A stretch of 64,000 nt of DNA from Longimicrobiales bacterium. GTDB lineage: Bacteria > Gemmatimonadota > Gemmatimonadetes > Longimicrobiales > Gaopeijiaceae. The position numbers were made by a program, and so were the translations under genes. Positions 1 through 64,000 of this stretch are shown here, piece after piece (within the stretch, counting starts at the first letter, position 1; each line of letters begins with the position of its first letter). The DNA lies in the NCBI GenBank assembly GCA_965202805.1, contig OZ241869.1, positions 2,688,001 to 2,752,000 of the forward strand, given 5' to 3'. The notes beneath the pieces are model-generated. The model did no database searches. It was not told the DNA's origin and saw only the letters and a list, made by a program, of their open reading frames with translations.

Positions 1-1083
1 TTTCCGGATCAGGCCCGTGCGGATTGGTCCTGCCGAAGTAACCGCAACCCCTAGCTCTGCCGCTACTGCCCCTGAGCGGTGTGGACCTGGGCCGAGTTGC
101 GCCATTGCTCTCAGATACTCCTGCTCCCTGGGCGTAAGGCGGTCGAAGCGAACGCGGAAGAAGCTCGCGTCCAGAGCGGCAATCACCCTTTCCCTGGCCG
201 ACTCGACATCATCGAGAGTCACCGGTGATTCGGAAGCGATGTTCCAGCAATGCGCTCCCCACTCCTGAAGAAAATACGGATAGCCTTCGGTCTGATGACC
301 GATCTGTGACAGCGCGTCATCTTCGATTTCGGCTCCCGCCTCCTCGACCGGCCCTCGAATGGCCTCTGCTATGGCATTCTCGTCGAGTGGACCAACCTCG
401 GGGAAATCGAATAGACGTTCCGCGTAGCTCTTGGCCTCGCCAGCTACCGCTGCGAGCTGCGGTAGCCCAGCACCGAACATGATCAGCGGTAATCCCGTTT
501 GGCTAATTCGGTGCAGCGCAACGATGAGTGCGCCCAAGTCTTCGTCTGACAGGTATTGGACCTCATCCACAAGGAGGGCTGCCGGTTTGTCGGCGGCTTT
601 GGCCGCTTCACCGACGGCGACCAAGAGATCCGTAAGGTCGGTCTCGAGATCGCCGGAAGCGGCTAGACCCGGCTCTGGCGTCACGCCTACCTCAAACTCT
701 GCGTAGGAGACCTTGAATGCGCTGGCGAAATTCCGGAGAGCGCCAAGGGCTCGGTTGCCAAGGACGCGGGCCTTCTCGCGGCCGCTAAGTTGATAAAGGA
801 GACGGCCGAGTTTGGGGACGATGAGATCTGCCAAGGGACGCCTCTCCGGGGCCTCGATCAGGGCGGTCAGGTACCCAGCAACTTCCGCAAGGTCTCCGAT
901 GCGGACGAGAAGGACGGTCTTGCCAACGCCTCGAAGGCCGAGAAGCATCATGCTCTTCGCGTGTCGGCCAGCTTGGATTCGTCGTAGCGCGATATCCGCC
1001 GACACAAGCAATTCGTTGCGACCGGCCAAGGCTGGAGGCCGAGACCCCGCTCCGGGTGCGAACGGGTTGGCAATCGGATCCAT
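1..1083 (-). CDS. AAA-family ATP-binding protein with probable C-terminal winged helix (runs off window start)
   Basis: Absent from the ORF track because it is open-ended. Hand translation from ATG 1083: MDPIANPFAPGAGSRPPALAGR...GLRGVGKT (Walker A)...LLVDEVQY (Walker B)...TEGYPYFLQEWG...FFRVRFDRLTPREQEYLRAMA, with no stop before position 1. Confidence 0.85.
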   Translation of the reverse strand, partial: MDPIANPFAPGAGSRPPALAGRNELLVSADIALRRIQAGRHAKSMMLLGLRGVGKTVLLVRIGDLAEVAGYLTALIEAPERRPLADLIVPKLGRLLYQLSGREKARVLGNRALGALRNFASAFKVSYAEFEVGVTPEPGLAASGDLETDLTDLLVAVGEAAKAADKPAALLVDEVQYLSDEDLGALIVALHRISQTGLPLIMFGAGLPQLAAVAGEAKSYAERLFDFPEVGPLDENAIAEAIRGPVEEAGAEIEDDALSQIGHQTEGYPYFLQEWGAHCWNIASESPVTLDDVESARERVIAALDASFFRVRFDRLTPREQEYLRAMAQLGPGPHRSGAVAAELGVAVTSAGPIRTGLIRK

Positions 1084-1100
1084 CGAACTTCCTTTGAGAA

Positions 1101-1155
1101 AGTTAGATCCAGTTAGATGCATCTAAGGCTAGAAGCTGTCTAACTGCCACTAACT
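1101..1155. promoter_or_regulatory. AT-rich operator-like repeat array upstream of the ATPase
   Basis: AGTTAGAT at 1101 and 1111, palindrome TTAGATGCATCTAA at 1113-1126, inverse half-sites CTAACT at ~1140 and ~1150 (10-bp phasing). Confidence 0.45.
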
Positions 1156-1170
1156 CTGTCAAGATGTCGC

Positions 1171-1332
1171 CTCCACGTCTCGAGAACCGGCCTGTGGCGG
1201 CTGTGGAGGCCGGCGCCGCGAGCCATCCCCGAAGGTGCGCTCATCCACGGGAGCGTGCTGGCACGCATGGATGATCCCGCGCTCGGGTACGCGCCCGCCA
1301 ACCTGCCCGGCGCGCATACGGTTGTGGAGTAG
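1171..1332 (+). pseudogene. 3' remnant resembling the C-terminus of DUF2235 (Tle1-like alpha/beta hydrolase) proteins
   Basis: Reads LHVSRTGLWRLWRPAPRAIPEGALIHGSVLARMDDPALGYAPANLPGAHTVVE*. The IPEGAxIHxSV...YxPxNLP pattern is typical of DUF2235 C-termini. No start or N-terminal part is present. Confidence 0.55.
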
Positions 1333-1361
1333 GAGCTTCGACGGGGACGGTCCGGGACGGA

Positions 1362-1405
1362 GTTATGACTCATGGGTATAACCGTTATGACCCATGTCCC
1401 ATAAC
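1362..1405. repeat. Two tandem GTTAT-N11/12-ATAAC inverted-repeat sites
   Basis: GTTATGACTCATGGGTATAAC (1362-1382) and GTTATGACCCATGTCCCATAAC (1384-1405). Confidence 0.5.
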
Positions 1406-1587
1406 TATGGCGCGAGGGCCACAACTCTGGGTTGCCGTCCTCCGGCAGCCCGTACCACGTGCCTCTCTTCTTGCCGTGCATGACCAAGTCGCCCCGACGG
1501 GTCAGTCGAGCCAGGGTCCGGCTCGCCTGCTATGGATGAACCTTGCAGAGTTCAGCTGCGTCGCGACGGGCGATCCGGCGGGACCCG

Positions 1588-2610
1588 TCAACGTCCCGTC
1601 CAGAGCCGGGCGCGCTCCAGGAACACTGTCGCATCTTCGCGCCACTCCGCGTAGCCGATCTCGCGGTCGCGGGTAAGCCAACTCAGCTTCTCGTCGATGC
1701 AGGCCAGTAGTTCCGGCCGCCCGGCGTCCAGGGCGAAGCCACCGTGTTCGGCGAGGGTATCGAGCGCGGAGACCACGAAGCTGCCGTCGGACTCGTAGGC
1801 GGTTTCGCCGTTGCCGATCGCGCCTTGCGCGACTGCATCGATCGTTTCGTCGCGCAGGGCCTCAATGAGCTCCCGTTCGTTCGCGGCGTGGACGACCCGG
1901 GGCATCGACTCGGACGGCGGATGGATGTGCGTCCTTCCCTCCAGGACCGCAGATGCTCTCGCGGCGGTGATCACATAGGCCGCCGTGCCGTCAGCCACCA
2001 CCGTCCCCCCCGGAGTGTCGATCCGCGTGCCTGCGGCCAGGACGCCGGCGTCGTCGGCAAGCCCCGCGAGCTGGAGGAAACGCGCTTCACCGGTCGTACC
2101 CCGAAAGACACCGACCAGCACATCCCGGGTCAGCCCGTCGTAGGACGAGAAACGTCCTTCGTCGCCTGCACGCACCAGCAGCGACTGGCGAAAGGCGATG
2201 TGGCCGGACGTAAAGGCCACGGCCACCTCTCCGGCGTGGTCCCGGGTTCGGGAATCGAGAATCGAGATACCGCCGCCCACGATGTCGATATCCGGCGTGG
2301 ACGGGAGCAGCCAGATGTCGGGCCATTCAGCGACGGGACTCCGTTCGAAGGACAGCCGCGCCCCCTCCATCGCCTCCATCGCCGTGAGCAGGTCCGCCTC
2401 GTAGCCGAGGTGGGTGTGGAACCCCGGAGAGGCCGGATCTTCGTCGGCGCTGTAGCTCACGGGCGGGTAGTACGCGTAGAACGCCGCGCGGAGAGGCTCG
2501 CCCGCGGGTGTGCAGGCACCGGCGAGCTGCTCCGGCTCCGTGACCCGGCAGGCCGAACTCAGGAGCAGGATGCCGGGGATGGCGAAGCGCAGCAAATGAA
2601 CAGGTTTCAC
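1588..2610 (-). CDS. Amino-acid ABC transporter-type substrate-binding lipoprotein (family 3-like)
   Basis: Lipobox LLLSSAC; YPPVSY...GYEADLL...DIVGGGISILDSR motifs; GTG start overlaps the TGA of the upstream VOC stub. Confidence 0.75.
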   Translation of the reverse strand: MKPVHLLRFAIPGILLLSSACRVTEPEQLAGACTPAGEPLRAAFYAYYPPVSYSADEDPASPGFHTHLGYEADLLTAMEAMEGARLSFERSPVAEWPDIWLLPSTPDIDIVGGGISILDSRTRDHAGEVAVAFTSGHIAFRQSLLVRAGDEGRFSSYDGLTRDVLVGVFRGTTGEARFLQLAGLADDAGVLAAGTRIDTPGGTVVADGTAAYVITAARASAVLEGRTHIHPPSESMPRVVHAANERELIEALRDETIDAVAQGAIGNGETAYESDGSFVVSALDTLAEHGGFALDAGRPELLACIDEKLSWLTRDREIGYAEWREDATVFLERARLWTGR

Positions 2611-2677
2611 GACGCGGGTTCCCAAAGCTCGATCGCGTTTGCGTCGGGGTCGTGGATGCGGGCAAAGCGGCCGATGC
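2607..2677 (-). pseudogene. 3'-end duplicate of the VOC/glyoxalase gene
   Basis: Encodes GRFARIHDPDANAIELWEPAS*; 64/71 nt identical to 5866-5936 by hand alignment. Confidence 0.85.
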
Positions 2678-2722
2678 GGAAGCTCGGGCCATCCGCTGAT
2701 CCCGGTACTCCGCGCCGATCCG

Positions 2723-3541
2723 TCAACGGAAGGCGCGGCGCAGCGCAGCTTCGTAGACCGCGTCGCCGAACCACTTGCGGATGAACATCAACGGACGGGC
2801 AAAGGCGCCCTTCACGTAGCGCCGTCGCGGGCGGGCGGTGGTCGCGGCCTCGACGAACACCCGTGCGAGCACGCTGGCTTCGGTGCCGCGACTCATGGTC
2901 TCGGGATCGGACACCATCGCGAGGAATCGATCCAGACCGGCCTTGTAGGCACTGTCGGCGTAGTACTTTTGAAGCGAGCCTGCCACCACTTCGCCGAACT
3001 CGGTCCGGATGCCGCCGGGCTGGATGAGGACGACCTGGATGTTGAAGGGCGCGGTCTCGATGCGGAGGCAGTCCGACCAGCCCTCGAGTGCGTGCTTGGT
3101 CGCGTGGTACCATGCGCCGAAGGGCGTGAATATCCGGCCGCCCATCGACGAGACATTGACGATTCGGCCCGCGCCTTGCGCCCGCATATGCGGCAGGACG
3201 AGCTGGGTGAGGTGGGCCAGGCCGAACAGGTTTACCTCGAACTGGTATCTCGCGTCGTCGAGCGGGATGTCCTCGACCGTCCCGTAGAGGCCGAAGCCCG
3301 CGTTGTTGATCAGCACGTCGATACGTCCCTCGGCATCGACGATCCGGCGCACGGCCCGCTCGTTGTCCTCGCCCTTCGAGACGTCCATCTCGACCGGGGT
3401 GATGCCGTGTTCAGACAGGTCGTCCATGCGGTCCAGTCGGCGCGCGCCGGCGTAGACGGTGTGGCCCTCGCCGGCCAGGAGGATCGCGGCCTCCCGGCCC
3501 ATGCCGGACGAGGCTCCCGTGACGAGCATGATCTTGCCCAA
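2723..3541 (-). CDS. Short-chain dehydrogenase/reductase (SDR)
   Basis: TGASSGMG, NNAG and YHATK motifs. Confidence 0.95.
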   Translation of the reverse strand: MGKIMLVTGASSGMGREAAILLAGEGHTVYAGARRLDRMDDLSEHGITPVEMDVSKGEDNERAVRRIVDAEGRIDVLINNAGFGLYGTVEDIPLDDARYQFEVNLFGLAHLTQLVLPHMRAQGAGRIVNVSSMGGRIFTPFGAWYHATKHALEGWSDCLRIETAPFNIQVVLIQPGGIRTEFGEVVAGSLQKYYADSAYKAGLDRFLAMVSDPETMSRGTEASVLARVFVEAATTARPRRRYVKGAFARPLMFIRKWFGDAVYEAALRRAFR

Positions 3542-3626
3542 GGCGCTGCTCCTTCTCTCGGTGTCGGCTGAAGACGTTGCCCGTGGGGGCGTCGAGACGT
3601 GGGTCGGGGAACGGGCCCCAGGCTGC

Positions 3627-5831
3627 CTACTTCGGCCCGGGCGCCAGATGCTCCAGCAGATAGCGCACCATCAGCATGCGAACATGGACCGCCGTCCCCT
3701 CTCCCTCCGACAACCCGTGGTTCCGGTTGGGATAGGTGAAGTAGTCGAAGGTCTTCCCGAGTTCCACCAGTCGGTCCACCAGTCCCTCGACGATCTCCAG
3801 GTGGGTGTTGGTTTCCCCGGTTCCGTGAATGATGAGCAGGTCCCCCTCGAGCCCTTCCGCGTAGTTGATGGGCGCGGAGACGCGGTAGCCGTCCGGGTTG
3901 GTTTCCAGGGTCTCCATGTAGATCTCCTGGAACCATGCGTTGTAGAGGTGCGGCTGGGGCTTGGGGACCACGGCGATCCCCACGTGGTAGACATCGGGCT
4001 TGCGAAACAGCGAATTCAGGGTGTTGGATCCGCCGCCGCTCCAGCCCCAGATCCCCACCCTGGACACATCGACGTAGGGGAGCATCCTGCCGAGTTCCAG
4101 CACGCCCGCCGCATGCTCCTCCGTCGATTGCACGCCGATCGTCGGAAAGGGCGCCCTCCGCCACGCCGCACCCTTCGGCGCCGGCGTGCCCCGGTTCTCG
4201 ATTGACACGACCAGGTACCCGAGGTCCGCGATGGCGCGATGGTAGTTGTTCCGGGTCGACCACTGGTCGAGGACGGTCTGGCCGTGCGGTTCCCCGTAGA
4301 CGTAGATGAACACCGGGTATTTCGCGCCGGGGTCGAAATCCCGCGGCTTGATCATCCACGCGTCCATCACCACGCCGTCCCCGATATCCAGCTCCAGAAA
4401 CTCCGTGGGGCGTGAGATCGTGGCCTCGGCCCGGCGCCGGAGCTCGTCGTTGTCCTCCAGAACCCGCACGACGCGGTGGTCTGGGAGGCTGATCAGGGCG
4501 GTAACCGGGGGAGTATCGAATGTGGAATATGTGTGGAAGGCCCACCGAAGGTCGGGAGAGAAGTCGTAGAAGTGGGTTCCCGGCTGGTCCGGGGGCGTGA
4601 CCCGCTCGGGCTCTTCGGCGCCGTCCAGCCGGACACGGTAGAGGTAGCGCTGGGTGGCGTTGTCGGGCGAGGCGAAGAAGTAGAACCAGCCATCTCCCCC
4701 ATCGACCTCCCCGTGGGCAACCGGCCCGCGCTCCATGACGTCGCCGGGCCCCGGGGTCAGGAGCCGTTCCTCGCGCCCGTCGCGCGAATAGACCCAGGAG
4801 TGGCGCCACCCGTCCTTCTCGGTCAGGAAGAGGAAGGAGTCGCCCCCCCGGATCCACTCCAGGCCGGCGTTCAGGCGATAGCTGGCGACGACCCAGGCCG
4901 GATCGGACTCGTGGTAGACCCGGTTGACCTCACCCGTGGTCACGTTGGCGATGAAGAAGTCCCGTTCGTCCCGAAACCGGCTGAACTGCTCCACCAGCAG
5001 CTCCTCGGAGTTCCCGGCCCAGCTCACCTGCCCGAGATAGAAGCCCTCGGTGGGGGAAGGGATGGAGATCCAGCGGACTTCCGTGCCCTCGGCGTCCACC
5101 ACGCCCACCCGGAGCCTGGTGATCGTCTCGCCCACCCGCGCGAATCGGACCTGCCGGAGCTCGGGATACGAGGGATCGGTGGGGACGAGCATGGACCTCA
5201 TCCGCACTCCGGAGGCGTCGGACTCGACGAAGGCGACCCGGTTGCCGTCGGGGCTCCACACGGCGCGCCCGTTGGAGACGGATTGGGCGGTGGTGTGGGT
5301 CAGGCGGGTCGTTTGCGCGGCCGCGAGGTCGTGGACGTGGAGGTCGCCCTCACGGCTGAAGAGGATGCGGCCTCCTTCCGGGGAGATGGTGCTCCCGGGG
5401 CCTGCCTCCACCCTCGTCAGCCTGGAGGTGGCGGGTTCGAGCATCCAGAAGCCGTCGGTGTCGGTCCGGAGGAGCGCCCAGGTGCCGTCCGGGGCGAACT
5501 GGTAGTCGGAGATGCTCAGGGGCTCCGAACCACCGGCGGGCGTGAGGTCGGCGAGCGAGGCGAGGACGGTCCGGCTGCCGCTCGCGGCATCGTACCCGAT
5601 CAACTCCGGCTGCAACGCGCCCGAGGGGGTCTCCAGGGTCGTGTATCCGGATCCGTCGGGCAGCCAGGTCGCCTGGAATGACCGCGCGTCAAAGTCCCTC
5701 GCCTCGAAGATGGAACGGAGGCGGGCTTCCGTCTCTGCGGGGACCTGGCAGAAGGCTGGAGATGCGACAAGTGTGGGGACGGCGAGAACGCCAACCAGCC
5801 AGAGGCTCCGAATAATGCGTCTCGTGCTCAT
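3627..5831 (-). CDS. S9 family dipeptidyl peptidase IV-like protein, secreted
   Basis: Signal peptide, DPPIV_N propeller, GWSGGG nucleophile elbow, YPNRNHG. Confidence 0.93.
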   Translation of the reverse strand: MSTRRIIRSLWLVGVLAVPTLVASPAFCQVPAETEARLRSIFEARDFDARSFQATWLPDGSGYTTLETPSGALQPELIGYDAASGSRTVLASLADLTPAGGSEPLSISDYQFAPDGTWALLRTDTDGFWMLEPATSRLTRVEAGPGSTISPEGGRILFSREGDLHVHDLAAAQTTRLTHTTAQSVSNGRAVWSPDGNRVAFVESDASGVRMRSMLVPTDPSYPELRQVRFARVGETITRLRVGVVDAEGTEVRWISIPSPTEGFYLGQVSWAGNSEELLVEQFSRFRDERDFFIANVTTGEVNRVYHESDPAWVVASYRLNAGLEWIRGGDSFLFLTEKDGWRHSWVYSRDGREERLLTPGPGDVMERGPVAHGEVDGGDGWFYFFASPDNATQRYLYRVRLDGAEEPERVTPPDQPGTHFYDFSPDLRWAFHTYSTFDTPPVTALISLPDHRVVRVLEDNDELRRRAEATISRPTEFLELDIGDGVVMDAWMIKPRDFDPGAKYPVFIYVYGEPHGQTVLDQWSTRNNYHRAIADLGYLVVSIENRGTPAPKGAAWRRAPFPTIGVQSTEEHAAGVLELGRMLPYVDVSRVGIWGWSGGGSNTLNSLFRKPDVYHVGIAVVPKPQPHLYNAWFQEIYMETLETNPDGYRVSAPINYAEGLEGDLLIIHGTGETNTHLEIVEGLVDRLVELGKTFDYFTYPNRNHGLSEGEGTAVHVRMLMVRYLLEHLAPGPK

Positions 5832-5865
5832 GAAGAACTCCAGATCATCCCAACAGGTCGAAATC

Positions 5866-6228
5866 TCACGATACGGGCTCCCAAAGCTCGATCGCGTTTC
5901 CTTCGGGGTCGTGGATGCGGGCGAAGCGGCCGACGCCCTCCATCTCGCTCTCGTGGCTGACCTCGATATCCGCGGACTTCAGTTGCGCGATCATCGCGTC
6001 CAGATCCGCCACGCGGAAGTTCAGCATGAACGCCTTGTCCGCCGCGAAATAGTCCGTGTCGGCACCGAAGGGCGCGAAAACCGTAACCCCGGACTCGGTC
6101 ACCCAGGGCGGCATCTCCATGTTCGTCGGGGCGGGATTGATGCCAAGGTGATCCTGATACCATTTCGCAAGTCCCTTCGGGTCCTGTGCCCGAAAGAAGA
6201 ACCCGCCGAATCCCTGAACGGTTTGCAC
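5866..6228 (-). CDS. VOC/glyoxalase family protein
   Basis: GFGGFFFRAQDP...LNFRVADLD...DPEGNAIELWEP. Confidence 0.92.
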   Translation of the reverse strand: MQTVQGFGGFFFRAQDPKGLAKWYQDHLGINPAPTNMEMPPWVTESGVTVFAPFGADTDYFAADKAFMLNFRVADLDAMIAQLKSADIEVSHESEMEGVGRFARIHDPEGNAIELWEPVS

Positions 6229-6383
6229 GCTGCGTCCTCTCGATGATGGGTTGCACGATCTGCGCTTCGGAGAGTGTCGTGGAGAGAGGGCGTCTGCGCC
6301 AGAGCGCGGGCCGCAACCCGGCGGATGCCCCTCTCACCGTCCGTCCGAACGTCATCCATGCCCTGCCAACCGGGGGCCGTGTG

Positions 6384-6425
6384 AACCTCCCGAGGGTTGA
6401 CGGTATCAGATCACATGACTAGCGT
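6384..6425 (+). promoter_or_regulatory. Putative sigma70 promoter with overlapping palindrome for the MqsRA-like operon
   Basis: TTGACG (6397-6402), 17-nt spacer, TAGCGT (6420-6425); AACC-N7-GGTT palindrome (6384-6398) overlaps the -35. Confidence 0.5.
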
Positions 6426-6486
6426 ACACCGCCTGAATCGTCCTGGCCGGATCGGACACGGGAGCAGACAGATCATATGAGTGTAT

Positions 6487-6876
6487 ATGACCACGAGTTC
6501 GGCCAGCACGCCAAGGAGCGAGAATCAGCCCGACAAGCACGCCGAGGCGCGCCGACAGCTGATCGCCCTGATCCGGCAGCCACGGCGACGGGTGAGTGCA
6601 TGGTCTCTCGAGCGCCCCACCGACATCCGGTACGAGGAGGTTTGGAATCCCGAGTCCGGGATGTACCTGACCGAGAAGGGTATGTGGCATATGATCGAGC
6701 GCTTCCTCGGGGAGGGAGTCCCGCTCCGGCAGCAGACGCTGGATCAGCCTGCGGGCGAGAAGGCGTGGGTGTGCCTGTTTCGGCTCGCGGCAGACCAACC
6801 GCGCATCTACGTCAAACTTCAGATGATCGGGTCTCGTGTCCATCTTCGCAGCTTCCATTACTCCGATCCGAGGTGA
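6487..6876 (+). CDS. MqsR-like (RelE-fold) toxin candidate
   Basis: C-terminal IYVKLQ...HLRSFHYS matches the MqsR-family YxK...SFH ending; lies directly upstream of an MqsA-like gene. Confidence 0.65.
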   Translation: MTTSSASTPRSENQPDKHAEARRQLIALIRQPRRRVSAWSLERPTDIRYEEVWNPESGMYLTEKGMWHMIERFLGEGVPLRQQTLDQPAGEKAWVCLFRLAADQPRIYVKLQMIGSRVHLRSFHYSDPR

Positions 6877-6882
6877 TCCGGA

Positions 6883-7452
6883 ATGGCTAAGATTGCTTCA
6901 CCCCCGACCGTCCTCCGTGAGATTGACGGACCTGAGATCTGCGGGTCGTGCGAAACCCCGGGCCTCAGGACGGAACTCGTCCGGGACCCATTCATTTACG
7001 GCGCTGGTGAAGACGCCGTTGAACTCGCCGTCGAGATCCCCGTCCATACCTGTTCGTACTGCGGGTCGTACACAGGCGAGGCGGCGGCGGACATCAGACA
7101 CGACGCGGTGTGCCGGCACCTCGGGCTCCTGACACCGAACGAGATTCGGGAGCTTCGCGGAGTATACGAGATGTCCCGTGCCGCCTTCGCGACGTTGACC
7201 GGCCTCGGCGAAGCAACCATCGCCCGCTGGGAAAGACGCGAGGTGATCCAGAACGTCGCAAACGACCGTTACCTGAGGCTGCTCCAGAATCCGGCCATCT
7301 TCCTCCAGCTCAAGGCGTTGGCGCATCCTGGAGCCTCGGTGGACGCCGTCCGCGACTCGGTGATTGCCGTGCCGCATGTCCTGCAACTCGATCGCGCGAA
7401 GGAGTATCGCGACCGTGGCGCGGCCTTTTCGCTGCACGAGCACGCGGCCTGA
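6883..7452 (+). CDS. MqsA-like antitoxin (Zn ribbon + XRE HTH) with C-terminal extension
   Basis: CGSC...CSYCG zinc ribbon; LLTPNEIRELR...MSRAAFATLTGLGEATIARWER HTH; ~45 extra residues ending HEHAA. Confidence 0.88.
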   Translation: MAKIASPPTVLREIDGPEICGSCETPGLRTELVRDPFIYGAGEDAVELAVEIPVHTCSYCGSYTGEAAADIRHDAVCRHLGLLTPNEIRELRGVYEMSRAAFATLTGLGEATIARWERREVIQNVANDRYLRLLQNPAIFLQLKALAHPGASVDAVRDSVIAVPHVLQLDRAKEYRDRGAAFSLHEHAA

Positions 7453-9326
7453 TGTACGTCGTCACCTTCTACTCCTTCAAGGGCGGCGTCGGTCGCACGC
7501 TCGCGCTGCTCAACGTGGCCTACGAGTTGGCAGACTCCGGCCAGCGTGTACTGGTCGTCGACTTCGACCTGGAGGCACCTGCGATCCGCGCCGACCGGTG
7601 GAACAGGGACGCGCAAGATGGCGACGTGGCGCGAGTGGGCCAGTTGTCGGAAAACCGGGGCGTGGTAGAGTACGTCGGCCAGTACCTCCAGACGATGCGG
7701 GTCCCCGACGTCCGGGAGTTCATCGTCGACGCCACCACGCCCGAGAATTGTCAGGGACAAATCTCCGTGATGCCTGCCGGAGAGCTGAACGACAGCTATG
7801 GCCAGCGCCTGAACGCCATCGACTGGAACGAGCTCTACCAGCTCCGCGACGGCTATGTAATGTTCGAGGATACACGAGCTCAGTGGGATGCCGCCGGGTT
7901 CGACTACGTCCTGCTGGACTCCCGCACCGGGTTCACCGATGTGGGCGGGATCTGCACCCGCCACCTGCCCGACGCCGTCGTCTCGCTGTTCCGCCCGGAC
8001 GATCAGAGCCTGAACGGCACCCGACAGGTTGTCGAGGCCATCCGCAAGGAGGAGCAAACGCCCCGGAGGAGACAGGAGATCGAACAACATTTCGTCATGG
8101 CCGGGATACCGGATGCCGACGACGAGCATGGCCACCTGGCTGCGAGAAGGAGGCTGTTCAGGACAGAGCTCAGCATTCCCGGCCCTGAACGACTGTTGGA
8201 GATCAGGCACTACCCCAGCATGGACCTGCTGACCCAGCCGATCTACACGCAGACCCGCAGCGGGACCCGCCTGGCCCGTTCGTATCGAATCCTTGCGCGC
8301 AGGATTCGTGCCTGGAACATCGGCGACCGAAAGGGCATTCTGGACGGTCTTCGCGACCGCCGTCGCTTCGCAGACTCGCGTGCGTTGGACGACTTCCTGG
8401 CCCAGGTCAGGAGGCGGTACCACAACGACGCGGACGTTCTCATCGAACTCGCAGAAACATACGAATCCCGAGGATCGATCCTGAAGGCCGCCGAGCTGCT
8501 CGACAGGGCGGCCGAACTCCGCCCCGCGATGACCCACAAGCAGCTCCTGCATTTGGCGCGCGCACGGCACCGGACCGAGGACCGGCAAGGTGCCCTGCGG
8601 GCCCTGCGGTCGTTCTTCCAGACGGATGTCCATCACCCGTCTTCGGAGAACCTGTTCCTGCTCTTGATGGAAGCACTTGACTTGCTCGAAACGCTCGGGG
8701 AGGACGCCGCGGGACTCGCTGCTGAGGCGCCAATCATTGCGGAGCTCTCGCCTCGGACGCGCGTCCATGTGGCATCGCGGCTTAATCGGTCAGTGGGCGA
8801 GCGTCGCGTGGCCATTTCGATATTTGAGACACTTCTCGACGAAGACACTCTCTCAACCAGACAGAAGGCGAGCTGGGCGTGGCGCCTTGCCCTTGCCCGC
8901 ATGGCCGTGGGGGACTACGACCGCGCCGGGGCGGTTTTCCGGTCAGAACTGGACGATTCCGCGTCTCGTTCTGCCGTGCCCACCGCGTTCAATCTGGCCA
9001 TGGCCGAGTGGGCGATGGCCGGTAAGCCGAATGAAGACGCCTTCCGCGCCGTGGTGAAGCGCATGGACGAAGAAGACGACGGCGATTGGCAGCGAGACAA
9101 CGCCAGCGGACTCCAAGGCGTGGCCGTCGTACAGTGGTTCGGAAACCGCCGGGAGCAGGCCACAAGCAGCCTGGATGCGGCCGAGAAGGCCTTGGGCCGC
9201 ACCGCGATCAGCTGCTGGTCCTACACCCGCGTCCCACGCAAGACTTTCCTGGAGCACTGCGCCGAGATCCGCCGACTCTTCGCCGGCGAGGACATCCAAC
9301 CAGTCTTCATGCGAGGCGGTTGCTGA
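7452..9326 (+). CDS. KGGVGR-motif ParA/MinD-like ATPase fused to TPR-like helical repeats (624 aa)
   Basis: True start is probably ATG 7452 (TGATG overlap with the antitoxin stop). VVTFYSFKGGVGRT, VVDFDLEAP and DYVLLDSRTG motifs; helical repeat C-terminal half. Confidence 0.85.
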   Translation: MYVVTFYSFKGGVGRTLALLNVAYELADSGQRVLVVDFDLEAPAIRADRWNRDAQDGDVARVGQLSENRGVVEYVGQYLQTMRVPDVREFIVDATTPENCQGQISVMPAGELNDSYGQRLNAIDWNELYQLRDGYVMFEDTRAQWDAAGFDYVLLDSRTGFTDVGGICTRHLPDAVVSLFRPDDQSLNGTRQVVEAIRKEEQTPRRRQEIEQHFVMAGIPDADDEHGHLAARRRLFRTELSIPGPERLLEIRHYPSMDLLTQPIYTQTRSGTRLARSYRILARRIRAWNIGDRKGILDGLRDRRRFADSRALDDFLAQVRRRYHNDADVLIELAETYESRGSILKAAELLDRAAELRPAMTHKQLLHLARARHRTEDRQGALRALRSFFQTDVHHPSSENLFLLLMEALDLLETLGEDAAGLAAEAPIIAELSPRTRVHVASRLNRSVGERRVAISIFETLLDEDTLSTRQKASWAWRLALARMAVGDYDRAGAVFRSELDDSASRSAVPTAFNLAMAEWAMAGKPNEDAFRAVVKRMDEEDDGDWQRDNASGLQGVAVVQWFGNRREQATSSLDAAEKALGRTAISCWSYTRVPRKTFLEHCAEIRRLFAGEDIQPVFMRGGC

Positions 9327-9348
9327 AGGGCTTGAGAGAGGAAACGCG

Positions 9349-9633
9349 ATGAGCACGTTCGGAGAAGACCTGATCCGGTCGCTGAAGGAAGTTTTGGCTC
9401 ACAGTAAGGGCGAAGGCCCCGCCATCGTTCACGCCCCGGTGACCCCGCGCGAGGTCCGGGAACAGGCCAAGCTGACACAGTCTCAGATGGCAGCCCTGAT
9501 GGGTATGAGCCTGTCCGGCTACCGGAAATGGGAGCAGGGAACGCGCCGCGTCAGCGGCCCGGCCGCGACGCTTCTGCGCATCATCCAGCACGAACCCGCC
9601 GCGGTCAGGCGTGCGCTGCTGGCGTCGCCTTGA
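9349..9633 (+). CDS. HigA/NadS-like XRE HTH protein (orphan antitoxin-like)
   Basis: MSTFGEDLIRSLKE...LTQSQMAALMGMSLSGYRKWEQGTRRVSGPAATLL; GAGG RBS. Confidence 0.88.
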   Translation: MSTFGEDLIRSLKEVLAHSKGEGPAIVHAPVTPREVREQAKLTQSQMAALMGMSLSGYRKWEQGTRRVSGPAATLLRIIQHEPAAVRRALLASP

Positions 9634-9679
9634 AGGACACGTCTTGCTGCCCGGTGACAAGCCCGAGCCAGGGAAGCCC

Positions 9680-10987
9680 ATGAAGCCGCTACGCCGCGCA
9701 GTTCCCATCTCGTGCCTGCTGGCGCTGCTTCCGGCCCTCGGTTGTCAGGAGGTGCCGGAGCCTGGCCAGCGGCTCGATCCCGGCGTGGATACCGCGCCGG
9801 CGACGGTAACCGATTCCGCAGGGGTGAGCATTGCTACAATCCCCAACCTGCTCGCCCTGGACCTTCCTGAACTCGGCCTGACGCTGCTTCACTCCACGGT
9901 CGACGATCTTGACCTGGTCGAGGTGGTGGGTGCGGTTCTGCTACCCGATTCGTCGCTGGTCATCGCTGACAAGGCCGCGCCCAACCTCAGCTTCCTGCAT
10001 CCGGACGGAAGCCTGCGGGCGCAGGTGGGCCGGGAGGGAGAGGGTCCGGGCGAATACACCGATCTCTCGCGCATCGGGCTCACCGGCGATGGATCGCTGT
10101 TCGCCTATGACCGGGCCCTGCGCCGGTTCACGTTTCTCGATCGCGAGGGCGGCGTCATCGGGGTCCGGCGAAGCGGATGCATTGCTGCGACGGGAGAAGC
10201 CGTTCCCCTTGCGGATGTGAGCGGGCAAGGCTTCATCGGCGTCCTCGAGACCCGGCCCGATCTCCCGCCGGGCGTGCAACGCGCCCCGCTGTTCCTGGTG
10301 ACCTGTGCGGGCACCGAAGGATCGTTCGAGACATCGGGGGAGTGGGCGGGCAAGGAGCGCTACGTCACATCGAATCAGTGGATCGCCGTCGGGTTCGGTC
10401 GGACGGCACTGTACGATGGGCGGGGAAACCATACGGTCCTCGGCACCAACGACTCGTTGGACCTGACGCTGTACGAGGGAACGGCCGTGCGTACCAGGGT
10501 CCGCGGCGGTTCTTCCATGCGGATGGTGACCCCGCAGGAACGCGAGGAATGGACCGATCTGTACCTGGACATGTTCCCCGAGGTCGCCCGGGCGGACAGG
10601 CGGAGGAGATTGGAGCAGTCAGAGGTTCGGGACGCGTATCCGTCCTTCGGGGCCATCAAGGTGGATGGCGGTGGCAGGATATGGATCGGAGACTACGCGA
10701 AGCTGTCGGCCGAGCAGCGACTGTGGACGGTTCTCGGTGCGGACGGAACGCCGGTCGGCTCCGTTCATCTCCCGGTCTTCCGTCCGGATTGGCTGCAGAT
10801 CCGTGAAGGCTCAATCACCGGCCGGGCGCTGGTCGAGTGGGAAGTCACCATCCCCAGCCCGGTCCACGAGTTACTGGACATCGCCGGCGAGCGCATCGCG
10901 GTGCTGGGCAAGGACGAGTTCGGTCGCGAGTTCGTCGAGGTGTACGAGGTCGGGATGCCCGGGGAAGGGACAGCCCCGCCACGCTAG
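9680..10987 (+). CDS. 6-bladed beta-propeller lipoprotein
   Basis: Lipobox ALGC; GREGEGPGEY propeller motif; C-terminal KDEFGREFVEVY. Confidence 0.8.
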   Translation: MKPLRRAVPISCLLALLPALGCQEVPEPGQRLDPGVDTAPATVTDSAGVSIATIPNLLALDLPELGLTLLHSTVDDLDLVEVVGAVLLPDSSLVIADKAAPNLSFLHPDGSLRAQVGREGEGPGEYTDLSRIGLTGDGSLFAYDRALRRFTFLDREGGVIGVRRSGCIAATGEAVPLADVSGQGFIGVLETRPDLPPGVQRAPLFLVTCAGTEGSFETSGEWAGKERYVTSNQWIAVGFGRTALYDGRGNHTVLGTNDSLDLTLYEGTAVRTRVRGGSSMRMVTPQEREEWTDLYLDMFPEVARADRRRRLEQSEVRDAYPSFGAIKVDGGGRIWIGDYAKLSAEQRLWTVLGADGTPVGSVHLPVFRPDWLQIREGSITGRALVEWEVTIPSPVHELLDIAGERIAVLGKDEFGREFVEVYEVGMPGEGTAPPR

Positions 10988-10992
10988 CTCGG

Positions 10993-12249
10993 TCACGGAG
11001 CGCCGAAGCCGAGCGCCCGCGCGAGGTCTTCGTGCTCGAACGCCGACTCCATGCGATCGATTTCCCTTCGACCCCCGCCGAGTCGCGCGGCGACCTCTCG
11101 CCACTCGGAGACCGCCTTCCCTGCCGCGCCCGCAATCCGTCTGGCGTGTTTCGGGCCCAGGCCGTAATACTCCGCGGTGGCCAGCGCCTGGTCGAGCGAA
11201 GCGGTGCCATCGAATTCGTCGATGTATGTCGTAAGGACCCGGGGGCTCACGTCCGTCGGCACGGGATTCAGGTCGTAGGCCGGTGAGAGGCGCCAGCCCC
11301 TTCCGATCTCGTAGAGGAATCCGTGGTTCCGCAGATGATCGTCGGTGTTCGAGATGAGGACGCTGAAAACGACGCGTCTCCACAGCTCGGCGAGGTCGGT
11401 TCGTGCCGCCGCTCCGTGACTGCGCAGCGCCTCGGCCAGCTCGAGATACGAGCGCCGCTCGTTGTCGCGGGCATCCAGCATGCTCATCGTCGAGAGAAAC
11501 GGCACCCGATGGCTTCCCTCGCGGTCGAACCGCTGAAGAACCAGGATTCGCCTTCCGGCAACGGTCTCCAGTCGCCACGCGGGGACCCGGATCCCGGCGC
11601 GTTTCGCGAGCGCGAGCGCGACTCCTTCCCAGAGCACGATGTCGCGGTCGTCCTCGGTGCCTGGAAACTTCGCCAGCACCAACTCGCCGCCGTCGTCCCT
11701 GACCGCGGCCTTGGGCCGGGTGCCGCCGAGGGACGATCCGGGACCGACCAGCAGGCGAAGGTCGTCGTCCTTCTCGCGCCGGCGAAGAACCCGCCTCGAG
11801 GCCGCCACGAGCCGGCGCAGATCGACCAGCGGAGGAACGCGCATCGCGCCCGCTTCGGCGAGAAACGGCCCTTCCCGCTGCGGCGAGAATCTGAGCGCGC
11901 CCATCCGGATTTCGTCGTCCACGCGAAGAAGGAAATCGGATTCGAACAGAGTCCGGGGAGCTCGCCCTTCCAACCTCGCCCGCCTGACTTCGGCACGGCG
12001 GAGGAGCACCCGGCCCCAGCGGTCCGGCGCCGAATCGCCGAGGGACCCGAAGAGTCTGCCGCGCGTGTGGTACGGGCCCGGTCCAACCGTCAGCGCGGGC
12101 TCGAGGGCGAAGCGCTGGGGGTGGTCCATCCACGCCGCATCGTATTCGAACGATGCGCTCTCGCGGCCGCCGCGAACGCGAATCCACAGCCGGCCGGCTC
12201 GCATGGGCTCACCCCGCAGATCGACGTGAACCAGGACGGGGGTGTCCAT
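10993..12249 (-). CDS. hipA: HipA family kinase toxin
   Basis: DSAPDRWG, GSSLGGTRPK, QRFDR, NTDDHLRNHGF, LSPAYD. Confidence 0.95.
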   Translation of the reverse strand: MDTPVLVHVDLRGEPMRAGRLWIRVRGGRESASFEYDAAWMDHPQRFALEPALTVGPGPYHTRGRLFGSLGDSAPDRWGRVLLRRAEVRRARLEGRAPRTLFESDFLLRVDDEIRMGALRFSPQREGPFLAEAGAMRVPPLVDLRRLVAASRRVLRRREKDDDLRLLVGPGSSLGGTRPKAAVRDDGGELVLAKFPGTEDDRDIVLWEGVALALAKRAGIRVPAWRLETVAGRRILVLQRFDREGSHRVPFLSTMSMLDARDNERRSYLELAEALRSHGAAARTDLAELWRRVVFSVLISNTDDHLRNHGFLYEIGRGWRLSPAYDLNPVPTDVSPRVLTTYIDEFDGTASLDQALATAEYYGLGPKHARRIAGAAGKAVSEWREVAARLGGGRREIDRMESAFEHEDLARALGFGAP

Positions 12250-12611
12250 CAGTCGTCGGCGCCCGCAAGACGCGTCTCGCCCCTCCGACGTTCGGCCGAG
12301 GGCACGCGCACGCGCTGAGGCAGGCGCTCCTCCAGCAGATCGAGCCCGATCCCGTCCCGGCTGCGGTCAGCCAGCTCCGAAATGCCGTCGTGCATCCCCA
12401 GGACGAACAGGACCGTGGCGTACATGCCCATGGAGACGCCCGCGTCACCCCGTTCGATCCTGTGCAGCGTCGTGCGGCTGATCAGCGCGCGCTCGGCCAT
12501 CGTCGATGCGCGGATGCGGCGGCGCAGCCGGGCGTCCCGGATGTCGCTCCCCAGCTTCCTGAGGATGCGCCGGACCGGAAGCGGCAGCGTGCCGCGGATG
12601 TAGGAAGGCAT
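12249..12611 (-). CDS. XRE HTH antitoxin (HipB-like)
   Basis: ARLRRRI...MAERALISRTTLHRIERGD; TGATG-coupled to hipA. Confidence 0.9.
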   Translation of the reverse strand: MPSYIRGTLPLPVRRILRKLGSDIRDARLRRRIRASTMAERALISRTTLHRIERGDAGVSMGMYATVLFVLGMHDGISELADRSRDGIGLDLLEERLPQRVRVPSAERRRGETRLAGADD

Positions 12612-12792
12612 CTGATGATCCTTTACCGTCCAGTAATACAGGTGTGAATGCAGTTAGCGTATATGATACTGTACGGTATGGTAAAACGCACCCCCACGGA
12701 CAACTCGTTCTCACGCGCCGGTCTCGCGGAGAGAAGCCGTCTCTGCCAGATTCAGAATCCCTCAATCCACGAACCGCAGAAAAGGGAGCCCC

Positions 12793-14538
12793 ATGGCGCT
12801 GCCAGCCAGCCGATCCGGTCCCGCTGTTCGATTCCAACCCGACGAGAATCCCGGCTTGCCCGTCACCATCGGACTGGCGCTGCAGTACTGTCTGCTCACT
12901 GTGGGGCCGATCGTTCTGACCGTCGCGATCGTGGTACGGGCGGCCGGCCAGAGCGAGCTCTTTCTGTCGTGGGCGGCGTGCGCGGCGCTGCTGGTGAGCG
13001 GCATTGCGACGATGGTCCAGGCTCAACGCGTGGGACGCCTCGGGGCGGGATACATCCTGCTGATGGGCACGTCGGGGGCCTTCATCGCGGTGGCGGTGAC
13101 GGCGCTGGTGCAGGGGGGGCCGGCGTTGCTGGCGACGCTGGTGGCGGTCTCGGCGGTGTTTCAGTTTGCGCTGGCGTCGCGGCTGTCGCTGCTGCGGCGG
13201 ATCATCACGCCGACCGTAGCGGGGACGGTGATCATGCTGATCGCCGTGACGGTGATGCCGCTGATCCTCGACCTGATCGGGCGGGTGCCCGAGGGGGTGG
13301 CGCCGGCGGCCGGGCCGGTCACGGCCGCGGTGACCCTCGGCGTCACGATGGTGATCGTGCTGCGCGCTTCCGGGGCGATGCGGCTGTGGGGTCCCGTGAT
13401 CGGGATCGTGGCCGGGAGCGCGGTCGCCGGCTTCTTCGGCGTGTTCTCGTGGGATGCGGTGGCCGCGGCCCCCTGGTTCGGACTGCCGCTGGCGGGCTGG
13501 CCGGGATTCGACTTCAGCTTCGGGCCCGTGTTCTGGGCGCTGCTTCCGGCGTTCGTGTTCGTCACGCTGGTGGGGGCGATTGAGACCATCGGCGATGCGG
13601 TGGCCGTGCAGCGCGTGTCGTGGCGGAAGGAGCGGGCCACGGACTTTCGCGGGGTGCAGGGGGCGGTCATGGCGGACGGCCTGGGCAACCTCCTCTCGGG
13701 ACTGCTCGCCACGGTTCCCAACACGACCTATTCGAGCAGCGTCGCAATCGTGGAGATCACCGGCGTGGCCGCGCGGCGGGTGGGCGTCGCCATCGGCGTC
13801 GGGTTCTGCGCGCTGGCCCTGCTCCCCAAGCTGGTGGCGGTGATCCTCTCGGTCCCGGACGCGATCATCGGCACCTACCTGATCGTGCTGATCGCGATCC
13901 TTTTCGTTCTGGGCATGCGCATCGTCGTGGCGGACGGCATGAACTATCGGAAGGCGGCCATCGTCGGCGTCTCGTTCTGGGTCGGCTACGGCTTCCAGAG
14001 CGGCGGCCTGTTCATAGACCGGATGACCCCGTTTTTCGCTGAGATGCTCGGGAACGGCATGACCTCGGGCGGGCTCACGGCGCTCGCGCTGTCGGTGTTC
14101 GTCGAGCTCGCCGGACCGCGCCGCAAGCGTCTGGTGACCACGCTCGACGTGGACGCTTTGCCCGGGATCAGGGCGTTCATCGAGAGCTGCGCGGCGCGTG
14201 CGGGATGGGGCGCCGGCATGCTCCAGCGGGTCCACCTGGCTTCGGAAGAGGCGCTGGTGAGCCTGATGGGCGACGAGGGCGGCGCCGACGGCCCGGCGCG
14301 GCGGCTGCGACTCGGCGTGCGTCTCGAGCGCGAGGCGGCGGAACTGGAGTTCCTCGCCGCGCCAGGGGAAGGGAACCTGGAAGACCGCATGGCGCTGGCC
14401 GCCGAGCAATCGGTCGAGATCGAGGCCCAGCGCGACTTCTCGTTGCGGCTGCTGCGGCACCTGGCCGGATCGGTCCGGCACCAGAAGTACCACGACACGG
14501 ACATTCTCACGGTGCGGGTGGAGGCGCCGGCCGCGTAG
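12793..14538 (+). CDS. NCS2 xanthine/uracil/ascorbate permease with C-terminal degenerate HATPase_c (RsbW-like) domain
   Basis: Multiple TM helices with MGTSGAF, ETIGD, ADGLGN and PNTTYSSS; soluble C-terminal ~130 aa with RVHLASEEALVSL...FSLRLLRHLA. Confidence 0.85.
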   Translation: MALPASRSGPAVRFQPDENPGLPVTIGLALQYCLLTVGPIVLTVAIVVRAAGQSELFLSWAACAALLVSGIATMVQAQRVGRLGAGYILLMGTSGAFIAVAVTALVQGGPALLATLVAVSAVFQFALASRLSLLRRIITPTVAGTVIMLIAVTVMPLILDLIGRVPEGVAPAAGPVTAAVTLGVTMVIVLRASGAMRLWGPVIGIVAGSAVAGFFGVFSWDAVAAAPWFGLPLAGWPGFDFSFGPVFWALLPAFVFVTLVGAIETIGDAVAVQRVSWRKERATDFRGVQGAVMADGLGNLLSGLLATVPNTTYSSSVAIVEITGVAARRVGVAIGVGFCALALLPKLVAVILSVPDAIIGTYLIVLIAILFVLGMRIVVADGMNYRKAAIVGVSFWVGYGFQSGGLFIDRMTPFFAEMLGNGMTSGGLTALALSVFVELAGPRRKRLVTTLDVDALPGIRAFIESCAARAGWGAGMLQRVHLASEEALVSLMGDEGGADGPARRLRLGVRLEREAAELEFLAAPGEGNLEDRMALAAEQSVEIEAQRDFSLRLLRHLAGSVRHQKYHDTDILTVRVEAPAA

Positions 14539-14611
14539 GGCTCAGGCCCGGGGCATCCTTCGATCGCCTCCCGAATGGTTCTCCAGTACTTGGCCGGGTG
14601 ACTCGGCATCA

Positions 14612-14633
14612 TCAACTAAAATATTAGTTGACA
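14612..14633. promoter_or_regulatory. Perfect palindromic operator overlapping a TTGACA box upstream of tonB
   Basis: TCAACTAA-AATA-TTAGTTGA (14612-14631); TTGACA at 14628-14633. Confidence 0.65.
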
Positions 14634-14744
14634 GATCCGCTCTCGCTCTCCATCGTACCAATCGGTGTTCTTCGGAAGCGAGCGAGGGCCAACCGCCTGG
14701 TGCTCGACCGGCTCCGGGCAATGGCCACCCGACGAGGAGAGACG

Positions 14745-15431
14745 ATGAGCGACAAGGAATCCGTACAGGTGCAGGAAGGCCCGCCTCTCGAGACGGCGAA
14801 CGACCGCTTCAAGAGATCGTTCGACACCTGGTTCTGGGGATCGGTTCTGGCCGCGACCGTGGTTCACTTCGCGATGTTCATGTTCTGGCCGACATTGACC
14901 GCGGAGGACGTCTCCTTCGATTCCGAGGAGCTCGTGGCGATCGAACTCCCGCCCGAGATCGAGATTCCGCCGCCGCCCCAGGCGATCAGCCGGCCCGCGA
15001 CCCCCGTGATCGCCGCGGCCGACATCAGCGAGGACATCACGATCGCGCCGACCACCTTCGAGGACAATCCGGTCGAGGAGCTGCCTCCTCCGCCCGACGA
15101 GGAGGCCGTCGACATCTCGTCGGCGCCGTCGTTTACACCCTACACCGTCCGTCCGGACCTCATCAACCAGCGTGAAGTGGAGCGTGCGCTGGAGCGGGAG
15201 TATCCCCCGATCCTGCGGGACAACGGGATCGGCGGGAGGGTGACCGTGCACTTCTTCATCGACGAGGAAGGGATCGTTCAGAACACCCTCGTCGCGGAGA
15301 CCTCGGGACACTCCTCGCTTGATGAGGCGGCGCTGCGCGTGGCCAACGTCTTCCGGTTCACCCCGGCGCTCAACCTGGACAAGGTGGTCCCGGTGTGGAT
15401 CGCGCTTCCCATCCAGTTCCAGACGCGTTAG
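14745..15431 (+). CDS. tonB: Energy transducer TonB
   Basis: AGGAG RBS; single TM, Pro-rich spacer, YPPILR...[13 protein letters not shown]...LDEAAL...FTPA. Confidence 0.92.
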
Positions 15432-15433
15432 TC

Positions 15434-16333
15434 GCGTCGGGCGGGCTCCTCGAGTATGACGGGCTCGTCGACACGGCCGTCGGATTCACGGTGCTCCGTG
15501 ACGGGCGCTCGGTGGTGTTCGATCCGGGTCACAGCGCATTCCAGGTGTTCGCGCCGGACGGGGAGTTCGAGCGCTCGGTGCGCATGCCCGGCACCTCATT
15601 CTACGGGATCCGGAACCTGTTGCCCGCCAGGGACGGCCGGAACGTCATCACGACAAGCATCTCGGCTTTCGGCATGGGAGGCCCCGCCGGCGGCCCCGAG
15701 CCATCGTTCCGCCCCATCTACCGATTGGTGCTGACCGGCGATGAGGCCGTGCAGGACACGGTGATCCGGGCGTGGCGCCCATCGGGAGACCCGGACGGCT
15801 TCGGGCCGGAGCTGGTTGCCGGGGCGCTGCCGGGGGGTGGGCTGGTCTACACCGACTCTTCCGCCTATGCGATCAAGGTTGCTGCCGGAGACGGGGAACT
15901 GACGCGTGTGCTCACCCGGCCGTTTCGGCCTGAACCCGTCACGGGCCGCATCAGGGAGCGGGAGATCGAACGCCAGTTGGAGGAAAACGAGGAGCGCGCC
16001 GCCAGATCGAATGCTCCGTTCGCCGCCGCCATGGCCGATAGGAGACGCGAGAGCATCCAGAACATGGAGTTCTACCCCGAGGTGCCGGTGGTCCGCGACC
16101 TGCAGACCAGCTGGGAGGGGACCATCTGGGTGCTTCGGCGCGGGGAGGAACCGGCGAGCGATGGCCCGATCGATGTGCTGACCCCGGACGGCCGCTACAT
16201 CGGGACCTTCCCTGCCGGCACGACCGGGTTGCCCGACGCGTTCGGGCCGGACGGGCTGGCCGCGTTCATCGAGCGTGACGAATTCGACGTGAGGAGCGTG
16301 GCGGTGCGGCGACTGCCGGCTGGTGTGAGGTGA
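15434..16333 (+). pseudogene. 5'-truncated 6-bladed beta-propeller protein
   Basis: Similar in style to 9680-10987 ([15 protein letters not shown] end) but lacks the signal peptide and first blades; begins immediately after the tonB stop. Confidence 0.6.
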
Positions 16334-16375
16334 GGCCCGGCCGGGTGCCGGCGATGAGCCATCGCGTCGCACCGT

Positions 16376-16675
16376 TTGCGCGCGGGCCGAGGCCGTAGCG
16401 GAAACAACCCCTGCCCGGCGGGTGAACTCGAGTTCTTCTGTGTCGGCAGAGGCTCATTCGTTCGTGCACCGCGGGTCTACATCGATGAAATCTGGCAACC
16501 GGAAGGGCTCGCCGCGCTGCAGAGGTTCTCACCGTCTGAATTGTACTCGGTTGAGGTCTATTTCTCCGGCTCGGAGATTCGCGGCTATACCTACCAGTTC
16601 ATGGAGCGTACCGCGCGCAAGCCACAGGCCCTGATTCCCGTGCTCCTCTGGCGCTGGGGCCGCCGACCTCCCTGA
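16376..16675 (+). pseudogene. Fragment resembling a TonB-plug-like C-terminal domain
   Basis: PRVYIDE...LQRFSPSELYSVEVY...IRGYT resembles plug-domain endings; no credible start. Confidence 0.45.
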
Positions 16676-16803
16676 GACCTCAGATGAGTTGGTTGGAGTT
16701 AGGCCTGGTGCCGCGGACGCCAAAGCGGCCCGTTTCCAGCACGCCGCAATCTAGCTAGTTTTCTAGTCATCTTCATCGCGCCACGAGCGGAGCGCGCAGA
16801 AAC

Positions 16804-17037
16804 ATGGTCATTGTCAATGTCCACCAGGCCAAGACGCAGCTTTCACGGCTGCTGGCGCAAGTCGAGGCAGGCGAGGAAGTCGTGGTCGCCCGCCGGGGCA
16901 AACCCGTCGCGCGGCTGGTTGCCTTCGAGCCCCGCGGCGCTCGGTGTCCGGATGTCCTCAAGGGGAAGGTCACGATCCCCGACAGCTTCTTCGATCCGTT
17001 GCCGGAGGAGGAGCTGAAATCATGGGAAGGCGAGTAG
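16804..17037 (+). CDS. Phd/YefM family antitoxin
   Basis: VNVHQAKTQLSRLL...GEEVVVARRGKPVARLV. Confidence 0.95.
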   Translation: MVIVNVHQAKTQLSRLLAQVEAGEEVVVARRGKPVARLVAFEPRGARCPDVLKGKVTIPDSFFDPLPEEELKSWEGE

Positions 17038-17044
17038 CGTCCCG

Positions 17045-17431
17045 ATGCGGGTGTTGCTGGATACCCATGCCTTCCTCTGGTGGATCGCCGACAGCGGACG
17101 CCTGTCCCTGGCGGCGCGCCAAGTGATTGCCGACGAAACGAACGACATCGTCGTCAGTGCTGCGTCCGCCTGGGAAATCACTACCAAGTACAGAATCGGC
17201 AAGCTCCCCGGCGCTGAGGCGGTGGCACTCGATGTTGCGGGCGCCATCTCAGCCCAGGGGTTCGAAAACCTTCCGATCAGCGTCGTCGACGCGGAACGCG
17301 CGGGGCGGCTGCCCGGGCCTCACCGTGACCCCTTCGACCGGATGCTTGCAGCGCAGGCTCAGGCGCGCGACCTGGCGGTCGTTTCTGCGGACACGGCATT
17401 GGACGCCTACGGGATCCGCAGGATCTGGTGA
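17045..17431 (+). CDS. vapC: VapC family PIN toxin
   Basis: LLDTHAFLW, SAASAWE, HRDPFDRMLAAQA. Confidence 0.95.
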   Translation: MRVLLDTHAFLWWIADSGRLSLAARQVIADETNDIVVSAASAWEITTKYRIGKLPGAEAVALDVAGAISAQGFENLPISVVDAERAGRLPGPHRDPFDRMLAAQAQARDLAVVSADTALDAYGIRRIW

Positions 17432-17438
17432 CCTCGCC

Positions 17439-17654
17439 TCAGCCCGCACCCCTGTTCAGCACCACCGCAATCAGCGCCCCGGCCGCCCCGTTGTTCACAA
17501 TCCCGATCAGGGTGTGCCCGCCGACCGTCGCGAGCGTCTGCACGTCGGCCATGGTGGCGTAGCCCATCAGCGCCATGCCCGGACTCAGCAGGGCCCCGAA
17601 CACGGCGCCCGCCTGGAAACCCGCCCCCGTTGCCAGCAGGAAGCTTCTGGTCAC
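17439..17654 (-). pseudogene. 3' fragment of a small membrane protein
   Basis: Two hydrophobic helices (GFQAGAVFGALLSPGMALMGYA...GAAGALIAVVL) with coding-like GC3 and no RBS or N-terminus. Confidence 0.4.
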
Positions 17655-17670
17655 GCTGTCGGGTCCCCGG

Positions 17671-19149
17671 TCACGCGATGATGTCGTGAATCACCTCGCC
17701 CGCCACATCCGTCAGCCGGAAATCACGACCGCTGTAGTTGTAGGTGAGCTTCTCGTGGTCGATGCCCATCAGGTAGAGGATGGTCGCGTGCAGGTCGTGG
17801 ATGTGGACCGGGTTTTCCACGGCCTTGAAGCCGAAGTCGTCGGTGGCACCGTAGGTCATGCCGCCCCTGATGCCGCCGCCGGCCAGCCAGATGCTGAAGC
17901 CGAACGGGTTGTGGTCGCGGCCGTTGACCACGCGGCCGCCGGCGCCCCCACCCCCCGTCTCGAGCACGGGCGTGCGTCCGAACTCGGTGCCGCACACCAC
18001 CAGGGTGTCGTCGAAGAGGCCCCGTGACTTGAGGTCCTTGATCACCGCCGCGAAGGGCTGGTCGGAGTCCTTCGCGTTCTTGCGGTGCTGGAAGATGTCG
18101 GTGTGGGCATCCCAGGGATCGCCCTTCGCGTAGTAGACCTGCACGATGCGCACGCCGCGCTCGATCAGCCGCACCGCCATCAGGCAGCCGCGCGCGGTGC
18201 TTCCCGGGCCGTACAACTTCTGGGTCGCCTCGCTCTCGCCGCGGATGTCGAACACGTCCGGGGCCTCGGTCTGCATGCGGTAGGCGGTCTCCATCACCTG
18301 GATGGCGCCCTCGATCTGCGGATCCTCCTCCTCCAGGCGCTGCATGTGCAGCCGGTTCAGCCTCTCGATCAGGTCTACCTCCCGGCGCTGGCCATCGCCA
18401 TTCATCTCCTCGCCACGGATGTTGGGGATCAGGCGCTCGGGGTCGAAGTCGTCCTCGATCCTCGGCACCTTGTCGGAGATGTAGGTGCCCTGGTGGATGG
18501 GCGGCAGGAAGGCGTTGCTCCACAGCGGCGGGCCCACCACGGTGGGCTGGTCGGGGCAGAGCACCACGAATCCGGGCAGGTTCCGGTTCTCGGTGCCGAG
18601 CCCGTAGGTGAGCCACGAGCCCAGCGAGGGCCGGCCCGGCTGGATGTGCCCCGTGTTCATCATGAGCAGCGACGGCTCGTGATTCGGGATCTCGGTGTGC
18701 ATCGAGCGGATCACGCAGATGTCGTCCGCGCACTCGCCCACGTGCGGGAAGAGTTCGCTGACCTCGATCCCCGACTGCCCGTAGCGCTTGAAGCTGAAGG
18801 GCGACTTCATGAGAGCGCCGGTGCGCCGCTCGGTCTTGATCTCGCCGCTCGGCAGGGGCTGCCCGTGGTACTTCTCGAGCATCGGCTTGGGATCGAAGGT
18901 GTCGACCTGCGAGACGCCCCCGTTCATGAACAGGAAGATGACGTTCTTCGCGCGCGGCTCGAAATCAGGCCTGGGCAGCGGCGTGCCCATCGACGAAACG
19001 AGCCCGTTGGAAGCCTCGAGCATCGACGTCCCCACGAGGCTGGCGAACGCCATCATGCCAAAGCCCGCGCCCATGGTCTTCAGGGCCTCGCGCCGCGTGC
19101 GCGGCTCCCCGTGGATCATGCCGCAGCCGTGATGATCGTGATCAGACAT
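17671..19149 (-). CDS. DUF1501 domain protein (Tat-like signal)
   Basis: TRREAL; AKNVIFLFMNGGVSQVDTFDPKP; EFGRTP; GRDH; GRDFRLTDVAG. Confidence 0.93.
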   Translation of the reverse strand: MSDHDHHGCGMIHGEPRTRREALKTMGAGFGMMAFASLVGTSMLEASNGLVSSMGTPLPRPDFEPRAKNVIFLFMNGGVSQVDTFDPKPMLEKYHGQPLPSGEIKTERRTGALMKSPFSFKRYGQSGIEVSELFPHVGECADDICVIRSMHTEIPNHEPSLLMMNTGHIQPGRPSLGSWLTYGLGTENRNLPGFVVLCPDQPTVVGPPLWSNAFLPPIHQGTYISDKVPRIEDDFDPERLIPNIRGEEMNGDGQRREVDLIERLNRLHMQRLEEEDPQIEGAIQVMETAYRMQTEAPDVFDIRGESEATQKLYGPGSTARGCLMAVRLIERGVRIVQVYYAKGDPWDAHTDIFQHRKNAKDSDQPFAAVIKDLKSRGLFDDTLVVCGTEFGRTPVLETGGGGAGGRVVNGRDHNPFGFSIWLAGGGIRGGMTYGATDDFGFKAVENPVHIHDLHATILYLMGIDHEKLTYNYSGRDFRLTDVAGEVIHDIIA

Positions 19150-19169
19150 CAGTCCACAAAACCTGCCAT
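19149..19169 (-). other. 6-codon mini-ORF (MAGFVD*) created by a short duplication, bridging two genes
   Basis: ATG GCA GGT TTT GTG GAC TGA starts 1 nt after the upstream stop, and its TGA overlaps the DUF1501 ATG. Confidence 0.5.
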
Positions 19170-19170
19170 C

Positions 19171-22100
19171 TCAGTCCACAAACCTGAATTCCGCGACGCT
19201 GAACAGCGCTCGCGCGTACTGGACCCATGCCTGCATGGAGGCGCGGTGCTCCGGGGTGTCGGGCTCGAGGTCTTCCGCGGCCTCATCATCCTCCGCAGCC
19301 CCCGCATCCTCCTCCGATGCGTCCGCCCCGGCTTCGTCACTCGACTCATCTTCGAGCTTCGCAAGCTCTTCCGCCAGGAACGCGGCGCGGCGCTCTTCGA
19401 TGAACTCGAGGCCGGCGGCGATCTCGGGCTCGCTGACATCCCGCGAATAAAGCAGCGGATATGCGGCTTCGATCATCTCCCGGTCTCGGAAGACAGGGCT
19501 GTCCAGTTCATCTGCACTGTTATCGGCGTGCATTTGGGTACCTGACGGCGTCTCTCCGTTGGTCTCGGACGCGTGCCCCGGCTCGCCGTTGCCGTTCCCG
19601 TTGCTGCCATTGCCCGAACGCCCGCTCACTTCCTCTCCATCCTCCGCAACCAGCCCGGCGTCAGCCGTCTCATCCAGCAGCCGCTTCACGAACAGCTCCG
19701 CCTGCCTCCGCACGAAGGGGCTGTTCATGAAGTAGAGGCTCTGGCCGGGCACGTTGGTGGTGTAGCGGCGCTCCGCGGACAGGCTCGGGTTCGGGAAGTC
19801 GAAGGTCTGCAGGAACTCGTCGACCTGGAAGCGGCTCACCTCGCCGTAGATGGTGCGGCGGTTGTTCTCCTCGTCGCGCAGGCTCTTCGAAGGCCCGCCC
19901 ACGGTGGCGTCCAGGTCCCCGGACACCTGCAGGATCGCGTCGCGGATGCTCTCGGCGTCGAGCCGGCGCCGGTCCGCGCGCCAGTAGTAGCGGTTGGCTC
20001 CGTCGATGGCCTCGTTGCCGGCGTGCCGCCCGCTGGCCAGCTGATACGTCGCCGACAGCATGATGTCGCGGTGCAGCTGCTTGACCGACATCCCGCCCTC
20101 GACGAAGCGCGAAGCCAGGTACTCGAGCAGCTCGGGGTTCGTGGGCCGCTCGCCCATCATCCCGAAGTTGCTGGGGGTGTCGACGATGCCCGTGCCCATG
20201 TGCCAGCGCCAGACGCGGTTCACGATGACGCGCGCGGTGATCGGGTGCCCGGCGATGGCCTCCGCGAGCTCCAGCCGGCCGCTCCCCCCGGCGTACGGCT
20301 CGGCGCCCTCCTCGTCGAGGACGGTCAGAAAGCCGCGCGGCACCGCTTCGCCGAGGTTCGTGGGGCTGCCGCGGATGTGCAGGGCGATGTCCGTCAGATC
20401 CTCGGGCTCCTTGTCGGCTACGCCCATCGCGAAGGGCAGGTCCGGGAGCTCCTCCTCCAGCTCCTCGATGCGTTCGCGCATGGCCGAGATATGGTCCATC
20501 GCCACGCGCCCGAGCTGCCGCTCCAGCCCCCATCCGCGGAACCGGAACAGGCCCGGCGCCGGGAAGAAGGTGTCCAGCTGGTTGTCGAGGTCGCTGCGGA
20601 AGATGTCCGAGTAGAGGTTGAAGCGCTCCCGCTCCATGGTCTCGAGCTCGAGCTGGTGCTGGTCGAAGAAGCTCTCGAAGCCGTTGGGCATCGGCGTTGA
20701 CTTCACTTCCTCGAGCGGCGTGCCCTTCGCGATGATGCGCTGGTTGCGCTCCTCCAGCTTCTCCTGCTCCGCGGCCACCTCGAGCACCAGGCGCTGGAAG
20801 GCGTCGGCCAGCTCCCGGGCCTCGTCCTCCTCGGCGTCGCCGCGCGCGATCATCTCCTGCCAGTCGATCAGGAACGGATAGTGCTTCGGCTCCTTGCCCA
20901 GGAAGCGGATCCAGCGCTGCAGCGTTTCGAGGTCGACCTTGGCCTGCGAGGCGGCCTGCTCGGGCGGAAGCTGCGGCCTGCCGGTCACCTGCCACGCGGC
21001 CATCATGTAGCGCGACACCTGGAGCGAGAGCACGCGCGTCAACTGGTCGCCCTCGGTGCTCAGGTACTCGTTGAGACTCTTCTTCAGGCCGTCGATGAAC
21101 TCCTTTTCCTTCTCGTAGGCCTCGGCTTCGTCCTCTTCCGCAATCGGATATTCGTGATAGTCGGCGTTGTTGAAGATGCCGGCGAGGGCATAGTAGTCGT
21201 GCGTGCCGATGGGATCGTACTTGTGGTCGTGGCAGCGGGCGCAGCCCACGGTGAGGCCCAGGAACCCGCGCGTCGTGACGTCGACGCGGTCGTGGCGCTC
21301 GTCGGCGCGCGCCACCGGCGGATCGGCGATGTCGTAGTACCAGGGACCGCCCCCGAGAAAGCCCAGCGCGGGGATGGCGCGCTCGCGTTCGGCCTCCTCC
21401 AGCAGGTCGCCCGCGATCTGCGCCTTGACGAAGAGGTCGTAGGGCATGTCGCGGTTGAAGGCCTCGACCACCCAGTCGCGCTGGATGTAGGCGTTGGGGT
21501 AGCGCTCGCGTCCCGAACCGCCCGGCGCCAGCCCGCGGGTGTCGTCCTCGCCGAAGCGGGCCACGTCCAGCCAGTGCCGGCCCCAGCGCTCGCCGTAGTG
21601 GGGGGAGGCCAGCAGCCGCTCGACGACCTTCCCGAAGGCGTCCGGCGACGTGTCGCTGACGAAGGCGTCGACCTCCTCCGGGGTCGGGGGCAGGCCGGTC
21701 AGGTCGAAGGTGGCGCGCCGGATGAGCTGGCGGCGGTCGGCGGCCCGCAACGGCTCGAGCCCCTGCTCCTCGATCTTCGCGAGCACGAAGCGGTCGATGT
21801 CGTTCTGCGCCCAGTCGGCGTTCGCGGGCGCGGGGATGGCGGGATCGGCCAGCGGCCGGAACGACCAGAAGTCACGCTCGGCGGCGGTTACTCCGCGCCG
21901 GGGGATCGCGAGCGGCGCGGTGATCTCGGCCCACTCCGCCCCAGCCTGGATCCACTCGATGAACCCCTCGATTTCGGTGTCGGGGAGCTGATCCGCGTTG
22001 CGCGGCATCTGCAGGTCATCGTCCACATGCCGGAGCGCGGCGATGATGAGGCTCTCTTCCGCGTTCCCCGGGATGATCGCGGGGCCGCGGCTGCCTCCCT

Positions 22101-22692
22101 GGAGCATCCGCTCGCGGGAATCGAGCCGGAGACCGCTCCGTTCGTCGTCGGTGTGGCACGAGAAGCAACTGCGCTCAAGGACCGGCCGCACCTTGTCGAC
22201 GAAGACCCGAGCGCCGGGCGAGAGTCCCTCGTCGGCGAGGGCGAGGACGGCCCCCGCGGCTCCTCCCGCCCCTGCCGCCCCTGCCGCGCCTTCAGCCACC
22301 ACCGGCCAGGGCGCGTCCATGCGAATCCACTCGATCAGCCCCTCGATCTGCTGCGGCGTGAGCGGATCTTCGTCGCGAGGCATCTCCTGCCCCTCGATCT
22401 CGTGGCGCACCGTCCGGATCAGCAGACTCCCGGAGGGATCCCCGGGGATGATCGCGGGCCCGGAGTCGCCGCCTCGCAGCATCGCCTCGCGCGAGTTGAG
22501 GCGAAGATTCCCGCGGCGCAGTCGCCCGTGGCAGTCCATGCAGCTCTCGGCCAGCACCGGACGCACCCGGGTTTCGAAGAACTCTTCGGGCGATTGCGCG
22601 GAGGCGGTCCCGGGGAGCAGCAGCGCGACCAGCCCGGCGAACAGCAACGCGCCGAAGAACATGGGAAAGGCGAGGCTGAAGACTGGCCTCAT
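19171..22692 (-). CDS. PSD1/PSCyt2 (DUF1553/DUF1549) protein with planctomycete cytochrome c domains
   Basis: CMDCH, CFSCH and CARCH heme motifs; LIRRATFDLTGLPP; YGERWGRHWLD; RRLDAESIRD. Start placed at ATG 22692. Confidence 0.93.
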   Translation of the reverse strand: MRPVFSLAFPMFFGALLFAGLVALLLPGTASAQSPEEFFETRVRPVLAESCMDCHGRLRRGNLRLNSREAMLRGGDSGPAIIPGDPSGSLLIRTVRHEIEGQEMPRDEDPLTPQQIEGLIEWIRMDAPWPVVAEGAAGAAGAGGAAGAVLALADEGLSPGARVFVDKVRPVLERSCFSCHTDDERSGLRLDSRERMLQGGSRGPAIIPGNAEESLIIAALRHVDDDLQMPRNADQLPDTEIEGFIEWIQAGAEWAEITAPLAIPRRGVTAAERDFWSFRPLADPAIPAPANADWAQNDIDRFVLAKIEEQGLEPLRAADRRQLIRRATFDLTGLPPTPEEVDAFVSDTSPDAFGKVVERLLASPHYGERWGRHWLDVARFGEDDTRGLAPGGSGRERYPNAYIQRDWVVEAFNRDMPYDLFVKAQIAGDLLEEAERERAIPALGFLGGGPWYYDIADPPVARADERHDRVDVTTRGFLGLTVGCARCHDHKYDPIGTHDYYALAGIFNNADYHEYPIAEEDEAEAYEKEKEFIDGLKKSLNEYLSTEGDQLTRVLSLQVSRYMMAAWQVTGRPQLPPEQAASQAKVDLETLQRWIRFLGKEPKHYPFLIDWQEMIARGDAEEDEARELADAFQRLVLEVAAEQEKLEERNQRIIAKGTPLEEVKSTPMPNGFESFFDQHQLELETMERERFNLYSDIFRSDLDNQLDTFFPAPGLFRFRGWGLERQLGRVAMDHISAMRERIEELEEELPDLPFAMGVADKEPEDLTDIALHIRGSPTNLGEAVPRGFLTVLDEEGAEPYAGGSGRLELAEAIAGHPITARVIVNRVWRWHMGTGIVDTPSNFGMMGERPTNPELLEYLASRFVEGGMSVKQLHRDIMLSATYQLASGRHAGNEAIDGANRYYWRADRRRLDAESIRDAILQVSGDLDATVGGPSKSLRDEENNRRTIYGEVSRFQVDEFLQTFDFPNPSLSAERRYTTNVPGQSLYFMNSPFVRRQAELFVKRLLDETADAGLVAEDGEEVSGRSGNGSNGNGNGEPGHASETNGETPSGTQMHADNSADELDSPVFRDREMIEAAYPLLYSRDVSEPEIAAGLEFIEERRAAFLAEELAKLEDESSDEAGADASEEDAGAAEDDEAAEDLEPDTPEHRASMQAWVQYARALFSVAEFRFVD

Positions 22693-22838
22693 CGCGCGGA
22701 CTCCCTCGACCGCTGACACGTGCCTGACGAAACGGGATACCAGTCTGTCATTATGCGACGGGGCTTCCCCGGACGCAACGCGCATGCGCCTGGTGCGCGC
22801 GCGACCGGCTCCGGGTCGATCCGGGATGCCGGCCGGCA

Positions 22839-24485
22839 TCAGCATTCAACCGACTCCTCCAGGGCTTCCCGGAACGCGGCTTCGATCTCCCATGGGATAT
22901 CCGAATCGCGGTAGAGCGCGGCCCCGTTGGAGAGCACAAAACCATCGCCTTCCGCCGGGGCGCCGGGATGCGCCGATGGGACCGGAGGCAGGTCCTGCGG
23001 TACTCGCTGGCCCGATGCCTCCCGCGACCGTCGTTGACCCGGTGCCTGGACCGACCGTCGCTGGCCCGGCGCTTCGTCCGGTACCCGCTGGCCCGTTGCC
23101 TCCCGCGACACTCGCTGCCTCCGCGCGTTTCCCAACTTTGGCCTGCTCGGCGCATCGACCAGCATCCTCCCCTTCGGCGTGACGAAGAGCACGGTCCCGT
23201 CGCTGGCCACGGACACTTTCACGCGACCCTCGTGAACCGCGCGATGATGCCGCCGACAGAGCAACACCGTGTTCCTCAGGCTCGTCTCGCCCCCGTCGGC
23301 CCAGTGCTTCACGTGATGCGCCTCGGTGAACCGGCAGCCGCACCCCGGAAAGCGACATCCCCGGTCCCGCTCCTCCAGCGCCCGCCGGATGTGCGGCGGA
23401 ATGGTCCGGGTTCGCCGGCCCACGTTCAGCACCGACCCGTCCTCGGCGTGGACCATCGCGACCACCGCAGCATCGCATGCCATGCGCCGCGACGTTTCCG
23501 CGGAGACGCGGATCCCGTCCAGATCCGAGCGTCCCGGCTCGCCCTCGGCCGCGAGCGTCGCGGCGTCGCAGTGGACCATCACCTGGTAGCGCTCCGCGCG
23601 CGTGCCGGACTCGACGCGGGGTCGGGCCCGGGGTTCACGGCACTCACCACCCCCGAACCCGGCCGCCAGCGCCCGCTCCGCCAGTAACCCCACCGCATCC
23701 GCCCGGCGCTGCTTCGGCTTGGGACGCGCGTTGCCGGCATCGTTCCCTCGGCTACCCGCACCCGCTCGGCCCTCGTCACCACCCGCACGCGCACCGCCCG
23801 CACCGCCCTCGCGACCACCAGCGCCCCCGTCGCCCTCGCGCCGGAACAGCGCATCAGACGCCGCCTCCACCGCCCGCATCAGCACCGCTCCGACCTCGGG
23901 CTCGAGCCGGCCCTTCACCACGTACATGCCGTCGCCGTCCACGAACACGGAAAACGTCCGGCTGCGGCGCCGGGCCTGCTCTGCGGTCAGCTCCTCGTTG
24001 CGGGACAGCTTCGTCCACATGCGCAGCGTCCGCTCCAGCTTCGCCGCCGAGCTGGCGCGCGCGAACTTGAGCAGCTCCCCCTCTTGCTCGGGCGTCGCCA
24101 CGCGCGTGAGCGCCCGCACCTTGGTGTATGAGATGGTGCCGCTCGCCAGGGCATCCGCCGTCTGCGGCAGGTTCTCGAGCGCGCGGGCCGCGCGGACGCG
24201 TTCGCGGGCCGGGCCGAGCTTCATGCCGAGCCGCCACGCGAGCCACTCGGCGCAGGAAGAGTAGCCGCCGTCCTTCCACCCGCCCCGGCGGTCGAAGTCA
24301 GCGATCAGGGTCATCATCCGGGCTTCGGCGGCGTTGATGCGTTCGGCAAGCGCCGCGATGCGTTCGCCGAGCCGGTAGAGTTCATCGTCGTTCTCGTCGG
24401 AAGAGGGCGCTTCGCGCGTGGCGCAGCCCTGGTCTGAAGATGCGATCGAGTCTCCAGATGCGATCAAGTTTCGAGATGCAATCAT
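22839..24485 (-). CDS. DUF222 (13E12 repeat family) HNH endonuclease
   Basis: ARERVRAARALENLP; RDRGCRFPGC...EAHHVKHWADGGETSLRNTVLLCRRHHRAVH. Confidence 0.93.
   Translation of the reverse strand: MIASRNLIASGDSIASSDQGCATREAPSSDENDDELYRLGERIAALAERINAAEARMMTLIADFDRRGGWKDGGYSSCAEWLAWRLGMKLGPARERVRAARALENLPQTADALASGTISYTKVRALTRVATPEQEGELLKFARASSAAKLERTLRMWTKLSRNEELTAEQARRRSRTFSVFVDGDGMYVVKGRLEPEVGAVLMRAVEAASDALFRREGDGGAGGREGGAGGARAGGDEGRAGAGSRGNDAGNARPKPKQRRADAVGLLAERALAAGFGGGECREPRARPRVESGTRAERYQVMVHCDAATLAAEGEPGRSDLDGIRVSAETSRRMACDAAVVAMVHAEDGSVLNVGRRTRTIPPHIRRALEERDRGCRFPGCGCRFTEAHHVKHWADGGETSLRNTVLLCRRHHRAVHEGRVKVSVASDGTVLFVTPKGRMLVDAPSRPKLGNARRQRVSREATGQRVPDEAPGQRRSVQAPGQRRSREASGQRVPQDLPPVPSAHPGAPAEGDGFVLSNGAALYRDSDIPWEIEAAFREALEESVEC
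23000..23117. repeat. 27-bp in-frame tandem repeat (about 4.4 copies) in the HNH C-terminus
   Basis: Encodes QRVSREATG/QRVPDEAPG/QRRSVQAPG/QRRSREASG. Confidence 0.8.
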
Positions 24486-24704
24486 CGGTTGTTCCCGAAT
24501 ATCTAGGTTATTGTTGATGACTTACGTACAAATATAACGGCACTGAAATCGACCGCTCAGGATGCCCTGTAGCGGCCGAGGCGGGGTTGGGAGACCATCG
24601 GAGGAGGAAGCGGCCCACGAACGCTCTCAGAGGGCCGGTCAGCGCCCCTGGCGGACTATGGAACGCGGGATATCGGATCCTGCCGAAGAGCGGGTTCGAA
24701 ACCC

Positions 24705-24904
24705 GTCAATGGCAAATCGGGACGCCCGCATGTGAATTCGGGCGCCTTGGTTCCTGCCCGCAGCGAGCCGGGCGCTGAGGATCCTGTCAATGGCAAATCG
24801 GGACGCCCGCATGCGAATTCGGGCACCTGGACTCCCGCCCGCAGGAAACCGTGCGCCGGCGTCCTGTCAATGGCAAATCGGGACGCCCGCATGTGAATTC
24901 GGGC
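24705..24904. repeat. Tandem repeat, period 80-81 bp, three 39-bp conserved cores; resembles tRNA-Pro
   Basis: GTCAATGGCAAATCGGGACGCCCGCATG(T/C)GAATTCGGGC at 24705, 24786 and 24866; the two intervening segments are similar to each other. Confidence 0.9.
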
Positions 24905-24919
24905 CGGCTTGTGTCCCCC

Positions 24920-27538
24920 TCAGAACGACACCGTCGCGGTCATGGACACCGTCCGCGGCGCGCCCAGCCAGGCCGCGTTTTCGGTGATGGCCGACAGATA
25001 GGCCGCGTTGCCCAGGTTGTTCGCCACGATCGAGAACTCCGTCGAGCGTAGCACTTCGCTCAGGGCCTCGCCTCTGAGAGTCACGTAGGCGTCGGTCGTC
25101 CAGTAGGCGTCGGCGTACCAGTCCGCCGCCAGGCTGACCCGGCGGGAGGACGTGTACTTGGCGGAGAGCCCGCCGCCGAGCGGTCCGCTTCGGTCGAGCG
25201 AGATGACCCACAGCCGGGCCGGCACCCCGGTCACGTCGGATCCCGCCACGATGCCCTGGCTTTCGTCGACGAGCGGATCACCGGATCCGATGTACTCCGA
25301 GTTGTTGAACGTGAAGGCCGTGTAGAACGACGTCTGCCCGGACAGCGGCACCGTCGCGGCCACCTCAAGGCCGCTCGTTTCGATGCCGCCCGCGTTGAAA
25401 TACGCCCCGCCTCCCGGGATGAGGTAGTTGGGACCCGCGGGCGTCTGCGGACCGAGGTAGAAGATCCGATTCGTGAAGTCGATGGAGTACCAGGCGGCGC
25501 TGAACGCGACCCGTTCGCCCGCATATTGCACACCCACATCGAGGTTCGAGGCGGTCTCGGGTTCGAGCTGCTCCAGGCTCCGGCCCGGGACCTCGAGCAG
25601 CGTGCTGGCGATCGCCCTGAAGTTCTCGGAATAGCCTGCGAACAGGTCGAGGCCCTCGACCGGCGTCTGGTACGTGACGCCGCCCTGGAAGAGCAGCTTC
25701 GAATCGGAACCGACATCGAGCGACGGATCGGTATGGAACTGGTCCTCGCGCGACACGCCGATCAGGTACTGCTTGACGCCGCCGCTCAGAGCGAAGGGGC
25801 CAACGTAGAGCGTCTCTTCCAGGTACCACTTGAAGATGTTCTGCGGGAAGTCCCACTCGTACTGGTACCAGTAGGCCTGGTCGTCCCACTTGAAGCTTAG
25901 CGTGGGATCGAGCATGCGGTGCCAGTCCCGGCCGAGGTCGCGCCGCGAGCCCTCGTACCAGATGCCGGCCCGGAGCGCGCTGCCGGCGCTGCCCAGGGTG
26001 GCCGACCACTCTTCGTCGAGGGTCAGGCCGAAGCGGTCCTTCCCGTAGTGGCTGTGGCGGTACGACTGCACCGCGGTGGCCCCCGGGTGGCACGCCGGGT
26101 CGACGGCCGGGCCACCCGACCCGTAGTAGTTGAAGATGTAGGACGACGTGCATCCGGGCGTGGGTCCGACCGCGACACCGTCGGCGTCCACGAAGCGGAT
26201 CACCCCGAGCTGCGAGCCGCCCCGGACCGGCGGGTTGCCCGCCAGCTCCGATTCCGGTCCGCCGCCGTCGTCGACCACGTCCACGATGTAGGGGGGCAGC
26301 CAGTCGCCGCGGCCCCGGTTGCGGTGGTAGTAGACGCCCGCGCTCAGTGAACTGAGTTCGCTCTGCGCCCAGTCCATCCTCAGGTATGCGAGCGTGTTCC
26401 GGCGCCGGGTCTGCCATCCGGGCCGATAGAACTGGTTCAGGTACGGTACCCCGGGCCAGTCTCCGACCAGCCGGTCCCAGCGTGGGTCGGCTCTGAAGTC
26501 GCCATCGCTGTAGAGCCGCTGGTAGACGTCCTCGTGAATGTCGTCGTACGAGAGATAGCTGGTGAAGTCGACGCGGCCGTGCGACGAAACCAGTTTGGCG
26601 GCGACGTGCTCCCGCTCATTTCTCGCGGAGCCCTCCATCCAGTCGGTCGCCTCCTGGCGTACGCCGGCGATCCAGGCCCGCGTCTCTCCGCCGAACAGCG
26701 GTCCGGTGTCGACCCGCATGGAGAACCGCTCGCCGCCGTTCTCGCCGATCGTGGCGGACGCGGTGTAGGCGCGCTCCTCCGCGGGATCGTCCGTGAGGTA
26801 GTTGAAGGTGCCGCCCAGCGCCTCGACGGACCGGGAGGCGATGTCGGCCGTGCCCTGCGAAACCTCGACGCTCGCGAGGTTCATCGGGTCGACGAAGCGG
26901 TTCGCCTTGGCGCCACTCCAGTAGTCGGAGGTGCCGTTGGGAAAGCCGTCGATGGTGGTGCCGATCTGCACGTCGTTGATGGTCACCTGGAAGCCGCGCA
27001 CGGCCACGTTGCTCGACCAGTCGTCGAAGCCGTACGCGTCCCCTTCCTGCACCGACACGCCGGGGAGGTTGTCCACCACCGCCGTCACGTTGGTGATCTT
27101 CGACTGCTGCCGGATCATCGACTCGGGGACGAAGTTGCGCGCGAAGAAGCGGGGCTCCTCGGCGACGACGCTGAGCGTGTCGAACAGGTAGGTGACCTGC
27201 AGGACGAGCTGGACGGTCTCGGTGGCGCCCGCCGCGAGCGTGACCTCGGACTCCGCGACCTCGAACCCCGGCAGCATCGCTGTGACGACGTAGGTTCCGG
27301 CGGCCAGGTCGGCGAACCGGAAGGAGCCGTCGTCGCCCGCGACGGCCTCCCGGCTCAGGCCGGTGCCGGTCACCGTCACGAGCGCACCGGACATCGGCAG
27401 GCCGTTCGAGCCTACGGTCGTGCCTTCGATGGTTCCGGTGGTCTGGGCCGTCGCCGGCGCGGTGGCCGACAGCGAGAGGAGCAAGGTAGCCAGGGCGAGA
27501 AGGCGGCTGGAGAGCGGGTTGGCGATCGACGTGTCCAT
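24920..27538 (-). CDS. TonB-dependent receptor with N-terminal carboxypeptidase-regulatory-like domain
   Basis: Signal peptide; TGTIEGT...DGSFRF...GTYVVTA; plug domain; LEPETA; C-terminal GAPRTVSMTATVSF; AGGAGG RBS. Confidence 0.93.
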   Translation of the reverse strand: MDTSIANPLSSRLLALATLLLSLSATAPATAQTTGTIEGTTVGSNGLPMSGALVTVTGTGLSREAVAGDDGSFRFADLAAGTYVVTAMLPGFEVAESEVTLAAGATETVQLVLQVTYLFDTLSVVAEEPRFFARNFVPESMIRQQSKITNVTAVVDNLPGVSVQEGDAYGFDDWSSNVAVRGFQVTINDVQIGTTIDGFPNGTSDYWSGAKANRFVDPMNLASVEVSQGTADIASRSVEALGGTFNYLTDDPAEERAYTASATIGENGGERFSMRVDTGPLFGGETRAWIAGVRQEATDWMEGSARNEREHVAAKLVSSHGRVDFTSYLSYDDIHEDVYQRLYSDGDFRADPRWDRLVGDWPGVPYLNQFYRPGWQTRRRNTLAYLRMDWAQSELSSLSAGVYYHRNRGRGDWLPPYIVDVVDDGGGPESELAGNPPVRGGSQLGVIRFVDADGVAVGPTPGCTSSYIFNYYGSGGPAVDPACHPGATAVQSYRHSHYGKDRFGLTLDEEWSATLGSAGSALRAGIWYEGSRRDLGRDWHRMLDPTLSFKWDDQAYWYQYEWDFPQNIFKWYLEETLYVGPFALSGGVKQYLIGVSREDQFHTDPSLDVGSDSKLLFQGGVTYQTPVEGLDLFAGYSENFRAIASTLLEVPGRSLEQLEPETASNLDVGVQYAGERVAFSAAWYSIDFTNRIFYLGPQTPAGPNYLIPGGGAYFNAGGIETSGLEVAATVPLSGQTSFYTAFTFNNSEYIGSGDPLVDESQGIVAGSDVTGVPARLWVISLDRSGPLGGGLSAKYTSSRRVSLAADWYADAYWTTDAYVTLRGEALSEVLRSTEFSIVANNLGNAAYLSAITENAAWLGAPRTVSMTATVSF

Positions 27539-27701
27539 ATGCACGGTCCTCCTTTCCTGAACAGGCTCCCGTCCTCTGTACTATGGGGCGCGGACAGAGG
27601 TGGCGCGAGGGGAGGAAGTTGCGCGCGGGAAGCGACAGATACGGGCATCACGCCGTCTGATAATGGCGGAAGGCAGAAAATCGGGAGGGACGCTGCCGGG
27701 T

Positions 27702-29345
27702 TCAGCGGCGATAGTCGTGCAGGCATGTGCGGCTGCCGGACGCGGCTGCCGCGCACACGGTCGCCGGCCTCGATCCCCGGGGAATCCGGGCCCGCCAGAG
27801 GTACTCCCCGTACCAGATCATCGCGGCTGTCCCCCCGGCATCCCCCGCATCCCCGTCCTGCGATTCCCACGTCACCTCCACGCCGCTCCATTCCGCCGCG
27901 AGAGACGGGCTCTTCCGCTGGTGGATGCGGACCAGGACGAGCGTGCTGTCACCGTCCGGCATCGTCATCGGCGTTCGCACGACGGGCGGATTGCCGTTCA
28001 CTTCGAGCCCATGTCCCAGGAAGATGCGCTCCTGGATGGCCGTGGGATGCTCGCCCTGGGACTGCACCACGTCGATGCGGCCGTCCCCGTCCAGGTCGGC
28101 GATGGCCATGCCGAGCGTCCCGGGCGTCTCCGCGCCGGTGAACACGTCCGTCGCCACACGCAGGCGGCCGCTCCCGTCGTTGATCAGCAGGCGATCGGGG
28201 CCGCTGAGCGAGCCGATCAGGAAATCGGCGTCGTAGTCGGCATCATAGTCGAGGAAGGCTACGACGTTGTCGTCCTCCCCGATGTTCTCGGAGGTGGGCC
28301 ACCAGGCGTCGGTGGCGTCCACGAACCGGCCTTCGCCGTCGTTGCGGAAGACGTGCTCGCGCCGGCGCGAGCCGCGTTCGCCGACGATTTCGCCGTCGTT
28401 GATGGTCACGAGGTCGAGGAATTCGTCGCCATCGAGGTCCATCGCCTCGAACTCATAGTTGTTCGTGTACTGCGGAAGCCCCCGCGGGTCCTCCTCGAAG
28501 GTGCCGGTGCCGTCGTTGCGGAAGAGCAGGCTTCCCGCGCAGCGCTTGCACGACACCAGCACATCCAGATCGAAGTCGTTGTCGACATCGACCAGCTCGA
28601 GGTCCCAGGAGAAGCGCACCAGAATCGCGGGCATGCGGCCGTCGGTGGCGTCCGTGAAGCGGCCGGCGCCGTCGTTCAGCCAGAGGCGCGTGCGGCCGCC
28701 CTCGTTGGTCATGTTGTTGCCCGGCCCCCAGTCCGCGAGGACCAGGTCGAGGTCGCCGTCCAGGTCGATGTCCCCGGGCTCGGCGTCGCCCAGGCTGAGC
28801 GGAAGCTGGGGGAGATGGGTCGCGGTCCGCTCCTCGAAGGCGCCGGCCTCCCTGCCCTCGAACGCGCCCTCTCCCGTCCCCAGAAACAGCCGGCTTCGGG
28901 TCTGGTACGTGGTGCCGACGAAGATGTCGGTATCGCCGTCCCCGTCGAAGTCGCGCGCCTTGATCACCCGCGCCAGGTCCGGCGTGGAACCGAACACCCG
29001 GGCGGTCACCTCCTCGAAGGGCTGCCCCGGACCGCGGTTGGCGAATGCCCGGTTCAGTTCGGGCTCACCCGCCTCGGAGTAGTTGCCCCCGTTCGCGAAC
29101 AGCAGGTCGATCCGGCCGTCCCCGTCGATGTCGGCGAGCTCGACCTTGTTGGTCCATTCGCCGGTGGCGGGCAGAAGCTCGTCGGTGGCGTCGTGCCAGA
29201 GTGCGGTGGGCAGGGGTGAATCCGCGGCCTGGTCCGACGACGCGGTCTCTCTCTCGCTCGCCGGTTCCCCACAGGCACATGCGAATGCGAGGAGAATACA
29301 GGGCCATCCTCCGCCCTCCCGCACCGTCTCAAGCCTCGAAGTCAT
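27702..29345 (-). CDS. FG-GAP/VCBS repeat lipoprotein
   Basis: Repeated DxDGDGxxD Ca-binding motifs and NDGxGRF; lipobox-like ACAC. Confidence 0.9.
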   Translation of the reverse strand: MTSRLETVREGGGWPCILLAFACACGEPASERETASSDQAADSPLPTALWHDATDELLPATGEWTNKVELADIDGDGRIDLLFANGGNYSEAGEPELNRAFANRGPGQPFEEVTARVFGSTPDLARVIKARDFDGDGDTDIFVGTTYQTRSRLFLGTGEGAFEGREAGAFEERTATHLPQLPLSLGDAEPGDIDLDGDLDLVLADWGPGNNMTNEGGRTRLWLNDGAGRFTDATDGRMPAILVRFSWDLELVDVDNDFDLDVLVSCKRCAGSLLFRNDGTGTFEEDPRGLPQYTNNYEFEAMDLDGDEFLDLVTINDGEIVGERGSRRREHVFRNDGEGRFVDATDAWWPTSENIGEDDNVVAFLDYDADYDADFLIGSLSGPDRLLINDGSGRLRVATDVFTGAETPGTLGMAIADLDGDGRIDVVQSQGEHPTAIQERIFLGHGLEVNGNPPVVRTPMTMPDGDSTLVLVRIHQRKSPSLAAEWSGVEVTWESQDGDAGDAGGTAAMIWYGEYLWRARIPRGSRPATVCAAAASGSRTCLHDYRR

Positions 29346-29395
29346 CGAGGTCGCGGTCGCCGCTGATGACGTATCCGGCCTTGATTCCCTGCCCC

Positions 29396-31291
29396 CTAAT
29401 CCATCGACGCAGCCAGTTCGCGCATCGCCTGAGCCAGCCAGCGCTGTCGGGGCGCGTCGCCCAGCCGCTCACCCGCGGCTACCTCGCCGGCGTTCGCGTC
29501 CAGCACGGCTGCGGTCTCCCTCAACTGCGCGGCCACGTCGGCGCCCGGGGATGACGCGGCGGCCCCGAGCACCTCTCGCGATCGCTGCAGCAGCGAGGGC
29601 TGGATGTCGCCGGCGCGCTCGAGCTGGTCGAGGTACGATCCTGCTACGGCGGGGTGCGCGGGCCAGGTGAACATCGGCTGCAGCTGCGCGTTGAACTCTT
29701 CGACCTGAACCATGTTTGCGGCGTCGATCTCGTTCTGGGAGAGATGCTCGCTGGGGCTCAGCCGGAAGATGTCGAGCCCGCGCGTGATCTCGGCGCCGTA
29801 GATGAAGCCGTTGTTCCAGTAGGTGGACCAGTAGCCGCCCGTGAACATCTCGTCCTCGCTCAGCGGGCCGCGGTCGAAGAAGGCGATCTCGACGGGGTCG
29901 GATGCGTCGGTGAAGTCGAGCATCGACAGGCCGCCCTGGTACCACGCCTGCACCATGATGTCGCGTCCGGGCACCGGGATGATGGCGCCGTTGTGGGCCA
30001 CGCAGTTCTCCAGCTCGCTCTGCGGCACCGGCAGCTTGTAGTAGCCGGCGAGCTCCATCTGTCCGTCGACGATGTCGAAGATCGCGTTCGCGCCCCAGTC
30101 GGGCGGATCGGTGGAGCGGCAGCGCGGCTGGCCTCCCCCGCCCCACTCGTCGGTGAAGAGGATCCTGGTGCCGTCGTTGTTGAAGGTGGCGGAGTGCCAG
30201 TAGGCGAAGTTGGGGTCGACCACCTCGTCGAGGCGCACCGGGTTCACCGGGTCGGAGATGTCGAGCAGGATGCCGTTCCCGGCGCACGCCCCGGCGGCGA
30301 GCCCGATATCGGGGAACACCGTGATGTCGTGGCACTGGTTGGTGAGACGGGATTCCTGAGTGCCCTCGCCGTGGTCGCCGCCCTGCCAGAGGCCGCCGTA
30401 TTCGCCGGTCTCGGGGTCCGCGAAGATGCGCGGCATGTTGACGATGCGGGCGTCCTCCGGGTTTGCGAGCGGGACCTGGATCACCTCGATGCGGAAGTAC
30501 GCGGTGTTGGGATCCTCCTCCGGGGGCAGTCCCGAGCAGCCGGGAAGCTCGTCCGCCGGACGCACCCCCGATGTGCCGGAAACGTAGACGTAGACGTTCT
30601 CGTCGTCATTCGGGTCGGTGACCACGGTGTGCGTGTGCGAACCGCGGCAGGTCTGGACGGCCGCCACCTGCCGGGGCGCCTCCAGATTGGACAGGTCGAA
30701 GATGCGCACCCCGCGGAAGCGCTCCACGCTCACGCTGTCCTGGACGCCCTCGGTGCCGCAGTCGAGGCGGCCGCGGGTCTCCTGCGCGGACATGAACAGC
30801 AGGTCGCCGTAGATCGACACGTCGCCCTGGCCGCCGGGGCACACCACCGCGACGTGCAGTTCGATGTTGCCGGGATCGGAGATGTCGTAGACCTGGAAGC
30901 CGTTGTAGTTGCCCTGAAAGAGGTAGTTCCCCTGGAAGGCGAGGTCCGTGTTGGAGAAGCCGGCGCCCTGGCGCGGCGTCTCCGGGTTGAAGAAGCCCTG
31001 CGGACGGGGCGTGGTCGCGACCAGCTCCAGGTTCCAGATGGCGCTCTCGGCGTCGAGCCAGCCGGCCGCAAGGTTCACCCTCGGATCGAGGATGTCCCAG
31101 TCGAAGGCCGGCAGCGCCGGTTCGGCCAGCGAGTCGGCGCGCACCTCGGCGAGCTCCTCGGGCCGGGGCTGGCCCGGCGGCACGGCCTGGGCGGACGACG
31201 TCGCGGGAATCGCCAGCGCCATCAGGACGGCACCGGGCATCACGACCCGTCCGGCCCACATCTCTCGATTCAACTCAAGCCGCTTCCGCAT
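29396..31291 (-). CDS. LVIVD repeat-containing secreted protein
   Basis: NTDLAFQG, CPGGQGDVS, TCRGSHTHT, QCHDIT, YWHSATFNNDG, ENCVAHNG. Confidence 0.88.
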   Translation of the reverse strand: MRKRLELNREMWAGRVVMPGAVLMALAIPATSSAQAVPPGQPRPEELAEVRADSLAEPALPAFDWDILDPRVNLAAGWLDAESAIWNLELVATTPRPQGFFNPETPRQGAGFSNTDLAFQGNYLFQGNYNGFQVYDISDPGNIELHVAVVCPGGQGDVSIYGDLLFMSAQETRGRLDCGTEGVQDSVSVERFRGVRIFDLSNLEAPRQVAAVQTCRGSHTHTVVTDPNDDENVYVYVSGTSGVRPADELPGCSGLPPEEDPNTAYFRIEVIQVPLANPEDARIVNMPRIFADPETGEYGGLWQGGDHGEGTQESRLTNQCHDITVFPDIGLAAGACAGNGILLDISDPVNPVRLDEVVDPNFAYWHSATFNNDGTRILFTDEWGGGGQPRCRSTDPPDWGANAIFDIVDGQMELAGYYKLPVPQSELENCVAHNGAIIPVPGRDIMVQAWYQGGLSMLDFTDASDPVEIAFFDRGPLSEDEMFTGGYWSTYWNNGFIYGAEITRGLDIFRLSPSEHLSQNEIDAANMVQVEEFNAQLQPMFTWPAHPAVAGSYLDQLERAGDIQPSLLQRSREVLGAAASSPGADVAAQLRETAAVLDANAGEVAAGERLGDAPRQRWLAQAMRELAASMD

Positions 31292-31360
31292 CGTCCCTCC
31301 TCTTCTTTCCCGTGTCCTCCGCGCGCCGGATCCGGGACGCGGAAGGTTGAATCAGGCCCT

Positions 31361-33178
31361 TTAGTCGCCGCTCTCCAGCAAACCGCGCATGCGCCGGATC
31401 TCCATCTCCTGGTCCGCCTCCACATCCGATGCGAAGTGGTAGATGGCGGACCCCTGTCCCGCGCCCGGGCTCGCGAACAGTTCCTCGACCATGACCAGCG
31501 CGCCTTCGTGGTGGCTGATCATGAACTCCAGGAAGAGGCGGTCGAATTCGGTGTCGCGCGCCTCCGCGAGTTGCGCCATCTGTTCCGGGGTGAGCATCCC
31601 CGGCATGAGTTCGCCCATCATGCCGTCGTGTCCGTGGTGCGTCATGGCGCCGGCTTCCTCGCCCCGCTCGCGCAGCCAGCGCTGCATCATCGCGATCTCG
31701 TCCTTCTGAGATATCTCGATGCGCAGGGCCAGCCGATGCAGCCGCCGATTCGACGTGCGGTCCCGGAGCAGCTCCACCATGTCCAGCGCCTGGGCGTGAT
31801 GCGGGATCATCCCGCGCATGAAGCGAAGATCGGCCTCGGTGTGGGGAGGGAGTTCGGTGCCGTCGAGTGCGCCCGGCTCGAGCACGCGGGTGTCCTCCCC
31901 CGGCGCTCCGGGCTGAACCGTGCGCGGAGGGGCCTGCGCGGAAAGAGCGCCGAGAGACGCGGCCGGCCCGGCCCATTCGCGGCGTTCGCCGGCAGCGTTG
32001 TCTCCGTCCCCGGGGCCGGTCTCGCCGGAGGATGACCCGCCACCCACCAGCGTGGGCTCGGTCGCCGCCCCCTCGCCCTCCTCGTAGCCTTCCATCCCGC
32101 CCACCCGGCCCCAGCACCAGACCTCGCCGGCGGCGGTAAACGCGCAGGTGCCGTAGTTGCCCGCCGAGATGGACTCGAAGGTGTGGCCGCCCGTGACCTC
32201 GACCGGTTCCGCGCGGTTGGTGGTCGAACCGTCGCCCAGCTGGCCGAAGGTGTTGAGGCCCCAGCAGTACGCCTCGCCGTCGTCGGTGAGCGCGCAGGTG
32301 TGCACGCCGCCGGAGCTGATGGTGGAGAAGTCGTGCCCGCCGGCCACTTCGGTCGGCCCGCCGCGGCGCTCCTCGGTGCCGTCGCCCAGCACGCCGTAGT
32401 TGTTGTTGCCCCAGCAATAGGCGTCGCCGCCGCCCGTGACCCCGCATGTGCGGTTGCTCCCGGCGGAGAGCACGTCGTACCTCGGCCCGTCGACCTCGCC
32501 GGGCCCGGCCGAGCCCAGAGCGCGGGTGCTGTCGCCGAGCTCGATGAAGTCGTTCGAGCCCCAGCAGGTGGCGCGCCCGTTCCCGGCCAGCGCGCAGGTA
32601 TGGTCGACGCCGGCGGTGATCGACTCGAAGCGGGTGTCGGTCTCGACCCGCACCGGCGTGCCGCTGGGGCTGCCGGCCGCCACGCCCAGCTGGGCCGAAC
32701 TGTTCAGCCCCCAGCAGTACGCCTCGCCGTCGTCGGTGAGTGCGCAGGTGTGATTGGTGCCGGCCGCCACCGCCTCGAAGGTCATGTCACCGGCCGCGCG
32801 CACCGGTTCGGCGCGGTTGGTGGTCGAGCCGTCCCCCAGTTCACCGTAGCCGTTTCTGCCCCAGCAGTGAACGGCCCCGTCCGCCGCAACCCCGCAGGCG
32901 TGCCCGTGGCCGACCGAGATCGACTGGAAGGTCAGCCCCCCGGACACCGCGGCGGGCTCGGCCCGATTGGCCGTGTCGCCATCGCCCAGCTGCCCGTAGG
33001 CGTTGGTGCCCCAGCAACTTGCCGCCCCGTCCTCCCCCAGGGTGCAGACGTGGCTGAAGCCGACCGAAACCGCGCCCGTGCCGGCCTGGGCCGGAGGAGG
33101 ATCGACCGCGAAGGGGAGGGCGGGCGATCCGAGGAACAAGGCGAGGAAAGCGGGGAGAACACTCAGGTGCAGCCGCAT
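31361..33178 (-). CDS. RCC1-repeat beta-propeller fused to a DUF305 domain
   Basis: About 7 repeats of HTCAL...YCWGxNxxGQLGDG, then VQPGAPG...FMRGMIPHHAQA...MISHHEGA. Start at ATG 33178; the longer ORF-track extension overlaps the tRNA. Confidence 0.88.
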   Translation of the reverse strand: MRLHLSVLPAFLALFLGSPALPFAVDPPPAQAGTGAVSVGFSHVCTLGEDGAASCWGTNAYGQLGDGDTANRAEPAAVSGGLTFQSISVGHGHACGVAADGAVHCWGRNGYGELGDGSTTNRAEPVRAAGDMTFEAVAAGTNHTCALTDDGEAYCWGLNSSAQLGVAAGSPSGTPVRVETDTRFESITAGVDHTCALAGNGRATCWGSNDFIELGDSTRALGSAGPGEVDGPRYDVLSAGSNRTCGVTGGGDAYCWGNNNYGVLGDGTEERRGGPTEVAGGHDFSTISSGGVHTCALTDDGEAYCWGLNTFGQLGDGSTTNRAEPVEVTGGHTFESISAGNYGTCAFTAAGEVWCWGRVGGMEGYEEGEGAATEPTLVGGGSSSGETGPGDGDNAAGERREWAGPAASLGALSAQAPPRTVQPGAPGEDTRVLEPGALDGTELPPHTEADLRFMRGMIPHHAQALDMVELLRDRTSNRRLHRLALRIEISQKDEIAMMQRWLRERGEEAGAMTHHGHDGMMGELMPGMLTPEQMAQLAEARDTEFDRLFLEFMISHHEGALVMVEELFASPGAGQGSAIYHFASDVEADQEMEIRRMRGLLESGD

Positions 33179-33236
33179 GAGTCGCTCCTTGCCGGACGGA
33201 AAAACGTCGTGTCCGCGACACTCTTGACCCGAAAAA

Positions 33237-33310
33237 TCGGGACGGCCGGATTCGAACCGGCGACCCCCTGAACCCCATTCAGGTGCGCTACCGGACTGCG
33301 CCACGTCCCG
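33237..33310 (-). tRNA. tRNA-Pro (GGG)
   Basis: CGGGACG/CGTCCCG acceptor stem, GCGC D-stem, CCTGA-ATGGGGT-TCAGG anticodon arm, GGTTCGAATCC T-arm; CCA not encoded. Confidence 0.97.
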
Positions 33311-33438
33311 AAGAACGCGCAATATAACCAGCCCGCGGCAACGCACAAAGAAGCCGGGCACGGGGGTTGCAACCCGCACGTGCTCCCCTAGACTTCTCCG
33401 GGTTCCCGCACTGAATCGGAGTTATCGGAGGTGAACAA

Positions 33439-34845
33439 GTGACCGACGCCGGCAAGAATTTCGACGTGATCGTCATCGGCAGCGGCCCGGGCGGCTACGT
33501 CGCGGCCATCCGCGCGGCCCAGCTCGGACTGAGCGCGGCCTGCGTCGAGGACGAGGAACTGGGCGGGGTGTGCCTGAACGTGGGCTGCATCCCCACCAAG
33601 GCCCTGCTCTCGAGCGCGCTCCTGGTCGGCCAGCTGAAGAAGGCCCGGCAGCACGGCATCATGCTGGGCGAGATGGGGGTGGAGCTCGGCCCCGCGCAGA
33701 AGCGCAGCCGCAATGTCGCTGCGCGGCTGGTGCGCGGCATCGGCCATCTCCTTAAGAAAAACGGGGTTACCTACATCGAGGGCTACGGCCGACTGGCCGG
33801 CGGGGGCACCGTCGAGGTGCAGAACCGCGACGGCGAATCGCAGCGCTATCACGGGCGCAACGTCATCATCGCCACCGGCTCCCGGCCCCGCGACATCCCC
33901 GTGCTGATCATCGACGGCGAGCGCATCTGGTCGTCCACCCACGCCCTCTTCCAGAAGGAGGCCCCGGCTCATCTGGTGATCGTGGGCGCGGGCGCTGTAG
34001 GCATCGAGTTCGCGGACATCTACGCCGCCTACGGCTCGAAGGTCACGGTGGTCGAGATGCTCGACCGCATTCTTCCCGTGGAGGATGAAGAGGTCTCGGA
34101 GGCGGTGGCGCGGAGCTACAGGCGCCGCGGCATGGAGATTCTCACCGGCACGAGCCTGCGGAACACCGAGATCCACGACTCCGGGGTCCGGCTGACGGTG
34201 CAGGACGGCGACGGCAAGGAACGCGTACTCGAGGCCGACTACGTCCTGTCGGCGGTCGGGCGCGTCCCCAACATCGAGGACATCGGGCTGGAGAGGGCCG
34301 GGGTGGCCACCCGCGACGGCTTCGTCGACGTCAACGAGCACATGGAGACCAGCGTGCCCGGCATCTTCGCCATCGGCGACTGCGCCGGCCCGCCCCTGCT
34401 CGCCCACAAGGGCTCGCACGAGGGCATCGTGGCGGTGGAGCACATCGCCGGAGCCGGACACGGGACCGTCGACTACGGCAACATCCCCAACTGCACCTAC
34501 TGCCACCCCGAAGTGGCATCCGTCGGCCTCACCGAGGCCCAGGCCCGGGAGGCCGGCCACGACATCGAGGTGGGCCGGTTCCCCTGGGTCGCCAACGGGC
34601 GCGCGCTGGCGGCCGGCGACTCGGATGGATTCCTGAAGGTCATCCGCGACACCCGCTATTCGGAGATCCTGGGCGCACACATCGTGGGACCGGGCGCAAC
34701 CGAACTCATCGCCGAATTCGTGGTGGGCCGTCACCTGGAGGCGACCGTCGAGGAGATGGAGAAGGCGATGCACCCGCACCCGACCCTCTCCGAGGCCGTG
34801 GCGGAGGGGGCGCTGTCAGCGCTGGGAAGGGCGATTCACTTCTAG
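33439..34845 (+). CDS. lpdA: Dihydrolipoyl dehydrogenase
   Basis: GSGPGGY, GGVCLNVGCIPTK, HPHPTLSE. Confidence 0.97.
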   Translation: MTDAGKNFDVIVIGSGPGGYVAAIRAAQLGLSAACVEDEELGGVCLNVGCIPTKALLSSALLVGQLKKARQHGIMLGEMGVELGPAQKRSRNVAARLVRGIGHLLKKNGVTYIEGYGRLAGGGTVEVQNRDGESQRYHGRNVIIATGSRPRDIPVLIIDGERIWSSTHALFQKEAPAHLVIVGAGAVGIEFADIYAAYGSKVTVVEMLDRILPVEDEEVSEAVARSYRRRGMEILTGTSLRNTEIHDSGVRLTVQDGDGKERVLEADYVLSAVGRVPNIEDIGLERAGVATRDGFVDVNEHMETSVPGIFAIGDCAGPPLLAHKGSHEGIVAVEHIAGAGHGTVDYGNIPNCTYCHPEVASVGLTEAQAREAGHDIEVGRFPWVANGRALAAGDSDGFLKVIRDTRYSEILGAHIVGPGATELIAEFVVGRHLEATVEEMEKAMHPHPTLSEAVAEGALSALGRAIHF

Positions 34846-34867
34846 GGGCGATTCACATCCAGGCAGG

Positions 34868-36142
34868 TCAGGCTCGAACCTGCGGCAGGACCTTCGGCAC
34901 GCGCGCACCGTTCCCGGCCTTCTTCTGCGCGTCCGCGTCGGGCAGCACCCCCCGGATCTGCAGCACCCGCGCCAGCGCCTCTCCGATCTTGTTGTTCGGG
35001 GTGGAGGCGCCGGCCGTGATCCCGAGTTCGAACGGGCCCTCCGGGAGCCAGTCCCGGGCGACCACTTCGGGGGCGTGCGGGTCGAGTTCCGGCTTGTGGC
35101 GCACCACATCCTTCGCCGTGTCGATGCACACCGCGTCCTCGATGTGGTAGGTGACCGTGTACTCGCGGCACATGCTCGCCAGGTGGTTGGTGTTCGACGA
35201 GTTGTAGCCACCGATCACGATCATGACATCCGGCGGCCGGGCCATCATCGCCTCGACCGCATCCTGCCGCTCCTGGGTCGCCGAGCAGATGGTGTCGAAC
35301 GAGCGGAAACGTTCGCGCGCGTAGTCCTCGCCGTGGCCCTCCACCATCGCCTGGCGGAGTCTCCCGGCGATCGCCAGCGACTCGTTGGCCAGCATGGTGG
35401 TCTGGTTCGCCACCCCGACCCTGCACAGATCCTGCTCCGGGTCGAAGCCGGGCGTGGATTTCTCGCGGAAGTGCTCGCTGAACTCGTCGGTCGACATGCT
35501 GCCGGGACGGTGCGCGATGTAGTCGCACACGAGCGCCGCCTCCGCCATGTCGCGCACGATCAGGTACTTGCCCCCGTCGTACAGGGTGACCTGGGACGCG
35601 GTCGCCCGGGATTCCTCGTGTGTGTACTTGCCATGGACGATGGCCGTGTAGCCGTCGCGCGCGTACTTCTCGACGCGCTTCCACACGTTCAGCACGGAGC
35701 CGCAGGTGGTATCCACCAGCACGCAGCCGATCTCGCGCAGCGTAACGAAGTCATGGCGCGTGACCCCGAAGGCGGGAATCAGGACGACATCCCTGGAGGT
35801 CAGGTGCGAGAAGTCGAATGTCTTGTCGTCGCGCGGATAGAGGAACCGGATGCCCATCTCGCGCATGCGCTGGTTCACATGCGGGTTGTGGATGATCTCC
35901 CCGACCAGGTAGATGTCGCTGTCGGGAAACTTGCGCACGGTCTCGTACGCGTAGTCGATGGCGCGGTCGACCCCGTAGCAGAAACCGAACTCCTGCGCCA
36001 GACGAACGGTGATGTCGCCGAAGATGTCGGTGTAGCCGCGCGCACGGATGCGATCCACCAGCTGCGAGTGGTACTCCGCATCGATGATCGGCTTGACCTG
36101 CTTCTTGAGACCGAAGCCTCTGCGGAAATAGGTCTCTTCCAT
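34868..36142 (-). CDS. ispH: 4-hydroxy-3-methylbut-2-enyl diphosphate reductase
   Basis: FGFCYGVDRA, IIHNP, DTTC, NQTT, DTICSATQERQ, SSNT, TAGASTP. Start at MEETYF. Confidence 0.96.
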   Translation of the reverse strand: MEETYFRRGFGLKKQVKPIIDAEYHSQLVDRIRARGYTDIFGDITVRLAQEFGFCYGVDRAIDYAYETVRKFPDSDIYLVGEIIHNPHVNQRMREMGIRFLYPRDDKTFDFSHLTSRDVVLIPAFGVTRHDFVTLREIGCVLVDTTCGSVLNVWKRVEKYARDGYTAIVHGKYTHEESRATASQVTLYDGGKYLIVRDMAEAALVCDYIAHRPGSMSTDEFSEHFREKSTPGFDPEQDLCRVGVANQTTMLANESLAIAGRLRQAMVEGHGEDYARERFRSFDTICSATQERQDAVEAMMARPPDVMIVIGGYNSSNTNHLASMCREYTVTYHIEDAVCIDTAKDVVRHKPELDPHAPEVVARDWLPEGPFELGITAGASTPNNKIGEALARVLQIRGVLPDADAQKKAGNGARVPKVLPQVRA

Positions 36143-36284
36143 GCCGGATCCGGGATGACGGGGGAAGACGGGAGGGAACGCTGGTACACCTGCAACTAAG
36201 CGAAGGCTCCGGCGGCGATCAAGCTGGCGGGCGCCGCGGGCGGCCCGGTGGCACCGGAGTCGGCGGCTCGGGGTAGAGCGTCCA

Positions 36285-36872
36285 ATGTCGATACTGTCCA
36301 GGCTCGCGCTCCTCTTCATCGCGGTCCCGCTGCTCGAGTTGTTCATCCTGATCCGGCTGGGTGGCGCGATCGGTCTCATGCCCACTCTGGCCCTCTGCGT
36401 GCTGACGGGGGTCGCCGGGGCGTGGCTGGCGCGCCGGGAGGGGATGCGCGCGCTGTGGTCGTTCCAGGAGCGGCTGGCGCGGGGCGGCGTGCCCGGGCGG
36501 GCGCTCATGGACGGGCTGTGCATCCTCATCGGGGGCGCGGTGCTGCTCACCCCCGGACTGCTCACGGACCTGCTGGGCTTCGCCCTTCTGCTGCCTCCCA
36601 GCCGGCGCTGGATTCAGGCTCGGATGAAGCGGCGCATCGAGCGCCAGGTCGCCGAAGGGTCGATCCGCGTGACGACCCTGGGCGGGTTTCCGGGAGCCGG
36701 AATGCATCCGGGCTCTGGCGGGGCACACCCGGGCGCTGGTGGGGCGTCTGGATGGGGATTCGGGACCGGGCGCGAACGATTTGGGCCCCGGGAGGAGCCC
36801 GCTGACGAGGCGGCCAGACACCGTCCCGCCCCCGGGGAGATCATCCAACCCGAGAAACGGGACGACAGATGA
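36285..36872 (+). CDS. fxsA: FxsA family membrane protein
   Basis: LFIAVPLLEL...LLTPGLLTDLLG. Confidence 0.9.
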   Translation: MSILSRLALLFIAVPLLELFILIRLGGAIGLMPTLALCVLTGVAGAWLARREGMRALWSFQERLARGGVPGRALMDGLCILIGGAVLLTPGLLTDLLGFALLLPPSRRWIQARMKRRIERQVAEGSIRVTTLGGFPGAGMHPGSGGAHPGAGGASGWGFGTGRERFGPREEPADEAARHRPAPGEIIQPEKRDDR

Positions 36873-36885
36873 CGGGAGGGGATCG

Positions 36886-37953
36886 ATGACCCGGGAGATC
36901 GACTTCCTGGAGCGCCTTCTCAACGCGCCCGGCCCGTCCGGCTTCGAGGTCCGGCCCGCGCGGGTCTGGCGGCAGCGGGCAGAGGGCTTCGCCGACCGGG
37001 TGTGGACGGACGTGACCGGCAATTCCTTCGCCGCGGTCAATCTCGACGCCAGGCCGCGGGTGATGATGGCCGGGCATGTCGACGAGATCGGCCTCCAGAT
37101 CACCCACATCGACAAGGACGGGTTCCTCTACTTCGACACCATCGGCGGATGGGATGCGCAGGTGCTCGTGGGCCAGCGGGTGCGTATTCTCGGCGCCGCG
37201 GGGGAGGTGCCCGGCGTCATCGGCAAGAAGCCGATCCACCTCATGCAGGCATCGGACCGGACCAAGGCGAGCAAAGTCCGGGATCTCTGGATCGACGTGG
37301 GGGCCGGCGATCGTGACGCGGCGGGCGAACTGGGGTTGCGCGTGGGAGACCCTGCGGTGATCGACGCGGCCCTGGTGCGGCTGGCCGGCGACCGCATCGC
37401 CTCGCGCGCCATCGACAACCGGATCGGCGCCTACGTGGTGCTGGAGGCGCTCCGCCGGCTGGCGGAGTCCCCGGGTTCAGCCGGCGCGGTGGCGGTCGCC
37501 ACGGTACAGGAGGAGATCGGCTATTCCGGGGGCGGCGCCCGCCCCAGCGCCTACTCCGTGGATCCGGATGTGGCGCTGGTGGTCGACGTCACCTTCAGCA
37601 CCGACGCCCCGACCATCAACAAGAAGGAACTGGGCGAGCACGACCTGGGCGGCGGTCCGGTGCTGAGCCGGGGTTCGGCGGCGCACCCCGTGGTCTTCGA
37701 GCGACTGACGCGAGTCGCGGAGTCCGAGGACATCTCCTACAGCATCCAGGCGGCCCCGCGCGCGACCCGCACCGACGCGGACGGCATCCATCTGGTGCGC
37801 ACCGGCGTCCCGACCGGGCTGGTATCGGTTCCCAACCGCTACATGCACTCGCCCAACGAGATCGTCAGCACGAGCGACCTGGACGCGGCCGCGAACCTGC
37901 TGGCGGCATTCGTGCGCGACCTGGGCGGGGACGAGGACTTCACGCCGCGGTAA
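36886..37953 (+). CDS. M42 family metallopeptidase
   Basis: AGHVDEIG, DNRIG, QEEIG, DVT, TDAD, RYMHS. Confidence 0.95.
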   Translation: MTREIDFLERLLNAPGPSGFEVRPARVWRQRAEGFADRVWTDVTGNSFAAVNLDARPRVMMAGHVDEIGLQITHIDKDGFLYFDTIGGWDAQVLVGQRVRILGAAGEVPGVIGKKPIHLMQASDRTKASKVRDLWIDVGAGDRDAAGELGLRVGDPAVIDAALVRLAGDRIASRAIDNRIGAYVVLEALRRLAESPGSAGAVAVATVQEEIGYSGGGARPSAYSVDPDVALVVDVTFSTDAPTINKKELGEHDLGGGPVLSRGSAAHPVVFERLTRVAESEDISYSIQAAPRATRTDADGIHLVRTGVPTGLVSVPNRYMHSPNEIVSTSDLDAAANLLAAFVRDLGGDEDFTPR

Positions 37954-37982
37954 TGTTGATTTTGCGCAGCCCCGGGCAGCCG

Positions 37983-38099
37983 ATGGCGGTTCGCGGGAGG
38001 AAGAGACCTCCAGGCGTGCTCAGGCGGGCATGGGGCCACACCTGGCGAGCACTCAAGTTCGTCGGCCGCGTGCTCTGGACGATCATCAAGGCGATCTGA
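37983..38099 (+). CDS. Putative small cationic amphipathic peptide (38 aa, or 27 aa from GTG 38016)
   Basis: MAVRGRKRPPGVLRRAWGHTWRALKFVGRVLWTIIKAI*; high GC3; below the ORF-track cutoff. Confidence 0.45.
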   Translation: MAVRGRKRPPGVLRRAWGHTWRALKFVGRVLWTIIKAI

Positions 38100-38273
38100 C
38101 CGCAGCCCTTCCCGCGACCACGCGAGTCGGAGAAAGGCCTCTGCCGTCGAAACACCGGCTACTAGCAGCTTGCGCCGCAGAACGATCCAAGGCCCTCGAA
38201 CACACGACAGGTAGTAGTATGGGCGTGTTGGCATACCATAGGTAGTAGTGCGAGATTCCTGCGGCGCAGACTC

Positions 38274-41200
38274 CTAGTCGGGCTCTCCAGTGACGAGTCC
38301 GTAGTCCTTCGTCGCCGCCGGTTCCGTAACGTAGCCGTCGAGCAGGTCGTCCCGGATGTGCTCGCGAGAACGGTGCCGCGGGTCGCCGAGGCCGCCTCCT
38401 CCGGGGGTTTCCAATACGATGCGGTGACCGGGCGGCACCACTTCGCGGCCCTTGGCGCGGAGTTCCCCGACCTTCGGCACGTGGACCCGGCCCAGCGCGC
38501 CATCGCCGCCCCCCGCACGTCCCCGGGCAGGGTTGCGGACCCGTTCGAACATCTTGGAGATGGCGAAGGGTTCGCCGGAGGCGTGGGAAATCTCCATGAC
38601 CTGGCCCAGGCCGCCCCGGAACTCGCCGGGCCCTCCGGAGTCGGGGATGTACTCCTTTCTCCAGAAGATGAGCGGAGCCACGGTTTCGGTGATTTCGATG
38701 GGCGTGCTGCGGACGCCGGAGGGAAAGGCGGTGGCCGAGAGCCCGTCCTTGCCCGGGCGGGCGCCCGTGCCCCCGGTGTGGAAGGGATTGACCACGAAGG
38801 GCTCGGAGCCGCCGTACGGGTGGGTGCCGGTCAGGCCCGGGCCGCCCAGCAGCACCGGATTCCAGAGGCAGGAGGCGCCTTCCGCGGGGACGGATCCGGG
38901 TTCCATGGCCTGCTCCAGGCACCCGAGCACCACATCGGGCAGCATCTGGCCGATGGCGTGGCGGGCTGCGACGGCGGCGGGCGGCGGGGCGTTCAGGATG
39001 GACCCGCTTGGGGCGCCGACCGAGATCGTGCTGAGCGACCCCGCATTGTTGGGCACCTCCGAGCCCACCACGCAGCGGACGCCGAAGGAGGCGTAGGCTC
39101 GGGTATAGGTGAGGGGCACGTTGATGCCGCGCGGGGACATGGGCGAGGTGCCGTCGAAGTCGATGCGGATGCCGTCGGGCGAGACGGTCAGGGCACAGGC
39201 GAGGTCGAGGTCGTGGTCGTATCCGTCGATCCTCATGTGATGGCGATAGGTGCCCGGACGCAGGGCGCGGATGCGCGCCAGCATGGCGCGACGGGACGCG
39301 GAAACGACCATCTCCGCAAGCGGATCCAGGGAATCGAGCCCGAACTCGGCCATCATCGCCGCGAGGCGTTCGCAGCCTGTGCGGTTGCAGGCGGCGAGAG
39401 AGTAGAGGTCGCCCTGGGCTACGTCGGGGTCGCGCACGTTGGCGCGGATGAGGCGAATCAGGGTTTCGTCCACGCGACCGGCGCGCATCAGGTATCCGAT
39501 GGGGATGCGCACGCCCTCTTCGAACACCTGGTTGGCGTCGGCTCCGAAGCCGCGTCCGCCCACGTCCGCGATGTGGCTGGTAGCGGCGAAGAGCGCTGCC
39601 GGACGTCCCGAGACGAAGGCCGGGGTCACGACCGTGAAGTCGTTCAGGTGGCCGGTTCCCTCCCAGGGGTCGTTGGTGATGAGGACGTCGCCGTCGACGA
39701 GGGTCGGGACGGGATGGTCGCGCAGGAAGAACCCCACCGATTCCGCCATCGCGTTGACGTGTCCGGGGGTACCGGTGACGGCCTGCGCGAGCATGCGTCC
39801 GGACAGGTCGAAGACACCCGCGGAGAGGTCGCCCGCCTCCCGGACCGGTGTGGAAAAGGCCGTGCGCACCAAGGTGCGGGCCTGCTCCTCGACAACCGAG
39901 AGGAGGCGGCTCCACATGATCTGGTCCTGGAGCAGGGTGAGGGCGGGGCGGGGGGATGTCGGATCGGGACGGCGAGGTTCCCGGATGGGGCGGGTGGATT
40001 CGGGTATGGGATCCACGGGCGTGGGTGCGGGGCACTCGGATGTGGATTGGGGAAGGGCGGAGTCAGGTACCGTTTCTGCGGATTGGCGTCCCGGATCCGT
40101 CGATGCTCCTTCCGGGTTCATGGATGCGCATGCTGCGCGGTCGCTTTCGAATGCCGGGCGGCTGGATGCGAGATTCGGAACCGCGGCCGGGTCGCTGTTT
40201 CTGCGCACCAGCAGGTGCCCGCCGGGGAGCACCACCGCCCCCCACCCCCCCGGGACGACCGTGGTGGTCTGGGTCTCCACGACCAGGGCCGGTCCCTCGA
40301 CCCGCTCCCGCTCCCCCAGCCCACCGCGGGGGTGCACCGCCGCCGCGACCGGTCCACCCTCCGCCCCGTCGACCAGTTCGGACCGGCGGACGGGCGGTGG
40401 TGCGCCCGGGGTGGGCGGGCCCCCGGACGGGCCTGGTTCGGGCGGGCCGGCGGACAGGTGTGGCTCGGATGAGTAGCCTCCCACCGCCGCGTCCCCACCG
40501 GTCAGCCGCGCCGACCCGGAAGCCCCGTCCCCCGGTTCCCGCACCTGCATCTTCCCGCCCGTGACCGTCCCGGCCGACCCGTCCCCGCGAGGCGCCGACC
40601 GTCCACCCGCGTGAGCCCCGTCACCGCCCCGGCCCCCATCCCCACCCGTCGCCGACTCCAGCCCACTCGCCGCCGCATCCGCCGTCACCACCAGCGTCCA
40701 GCTCAGCACCTCCACGTCCAGCCCCGGGATGACGCGACCGTATACGGCCCGGTAGGCATGGTCGAAGGCGCCTCGCAGGACGTCCACGGAACCGTCGCCC
40801 GCCGCAGAACCGTCGCCCGCCACAAAGCCCGTGTCCGCCACCACCTCCCGGGGCACCTCCACCCCGATCTCGTGGCCCTGCCCCACGTAGCGCATGTAGG
40901 CCCGCACCCGCTCGGTGGTCGCGGCGCCGGGAGCCCCCCGAGCGACCACCTCGGTCGCCTCCTCCCGCATCTCCTGCATGACGTCCCGGACCACCCTGGC
41001 TTCGAACGCCGACAGGCGCATGTAGCGGCTGCGCACCACCTCGTATGAAATCGGCGCCAGCAGGAAGCCCACGGCCGAACCCACACCGGCGTCGGCCGGG
41101 ACCAGAAAGCGGTGGAGTTCGAGCTTGTCCGCCAGGCGGGCCGCGTGGATGGGCGCCGAACCTCCGAACGCCACCAGCGTCCGGCCGGCCAGTCCCTTCC

Positions 41201-42563
41201 CCCACTCGATCGCGTGCGTTCGCGCGGCGTTGGACATGTTCTCGTCCACCATCTCGCTGATCCCGAGGGCGGCATCCGTCTCATCCATCCCGAGTTTCGC
41301 CCCCGGCCCGTTGCGAATGGCCGCCGCCGCCCGCTCGCGCTCCAGACGGATCGCGCCCCCCGCGAAGAAGGCCGGATCGATGCGGCCCAGCACCACATCC
41401 GCGTCGGTGACGGTGGGATCGGTCCCGCCCCGGCAGTACGCCGCCGGCCCCGGTTCCGACCCGGCGCTGGCCGGCCCCACCTCGATGCGGTCGAGGTCGT
41501 CCACCGCCGCAATGGACCCGCCGCCCGCCCCGATCTCGACCATTTCGATCACCGGGATGCGTACCGGCAGCCCGCTCCCCTTCCTGAAGCGGTAGCTGCG
41601 GGCCACCTCGAAGGCGCGCGACTGCAGCGGCCGGCCCCCGTCGATCACGCACAGCTTCGCAGTCGTGCCCCCCATGTCGAAGGAGAGCACGTCGCCCAGT
41701 TCCAGCCGCCGCGCCAGGTGGCTCGCCAGAATCGCACCGCCCGCGGGACCGGATTCCACCAGCCGCACGGGCGCCGCCATGGCGGTTTCGAGCGTCGTGA
41801 GCCCTCCCCCGGAGGTCATGAGCAGGAAGGGACAGTCGAGCCCCGAGGCCGCGAGCGACTCCGCCAGCCCCTTCAGGTACCGGGACATCAGCGGCTGGAC
41901 ATACGCGTTGGCGCACGCGGTCGAGAGCCGTTCGTACTCGCGCACTTCCGGGCACACCTCCGAGGCCAGTGTTACCGCAAGCGCCGGGCGCTCCGATGCG
42001 AGGATCGCGCCGATGCGCCGTTCGTGGTCCGGGTTGGCGTAGCCGTGGATCAGCCCCACGGCCACGGACTCGACCCCGTGTTCGTCCAGCACCGGCAGCA
42101 GCGCGCGCACCGACTCTTCGTCCATCGGCACCAGCACGCGCCCGTGACGATCCACGCGCTCGCGCACAGGCAGACGCAGGCGGCGCGGCACCAGGGGCGC
42201 GGGCCGGTCGATGCCGATGTCGTACTGCTCGAAGCGGTTCTCCCGCGCCATCTCCAGGGCGTCGCGATGTCCCGATGTGACGATCAGGGCCGTGTGCGCC
42301 CCCCGACGCTCGATGATGGCGTTGGTCGCCAGCGTGGTCCCGTGGATGACCAGCCGTACGCCCGAAGGCGCCACCCCGGCGATCTCCAGTACCCTGCGCA
42401 CCCCGGCCAGCACCCCCTGCTCGGGCGCCGCGGGAGTGGTGAGCACCTTGGTGGTGACGGGGGGCCCGCCGGCCTCCAGCGCGACATCGGTGAAGGTCCC
42501 GCCGATGTCGATCGCCAGCCGCGCCCCGGGCGCCTCCATGCCCTGCCGGGAACCCTCAGCCAT
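38274..42563 (-). CDS. Fused hydantoinase A/B (5-oxoprolinase-like)
   Basis: DIGGTFTD, HGTTLATN, SGPAGG and DMGGTT (A part); NDPWEGTGHLND, HIADVGG and ETPGGGGLG (B part) in one frame. Confidence 0.93.
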   Translation of the reverse strand: MAEGSRQGMEAPGARLAIDIGGTFTDVALEAGGPPVTTKVLTTPAAPEQGVLAGVRRVLEIAGVAPSGVRLVIHGTTLATNAIIERRGAHTALIVTSGHRDALEMARENRFEQYDIGIDRPAPLVPRRLRLPVRERVDRHGRVLVPMDEESVRALLPVLDEHGVESVAVGLIHGYANPDHERRIGAILASERPALAVTLASEVCPEVREYERLSTACANAYVQPLMSRYLKGLAESLAASGLDCPFLLMTSGGGLTTLETAMAAPVRLVESGPAGGAILASHLARRLELGDVLSFDMGGTTAKLCVIDGGRPLQSRAFEVARSYRFRKGSGLPVRIPVIEMVEIGAGGGSIAAVDDLDRIEVGPASAGSEPGPAAYCRGGTDPTVTDADVVLGRIDPAFFAGGAIRLERERAAAAIRNGPGAKLGMDETDAALGISEMVDENMSNAARTHAIEWGKGLAGRTLVAFGGSAPIHAARLADKLELHRFLVPADAGVGSAVGFLLAPISYEVVRSRYMRLSAFEARVVRDVMQEMREEATEVVARGAPGAATTERVRAYMRYVGQGHEIGVEVPREVVADTGFVAGDGSAAGDGSVDVLRGAFDHAYRAVYGRVIPGLDVEVLSWTLVVTADAAASGLESATGGDGGRGGDGAHAGGRSAPRGDGSAGTVTGGKMQVREPGDGASGSARLTGGDAAVGGYSSEPHLSAGPPEPGPSGGPPTPGAPPPVRRSELVDGAEGGPVAAAVHPRGGLGERERVEGPALVVETQTTTVVPGGWGAVVLPGGHLLVRRNSDPAAVPNLASSRPAFESDRAACASMNPEGASTDPGRQSAETVPDSALPQSTSECPAPTPVDPIPESTRPIREPRRPDPTSPRPALTLLQDQIMWSRLLSVVEEQARTLVRTAFSTPVREAGDLSAGVFDLSGRMLAQAVTGTPGHVNAMAESVGFFLRDHPVPTLVDGDVLITNDPWEGTGHLNDFTVVTPAFVSGRPAALFAATSHIADVGGRGFGADANQVFEEGVRIPIGYLMRAGRVDETLIRLIRANVRDPDVAQGDLYSLAACNRTGCERLAAMMAEFGLDSLDPLAEMVVSASRRAMLARIRALRPGTYRHHMRIDGYDHDLDLACALTVSPDGIRIDFDGTSPMSPRGINVPLTYTRAYASFGVRCVVGSEVPNNAGSLSTISVGAPSGSILNAPPPAAVAARHAIGQMLPDVVLGCLEQAMEPGSVPAEGASCLWNPVLLGGPGLTGTHPYGGSEPFVVNPFHTGGTGARPGKDGLSATAFPSGVRSTPIEITETVAPLIFWRKEYIPDSGGPGEFRGGLGQVMEISHASGEPFAISKMFERVRNPARGRAGGGDGALGRVHVPKVGELRAKGREVVPPGHRIVLETPGGGGLGDPRHRSREHIRDDLLDGYVTEPAATKDYGLVTGEPD

Positions 42564-43344
42564 CCTCGCGCAGCGGAACCGTGTAGTTGAGCGCCAGCCG
42601 CCCACCGTCCGGATAGATGGTCTCGCCGGTGAGGTAGGACGCGTAGTCGCTGGCCAGGAAGACCGCCACGCCCGCAACCTCCTCGGGCTCTCCTACCCGC
42701 CCCATCGGCGTCCGCGACAGAATCGTGCGCCGGGCCTCTTCGTCGGCCATCACCTCGTCCAGCAGTTTCGTGGCGATGGAACCCGGCCCGATCGCGTTGA
42801 CCCGGATGTCGTGCGGCGCGAGCGCCATCGCCATCACCCTGGTGAGTTGCGCCACCCCGCCCTTGGAGACCGCGTAGGCGAGCTGGTTCGGAATCGTCAC
42901 GACCGCGTTGGTGGACGACATGTTGACGATGGACCCCTTCACGCCCCGCTCCACCATGTGACGAGCCGCGAGCCGCGACATCAGATAGGTACCCCGCAGG
43001 TTCACCGAGAGCACGCGATCGAAGTCCTCGACGGCGCCGTCCAGAATCGATCCCGGCACGATGATGCCCGCGTTGTTCAGAAGGATGTCGCAGGCGCCGA
43101 AATGCTCCGTGCAGGCGTCGAGCAACCCGGCACAATCCTCCTCCAGGCTCACGTCCGCCCGAATCGACACGGCGGACGCCCGCGTCTCGTCGCGAATGCG
43201 GCGCGCGGTTTCGGCGCAGTCCTCCTCCAGCACGTCCCCCAGCACCACGTTCGCCCCATGACGCGCGAACGCCAGCGCGCACGCGGCCCCGATGCCTCTC
43301 GCCGCTCCCGTGACGATCGCGTTCCTGCCCTCGAGTGAGATCAC
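42556..43344 (-). CDS. SDR family oxidoreductase
   Basis: TGAARGIG, NNAG, YAVSK, DGG. Confidence 0.93.
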   Translation of the reverse strand: MISLEGRNAIVTGAARGIGAACALAFARHGANVVLGDVLEEDCAETARRIRDETRASAVSIRADVSLEEDCAGLLDACTEHFGACDILLNNAGIIVPGSILDGAVEDFDRVLSVNLRGTYLMSRLAARHMVERGVKGSIVNMSSTNAVVTIPNQLAYAVSKGGVAQLTRVMAMALAPHDIRVNAIGPGSIATKLLDEVMADEEARRTILSRTPMGRVGEPEEVAGVAVFLASDYASYLTGETIYPDGGRLALNYTVPLREDG

Positions 43345-43549
43345 TTCGCCGGCCCCTCTGAAGGTGTACGTCCGATGGGCGCCACTGGCGTTGCCGCACC
43401 GCTGGTCCGCCCCAAGCTCACATCTTTCGCGGCTTGGGGCGAGAGATGGAGGTGTTGATTTTTCAGCATCCATGTCCCATGGTGTCCCTGTCGGCGGTCC
43501 CGGCCAACCGGCGGGAGCCGATTTGCGGTGAAAGACCCCTCCTGGATCA

Positions 43550-43644
43550 CGAGGAACGACCCACTGGGCACCCCGAGGGACGGCCACTGGGCATCGCGAG
43601 CAACGATCCATCCGGCATCAGAGAAAACAACCCACCCGGAGCGC
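43550..43644. repeat. Degenerate 23-24 bp tandem repeat (about 4 copies)
   Basis: CGAGGAACGACCCACTGGGCACCC / CGAGGGACGGCCACTGGGCATCG / CGAGCAACGATCCATCCGGCATC / AGAGAAAACAACCCACCCGGAGCG. Confidence 0.6.
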
Positions 43645-43649
43645 GAGAC

Positions 43650-43922
43650 ACGGATTCGGCCGTCCGCTCGATCCTGCGCATCCTGATCAACAAGGGACAC
43701 CTGACCCGGGAGCTGGACGGTCCCCGTTACGTCTACTCGCCGACCACGCCGGCCCCGCGCGCGAGCCGCTCCGCCATGCGTCACGTCCTGTCGACGTTCT
43801 TCGGCGGCTCCGTCGAAGGCGCGGTCGCCACGCTCCTGAAGCTCCGGGAAGGCGATCTGACGCCGGCCGAGCGAGCACGCATCAAGGCGATGATCGATGA
43901 AGCGGCGGAGGAAGGACGGTGA
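43650..43922 (+). pseudogene. 5'-truncated BlaI/MecI/CopY repressor
   Basis: SAVRSILRILINKGHL...DGPRYVYSP...VLSTFFGGS; the usual N-terminal LSRRExxIM helices are absent; GTGA-coupled to the M56 gene. Confidence 0.75.
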
Positions 43923-46183
43923 GCGGGCTGGGCGTCGTCGCCGCAGGTGTCTCGGGGACGGGTATGGTGGGGCTGGTTGCGAAGGCCACGCTGGTGCTCT
44001 GTCTGGCGCTGGGCCTGGCATGGTTGGCACGCCGGGAATCGGCGAGAACCCTGCACCTGCTCTGGACGACGGCGTTCGTGTTTCTGCTGGCGTTGCCGGT
44101 GGTGAGCCTGCTGGGCCCGTCGTGGAGGGTGCCGATCCTGCCGGGCCGGGACGTCGAGACCGGCGGCGCATCCCTCGTGATGGCGGCCGAAGAGGCATCG
44201 GCTCAGGGAACTGCGCGCGAGACATCCGGCTCAACCATTCCATCGGGGTCCCCGCGGCGGATGGAAGGCTCCATGGCCTCATCCGGCTCCGGCACGGCGG
44301 CGGCGAGCCCGTCCCAACCCGGAGCAGGCGATGAACCCGCCCCGCTGACCCCCGCCGGCGTCGCGTTCCTGATCTGGGCTCTGGGCTGTGGCGCCGCCCT
44401 GACCTCGCTGGGCGTCGGGAGCCTCCGCTTCCGGAAGCTGGTCCGCGAGGCGGCCCCGGTGCGGGACCCGGCGTGGCGACGGCAGACCGACGCAATTCGA
44501 CGGCGCCTGCGGGTGCGGAGGCAGGTCCGGATCCTGATGAGCCCGAAGGTGCCCACGCCGATGGCGGGTGGTCCCTGGAGGCCGGTGATCCTGCTGCCGT
44601 CGGTCGCGGAAGCGTGGTCGCCGGGGCGACGGGCGGTGGTCCTGGCCCACGAGCTGATCCATGTCCGGCGCCGCGACACACTACGGCAGGTCGTCGGCCG
44701 ATGCGTAGTGGCGCTCTACTGGTTCCACCCCCTCAGCTGGCCGGCGTGGCGGGCCGCGACCATCGCCGCCGAGCGATCGTGCGACGAGGAGGTGCTGGAA
44801 CTCGGCACGCGCCCCTCGGAATACGCCCGGCACCTGTTTTCGCTCGCGGCGGGGCCGACGGGCGGTCGCGCCTTACTGGCCCTCCCAATGGTGCAGCGCT
44901 CGCACCTGGAGAACCGAATCATGTCCATCCTGAAGCGACATCGTCCCCGCTATTCGCTCGCCCGCACCATCGCCGCGCTGGTGGGAATCGGAGTTGTGGG
45001 CACGCTCATCGCCTGCGCCAATCCAGTGCCCAGGGATCCGGACCCGCAGCCCGCTCCTCAGGTGGAGGCGACGGTAACTCCAAGTGTCGAACCAGCGGCC
45101 GATCGGATGGCGACGCCGGAAGCCATCGGCCTGCGGGCGCTCGACTGCAGTCTCTGGAGCGTGAGCATGACTCTTCGAGATGATGAGTTGACGACCGTCC
45201 AGACAACCGTGGACGGGATGCAGCTATGCATGCGAAGCCGTGGCGACGTCGTCATGACCGAGGACGGTACCGCCCTTGAGAGCATGGATGCCGAAAGCTG
45301 GCTTGTCTTGCAGTCCAGGGCCGAGGAGTTGCACCGGATGGTCATCACATCGGGGCCCGATGGCATCGAGTACGACTGGAGCATTGATGGGCGTTCCCAA
45401 CCGTTTGACGCCGAGGCCCGGGAATGGCGCGACCTGATGTTGATCGTGTTGGCACGCTCCGGTGAGGCGACGCAGATTCGCGGCAGGGAAGCCGGCCTCC
45501 GCGGACAGATCGCGAGCCACAGGGGATGGGTCGCAACCTGGCAGGGACGGATCGCATCTCACCGATGGCACGTTGCGACCTTGCAGAGTCAGATCGCTTC
45601 CTTCAGGGCCAACGTCGCCGGGCTGCACGCGCAGATGGCCTCTGTCCGGGCACGCGCGTTCCGCATGCAAGGGCCATTGGGAGCCGTCTGGCAAGCCCGC
45701 GAACGAATCCACATGAACAGGGTCAACCGTCTGCGTGCCACCCGGTCCCCGGTTCCCGACTCGATCGGAGAGCCTCCCGATTCCATCGGAGCAATCGAGG
45801 CAGCCACCGAGGCTCTGGACGCTGCACGCGCAACTCTGGAGGACGACCTTCGCCGGGCCGGGCGCGATCTGAACGCAACGCGGGCCGAACTGGCAGCGAA
45901 GACCGAGGTCTCGGACCTGGATGCCAGCCTTCAGGAGCTCCGTCAGGCGATTGAGGACTACGACCTCGACGGCAGGATCGCCGAGATCGAAGCGGAGATC
46001 GAGGACTACGACCTCGACGGGAAGGTGCGGGAGATCGAGGCGCAGATCGAGGAATACGACCTGGCCGGCAAGGTCCGCGAAATCGAGGCGCAGATCGAGG
46101 AACTCGACGCCGACCGCCGCGCCGACGAAATCGAGCGCTCGATCCAGGATGAAATCGCCGCGCTTCGCCGCCTGATCCGGTAG
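43919..46183 (+). CDS. BlaR1-like M56 peptidase with coiled-coil repeat C-terminus
   Basis: TM helices, HELIHVRRRD, YWFHPL, ERSCDE; 14-aa and 16-aa repeats at the C-terminus. Confidence 0.9.
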   Translation: MSGLGVVAAGVSGTGMVGLVAKATLVLCLALGLAWLARRESARTLHLLWTTAFVFLLALPVVSLLGPSWRVPILPGRDVETGGASLVMAAEEASAQGTARETSGSTIPSGSPRRMEGSMASSGSGTAAASPSQPGAGDEPAPLTPAGVAFLIWALGCGAALTSLGVGSLRFRKLVREAAPVRDPAWRRQTDAIRRRLRVRRQVRILMSPKVPTPMAGGPWRPVILLPSVAEAWSPGRRAVVLAHELIHVRRRDTLRQVVGRCVVALYWFHPLSWPAWRAATIAAERSCDEEVLELGTRPSEYARHLFSLAAGPTGGRALLALPMVQRSHLENRIMSILKRHRPRYSLARTIAALVGIGVVGTLIACANPVPRDPDPQPAPQVEATVTPSVEPAADRMATPEAIGLRALDCSLWSVSMTLRDDELTTVQTTVDGMQLCMRSRGDVVMTEDGTALESMDAESWLVLQSRAEELHRMVITSGPDGIEYDWSIDGRSQPFDAEAREWRDLMLIVLARSGEATQIRGREAGLRGQIASHRGWVATWQGRIASHRWHVATLQSQIASFRANVAGLHAQMASVRARAFRMQGPLGAVWQARERIHMNRVNRLRATRSPVPDSIGEPPDSIGAIEAATEALDAARATLEDDLRRAGRDLNATRAELAAKTEVSDLDASLQELRQAIEDYDLDGRIAEIEAEIEDYDLDGKVREIEAQIEEYDLAGKVREIEAQIEELDADRRADEIERSIQDEIAALRRLIR
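45950..46141 (+). repeat. 48-bp in-frame tandem repeat x4
   Basis: IEDYDLDGRIAEIEAE / IEDYDLDGKVREIEAQ / IEEYDLAGKVREIEAQ / IEELDADRRADEIERS. Confidence 0.9.
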
Positions 46184-46315
46184 TCTTGATCGTCGTCGTT
46201 TTGTCGTCATATTCGCCCTGAATGACGCACATCGTGTCACGTGCCGTTCAGCACGAATGCGGGCGCACGCTCCTTGATGAGGGACGTGCGCGGCCGAATG
46301 ACGGGAAGAGGACAG

Positions 46316-47545
46316 ATGCGAAATACACGGTACCTGCCGGTGCTCTGGGTGATGCTCGTGGTCGCCGCGGGCTGCCGCGACGCCGTTGCACCGCCGGACG
46401 AACCCGAGCTCATTACGATCGCGGCGACGGTCTCCGAGACCGGGATCCGCACCCAGTCCGCCGGAGAGATGGGGCGGGGCTACCGGCTGGCCGTGGAGAT
46501 GCTGAACGAGATGGGCGGCATCGGCGACAAGGAGGTGCGCCTGGTGACCCGCGACGACGGGAGCGACCCGGCGACCGCGGCCCGCCTGTACGAGGAGTTT
46601 ATCGCGACCGACTCCATCGACGTGCTGCTGGGTCCCTTCAGCACCCCGATCACCGAGGCCGTGCTGGCGGTGACCGAGGCTGCCGGCCGGCCGCTCATCG
46701 CCCCGCTGGCGTCGGCCCCCGGGGTGTGGTCCGACCGCGGGCGCCGCTGGAGCGTGCAGATGCTCGACCCGGGGCCGGCCCGCCTGAGGGGCGCGGTCGA
46801 GGTGGCCGCGAGCCATGGCGCCCGCACGGTGGCGCTGATCTACGAGGACAGCGCGTTTCCCGCCTCGCTGGCGGAGGGCGTCAGGGAAGCGGCGGGAACC
46901 CACGGGCTGATCACCGCGCTGGATCGCTCCTACCCCGTCGGCGGAGCGGACCACGCGGGGCTCGTGGCGGCCGCGCGCGGCGCCGGGGCCGACCTCTTCA
47001 TCGGCGGAGGCTACTACGACGACGCGGTCGCCTTCACGCGGGCACTGGCGGCGGCGGACTACGCCCCGCTCATGGTGAATCTTGCCCTTGGCCCGGCCGA
47101 CCCGAGGTTCCCGCAGGATGTCGGCGATCTGGCTCGCTGCATGACCGCTGCCGCGTCGTGGATCCCCTCGGTGCGCACCTCGGGGCACATCGCCGACAGC
47201 GAGACCTTCGTTCAGCGCTACCGGCAGGCGCACGGATCGGACCCGGGCTATCACGCGGCCGGCGGATTCGGAGCCGTGGAGCTCCTGGCCGAGGCCATCG
47301 AGGCCACGCCGACGGCAACGGGAGAACTCGATGCGGCCGCGGTCCGGGACTACCTGTTCTCGGCGTCCACCGAGACCGTGCTCGGCCCCTACCGCGTCTA
47401 CTCCCTGGGCACCAACGAGGCCGGCGGGCAACGCGCCCTGACGGCGCTCCAGGTGCAGTGGCAGGACGATGGTTCGGGAGGGCTGGTCCAGCGCATCATC
47501 CATCCGGAGGCCGCGGCCGACGCCGAACCGTGCTTCCTCAGGTAG
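46316..47545 (+). CDS. Branched-chain amino acid ABC-type substrate-binding lipoprotein (orphan)
   Basis: Lipobox AAGC; GYRLAVEMLNEMGG...RDDGSDP...LLGPFST. Confidence 0.88.
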   Translation: MRNTRYLPVLWVMLVVAAGCRDAVAPPDEPELITIAATVSETGIRTQSAGEMGRGYRLAVEMLNEMGGIGDKEVRLVTRDDGSDPATAARLYEEFIATDSIDVLLGPFSTPITEAVLAVTEAAGRPLIAPLASAPGVWSDRGRRWSVQMLDPGPARLRGAVEVAASHGARTVALIYEDSAFPASLAEGVREAAGTHGLITALDRSYPVGGADHAGLVAAARGAGADLFIGGGYYDDAVAFTRALAAADYAPLMVNLALGPADPRFPQDVGDLARCMTAAASWIPSVRTSGHIADSETFVQRYRQAHGSDPGYHAAGGFGAVELLAEAIEATPTATGELDAAAVRDYLFSASTETVLGPYRVYSLGTNEAGGQRALTALQVQWQDDGSGGLVQRIIHPEAAADAEPCFLR

Positions 47546-47705
47546 GGTGGAGGGTTGGCTGTCGCTTATGCCCGGCCCCTCCAGCGGGCGAGGGCCCAGG
47601 CGTGCGCCGCGCCAAACCCTTGACCCCCCTCTCCCCGTACACGTCCTTATCGTGATGCCGGCATCCGGCATCGCACCTCGACAACCGAACAAGGACGGCC
47701 CTGCC

Positions 47706-47768
47706 ATGATGCGGATTCTCAGGTACGTCTTGCGCCTCGTCCTGGACTGGCTGCGCAAGAAGATCTAG
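47706..47768 (+). CDS. Putative 20-aa cationic amphipathic micropeptide
   Basis: MMRILRYVLRLVLDWLRKKI*; AAGGA upstream; nearly all codons end in G/C. Confidence 0.55.
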   Translation: MMRILRYVLRLVLDWLRKKI

Positions 47769-47791
47769 CACGGGAGCCGAATACCGAACCA

Positions 47792-49096
47792 ATGTCATTT
47801 CTGCCCGACAACTGGCTGAGCCTGGTGGGCGGGCTCGTGATCCTTGCAGCCGGCGCTTGGATCGTCGACTGGGTGACCACCCGGGTCGTTCACGGCGCGA
47901 TCCGGCGGGTCGCGGCCCGGACGCGCTCCTCCTGGGACGACCGCGTCATCGAGCGCAAGGTCTTCGCGCGCCTCTCCCACATCGTGCCCGCCGCCATCGT
48001 CTACTACGGCATCGGGCCGGTGCTGGGGGTGACGCCCGCCGAAGCGGCCGCCGGAGCCGAACCCGCCGGGCTCATTCTGACCTGGACGCTGGCGCGCCGT
48101 CTTTCCGCCGCCGTCATCGTGATGGCCACGGCGGCGGCGTTCAGCGCCTTTCTCGACGCCGTCAACGACATCTACGTCGAAGCCTTCGAGCAGTCGCGTT
48201 CGAGGCCGATCAAGGGCTACCTGCAGGGGATCAGCCTGCTGGCCTACCTTGGCGCCGGCGTCGTCGCCATCGCGATCCTGGCGAACCAGAGCCCGCTCGT
48301 CTTCCTCTCCGGCATCGGCGCGCTCACCGCCGTGCTCATGCTCATCTTCCGCGATACCATCCTGTCGCTGGTGGCGAGCATCCAGATCATGTCCAACGAC
48401 ATGATCCGCATCGGCGACTGGGTCTCGATGCCGCAGGCCAACACCGACGGAGACGTCATCGAGATCGCGCTGCATACGGTCAAGATCCAGAACTGGGACA
48501 AGACCATCTCGACCATCCCGACGCACAAGTTCATCAGCGAGTCCTTCAAGAACTGGCGCGGGATGACGGAATCCGGGGGGCGCCGCATAAAGCGGTCGCT
48601 GCGCATCGACATGAACTCGGTGCGCTTCCTGAGCGACGGGGAAATCGAGCGGCTGTCGCGCTACGAGACGCTGCGCGAATACATGGCCAAGGCGCGCCGC
48701 AGGATCGAGAGCTACAACGCGGCCAAGGCGATGGGCGATCCCGGTATCATCCCGGAGATCCGGCGCCTGACCAACCTGGGGACGTTCCGCTTCTACGTGC
48801 TCAACTACCTGAAGGGCAACCCCCGCATCAGCCAGGAGATGACGGTGCTGGCGCGCCAGCTCGCGCCCGGACCGCAGGGCGTGCCCATCGAGGTCTACTG
48901 TTTCTCGAGCGACACGGCGTGGGCGAACTACGAGGGCCTCCAGGCCGACCTCTTCGACCACCTGATCGCGATTCTGCCGGAGTTCGGGCTGAGGGCGTTC
49001 CAGGAACCCGGCGGGTCGGACTTCGCGGAGGCGCTGACGGCCGCGGGCACGGGGCGGCCGGAGCCGGGCACCGACGAGGGCAGGGCCGGAGGCTGA
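47792..49096 (+). CDS. MscS family mechanosensitive channel (YbdG-like)
   Basis: IFRDTILSLVASIQ, IGDWV, QNWDKT, NWRGM, GRRIKRS. Confidence 0.93.
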   Translation: MSFLPDNWLSLVGGLVILAAGAWIVDWVTTRVVHGAIRRVAARTRSSWDDRVIERKVFARLSHIVPAAIVYYGIGPVLGVTPAEAAAGAEPAGLILTWTLARRLSAAVIVMATAAAFSAFLDAVNDIYVEAFEQSRSRPIKGYLQGISLLAYLGAGVVAIAILANQSPLVFLSGIGALTAVLMLIFRDTILSLVASIQIMSNDMIRIGDWVSMPQANTDGDVIEIALHTVKIQNWDKTISTIPTHKFISESFKNWRGMTESGGRRIKRSLRIDMNSVRFLSDGEIERLSRYETLREYMAKARRRIESYNAAKAMGDPGIIPEIRRLTNLGTFRFYVLNYLKGNPRISQEMTVLARQLAPGPQGVPIEVYCFSSDTAWANYEGLQADLFDHLIAILPEFGLRAFQEPGGSDFAEALTAAGTGRPEPGTDEGRAGG

Positions 49097-49190
49097 CGCC
49101 GGCAACGACGGAGGCTGACGCCTGGAAACGCCGGAGACCCGGGCCGGAACACCCGGAGACCCGGGCCGGACGGCGGAGGCCTGCGACGGG
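49087..49190. repeat. Degenerate ~22-bp minisatellite beginning in the mscS stop region
   Basis: CGGAGGCTGACGCC at 49087 and 49109; CCGGAGACCCGGGCCGGA at 49131 and 49153. Confidence 0.7.
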
Positions 49191-49322
49191 GCGGCGGACT
49201 CCGGTGCGTGACGTGCGCTCAGGTCGCGTTATCTTTCATCCTGGGATGACGTGGATGAGGGCGGCAGGGAAACCAGGAACCGGCGGGGCCGGAGGCTCCG
49301 CACCACGGGGAAGATCGGAAAC

Positions 49323-49790
49323 ATGGTGAACACCGTTGAGTTGCTCGGCGACCTGCAGCGCCTGAGAGAGCAGGGCTATCTGTCGGACGCCCTCCTGCGT
49401 CACGCGGTTCGGGGACTCTCGAAAACCGAGAACTTCGACTGGGTCGGCGTCTATCTGCTGGGAGAGGAGGGGGATGAGCTCTGGCTCCACAACTACATCG
49501 GAGCCAGCACCCAACACGCGAAGATTCCCGTGGGCACGGGTGTGTGCGGGACCGCCGTGGCGACCGGCAAGAACCAGAACGTGCCCGACGTGGGCGCGGT
49601 CGACAACTACCTCTCGTGCAACCCCGCCGTGAAGTCCGAACTCGTGGTCCTGATCCGGGCGGGCAAGGAGATCTTCGGGCAGATCGACGTCGACAGCCGC
49701 ACTCCGGCGGCCTTCAGCGACGACGACGAGCTGGCCGTGCAGATGATCGCCGACAAGCTCGCCGAGCAGTTCGTGCACGAGCGACGCTAG
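49323..49790 (+). CDS. GAF domain protein (free Met-R-sulfoxide reductase-like)
   Basis: DWVGVYL, GTGVCG, YLSC, SELVV, IDVDS. Confidence 0.85.
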   Translation: MVNTVELLGDLQRLREQGYLSDALLRHAVRGLSKTENFDWVGVYLLGEEGDELWLHNYIGASTQHAKIPVGTGVCGTAVATGKNQNVPDVGAVDNYLSCNPAVKSELVVLIRAGKEIFGQIDVDSRTPAAFSDDDELAVQMIADKLAEQFVHERR

Positions 49791-49849
49791 CGGACGGCAA
49801 CCATCGAGCTTCCCCGCGCGTGACCGTGGGCGGGACCGATCCGCGCGCC

Positions 49850-50587
49850 ATGACCCGTCCTCGCGTCTACAAGGCAGCCAACCCGGGGCCGTTCACTCTC
49901 GACGGGACCCGGACCCACGTCGTGGGGCGTGAAGCGGCGGCGGTCATCGATCCGGGCCCTGACGATCCCGAGCACCTGCGCGCGCTCCGGGCCGCGGTGG
50001 CGGGTGCGCGCCGGGTCGCGGTGCTGGTGACCCACGATCATGCCGACCACTCCGGCTGCGCCCGCGCCCTGGCGGACGCGCTGGGGGCGCCCCTCCTCGG
50101 ACCCTGCCGCGACGCGGACGGGCCCCTCGCCGACGGGGACGCGGTGGAGACGGACCGGGGCGAGCTGGTCGCCGTGGACACGCCGGGCCACTGCGCCGAC
50201 CACCTTTGCTTCCACTGGCCGCGCGCCCGGGCCCTGTTCGCGGGCGACCTGATGCTCGGCGAGGGCAGCACGACCTGGGTGGGGGAGTATCCGGGCTGCG
50301 TGCGCGACTACCTAGCGTCGCTGGAGCGGGTCGAAGCGTTGGCGCCCACGGCGATATACCCGGCGCACGGGCCTCCGATCGAGGATGTGTCCCCGGCACT
50401 CACCGCGTATCGCGAACATCGCGTCGAGCGCATCCGGCAGACGGAGTTGGCCCGGGGCGATCACCCTGACGCCAAGCCGGCGCAGCTGGTGACGACCATC
50501 TATGGAGACGAGCTGCCGCCCAGGCTGCGCGCCGCCGCCGAAGCCAGCATCGCGGCCATGCTCGACTATCTGGCCGGCGAAGGGTAG
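49850..50587 (+). CDS. MBL-fold metallo-hydrolase (LACTB2-like)
   Basis: NPGPFTLDGT, THDHADH, TPGH, AGD, PAHG. Confidence 0.92.
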   Translation: MTRPRVYKAANPGPFTLDGTRTHVVGREAAAVIDPGPDDPEHLRALRAAVAGARRVAVLVTHDHADHSGCARALADALGAPLLGPCRDADGPLADGDAVETDRGELVAVDTPGHCADHLCFHWPRARALFAGDLMLGEGSTTWVGEYPGCVRDYLASLERVEALAPTAIYPAHGPPIEDVSPALTAYREHRVERIRQTELARGDHPDAKPAQLVTTIYGDELPPRLRAAAEASIAAMLDYLAGEG

Positions 50588-50668
50588 TATTCCCTTGACG
50601 CGGCGCGCGTTACCGGCGGCTGCCCGCGACTGCCGGACGCGCGCTTCTCCTTCACCGGGAGCCACGCC

Positions 50669-52156
50669 GTGATCGCCAAAGCACCGCGCCTGTCGACCGA
50701 GTTGGCGGAGGAACTCGTCCGGATCGTGGGGGCGGACGGGGTCATCACCGACCCCGCCCGGCTGATGGTATACGAGTCCGACGGGCTCACCGCCTACCGG
50801 TATCCGCCACGCGCCGTGGTGCTGCCCCGGGACGGGGACGAGACCGCCGGGGTGGTCCGGGCCGTCGCCCGGGCAGGCGTGCCCTTCGTGGCGCGCGGCT
50901 CGGGGACGGGTCTCTCCGGGGGGGCGCTCGCGGTCGACGGGGCGGTGGTGGTGTGCACGGCGCGCATGAACCGCATCCTCGAGCTCGACCTGCACAACCG
51001 GCGGGCGCGCATCCAGCCCGGAGTGGTGAACGCCCACCTCACGGCGGCGACCCGACCCCACGGGCTCTACTACGCCCCGGATCCCTCGTCGCAGAGCGCC
51101 TGCACCATCGGCGGCAACGTGGCCGAGAACTCGGGCGGGCCGCATTGCCTGAAGTACGGCGTCACCTCCCGCTACATCCGGGGGCTGGACGTGGTGCTCC
51201 CGGATGGAAGCCGGGTGTACCTGGGAGACCGCGGGCTCGACACCGGAGAACTGGACCTCGCGGGGCTCTTCGTGGGATCCGAGGGCTGCTTCGGGATTGC
51301 CGTCCAAATCGATCTGGAGCTGCTCCCGCTGCCGCAGGCGACCCACACCCTGCTCGGCATCTTCGAGCGGCTGGAGGACGCGGGACGGGCGGTGACCGCG
51401 ATCATCGCCGACGGCCTGCTCCCGGCGGCGCTCGAGATCATCGACCAGGCCACCATCCAGGCCGTGGAGGAGAGCATCTTCGCCGCCGGCTACCCGACCG
51501 ACGCCGCGGCCGCGCTGGTGGTGGAGTTCGACGGCATCGAGGCGGGGCTCGGGGCGGAGGCGGCGCGGGCCGAGGCCGCGTGCCTGGAGTGCGGGGCGCG
51601 CGACGTGCGCAAGGCCACCTCCGCGGATGCGCGCGCGGCCCTCTGGAAGGGAAGGAAGAAGGCCTTCGGCGCCATGGGCAGGATCGCCCCGGACCTGCTG
51701 GTGCAGGACGCAACCGTCCCGCGCACGCAGCTCCCGGACGTGCTGGCGAAGATCGCGGGCATCGGGGAGCGCTACGACCTGCGGGTCGCGAACGTCTTCC
51801 ACGCGGGAGACGGCAACCTGCACCCCAACATCCTCTTCGACCGGCGCGATGCCCGGGAGATGGAGCGGGTGGAACGGGCCTCCAAGGAGATCATGCGCAT
51901 CTGCGTCGAGGCCGGGGGCACCATCACCGGCGAACACGGCGTGGGGCTTGACAAGCGCGACTACATGTCGCTCATCCACTCCGACGACACCCTGCGGGCG
52001 ATGGAGTCGGTGCGCCGCGTCTTCGATCCCGCGGGGGTGTGCAACCCGGGCAAGGTGCTCCCGGACCGGATCCGGGACGCGGACCCGGGGCGCGTGGCTG
52101 TGGCAGGGACCGGGGAGGAGGCGTCCAGGGCCGTTCCCGCGGGCGCGACGGCATGA
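50669..52156 (+). CDS. glcD: FAD-linked oxidase, glycolate oxidase subunit GlcD-like
   Basis: ARGSGTGLSGGA, PDPSS, NSGGPHCLKYG, HAGDGNLHP, GEHGVG, NPGK. Confidence 0.85.
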   Translation: MIAKAPRLSTELAEELVRIVGADGVITDPARLMVYESDGLTAYRYPPRAVVLPRDGDETAGVVRAVARAGVPFVARGSGTGLSGGALAVDGAVVVCTARMNRILELDLHNRRARIQPGVVNAHLTAATRPHGLYYAPDPSSQSACTIGGNVAENSGGPHCLKYGVTSRYIRGLDVVLPDGSRVYLGDRGLDTGELDLAGLFVGSEGCFGIAVQIDLELLPLPQATHTLLGIFERLEDAGRAVTAIIADGLLPAALEIIDQATIQAVEESIFAAGYPTDAAAALVVEFDGIEAGLGAEAARAEAACLECGARDVRKATSADARAALWKGRKKAFGAMGRIAPDLLVQDATVPRTQLPDVLAKIAGIGERYDLRVANVFHAGDGNLHPNILFDRRDAREMERVERASKEIMRICVEAGGTITGEHGVGLDKRDYMSLIHSDDTLRAMESVRRVFDPAGVCNPGKVLPDRIRDADPGRVAVAGTGEEASRAVPAGATA

Positions 52157-53445
52157 GCCCGGAGAAGCTGAGCGGTTCGACGACGGTGAGCGATGAGGAG
52201 GCGGGCACCGAGCGCATGGGCGGAGAGGCGAACCCCGGGGCTCGGGACGGAGTGAACGGCGTGGCCGCGGTGGACGGCCGGTCGGTTGGGGCCGGCGGCG
52301 CGCCCGTGTTGGCGCCGGGGACCGTCGAGGAGCTGGGCGACCTGATGGCGGAGGCCTCCCGCGATGGCCGGCAGGTGCGCTGCATCGGCAACGCCAGCTC
52401 CCTCCCCCCCGGGTACCTGGACGCACCCGTGGACCTTGTGGTGAGCACGCGCGCGCTGGACACGGTCCACGCATACGACCCGGCGGACCTGACGCTCACG
52501 GCGGATGCCGGCGTCTCCCTCGCGCGGCTGGAACGGCTGACCGGCAAGCAGGGCCAGTGGCTCCCCCTCGACCCCCCCCGGCGGGCCCGGCGAAGCCTCG
52601 GAGGCGTCCTGGCGAGCGGAGCCTGCGGACCGCTGCAGGGGAAGTTCGGCACCCCGCGCGACCACGTCCTCGGGCTGACGCTGGTGACGGGCGACGGGCG
52701 CGTGCTCGAGCTGGGCGGCCGAGTGGTCAAGAACGTCGCCGGCTACGACCTGGTGAAGCTCGCGACAGGAAGCGGCGGACGGCTCGGGATCGTGACCTCC
52801 GCCACGGTGCGGCTGCACCCGCTGCCGGTGCGGGACGTGACCCTTCTCTACCAGACCCCACGGCTGGCGCTGACCGTGGTGCTGGCGCGCTCGCTCGCCA
52901 CCGCTCCGGTGCGCATCCCCGCGCTGGAACTGCTGGCGGGCCACGGCGAAGAGCCGACCGTGGCCGTTCGCCTGCTCGGCTCCCCGGAGGCGGTTGAGGA
53001 ATCCGAGCGCATCCTCAACGTGCGCGTGGGCCGGGAAGCCAGCCGCCGCCTCGAGGGTGAGGCATCCGCGCAGTGGTTCGCGGCGCTCGAGCGCTTTGAG
53101 GACGACGCGGCCGCGGTGGCGCGCGTCAGCCACCTGCCCTCGCACCTGGGCGACCTGGCAGAGCCCTGCGTGGAGTGCGGCACGGTGGCCGCGCACGTAT
53201 CGCTGGGGGTCTTGCGGGTGGCGGTGGGCAGGGACGGGGCCGTCGACCAGACCGCCGTCTCCGACGCGCTCGTCCGTCTCCGCGACGATGTCGTGAAGGT
53301 GGGCGCGACCTTCCGCGTCTCGCGCGCGAAAATCTCCCGGTGGCCCGGGCCCGAGCCCGCCACCTCACCGGGCGTCCTCGCCCTCACGCGCGGCATCGTG
53401 GACAGCTTCGACCCCGCCGGCGTGCTTTCCCGGCCGGGCTCCTAG
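52153..53445 (+). CDS. glcE: Glycolate oxidase FAD subunit GlcE-like
   Basis: YDPADLT, WLPLDPP, GGRVVKNVAGYDL, FDPAGV; ATGA-coupled to glcD. Confidence 0.82.
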   Translation: MSPEKLSGSTTVSDEEAGTERMGGEANPGARDGVNGVAAVDGRSVGAGGAPVLAPGTVEELGDLMAEASRDGRQVRCIGNASSLPPGYLDAPVDLVVSTRALDTVHAYDPADLTLTADAGVSLARLERLTGKQGQWLPLDPPRRARRSLGGVLASGACGPLQGKFGTPRDHVLGLTLVTGDGRVLELGGRVVKNVAGYDLVKLATGSGGRLGIVTSATVRLHPLPVRDVTLLYQTPRLALTVVLARSLATAPVRIPALELLAGHGEEPTVAVRLLGSPEAVEESERILNVRVGREASRRLEGEASAQWFAALERFEDDAAAVARVSHLPSHLGDLAEPCVECGTVAAHVSLGVLRVAVGRDGAVDQTAVSDALVRLRDDVVKVGATFRVSRAKISRWPGPEPATSPGVLALTRGIVDSFDPAGVLSRPGS

Positions 53446-53478
53446 GCCGCGGCACCGGGGAGCCGGGAGGTGTCTTCC

Positions 53479-54198
53479 ATGTGGACCGCCGCCGCGCAAA
53501 TCGGAGGGATCTCGGAGAGCCTGAGCGCCAGCCCGCTCCTCGCGATGGGGCTGCTCTTCTGGGCCGGGGTCCTCACCAGCCTGACGCCGTGCGTCTACCC
53601 GATGATCCCCATCACCGCATCGGTGATCGCCGGGGCCTCCAGGGACAAGGCGCCGCGCGCACGCATCGTGGGGCTGACGCTCACATATGTGACGGGGCTG
53701 GCCATGTTCTACGCCCTCCTCGGCCTGCTGGCGGGGCTGAGCGGCACCCTCTTCGGCACGGTCAGCGCGAACCCCTGGGTGCGGTTTGCCACCGCCAACC
53801 TGCTCATCATCTTCGCGCTGGCCATGCTGGACGTGATTCCGGTCAGCGCGCCCAAGCGGCTGCTGCACTGGGCCGGCGGGCTGGGCGGCGGGTCCTATCC
53901 GGCGGTCTTCCTGTTGGGCGCCACCTCGGGCATCGTGGCGGCGCCCTGCGGCGCCCCCGCCTTCGCCGTGGTCCTCACCTGGGTGGCGGCGACCCAGGCC
54001 GGCGCCATGGGGTTCATCTACCTCTTCGTGTTCTCGCTGGGGATGACCTCGCTGCTGGTCGCGGTGGGGCTCTTCTCGGGCAGCGCCGCCTGGCTGCCGA
54101 AGTCGGGCGCCTGGATGGTATGGATCAAGAAGGCGGCGGGTATCATTATGCTGGGTGTGGCGGAATACTACCTGATTCAAACGGGACTCGTGATGTGA
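53479..54198 (+). CDS. ccdA: CcdA/DsbD transmembrane disulfide reductase domain
   Basis: SLTPCVYPMIP and AAPCGAP; GGAGG RBS. Confidence 0.88.
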   Translation: MWTAAAQIGGISESLSASPLLAMGLLFWAGVLTSLTPCVYPMIPITASVIAGASRDKAPRARIVGLTLTYVTGLAMFYALLGLLAGLSGTLFGTVSANPWVRFATANLLIIFALAMLDVIPVSAPKRLLHWAGGLGGGSYPAVFLLGATSGIVAAPCGAPAFAVVLTWVAATQAGAMGFIYLFVFSLGMTSLLVAVGLFSGSAAWLPKSGAWMVWIKKAAGIIMLGVAEYYLIQTGLVM

Positions 54199-54725
54199 AT
54201 ACGGTCAGACGCAATCTCCTGGCGACGGTGGCGGTGCTCGGCGCCGTCGTGATGCTCTCAAGCGGCGCGGCCGCGCAGGAACGGGGCGAGATCGGCATCG
54301 CCGTCGGCGAGACGCCGGTGCCGCCGACGATCGAGAACCTGGACGGGGAGCCGGTCAATCTTGCGGACTACGTCGGCGAGCAACCCCTCCTGCTCGAGTT
54401 CTGGGCCAGCTGGTGCGAGCAGTGCGAGGCGCTGCAGCCCAGCATGGACGCCGCTTACGAACGCTACGGCGAGGAGGTCGGATTCCTCGCGGTCGCGGTG
54501 GCGGTGGCCCAGAGTCAGCGCGCCGTGCGCCGGCACCTGGAGCGGCACGCCATCCCCTTCCCGATGCTCTGGGACACCCGCGGCAACGCCACGCGCGCCT
54601 TCCTGGCACCGGCGACCGCCTACGTGGTCATCCTGGACGCGGAGGGCAAGGTCGCCTACACCGGCATCGGCCCGCAGCAGGACATCGTGCAGGCCGTGGG
54701 CGACGTGCTGGCGGTGGGCGGTTAG
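54195..54725 (+). CDS. TlpA-like thioredoxin
   Basis: Signal peptide, FWASWCEQC; GTGA-coupled to ccdA. Confidence 0.9.
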   Translation: MNTVRRNLLATVAVLGAVVMLSSGAAAQERGEIGIAVGETPVPPTIENLDGEPVNLADYVGEQPLLLEFWASWCEQCEALQPSMDAAYERYGEEVGFLAVAVAVAQSQRAVRRHLERHAIPFPMLWDTRGNATRAFLAPATAYVVILDAEGKVAYTGIGPQQDIVQAVGDVLAVGG

Positions 54726-57155
54726 TCACCCAACCGGCCGCCGCAGCTGTCCGAACTCATATTCCGCCGGGGGCTCCGCGCCCATGAGATGGCGCACGAA
54801 GTAGTCCCAGCGCTTGCGCATCATGTAGGGCTCGTTGCCAAAGCCGTGGCCCCGATTCGGGAACAGCACCAGGTCGAAGTCCTTGTTCGCGGCGATGAGC
54901 GCGTCCACCACCAGCATGGTGTTGGAGTGCGGCACGTTGGTGTCCATTGTGCCGTGGGCGATGAGCAGCTTGCCCTCGAGGTTCTCCGCCACCAACTGGT
55001 TGGCCTGGTTGTCGTAGTTGGTGGTGCCGTCGTCGTACTCCTCGAGCAGCCCCTGCCACTTCTCGCCCCAGTCGTCCTCGTAGTTTCGGTTGTCGTGGTT
55101 GCCCGCCTGGGACACCGCCACCTTGTAGAAGTCCGGGTAGCGCAGGATGCCGGCCGTTGACGCGAAGCCGCCCCCCGAGTGCCCGAAGATCCCCACCCGG
55201 TCGATGTCCATCCACTCGTGCCGCTCGGCGAGCTGCTGGATCCCGGTGATCTGATCGGGCAGGCCGTTGTCGCCCATGTTGCCGTAATACGCCTCGTGGA
55301 ACGCCCGTGAGCGCATCGGCGTGCCCATGGCGTCCAGCTCCACCACCACGAATCCCAGCTCCGCGATCGCCTGCAGATCCCGGTGCGCGGTGCGGAAGCT
55401 GCGGCTCCCGACGCTCCCGCTCTGCGGACCCGGATAGAGGTAGTTGACGATCGGGTACTTCATCGACGGGTCGAAGTTGGACGGGCGGAACATGAGCCCG
55501 TAGAGGTCGGTGACGCCGTCGCGCGCCTTGACCTCGAACGGGATCGGCGGCTGCCAGCCGGCTGCCTCCAGGCCGGAGATGTCCGCGCGTTCGAGCTCCA
55601 GCACGACCTCCCCGCTCATGTCGCGCACGACGCTGACGGGCGGCGTCACGGGGGTGGACCAGGTGTCGACGAAATAGTCGCCGTCGGGCGAGCGCGAGAT
55701 AGTGTGGTCGGCGCTGTCCGGGGTGAGCAGCCGCACATCGCCGCCGTCGAGGCCGATCTGGTAGAGGTAGCGGAAGTAGGGGTCGCCGTCCTCGCGTTCG
55801 TTGCCGATGAAGAGCACGGTGCGCGCGTCGGCGTCTACTTCCAGCACCTCGAGGACATTCCACTCACCGGAGGTGATCTGCCGCTTCAGGTCGCCGGATT
55901 CCAGATCGTACAGGTAGAGATGGCTCCAGTTGTCGCGCCGGGAGAACCAGATGACCTCGCCGCTCTCCTCGAGGACGCGCCAGTTGTGGCCCCCGTCCCC
56001 GGACTCGAAGAAGGTCTCCACCCGCTCTTCCAGGATGTCGCGCACCGCGCCGGTGCGGGCGTCGGCGACGCGCAGCGTGGCCACCTTGTGGTCGCGGGAA
56101 CTCGACACGAAGGCCACCCCGGTGGCGTCGTCGCTCCATTCCACGTCCGCGAAGGTGCCGCCGCAGGCGACGTGGTCGCACACCGTCGAGCGGTGCTGGT
56201 CCGGAGGCATGTCGAAGCGCACCAGGCGTGAGTCGGCGGGCGCGTCCAGATCCAGCACCACGCGGTGGATCCGGAAGATCACCGAGTCCTCGGGCAGGGG
56301 ATAACGCCAGGCATCCAGCTCGGGATGACCCACCTGCGTGTTGACCATGTACATCATCCCTACGCCGCGCGCGTCGTGCTGGAAGGTCGCGATCCTGCGG
56401 CTGTCGGGAGACCAGCGGAGGACGGGGCGAGCGCTCCGCACCCAGCCCGCGTTGTTGGTCGCGTAGCCGAAGTCCTCCTCGCCGTCGAAGGTCAGCTGCG
56501 TCTCCTCCCCGCTCTGCGTCTCGCGCACCCACAGGTTGTGGTCGCGGATGAACGCCTCCCGCGCCTCGTCCGGCGAGACGACGCCGGCGGAGCGCCGGAA
56601 GGCCGCCTCGAAGCCCATGGAGATCGCCATGTAGTTGGCGCGGCGCTGTTCCGGGGAGCCCTCCAGCTCCTCGCAGCGGTAGGCGATCGTGCTGCACCGG
56701 AAGGCGCGTCCATCGTCGCTGAAGTCGTCCCCTTCGGGCGCGAAGAGGACCACCGCGGCCTGCGGGATGAACTGCCCGGGTGGCAGGCCATCCGCCGTCG
56801 CGCCCGCGCCGGCGACCTCCGACAGGGCGTTCGCCATGCGCCCGTGGTCGAAGGCGGGTGCCCGGGTGCCGGCCCCGGGGTCGACCATCACGTATTCGCC
56901 GCCCTCCGGCGCCCGATTGTGGTACCAGAAGCGCCCGTCCGGCGTCCAGTTGGGGTCGACCGCGCCGTTGAACACCAGCGGGTTCATGTGCTCCCCGAGG
57001 TGCCGTTCCGCGCGGGCATAGTCCTCTGCGGTCAGGGCACGCGGCGCCTCCTGGGCGTGAGCGGGAATCGGGGCCAAGGTCGCAAGGACAGGCGCCAGAA
57101 TCAGAAAAAGAGACGACATATCGAGTCGTGTCGGATGCGATGTCGGCGGCCGCAT
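54726..57155 (-). CDS. S9 family dipeptidyl peptidase IV-like protein
   Basis: YPGPQ, GHSGGG, HGTMDTNV, PNRGHG. Confidence 0.93.
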   Translation of the reverse strand: MRPPTSHPTRLDMSSLFLILAPVLATLAPIPAHAQEAPRALTAEDYARAERHLGEHMNPLVFNGAVDPNWTPDGRFWYHNRAPEGGEYVMVDPGAGTRAPAFDHGRMANALSEVAGAGATADGLPPGQFIPQAAVVLFAPEGDDFSDDGRAFRCSTIAYRCEELEGSPEQRRANYMAISMGFEAAFRRSAGVVSPDEAREAFIRDHNLWVRETQSGEETQLTFDGEEDFGYATNNAGWVRSARPVLRWSPDSRRIATFQHDARGVGMMYMVNTQVGHPELDAWRYPLPEDSVIFRIHRVVLDLDAPADSRLVRFDMPPDQHRSTVCDHVACGGTFADVEWSDDATGVAFVSSSRDHKVATLRVADARTGAVRDILEERVETFFESGDGGHNWRVLEESGEVIWFSRRDNWSHLYLYDLESGDLKRQITSGEWNVLEVLEVDADARTVLFIGNEREDGDPYFRYLYQIGLDGGDVRLLTPDSADHTISRSPDGDYFVDTWSTPVTPPVSVVRDMSGEVVLELERADISGLEAAGWQPPIPFEVKARDGVTDLYGLMFRPSNFDPSMKYPIVNYLYPGPQSGSVGSRSFRTAHRDLQAIAELGFVVVELDAMGTPMRSRAFHEAYYGNMGDNGLPDQITGIQQLAERHEWMDIDRVGIFGHSGGGFASTAGILRYPDFYKVAVSQAGNHDNRNYEDDWGEKWQGLLEEYDDGTTNYDNQANQLVAENLEGKLLIAHGTMDTNVPHSNTMLVVDALIAANKDFDLVLFPNRGHGFGNEPYMMRKRWDYFVRHLMGAEPPAEYEFGQLRRPVG

Positions 57156-57254
57156 GGTCTTCCTCCGATGCGGGGAAATGGTTTGCTTGAGGAAGATGGC
57201 CCGACGGCCTCCACCGGTGCAACGACAGCCAACCCTCATCGTTTAGTGCGCCTC

Positions 57255-57542
57255 ATGACCGACCGTTTGCCTGACGGGATCGTTCCGAGCCACTCCTCCC
57301 CCCTCTTCACGCAGGACACGCTCCCGGAGGCGTTGCAGCGGGAACACGCACTCGCGCCGGGGCACTGGGGCGTGCTCAACGTCCTGGAAGGCAGTCTGCG
57401 ATTCGTGAATCTCGAAACGCGCGAGACCCGGACGATCTCCGCGCCCGGCCGCGTCACGATTCACCCCCGGATACGTCACCACGTGGCCGTCGATGGCCCG
57501 GTACGCTGCAGAATCGATTTCTTCCGCGAGAGGCGGGACTGA
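57255..57542 (+). CDS. DUF1971 (TehB N-terminal-like cupin)
   Basis: FTQDTLPEALQREH...GHWGVLNVLEGSLRF...HHV...IDFF. Confidence 0.85.
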   Translation: MTDRLPDGIVPSHSSPLFTQDTLPEALQREHALAPGHWGVLNVLEGSLRFVNLETRETRTISAPGRVTIHPRIRHHVAVDGPVRCRIDFFRERRD

Positions 57543-57703
57543 CCAGGGAAAGCGAATCGCCTGAGGACTCTCCCCATCTCTTGACCCACAAGGGACCGAA
57601 TGGGACACTTCAAAGCTATCCTTCGACCCTCGGTTGAGAGCCGTTTTCAGGCCTGAGGGTGCCGCCTTGCCCCTTCCTGCCGCCATCCGCAGGAGCTGAC
57701 GCC

Positions 57704-59182
57704 ATGTCCGCCGATACAGCCACGATCGATATCTCGCGCGAACCCATCCGCAACTATGTCGCGGGCCGCTGGACGGCGCCGTCGGGCGCGGGCTCGCTGC
57801 CGGTCACCAATCCCACCACCGGTGAGCCCCTGGGACGGGTGCCCCTTTCCACGGGCGCGGATGTGGAAACCGCCGTTGCCGCCGCCACCGCGGCCTTCCC
57901 CGGTTGGCGTCGCACGCCCGCGGTCGACCGCGCCCGGGTCCTCTTCCGCCTGAAGCATCTGCTCGACGAGCACAAGGACACGCTGGCCCGCTCCCTGGTC
58001 ATCGAGCACGGAAAGAACCTGGACGAGTGCCGGGGGGAGCTTCAGCGCGGCATCGAGAATGTCGAACACGCCTGCGGCATCCCCACGCTGATGATGGGCG
58101 ATGTGCTGGAGGACGTGGCGCCGGGCATCGACTGCGAGGCCATCCGGCAGCCGCTCGGGGTCTTTGCCGTCGTCTCTCCCTACAACTTCCCCGTGATGAT
58201 CCCGATGTGGTTCTGGCCCTACGCCGTAGCCGCGGGCAACACGGTGGTGCTCAAGCCCAGCGAGCAGGATCCGCTCACCCACCAGCGGGTGGTGGAACTG
58301 GCCGAGCAGGCCGGCCTGCCCCCCGGCGTGCTCAATGTGGTGCACGGCGACCGGGAGGCGGTGACCGCGCTGCTCGAGCATCCCGGGATCGCGGGGGTCT
58401 CCTTCGTGGGCTCGAGCCAGGTCGCGCGCATCCTGTACAGGAAGGCGGGCGCGGCCGGCAAGCGCGTGCAGGCGCTCGGGGGGGCCAAGAACCACATGAT
58501 CGTGCTCCCGGACGCGGACTACGACCTGGTCGCCGACGCGGTGGTGTCGTCGATCTTCGGCTCGGCCGGGCAGCGCTGCCTCGCCGGCAGCGTCGTGGTG
58601 GGGGTGGCCGACGCCTACGCGAACATCCGCGAGCGCATCCTCGACCGCTCGGCCTCGCTGCGCGTGGGCAACGGGCTCGAGGACGGGGTGGACATGGGCC
58701 CGGTGATCTCCGCCGGCCACCGCGACCGGGTGGTGGGCTACATCGACAGCGGCGTGAAGGAGGGGGCTTCGCTGACGATGGACGGCCGCGACGCCAGCGT
58801 GCCCGGCTACCCGGACGGCAACTGGGTCGGCCCGACCATCTTCGAGGACGTGCACCCCGACATGGCGATCGGCAAGGACGAGATCTTCGGGCCGGTGATG
58901 GGCATGAGCCGGGTGGACACGGTGGAGGACGCCATCGAGCTCATGCACCGGAGCGAGTACGGAAACGCCACCTCGATCTTCACGACGAGCGGGCGCGCCG
59001 CGCGCGAGTTCCGTTACCACGCGGGCATCAGCATGATCGGCATCAACATCGGCGTGGCGGCGCCGATGGCCTTCTTCCCCTTCGGAGGCTCGCGCGGCTC
59101 CTTCTTCGGCGATCTCAAGGCTCAGGGCCGTGACTCCGTCGAGTTCTTCACCGACAAGCGCGTGGTGATCACGCGGTGGTGA
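57704..59182 (+). CDS. mmsA: CoA-acylating (methyl)malonate-semialdehyde dehydrogenase
   Basis: PYNFPVMIPMWF, KPSE, GGAKNH, AGQRCLA, EIFGPV, FFGDL. Confidence 0.92.
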   Translation: MSADTATIDISREPIRNYVAGRWTAPSGAGSLPVTNPTTGEPLGRVPLSTGADVETAVAAATAAFPGWRRTPAVDRARVLFRLKHLLDEHKDTLARSLVIEHGKNLDECRGELQRGIENVEHACGIPTLMMGDVLEDVAPGIDCEAIRQPLGVFAVVSPYNFPVMIPMWFWPYAVAAGNTVVLKPSEQDPLTHQRVVELAEQAGLPPGVLNVVHGDREAVTALLEHPGIAGVSFVGSSQVARILYRKAGAAGKRVQALGGAKNHMIVLPDADYDLVADAVVSSIFGSAGQRCLAGSVVVGVADAYANIRERILDRSASLRVGNGLEDGVDMGPVISAGHRDRVVGYIDSGVKEGASLTMDGRDASVPGYPDGNWVGPTIFEDVHPDMAIGKDEIFGPVMGMSRVDTVEDAIELMHRSEYGNATSIFTTSGRAAREFRYHAGISMIGINIGVAAPMAFFPFGGSRGSFFGDLKAQGRDSVEFFTDKRVVITRW

Positions 59183-60468
59183 ACGCGCGCGCCGGCGCGG
59201 CACTGATCGAGCGCCAGCGCGCCTCCATCTTCCCGTGCGTGAAGCCGTTGTACGACGTGCCTCTGGTGCTCGTGGAGGCGGAGGGGGTGCGGGCCAGGGG
59301 CGCTGACGGGCGACAGTATCTGGACCTCTTCGCGGGCATCCTCACCACCTCCATCGGGCACTGCCATCCGCGAGTGGTCGCCGCCGTGCAGGACCAGGTC
59401 GCGCGCCTGGGCCACACCTCGAACCTCTACGTGACCGAGCCCTACGTGGCCGCGGCGGAGCGGCTCACCAGCCTCGCGCCCGCCGGCCTCGACCAGGTCA
59501 TGTTCACCAACAGCGGCACCGAGGCCATCGAGACGGCGGTCATGCTGGCGCAAATGCATACCCGGCGCAGCGAGATCATCGGCCTGCGGCTCGGCTACTC
59601 CGGGCGCAGCACGCTGGCTACGGGCCTGACCGGGCAGGCGCAGTGGAAGCCGCTCCCGGCGATGGCCCCGATCCGGCACGCCATCGCGCCGTATCCGTAC
59701 CGGCACGCCGACGGCGACAACGTCGACCGCTACATCGACGAGCTGGTCGAGGTGATCGAGACCACGACCACCGGACGGCCCGCCGCCCTGCTCGCCGAGA
59801 CCATCCAGGGGGTGGGTGGCTACATCGTTCCGCCGCCGGGATACCACACGCGTGCCGCCGAGGTGATCCGCGCCTACGGGGGCGTGTTCATCTGCGATGA
59901 GGTGCAGGCCGGGTTCGGACGCACCGGCGACCGCTGGTTCGGCATCGAGCACTGGGAGGTCGAGCCCGACATCATGGTGGTCGCCAAGGGGGTGGCGAAC
60001 GGCTTCCCGGTCGGCGGCACGCTGGCCCGCGAGGAGATCGCCGCCGCCTGGACGGGGCTCACCTTCTCCACCTACGGGGGCAGCCCGGTGTCCATGGTGG
60101 CCGCGCGCGCGACCATGGACGTCATGGTCGAGGAGAACACCCCCGCCCGGTCCGCCGAGCGCGGACGCCAGATGCGCGAAGGCCTGGAAGCACTCCAGCG
60201 CGACTATCCGTGGATCGGTGACGTGCGCGGAATGGGGCTGATGATCGCCCTGGAGCTGGTCGAGGACCCGGTCACCAAGGAGCCCGGCGCCAGGCTCGGC
60301 AAGGCGCTCCTGGAGGCTGCGCGCGAGGAAGGCGTGCTCATCGGGCTCGGCGGCATGGGCGGCCACGTGATCCGCATCGGCCCCTCCATGCTGATCACCC
60401 CGGAGGAGGTCGCAGAGGGGGTGGAGCGGCTGCGGCAGGCCTGCGCGCGGGTCGAAGCGGGGAGATAG
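59179..60468 (+). CDS. Class III PLP aminotransferase (AGXT2/beta-alanine transaminase-like)
   Basis: NSGTEA, ETIQGVGG, DEVQAGFGRTG, AKGVANG; GTGA-coupled to mmsA. Confidence 0.9.
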   Translation: MNARAGAALIERQRASIFPCVKPLYDVPLVLVEAEGVRARGADGRQYLDLFAGILTTSIGHCHPRVVAAVQDQVARLGHTSNLYVTEPYVAAAERLTSLAPAGLDQVMFTNSGTEAIETAVMLAQMHTRRSEIIGLRLGYSGRSTLATGLTGQAQWKPLPAMAPIRHAIAPYPYRHADGDNVDRYIDELVEVIETTTTGRPAALLAETIQGVGGYIVPPPGYHTRAAEVIRAYGGVFICDEVQAGFGRTGDRWFGIEHWEVEPDIMVVAKGVANGFPVGGTLAREEIAAAWTGLTFSTYGGSPVSMVAARATMDVMVEENTPARSAERGRQMREGLEALQRDYPWIGDVRGMGLMIALELVEDPVTKEPGARLGKALLEAAREEGVLIGLGGMGGHVIRIGPSMLITPEEVAEGVERLRQACARVEAGR

Positions 60469-60500
60469 ACCCGGAGGCACCCGCCTTCCCGGAGTTCTGA

Positions 60501-61541
60501 TCAGCGGTCGCCCGCAGTGCTCGCGCTTCTGACCCGCACCTCCCCCTCCTCCACCACGAGCTCCTGGACGCGCTCGGCCTCATCGAACAGGAAGGGCCAG
60601 CGGCCTGAGGCGCCATCCGCCAGCCGCACGCGGCGTATGCCGTCCAGCGAGAGCGGCCGGCCCGGCTGAACGACGGCCGGACCCGTGGCCTCATACATCC
60701 AGACGGCGCCGCCCAGTGCCGAAGACACGCGGTAGCTTCCGTCCTCGATTTCCAGTGCGGCCCCCTCGTCGATCCCGATCCCGACGAACGAGCCCGAGCG
60801 GTGCTGCGCCAGCAGACGCCCGAGGAAGGCGAGGAGCCGTCCCTCACGGGACCGCTCCGTGAAGTGGGAGTCCACGATCGTGTTCGCGAGCTCGGGCTGA
60901 GGCAGGTTCGATGGTCCCACGCTGACCGATACGTCGGCGGGTTCCGAGAGGGCTTCGCCCGATGTGATGGTGCCGTGCCGGGCATCGAATGCGGCTTCGC
61001 CCAGCGACACCGCTCCGGCGCTGGTCCCGCCCAGGGCCGCCCCTCGGCGCGTTGCTTCCCCCACGGCGACATGGACCGAATTCGGCCACCGCCCCAGGTA
61101 GTTCCACTGGCTTCCGCCGGCGAGCCAGATCGCCTCCGCCCTGCCGAGGCGGCAGAGGACGCTCGGGTGGTCCGCCAGCGGAGGGGTGTCGGTGCGAATC
61201 GTGACCACCGAGGCCGGAGCCGGACTGGGGGCCAGTTCCGCCGAGAAATAGTCCGGGTAGCTGGTCAGCGAACCCGTTGCGCGCAACACGACGATGTCGC
61301 CTCCGGCGGCCGCTTCGGCGAAACGGCGGGCGGCGCCGTCCTCCTCGGGTCCTCCTCCCATGAGCACCAACCGGCGGACGGGAGACGGGGTGGCGTCGCT
61401 CCCGGTTCCCCGAAGCCCTCCGATCGTGGTGCCCGCGCCGGGTTCGGGGCAGCCCTCGAGCGGCTCGCCCAGCGAGGTCGCGCGCGTCGAATCGGCGCAC
61501 GCGGCGGCCGCCGCGACCACGAGCGCCGTCGAGATTCTCAT
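60501..61541 (-). CDS. Cyanophycinase-like S51 peptidase, lipoprotein
   Basis: AAAC lipobox; LMGGG, AGGSQ, GTSAG, DSHF..R.R.GRL, GIDE. Confidence 0.88.
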   Translation of the reverse strand: MRISTALVVAAAAACADSTRATSLGEPLEGCPEPGAGTTIGGLRGTGSDATPSPVRRLVLMGGGPEEDGAARRFAEAAAGGDIVVLRATGSLTSYPDYFSAELAPSPAPASVVTIRTDTPPLADHPSVLCRLGRAEAIWLAGGSQWNYLGRWPNSVHVAVGEATRRGAALGGTSAGAVSLGEAAFDARHGTITSGEALSEPADVSVSVGPSNLPQPELANTIVDSHFTERSREGRLLAFLGRLLAQHRSGSFVGIGIDEGAALEIEDGSYRVSSALGGAVWMYEATGPAVVQPGRPLSLDGIRRVRLADGASGRWPFLFDEAERVQELVVEEGEVRVRSASTAGDR

Positions 61542-62224
61542 GACGTATGGAGCTGCCAGAAGGCGCCTTCGAGACCCGCCTCGCGCAAGAGGGCCTGCTT
61601 CGTCTCCGCCGAGGAGGGACGCCAACGGTCGCTCAGCCGACCCGCGTACCATCCGCGGCTCAGCCTGCCCAGCGTCTCGACCGGCACGGTCGCACCCGGG
61701 TCGACACCCCGCCGCGCCGCCCACCGGGCCGCATCCGCTTCCGACCGGAACGCCAGGATGTTGCGTCAGGTGTAGCCGATGTCGTCCCAGAAGCGCCGGG
61801 CCGGCACGGGGAAGCGGACCACCGCGCCGTCGGCAGGTTCGACTCGCCCGCTGGTCACCGCCAAGTGGATCGCGGCGCCGGACCGGGGGCACGCGGTTCG
61901 CGTCCGTCCGTCGACGTCGAGGAGCAGCGGGATCGCGAGAGCATCCCAGGCGCAGTTGGCCCGGTAGTCCGTCCATCGCGTACGCACCCGGAAGGGCGTC
62001 TCCATGGCCGAAAAGGGATGAGCCATCCGGATTTCGCCCGCCTCGTCCAGAACCAGGATGTGAGCTTCCGCCAGGAACGCCAGAGCTCGATCCACATCGC
62101 CGGCCCCGGCTCCCAGTCCCCCGGCAAGTTCGACGCGGTCGGGGACCACCCCTGATTCACCGATTCTCCGGTAAAGATGGCCGCGCAAGCGCCACGCGAA
62201 TGCGTCACCTCGTCCTGTCACCAC
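61538..62224 (-). CDS. MerB-like organomercurial lyase, probable selenoprotein (UGA at 61766-61768)
   Basis: MAHPFS...NCAWDALAI...WDDIGYT-UGA-RNILAFRSE...WYAGRL...GLEGAFWQL. The frame stays open ~75 codons past the UGA and ends in an ATGA overlap with the next gene. Confidence 0.85.
61730..61765 (-). promoter_or_regulatory. Putative bacterial SECIS hairpin
   Basis: Directly 3' of the UGA: CAUCC/GGAUG lower stem, UUCC/GGAA upper stem, GGUC apical loop at +20 to +23. Confidence 0.7.
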
Positions 62225-62409
62225 GGTCTCCCCTCGCTCCAACGCCAGGCAACACCCGGCTCTGCAGGCATCCCGGCACCATGGTGAGCCGCTGCCGAAA
62301 CGTCCAGCCCCAGGCGAAGCCGTTGCAGCCGTGCCGTCCCGCGGCTAGGCTTTTCCGATCAGACGAAGGGCGCATAACCGGTGGACGTGAGAGGAGGTCG
62401 GACAGGATC

Positions 62410-62865
62410 ATGACGATGCCATGGCGACGACGGCTGGCGGCAGTCGTCCTTGCGCTTGCCGGGACAGCATGCGGCGACGAGGAGCCGACCGGGCCGATTC
62501 CCGATGTCGCGGGCACCTACAACGGCTCGTTCATCGTCCAGTTCCTGCTCAACCAGCAGGGCATACAGGGGTCGATGCAGGTCGTCGTCGAACAGGCCGG
62601 GGAAAGTGTGACGATCACCGGCGAGATGCAGGTTGCGGGCGGGGCCGCGTCGATTCCCACGGTTACCGGAACGCTGGACGCCACCGGATTCCTGGAGTTG
62701 TCGGGCGGCGGCTTCTCCGCCTCGGTCAACGAGGAGTTCTGCGGCCCCACCAGAACGCTCAGCTCAACCGTGAGGTTTTTCGGAAGAAGCGCGGAGGTCT
62801 CCGAGCACGCCGACACCGATTTCTGTGGGCGCGTCATCCTCTCGGGCTCGCTGGCGCGTCAGTAA
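62410..62865 (+). CDS. Hypothetical lipoprotein
   Basis: Lipobox LAGTAC; AGGA RBS; beta-rich with a Cys pair. Confidence 0.75.
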   Translation: MTMPWRRRLAAVVLALAGTACGDEEPTGPIPDVAGTYNGSFIVQFLLNQQGIQGSMQVVVEQAGESVTITGEMQVAGGAASIPTVTGTLDATGFLELSGGGFSASVNEEFCGPTRTLSSTVRFFGRSAEVSEHADTDFCGRVILSGSLARQ

Positions 62866-62881
62866 CGAGGGAGAATCGATC

Positions 62882-64000
62882 ATGAAACCGACGCGCCGGG
62901 ATTTTCTGCGCACGACCGGTATCGCCGGGGTCGGACTGGGACTCGGGCTCGGCGCCCCAGGCATCGGCCTCGCCTCCGCCAACGGCACGCGCCGGAATCG
63001 AGCTGGCAAAGAGTCCCACGCGGAGCCCCGGCAGGCGCCCACGCCCAAGCGGCTGCTCGTCCTCGGCGGCACCGGCTTCATCGGCCCGCACATGGTTCGC
63101 TACGCGGTGGAGCGCGGACACGAGGTAACCATCTTCACCCGCGGTCGCGCGCAGGCCGCCCTGCCGGACGTGGAGCACCTCATCGGCGACCGCAACGGCG
63201 ACCTGGACGCCCTCGAGGGCCGCAACTGGGACGTCGTGCTCGACAACAACACGCAGAACTATCGCTGGGCGCAGTTGAGCACGGAGCTGCTGCGGGACGC
63301 CGCCGAGCAGTACATCTTCGTCTCCTCGATTTCGGCCTATGTCAGCCCCGGGCTCGCGTACCAGCACAAGGACCGCGTCCTCTACGAGCATCTCATCGAC
63401 GAGGACTCGGAGCGCTTCTCGCCTCCCGACGGCTGGCAGGACGGGGACGACGCCCACTACGGGCTCATGAAAGCGTTGAGCGAGGACATCGCCCACGCCG
63501 CCTTCCCGGGCCGCGCCACCATCGTCCGGCCTGGCCTGATCGTGGGCCCCGGCGACCGGACCGACCGCTTCACCTACTGGCCGCTGCGCATCTTCGAGGG
63601 CGGCGAGGTGCTGGCCCCCGGCAACCCGGAGCACGCCAACCAGATCATCGACCAGCGCGACATCACCGAGTGGATCGTGCGGCTGGCCGAGGACGGCGTC
63701 GCCGGCGACTTCAACGCGACCGGCCCGGCCGCCCGCATGTCGATGGCCGAGATGCTCTACGGCATTCGCGCGGCCACCTCGACCCCGGTCGAGTTCACCT
63801 GGGTACCGGAGGACTTCCTCGAAGAGCAGGGCGTGAGGCCCTTCGGCGACCTGCCGGCGTGGGCTCCCGGAGCCGACCTGATGTACGTGGACATCGACCG
63901 CGCGCTCGCGACCGGCCTTACCTTCCGCCCGCTGGCCGTGACCAGCCGCGACACCGTGGATTGGGACGGGACCCGCCCCGAGGAGGAGCGCAACAACCGG
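62882..64000 (+). CDS. Tat-exported NAD-dependent epimerase/dehydratase family protein (runs off window end)
   Basis: MKPTRRDFL; LGGTGFIG; YGLMK; RPGLIVGPGD.TDRFTYWP. Absent from the ORF track because it is open-ended. Confidence 0.9.
   Translation, partial: MKPTRRDFLRTTGIAGVGLGLGLGAPGIGLASANGTRRNRAGKESHAEPRQAPTPKRLLVLGGTGFIGPHMVRYAVERGHEVTIFTRGRAQAALPDVEHLIGDRNGDLDALEGRNWDVVLDNNTQNYRWAQLSTELLRDAAEQYIFVSSISAYVSPGLAYQHKDRVLYEHLIDEDSERFSPPDGWQDGDDAHYGLMKALSEDIAHAAFPGRATIVRPGLIVGPGDRTDRFTYWPLRIFEGGEVLAPGNPEHANQIIDQRDITEWIVRLAEDGVAGDFNATGPAARMSMAEMLYGIRAATSTPVEFTWVPEDFLEEQGVRPFGDLPAWAPGADLMYVDIDRALATGLTFRPLAVTSRDTVDWDGTRPEEERNNR

What the first reader, a model, noticed from the sequence alone, without database searches (positions are those of the whole stretch)
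6384..9633. Candidate tripartite system: MqsR/MqsA-like pair coupled to a KGGVGR ParA-like ATPase-TPR protein, plus a trailing HTH
Seen: one promoter, then an MqsR-like gene, a 6-nt gap, an MqsA-like gene, a TGATG overlap into a 624-aa protein (variant Walker A KGGVGRT with R at the usual K, followed by TPR-like repeats), and 22 nt later a HigA-like HTH. Known: MqsRA can form tripartite anti-phage TAC systems with a SecB-like chaperone, and NTPase-TPR proteins often act as sensors in conflict systems. Inference: here the ATPase-TPR takes the third-component position, sensing a trigger and releasing an RNase toxin. I know no named system with this architecture.
Basis: partly seen in the sequence, partly recalled or inferred. 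Interest (0 to 1): 0.82.

Follow-up and report, generated by a model that had tools for sequence, protein, structure and literature searches.

The report
Toxin-antitoxin pair guarded by ParA-TPR switch
Three tightly linked genes, a predicted RNA-cutting toxin, its likely antidote and a ParA-type ATPase fused to repeat domains, form a cassette found in many bacterial groups that a 2026 preprint already proposed, untested, as an anti-phage device; new here is a conserved tail on the antidote that likely makes it depend on the ATPase protein.

Summary
Coordinates and junctions are confirmed. The three-gene unit is real and strict. Toxin-like A folds like MqsR (Z 9.7). MqsA-like B and KGGVGR ParA-TPR C follow A in 78 of 79 evaluable genome loci, and B precedes C in 57 of 58 evaluable metagenome loci. 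The trailing HTH is not part of it (1 of 88). The architecture is not new: Li, Burroughs and Aravind (bioRxiv 10.64898/2026.10.19.760177) describe computational 'TA-ParA' systems, including MqsR-MqsA with ParA-TPR. Not found in their main text: B carries a ~50-aa C-terminal tail with a conserved F...F-x-L motif (106 of 121, shuffles 5.8) often ending AA/VA (67 of 121), lost in all 3 copies seen without a working C. I infer TAC-like control: C shields the tail, a trigger at the TPRs frees it, ClpXP removes B and the RNase acts. Binding, toxicity and defence are untested; AA ends also occur on stand-alone MqsA homologs. The scan's earlier notes hold no such system.

The parts
6397..6425 (+). Candidate sigma-70 promoter (TTGACG, 17 nt, TAGCGT); weak -10
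   Evidence: sequence; not listed by consensus scan; better -10 boxes at the same place in relatives
6410..6419 (.). Candidate operator 1, ATCACATGAC, in the promoter spacer
   Evidence: CATATG palindrome in 80 of 92 upstream regions vs 2 of 92 control regions inside C
6472..6481 (.). Candidate operator 2, ATCATATGAG, just before the toxin start
6487..6876 (+). A: predicted MqsR-fold (BECR) RNase toxin, 129 aa (alternative GTG start 6481); family without Pfam model, Y108-x-K110 and H124 invariant, R121-S122-F123 nearly so
   Evidence: AF2 pLDDT 93; top VIA hit MqsR 3hi2_D Z 9.7, rmsd 2.9 over 89 residues; Foldseek prob 0.96, E 0.17; 311 clusters at 50% identity
6883..7452 (+). B: MqsA-like antitoxin, CxxC...CxxC zinc domain plus Xre HTH, 189 aa
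   Evidence: TIGR03830 E 7e-15; family profile matches MqsA 3gn5 over residues 3-125, E 3.8e-7; four cysteines invariant in 121
7294..7449 (+). C-terminal tail of B (about residues 138-189), ending F182-S-L184-H-E-H-A-A: ChAD-like element with ssrA-type AA end; this copy lacks the family's upstream Phe
7452..9326 (+). C: 624-aa ParA/MinD-fold ATPase (residues 1-290; Walker A KGGVGRT at 7479-7499, D37/D39, Walker B D156) fused to a TPR solenoid (about 310-610)
   Evidence: NF047398 154 bits; AF2 pLDDT 89, pTM 0.82; Foldseek BcsQ/Soj/MinD and TPR hits; R15 in 121 of 121
9349..9633 (+). D: HigA/NadS-like HTH gene with no toxin gene seen beside it; passenger at this site, not part of the system
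   Evidence: homolog downstream of C in 1 of 88 loci, truncated; an 83% identical copy lies elsewhere in G006 without A, B or C

Best explanation
This is a three-gene toxin-antitoxin-ParA cassette in which a predicted MqsR-type RNase (A) is likely held inactive by an MqsA-type antitoxin (B), and B likely stays stable only while the ParA-TPR protein (C) grips its conserved C-terminal tail. Shown: gene order and tight coupling, the folds, the strict linkage, the conserved tail, the upstream palindrome, and the decay pattern (toxin lost while B and C stay; tail lost where C is lost). Inferred: B represses the operon at the TCATATGA palindromes; C, whose Walker A carries the K-to-R change that traps ATP in other ParA proteins, sits as a slow-hydrolysing clamp whose ATPase domain binds the F...F-x-L motif and hides the AA/VA end; an infection signal bound by the variable TPRs releases the tail; ClpXP degrades B; A cleaves mRNA and stops the cell (abortive defence). 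It would work like a toxin-antitoxin-chaperone system with an NTPase-sensor in place of SecB.
For: Linkage: 78 of 79 evaluable genome loci (best 80 of 154; one of the 78 has C in fragments), 57 of 58 from the ATPase side, 3 of 3 plasmid loci inspected, 3 of 6 viral-contig loci. Tail: median 52 aa, motif 106 of 121 vs shuffle mean 5.8, AA/VA 67 of 121 vs 2.3; last codon spread over GCC 30, GCG 22, GCA 9, GCT 8, so selected as protein; A ends in Ala in 3 of 92, C in 8 of 92. Tail missing in the 3 copies seen without a working C: L096, L117, G006 L267. Toxin deleted or gutted with B and C intact in G124, G219, G236. C cut back to 281-433 aa with toxin motif and tail kept in L089/L092/L097/L104 (one clade), L118, L130 and L190, pointing to the ATPase half as the tail-binding part. 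The same C type sits behind other toxin families and behind a non-MqsA pair whose second gene has an F-x-L-R motif near its end. ATPase half conserved (mean identity 0.58), TPR half variable (0.30). Host has clpX and a tmRNA tag ending AA. TAC ChAD tails end in VA or AA and depend on ClpXP (bioRxiv 2024.02.24.581848 passages). K-to-R is an ATP trap in P1 ParA and McdA (PMC8684754 passages). PADLOC hits in 16 of 144 flanking ORFs (15 of 72 loci) vs 0 of 30 window ORFs.
Against: No experiment exists for any step. AA ends are not specific to C-linked antitoxins: 6 of 19 MqsA-like genes without a third gene in the control also end in AA, and 7 of 19 have extensions of 33 aa or more. In the more diverse metagenome set only 20 of 76 tails end AA/VA. 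Two close relatives (second G000 copy, G006 site B) lack the F-x-L motif yet keep intact A and C. Tail loss without C rests on 3 cases and fits neutral decay too; in L117 one deletion could remove both. The window's C departs from family consensus at A44 (G in 90%) and G218 (N in 92%). Most loci (57 of 72) have no PADLOC hit next door, and one site in this genus lies between housekeeping genes. Kin loci from sponge microbes dominate the genome set and are not independent.
Confidence: 0.5

Rival explanations
1. Activator model (as in the TA-ParA preprint): A+B is self-sufficient at rest; on sensing, C switches, grabs the tail and pulls B off A or hands it to a protease. C is needed for firing, not for safety.
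For: Same linkage and tail conservation. L117 and L096 keep a largely intact toxin without a working C. Proposed without tail detail in bioRxiv 10.64898/2026.10.19.760177 section 26.
Against: If C were dispensable at rest, copies with intact A, intact tail and no C should occur; none among 79 evaluable genome loci, while toxin loss with B and C intact occurs. Small numbers.
Confidence: 0.3
2. Non-defence role: a selfish addiction or stress-dormancy cassette in which C reads ATP level or a host stress signal, not an invader.
For: Patchy presence and clean insertion: site B empty in 4 of 5 congeners; on plasmids next to integrases and transposases; most loci lack defence neighbours.
Against: The fast-diverging TPR half, toxin swapping and neighbours such as type I R-M, CBASS cyclase, Qat, pAgo, SIR2 and AriAB fit defence; TAC relatives are anti-phage.
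Confidence: 0.15
3. C is an independent partitioning or housekeeping ParA that merely lies next to an MqsRA pair.
For: Fold is ParA/MinD; 10 of 20 NF047398 matches in the phylum sample have no TA hit within 1.5 kb upstream.
Against: Those 10 are a different subfamily; this subfamily has B upstream in 57 of 58 metagenome loci and 10 of 10 phylum loci (and window), at gaps mostly -4 to +6 nt; ParA_partition score 31 vs cut-off 180.
Confidence: 0.03

Closest known systems
TA-ParA systems, ConB2 clade, subtype iii (BECR toxins such as MqsR-MqsA); Li, Burroughs, Aravind, bioRxiv 10.64898/2026.10.19.760177 (abstract, sections 10, 24, 26, 41 and passages read; figures and supplements not seen)
   Same: Type II TA plus a third gene encoding ParA with Arg in place of the Walker A Lys, fused to TPRs; proposed switch that unleashes the toxin; computational only.
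   Different: The main text has no mention of 'degron' or 'ClpX' and calls the theme distinct from SecB TAC; the antitoxin tail, operator and decay pattern reported here are not in the text I read. Whether this Pfam-less toxin family is in their figures or supplement I could not see.
Toxin-antitoxin-chaperone (TAC) systems: MqsRAC, HigBAC, CmdTAC (bioRxiv 10.1101/2024.02.24.581848, passages; PMC6377645, search listing only)
   Same: T-A-third gene order; antitoxin with C-terminal extension bearing conserved aromatic residues, ending AA/VA in ClpXP-dependent cases; modular use with several toxins.
   Different: Third gene is a 624-aa ParA-TPR NTPase, not a ~150-aa SecB; dependence on it is untested.
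E. coli MqsR/MqsA (PMC2791442, passages; PDB 3hi2, 3gn5)
   Same: Toxin fold (Z 9.7), zinc domain plus C-terminal HTH antitoxin, toxin-first order.
   Different: 19% structural identity, no PF15723 hit in 144 family members; toxin ends in RSFH; antitoxin about 55 aa longer; third gene always present.
NCBIfam NF047398 KGGVGR-motif variant AAA ATPase; PADLOC candidate PDC-M28B
   Same: C passes the NF047398 cut-off; PDC-M28B matches at E 6e-26.
   Different: The PDC-M28B match starts at model position 131 (N-terminal extension absent here) and A and B hit no PDC-M28 model; no paper found for 'KGGVGR' in this sense or 'PDC-M28'.

Membership tests
TA-ParA system (ConB2, subtype iii) | Type II TA pair with BECR toxin and HTH antitoxin plus ParA gene in one operon | tested here: met
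   (toxin fold from a predicted model)
TA-ParA system (ConB2, subtype iii) | ParA domain fused to a C-terminal sensor, most often TPRs | tested here: met
TA-ParA system (ConB2, subtype iii) | Arg in place of the Walker A Lys | tested here: met
   R15 in 121 of 121; feature
TA-ParA system (ConB2, subtype iii) | PG motif after sensor-1 DxD | tested here: inconclusive
   window copy reads P43-A44; 90% of 121 family members read PG
TA-ParA system (ConB2, subtype iii) | Phylogenetic placement inside ConB2 | not tested
   their alignment and tree were not available
TA-ParA system (ConB2, subtype iii) | Ternary complex and invader-triggered toxin release (postulated by the authors) | not testable with these tools
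   needs experiments; the complex-prediction queue was full
TAC (toxin-antitoxin-chaperone) | Third gene is a SecB-like chaperone | tested here: not met
   C is ParA-fold plus TPR
TAC (toxin-antitoxin-chaperone) | C-terminal antitoxin extension with conserved aromatics, AA/VA end in ClpXP-dependent members | tested here: met
   sequence level only; definition
TAC (toxin-antitoxin-chaperone) | Antitoxin unstable without third component; tail deletion removes dependence | not testable with these tools
   only indirect: tail lost in 3 copies without working C
MqsR/MqsA | Toxin has MqsR (RelE-like) fold | tested here: met
   Z 9.7, rmsd 2.9, 89 residues; next hit Z 5.4
MqsR/MqsA | Toxin matches Pfam MqsR_toxin PF15723 | tested here: not met
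   0 of 144 members at E 0.05; language-model lead only
MqsR/MqsA | Antitoxin with four-Cys zinc domain and C-terminal HTH (TIGR03830) | tested here: inconclusive
   motifs present; window copy 54.9 bits below cut-off 61.8; homolog L070 passes at 65.1
MqsR/MqsA | mRNase activity neutralised by the antitoxin | not testable with these tools
   needs experiment
NF047398 KGGVGR ATPase | Score above curated cut-off | tested here: met
   154.3 vs 90
Partitioning ParA (NF041546) | Score above cut-off, canonical KGGxGK | tested here: not met
   30.9 vs 180; motif is KGGVGR

The most novel reading that the evidence does not exclude
TA-ParA systems and TAC systems share one logic: a portable F...F-x-L tail makes unrelated antitoxins addicted to an ATP-trapped ParA-TPR clamp, which acts as an NLR-like guard that holds a degron shut until its TPRs meet a phage protein. 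ParA would be a nucleotide-gated chaperone substitute, and the tail plus C a transplantable switch for any toxin-antitoxin pair.
Probability: 0.4. Interest if true: 0.75.

Novelty: new member of a known kind. Interest (0 to 1): 0.5.

Why it matters
The class was predicted only in October 2026 and has no experimental test or activation mechanism. The tail gives a precise, cheap test and would join TA-ParA to TAC systems, which the preprint treats as distinct. It would also show what a natural K-to-R 'ATP-trap' ParA does. Complete copies lie on plasmids of cultured, named strains (Rhizobium phaseoli, R. gallicum, Massilia forsythiae), where the toxin gene is unannotated, so the system can be cloned.

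Tried and rejected
Structure prediction of C with B's tail could not be run: the queue was full, so no binding model exists. Mutual-information covariation between tail and C on 121 pairs (effective 66) gave no signal: top z 5.8 against 4.2-5.6 in 10 permutations. Sequence searches did not place the toxin: no Pfam, NCBIfam, PADLOC or PHROG hit and only chance PDB sequence hits. The Polymorphobacter pair looks HicA/HicB-like by eye only; Pfam, NCBIfam and PDB did not confirm it, PHROG gave phrog_5923 and phrog_2620. No relative in viral contigs with the single C protein or the toxin pattern nor in annotated phages. One sponge metatranscriptome has contigs over 6772-7104 and 7655-8305, but contigs cannot show transcription or a single transcript. 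Low-depth joints 6303-9662 and 6313-9669 in one run suggest strains with an empty site, but at 88% likeness they may come from other organisms. D as a fourth component was rejected. Paper searches found no description of the antitoxin tail in a ParA-linked system; the library lacks most subscription journals and bioRxiv supplements are closed.
Full report
Observation. C scores 154 bits on NF047398 (cut-off 90) and has weak TPR hits; B scores 54.9 bits on the MqsA model TIGR03830 (cut-off 61.8); A hits nothing; D is a plain HTH. The promoter is a candidate only.

Toxin A. A profile from 7 close copies found 311 clusters at 50% identity. In 144 aligned members Y108, K110 and H124 are invariant and R121, S122, F123 nearly so; none hits PF15723. 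The AlphaFold model (pLDDT 93) has E. coli MqsR as its top match among 48,161 chains (Z 9.7, rmsd 2.9, 89 residues; next 5.4), and MqsR is the only Foldseek row with high probability (0.96, E 0.17). MqsR needs K56, Q68, Y81 and K96 (PMC2791442 passages); from the range ends (model 123 to chain 95) I infer that Y108 and H124 lie near Y81 and K96. RNase activity is inferred.

Linkage. Among 41 relatives, full-length C and A occur at the same four places: twice in this genome, once each in G013 and G006. In 401 genomes of the phylum, 7 had A, and the 6 other than G000 all had B and C. The genome scan used a pattern that 52 of the 144 members fit and confirmed 154 loci; of the best 80, one ended 81 nt after A, and 78 of the other 79 have A-B-C in order, one with C in fragments. 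Their titles name Alpha- and Gammaproteobacteria, Acidobacteriota, Latescibacterota, Binatia, Spirochaetia, Entotheonella and Thermodesulfobacteriota, mostly MAGs. From the other side, a capped metagenome scan with C confirmed 581 loci; of the best 80, 22 had under 1100 nt upstream; 57 of the other 58 have B and 49 an A-family toxin. The exception, L180, has a damaged Walker A. Several others carry unrelated small toxin-like genes, and a Polymorphobacter plasmid has a non-MqsA pair before C. Three of three plasmid loci inspected and 3 of 6 viral-contig loci hold the full cassette. Ten of 20 NF047398 matches in the phylum are other subfamilies with no TA hit within 1.5 kb. D follows C in 1 of 88 loci, truncated, and a close copy lies elsewhere in G006. 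The second site is empty in 4 of 5 congeners, with about 3.2 kb missing between the flanks.

Protein C. The model (pLDDT 89, pTM 0.82) is a ParA/MinD fold (BcsQ, Soj, MinD) followed by a TPR solenoid. K10, R15, D37, D39 and D156 are present in all 121 aligned members. The ATPase half averages 58% pairwise identity, the TPR half 30%. The K-to-R change at this position traps ATP and locks partners in P1 ParA and McdA (PMC8684754 passages); that it does so here is inferred. The window copy differs from consensus at A44 and G218.

The tail of B. After the HTH domain B carries 36-76 residues (median 52). An upstream Phe (90%) and terminal F-x-L (94%, 95%) are conserved in otherwise variable sequence; the motif is in 106 of 121 against a shuffle mean of 5.8, and AA/VA ends 67 of 121 against 2.3. 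In the genome set 67 of 94 end AA or VA with all four Ala codons used; in the metagenome set only 20 of 76. TAC antitoxins carry such tails, ending VA or AA where ClpXP acts (bioRxiv 2024.02.24.581848 passages). The host encodes ClpX and a tmRNA tag ending AA. Control: of 30 TIGR03830 loci I examined 26, leaving out 4 long fusions. Four followed by a SecB-like gene (judged by eye) have extensions of 52-77 aa, three followed by C 36-59 aa; of 19 without a third gene 12 have 24 aa or less, 7 have 33-62 aa, and 6 end in AA. So length and AA alone are not specific; the F...F-x-L motif is the better marker. The tail is missing in the three copies seen without a working C (L096, L117, L267); the toxin is lost while B and C stay in G124, G219 and G236; and C is cut back toward the ATPase half with toxin motif and tail kept in at least four lineages. 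Two close copies lack F-x-L yet look intact.

Regulation and context. CATATG lies upstream of A in 80 of 92 loci against 2 of 92 control stretches; the window has two such sites, 6410-6419 and 6472-6481. PADLOC hits occur in 16 of 144 mechanically chosen flanking ORFs (15 of 72 loci: type I R-M, CBASS cyclase, QatA, pAgo, SIR2, AriAB and others) against 0 of 30 window ORFs, a rough baseline from one region.

Known or new. Li, Burroughs and Aravind (bioRxiv 10.64898/2026.10.19.760177; abstract, sections 10, 24, 26, 41 and passages read, figures and supplement not seen) describe TA-ParA systems: a ConB2 ParA with Arg for the Walker A Lys, mostly fused to TPRs, as third component of type II TA pairs including MqsR-MqsA, postulated to unleash the toxin on sensing an invader. 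This locus is a member of that predicted class. Their main text contains neither 'degron' nor 'ClpX' and sets the class apart from SecB TAC. The ptuXYZ operon of PMC11980606 (passages) is a different three-gene design. The scan's own notes returned nothing on this system.

Verdict. A real, widespread, probably mobile three-gene system of a recently predicted, untested kind. My best mechanism (0.5) is TAC-like: C clamps B's tail and hides its degron until a signal at the TPRs releases it. The activator model (0.3) differs in one testable point, whether A+B is safe without C. No binding model could be run because the queue was full, and covariation was uninformative. Interest 0.5.

Noticed in passing
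G000:C1:3240830-3243821 (L031:10831-13822): Second, diverged (about 50%) copy of the A-B-C cassette in the same genome, inserted between an arsA-like ATPase gene and a cstA-like gene; the site is empty in 4 of 5 congeners.
   Followed up: yes
L242, L243, L244, L246 (G132, G321, G249, G202): MqsRA-like pairs with 52-77 aa antitoxin tails followed by a SecB-like gene (by eye): probable TAC systems in the same phylum.
   Followed up: no
L236 (NZ_CP081849.1, Polymorphobacter plasmid) 5091-7842: ParA-TPR of this family behind a non-MqsA pair that looks HicA/HicB-like by eye; the second gene has F-D-L-R-R near its C-terminus.
   Followed up: partly
L202, L211, L215, L221, L222, L223, L224, L225, L229: Several further small toxin-like families, without Pfam hits where tested, in front of MqsA-like B and C.
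   Followed up: partly
L233/L234 (IMG/VR) 4342-4977: ArsR-like HTH gene with a C-terminal extension ending VAG directly before a 736-aa KGGVGR ATPase of another subfamily, next to an integrase.
   Followed up: no
L050-L057, L063, L065: Ten KGGVGR ATPases of other architectures (open frames of 216 to 1030 aa) in the same phylum without a TA hit upstream.
   Followed up: no
window 10993-12611 (-) and 16804-17431 (+): A HipA-like kinase gene with HTH partner and, by eye, a Phd/PIN-type pair: ordinary type II TA modules near the cassette.
   Followed up: no
L058 (G219) 3-566: The toxin-less B-C copy follows a gene that looks by eye like a type I-U CRISPR Csb2 gene.
   Followed up: no
NZ_CP051687.1, NZ_CP013566.1, NZ_CP006879.1: The toxin gene is missing from the PLSDB gene table in all three plasmid loci, leaving an apparently orphan 'MqsA + ParA family' pair.
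   Followed up: yes

Follow-up and report, generated by a model that had tools for sequence, protein, structure and literature searches.

The gene that leads the minus-strand pair at 60501-62224 of the window (the whole stretch of DNA analysed, 64,000 nucleotides) raises the question of whether the TGA that closes its open reading frame is a stop or a selenocysteine (Sec) codon and, if the latter, what the completed protein may do.

A MerB-like reading frame runs through an in-frame TGA

The table-11 reading frame stops at TGA 61768-61766 on the minus strand, and 75 further sense codons (RNILAFRSE...FWQLHTS) lead to a second TGA (61540-61538); this codon and the start ATG of the next gene share letters in an ATGA overlap (Table 1). 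The first-pass annotation, made from the letters alone, had described this arrangement, to which the strand is added here. The likely start is GTG 62221, 6 nt after GGAG (the database call starts at 62224), giving a protein of 227 residues with the UGA at residue 152, or a truncated product of 151 residues if TGA is taken as a stop.

Table 1. Features of the MerB-like gene and its surroundings (positions of the window)
Feature	Position	Strand	Details
Full MerB-like selenoprotein gene (putative)	61538..62221	minus	227 aa; start GTG 62221 (or GTG 62224), stop TGA 61540-61538
Shine-Dalgarno-like GGGGAG 5' of the GTG starts (putative)	62229..62234	minus	Read from sequence
C-A-W-D codons	61943..61954	minus	Cys90 and Asp93, equivalents of MerB Cys96 and Asp99 by alignment to MerB
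In-frame TGA, probable Sec152	61766..61768	minus	MerB Cys159 column, motif WDDIGYT-U
75 codons 3' of the UGA	61541..61765	minus	Remaining MerB catalytic domain and about 25 C-terminal residues ending GLxGxFW
SECIS-like stem-loop	61732..61760	minus	Upper stem UUCC/GGAA (61750-61747, 61742-61739), apical loop GGUC (61746-61743), bulged G, lower stem
Downstream cyanophycinase-like (peptidase S51) gene	60501..61541	minus	346 aa; joined by ATGA overlap; Pfam S51 22.8 bits

The read-through product scored 90.6 bits against the Pfam MerB family (PF03243, cut-off 27 bits) over profile positions 1-125, compared with 54.1 bits (positions 1-80) for the frame before the TGA alone and 18.4 bits (positions 87-125) for the tail alone. 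The Cys-x-x-Asp motif (Cys90/Asp93) was invariant in 25 of 25 aligned members, as were the tail residues W167, L187, W191, G219, F221 and W222. Tail dN/dS was 0.11-0.21 in seven of eight pairs and 0.51 in the other (0.18-0.50 upstream of the TGA), indicating that the tail is under purifying selection. The structural alignment of the predicted fold to MerB structures stopped near residue 200, about 25 C-terminal residues lying beyond the MerB structures.

The TGA occupies the MerB Cys159 column

In pairwise and profile alignments the UGA aligned with MerB Cys159, and NCAWD with Cys96 and Asp99; both correspondences had been anticipated by the first-pass annotation. These three are essential MerB residues in the accessible text of PMC10114901. 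All 28 of the related loci compared (in Gemmatimonadota, Acidobacteriota, Chloroflexota, Actinomycetota, Methylomirabilota and in bins with a Pseudomonadota label) had TGA as this codon, as had all 14 full-length matches among 61 relatives, own genome counted. Among 301 genomes of the phylum there were 35 full-length matches, 32 with one TGA (in 31 genomes) and 3 with TGC; the 88 distinct forms comprised 71 TGA and 17 TGC, with neither TAA nor TAG at the column. The genomes are kin, and these counts are not independent. Unlike the internal TGA, the terminal stop codon varied among all three stops in homologous loci.

At protein level, the 150 best representatives of 4237 matches (25-member profile search, E up to 0.001) had Cys at the column in 68 cases and ended just before it in 74, the others carrying Trp (2), another residue (5) or leaving it uncovered (1). 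Thr preceded the UGA in 25 of 25 members, and 119 of 120 close homologues among the matches listed ended at this Thr.

Three refutation tests of recoding had been set beforehand: Sec machinery, a Cys column and TGA error. The Cys column is described above. As to error, contigs from 4 runs of 4 studies had no other letter at TGA 61766-61768; this agreement, together with conservation of the codon across phyla, indicates that the TGA is neither an assembly error nor a private nonsense mutation. Haft and Gwadz ask of a selenoprotein family at least 10 examples, all with TGA at the site, and 71 distinct TGA forms were found here; they also ask for similarity through the site and Cys homologues of like length, and the tail is conserved and Cys abundant among the best 150 matches. 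Judged from these comparisons, the in-frame UGA is very likely read as Sec.

If the TGA were instead a true stop, the product would be the 151-residue protein, with the tail separately translated from its own start or a relic. In 18 of 61 distinct forms a potential start codon (ATG, GTG or TTG) lies in frame no more than 3 codons downstream of the TGA, which would suit such a reading, as would the short form prevailing in databases; partial termination at Sec codons is, for its part, normal under low selenium. Against it, TAA and TAG are absent from the column and the first downstream start in the window is codon 27, by which point FRSE and Trp, both conserved, have been passed; the tail shows purifying selection and the stop sits exactly on the catalytic Cys column, so that a true stop is highly improbable.

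A conserved SECIS-like hairpin follows the TGA

A hairpin with a GGUC loop about 20 nt past the UGA, similar to that of E. coli fdhF, had been proposed in the first-pass annotation. It is present: the loop begins 19 nt after the UGA (18 nt in fdhF), and the two elements share the GGUC apical loop, a short upper stem, a bulge beneath and similar fold energies over 45 nt (-15.5 kcal/mol here, -14.9 in fdhF). The stem letters UUCC/GGAA and the bulged G are unlike fdhF, and SelB binding is putative here. Its stability is unexceptional. The hairpin of this copy (-15.5 kcal/mol for about 42-45 nt) was no more stable than shuffled sequences (z 0.25, -0.47 and -0.27 for three cuts), a 26-nt cut folded differently (-7.2 kcal/mol), and the copy carries a rare G.G stem mismatch (1 of 61 distinct forms), several other strains having a pairing letter there. 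Since the single-sequence fold was not significant, the case for the hairpin rests on conservation and not on energy.

Synonymous codons were fixed within the hairpin (Arg159 was CGG in 25/25 and Ser160 TCG in 24/24, against backgrounds of 35% and 39%), and no 4- or 6-fold codon column outside it exceeded 0.75. Among 61 forms, each of the five inner pairs was kept in 57-61; one outer pair alternated between U-A (20), C-G (17) and G-C (7), kinship and linked amino-acid changes inflating the pair-shuffle result. The exact hairpin core occurred in 65 of the 71 TGA forms vs. 1 of the 17 TGC (Cys) forms. The bSECIS model, as given in the accessible part of PMC13188914, has a loop of 3-9 nt with G in its first two positions, an upper stem of 4-16 bp, a spacing of 16-37 nt from the UGA and an energy of at most -7.5 kcal/mol; the corresponding values here, all within these bounds, are a 4-nt GGUC loop, a 4-bp upper stem, 19 nt and -15.5 kcal/mol.

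Rfam, promoter and terminator scans gave no match. A genome-wide scan for TGA followed by a GGNN loop on a stem of 5 or more straight pairs returned only out-of-frame noise and missed this gene, the stem of which has 4 pairs; a genome-wide codon-model scan gave 75 candidates, mostly adjacent genes, and also missed it.

Selenocysteine machinery in the genome and selA in nearly all carriers

The own genome (98% complete) contained selA, selB and selD above curated cut-offs and a tRNA-Sec, which settles in the affirmative the machinery check that the first-pass annotation had proposed. A selA was present in 31 of 31 carriers of the phylum (a tally including the unpublished genome G230) vs. a background of 241/301, in 22 of 22 distant carriers (21 above cut-off) and in 13 of 14 carrier relatives, the exception being a 78% complete genome (G024) also without a selB match. 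The TGA thus tracks selA, another point against a true stop. Of four TGC forms in the phylum, two lie in selA-positive genomes (G335 and G214) and two where neither selA nor selB was matched. G024 and the TGC forms of G335 and G214 count against recoding, and kinship among the genomes keeps these tallies from being independent.

The same data bear on whether UGA is read as Trp or Cys through a variant code or a suppressor tRNA. Three database proteins do have Trp at the column (P0108, P0124 and P0133), records for which gene calling under a UGA=Trp code is the most likely source. TGA terminates this gene and its neighbours, tRNA-Sec was the only tRNA with a TCA anticodon called in the genome, and a suppressor would need no conserved hairpin, all of which makes such decoding scarcely credible.

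ARAGORN also called a tRNA with the anticodon TTA, matching a stop codon, at G000:C1 502084-502165 of the own genome, a call that is possibly false. Four further selenoprotein-like genes with an in-frame TGA were seen on the same contig, at 1802767 (+), 104147 (+), 2635862 (+) and 2593973 (-); named by eye, they are a redoxin-like gene with U-x-x-C, two OsmC-like paralogs (GG-U-LxGT) and an AhpD-like gene with C-x-x-U.

The protein falls outside both canonical MerB and SaoL

Canonical MerB was rejected as an identification: the protein scored 45.4 (NF009710) and 38.3 bits (NF033555) against cut-offs of 193 and 200, real MerB controls scoring 252-323. Identity to five canonical MerB proteins was only 25-29%. 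Within the MerB signature of Cys96, Asp99, Cys117 and Cys159, Cys90, Asp93 and Cys111 are present and the Cys159 site is TGA, which leaves the signature incomplete; across the family, the Cys117 position was Cys in only 14 of 25 members and the Cys160 position was Ala, Arg or Ser. The protein thus resembles MerB (EC 4.99.1.2; PDB 3F0O and 3F2F, and MerB2 5C17) in its predicted fold and in having equivalents of Cys96, Asp99 and Cys117 in this copy, and differs from it in a probable Sec for Cys159, the lack of Cys160, an extra C-terminal helix and the GLxGxFW motif. Its branch further differs in having no mer operon, mostly no MerA, and a separate position in the tree.

That tree (FastTree, 75 rows) separated, with support 100, five plasmid MerB proteins and one close relative from an interleaved set of 32 Sec forms and 37 Cys forms. 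Ten Sec/Cys label changes are needed, only 2 of them forced by strong branches. Eight of 83 rows had been left out (long branches, Trp read-throughs and one frameshifted sequence), and SaoL was not among the rows.

SaoL (NCBIfam NF040728; Haft and Gwadz, bioRxiv 10.1101/2022.07.06.499078) is the one MerB-like selenoprotein in print among the literature searched, and the only such entry in the accessible parts of reviews from 2022 and 2026. It had been cited in the first-pass annotation, which called this gene a MerB-like selenoprotein; the MerB-like Sec design stood, and the protein proved not to be SaoL itself but a member of a separate branch. It scored 36 bits against the SaoL cut-off of 140 (best E-value among 25 members, 7e-11), and no SAO locus surrounds the gene. 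As far as SaoL is described in the available text of that preprint, the two have in common the MerB fold (PF03243; predicted here), equivalents of Cys96 and Asp99, Sec at the Cys159 equivalent, database truncation at the UGA and an organometal-lyase function that is predicted only. From the same description, SaoL has Cys-Sec (CU), about 50 residues after Sec, a place in the nine-gene SAO locus and hosts among anaerobic Firmicutes, spirochetes and deltaproteobacteria, whereas the protein described here has Thr-Sec (TU), about 75 residues after Sec, a stand-alone position among unrelated genes and a branch hosted by Gemmatimonadota, Acidobacteriota, Chloroflexota, Actinomycetota and Methylomirabilota. 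SaoB and SaoC gave no match in genome-wide searches run without a positive control, and no SaoL above cut-off was found in 301 genomes of another phylum.

Judged by sequence, the protein very likely represents a widespread selenoprotein branch of the MerB superfamily (PF03243) distinct from SaoL, and its Sec likely arose separately from that of SaoL. Full-text searches found no paper describing such a non-SaoL branch. The text of the deep-Sep paper made no mention of mercury, lyase or PF03243, and that of the BSepDB paper none of MerB; BSepDB may already file these genes under its MerB-like family.

Genomic context lacks mercury genes

No other gene of its genome matched the MerB family. A mer operon nearby, noted as missing at first pass, is absent from this locus and from those of the family: the scan of 118 out of 174 neighbour ORFs at 27 loci (crude ORF picking) gave no mer transport or regulator family and no partner gene recurring across phyla, the only mer-family match being a second MerB-like gene. 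MerA above cut-off was absent from the own genome (best match 347 bits vs. 454; the second was a dihydrolipoyl dehydrogenase) and present in 5 of 58 other carriers, the count covering carriers only. The 347-bit match, at G000:C1 156090-157472 (+), is a MerA-like flavoprotein without the C-terminal Cys pair, similar to sub-cut-off matches in many carriers.

The cyanophycinase-like neighbour (Pfam S51 cut-off 23.9; TIGR02069 52.8 bits vs. 126.6) was a partner in close relatives only, distant loci having different neighbours. Convergent with it, a methylmalonate-semialdehyde dehydrogenase (over cut-off) overlaps a class III aminotransferase at 57659-60468 (+) of the window. SAM methyltransferases, far below ArsM cut-offs, adjoined the gene in 4 of 27 loci (L016, L019, L025 and L026). 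A cobalamin methionine synthase and an MTHFR-like gene precede it at L019, and ORFs of similar size take that place at L018 and L024.

Close relatives were labelled Gemmatimonadota, several of them Longimicrobiales, and several runs with this stretch were labelled sponge metagenome; none of the 23 listed runs containing it was an RNA run.

A possible selenium-based organometal lyase

By analogy with MerB, the explanation that we favour, with a little better than even confidence, is that an organometal cation would be gripped by Cys90 and Sec152 and its metal-carbon bond cut via Asp93. The UGA would be decoded as Sec, directed by the fdhF-type hairpin, to give a single 227-residue protein of MerB fold; Cys90 and Sec152 would then bind the cation, most likely an organomercurial such as methylmercury, and Asp93 would donate a proton to the carbon, as in the MerB mechanism set out in the accessible text of PMC10114901. 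The freed metal would be passed to cell thiols or to a reductase other than MerA. To the same degree, the analogy makes a metal-carbon lyase the rather probable identity of the protein. Since MerA is mostly absent, it may serve as a stand-alone, high-affinity scavenger of trace organometals and not as part of an inducible resistance operon.

That methylmercury is the natural substrate is put forward tentatively, at somewhat less than even confidence. Few MerA, no mer neighbours, low MerB identity and the variable Cys160 and Cys117 positions count against mercury, and a selenolate may bind Hg(II) too tightly for turnover. A selenoprotein with another natural task is the alternative: it would act on another organometal or metalloid (organotin, lead, arsenic, antimony, alkyl-selenium or tellurium), sequester metal, or undergo Cys90-Sec152 selenenylsulfide redox cycling. 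The missing mer context fits this, as do a distinct clade with its own C-terminal extension and the methyltransferases adjoining the gene at some loci; in the portions available, Haft and Gwadz voice the same doubt for SaoL, and MerB is described as binding other metals. The invariant Cys-x-x-Asp, needed for MerB protonolysis, argues the other way, the methyltransferases fall far under ArsM cut-offs and no neighbour indicates another metal. Taken as a whole, a task other than organomercury cleavage is less likely than not, yet a serious competitor of the favoured reading. Returning to organomercurial cleavage, its widest form, in which this large, separate Sec branch would demethylate methylmercury independently of MerA in sponge symbionts as well as in marine and soil bacteria and so form a hidden selenium-based methylmercury sink, is a doubtful possibility that we advance with reserve.

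A survey of MerB (PMC8261052) keeps homologues with Cys96, Asp99, Cys117 and Cys159, and its table has a single Gemmatimonadetes entry. A Cys159-based filter would likely miss the present branch because the stored sequences end one residue short of that site; the branch was found in 31 of 301 genomes, about a tenth of the Gemmatimonadota genomes. If methylmercury is cleaved, more kinds of microbe demethylate it than present estimates allow, and the puzzling occurrence of MerB without MerA can be put to the test in this branch; if it is not, the branch points to unfamiliar chemistry of organometals or selenium. The family also interleaves natural Sec forms with Cys forms, which makes ready pairs for probing the effect of selenium at a heavy-metal site.

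Further members of the family

A distant MerB-like gene (L098:1285-2040, plus strand, genome G374) carries TGA at two sites, those of Cys96 and Cys159, with a hairpin of the same type after the second; its genome has selB. Of 120 homologues among the matches listed, 75 stop at the first of these sites and 5 at the second, and 33 show Trp at both; it is probably a separate two-selenocysteine family. Locus L028 carries, about 700 bases from the first gene, a second divergent MerB-like gene on the minus strand (ORF 6876-6400 plus a continuation past its TGA), in which Glu stands at the Asp99 site (GQCGLE) and TGA at that of Cys159, again with this hairpin. Two Cys forms, P0134 and P0213, carry a fusion partner, either a LuxR-type DNA-binding domain or a PhzF-like isomerase; another, intact (L113), is located on Ralstonia megaplasmids, which account for 98 of 111 plasmid matches, most of them unnamed.
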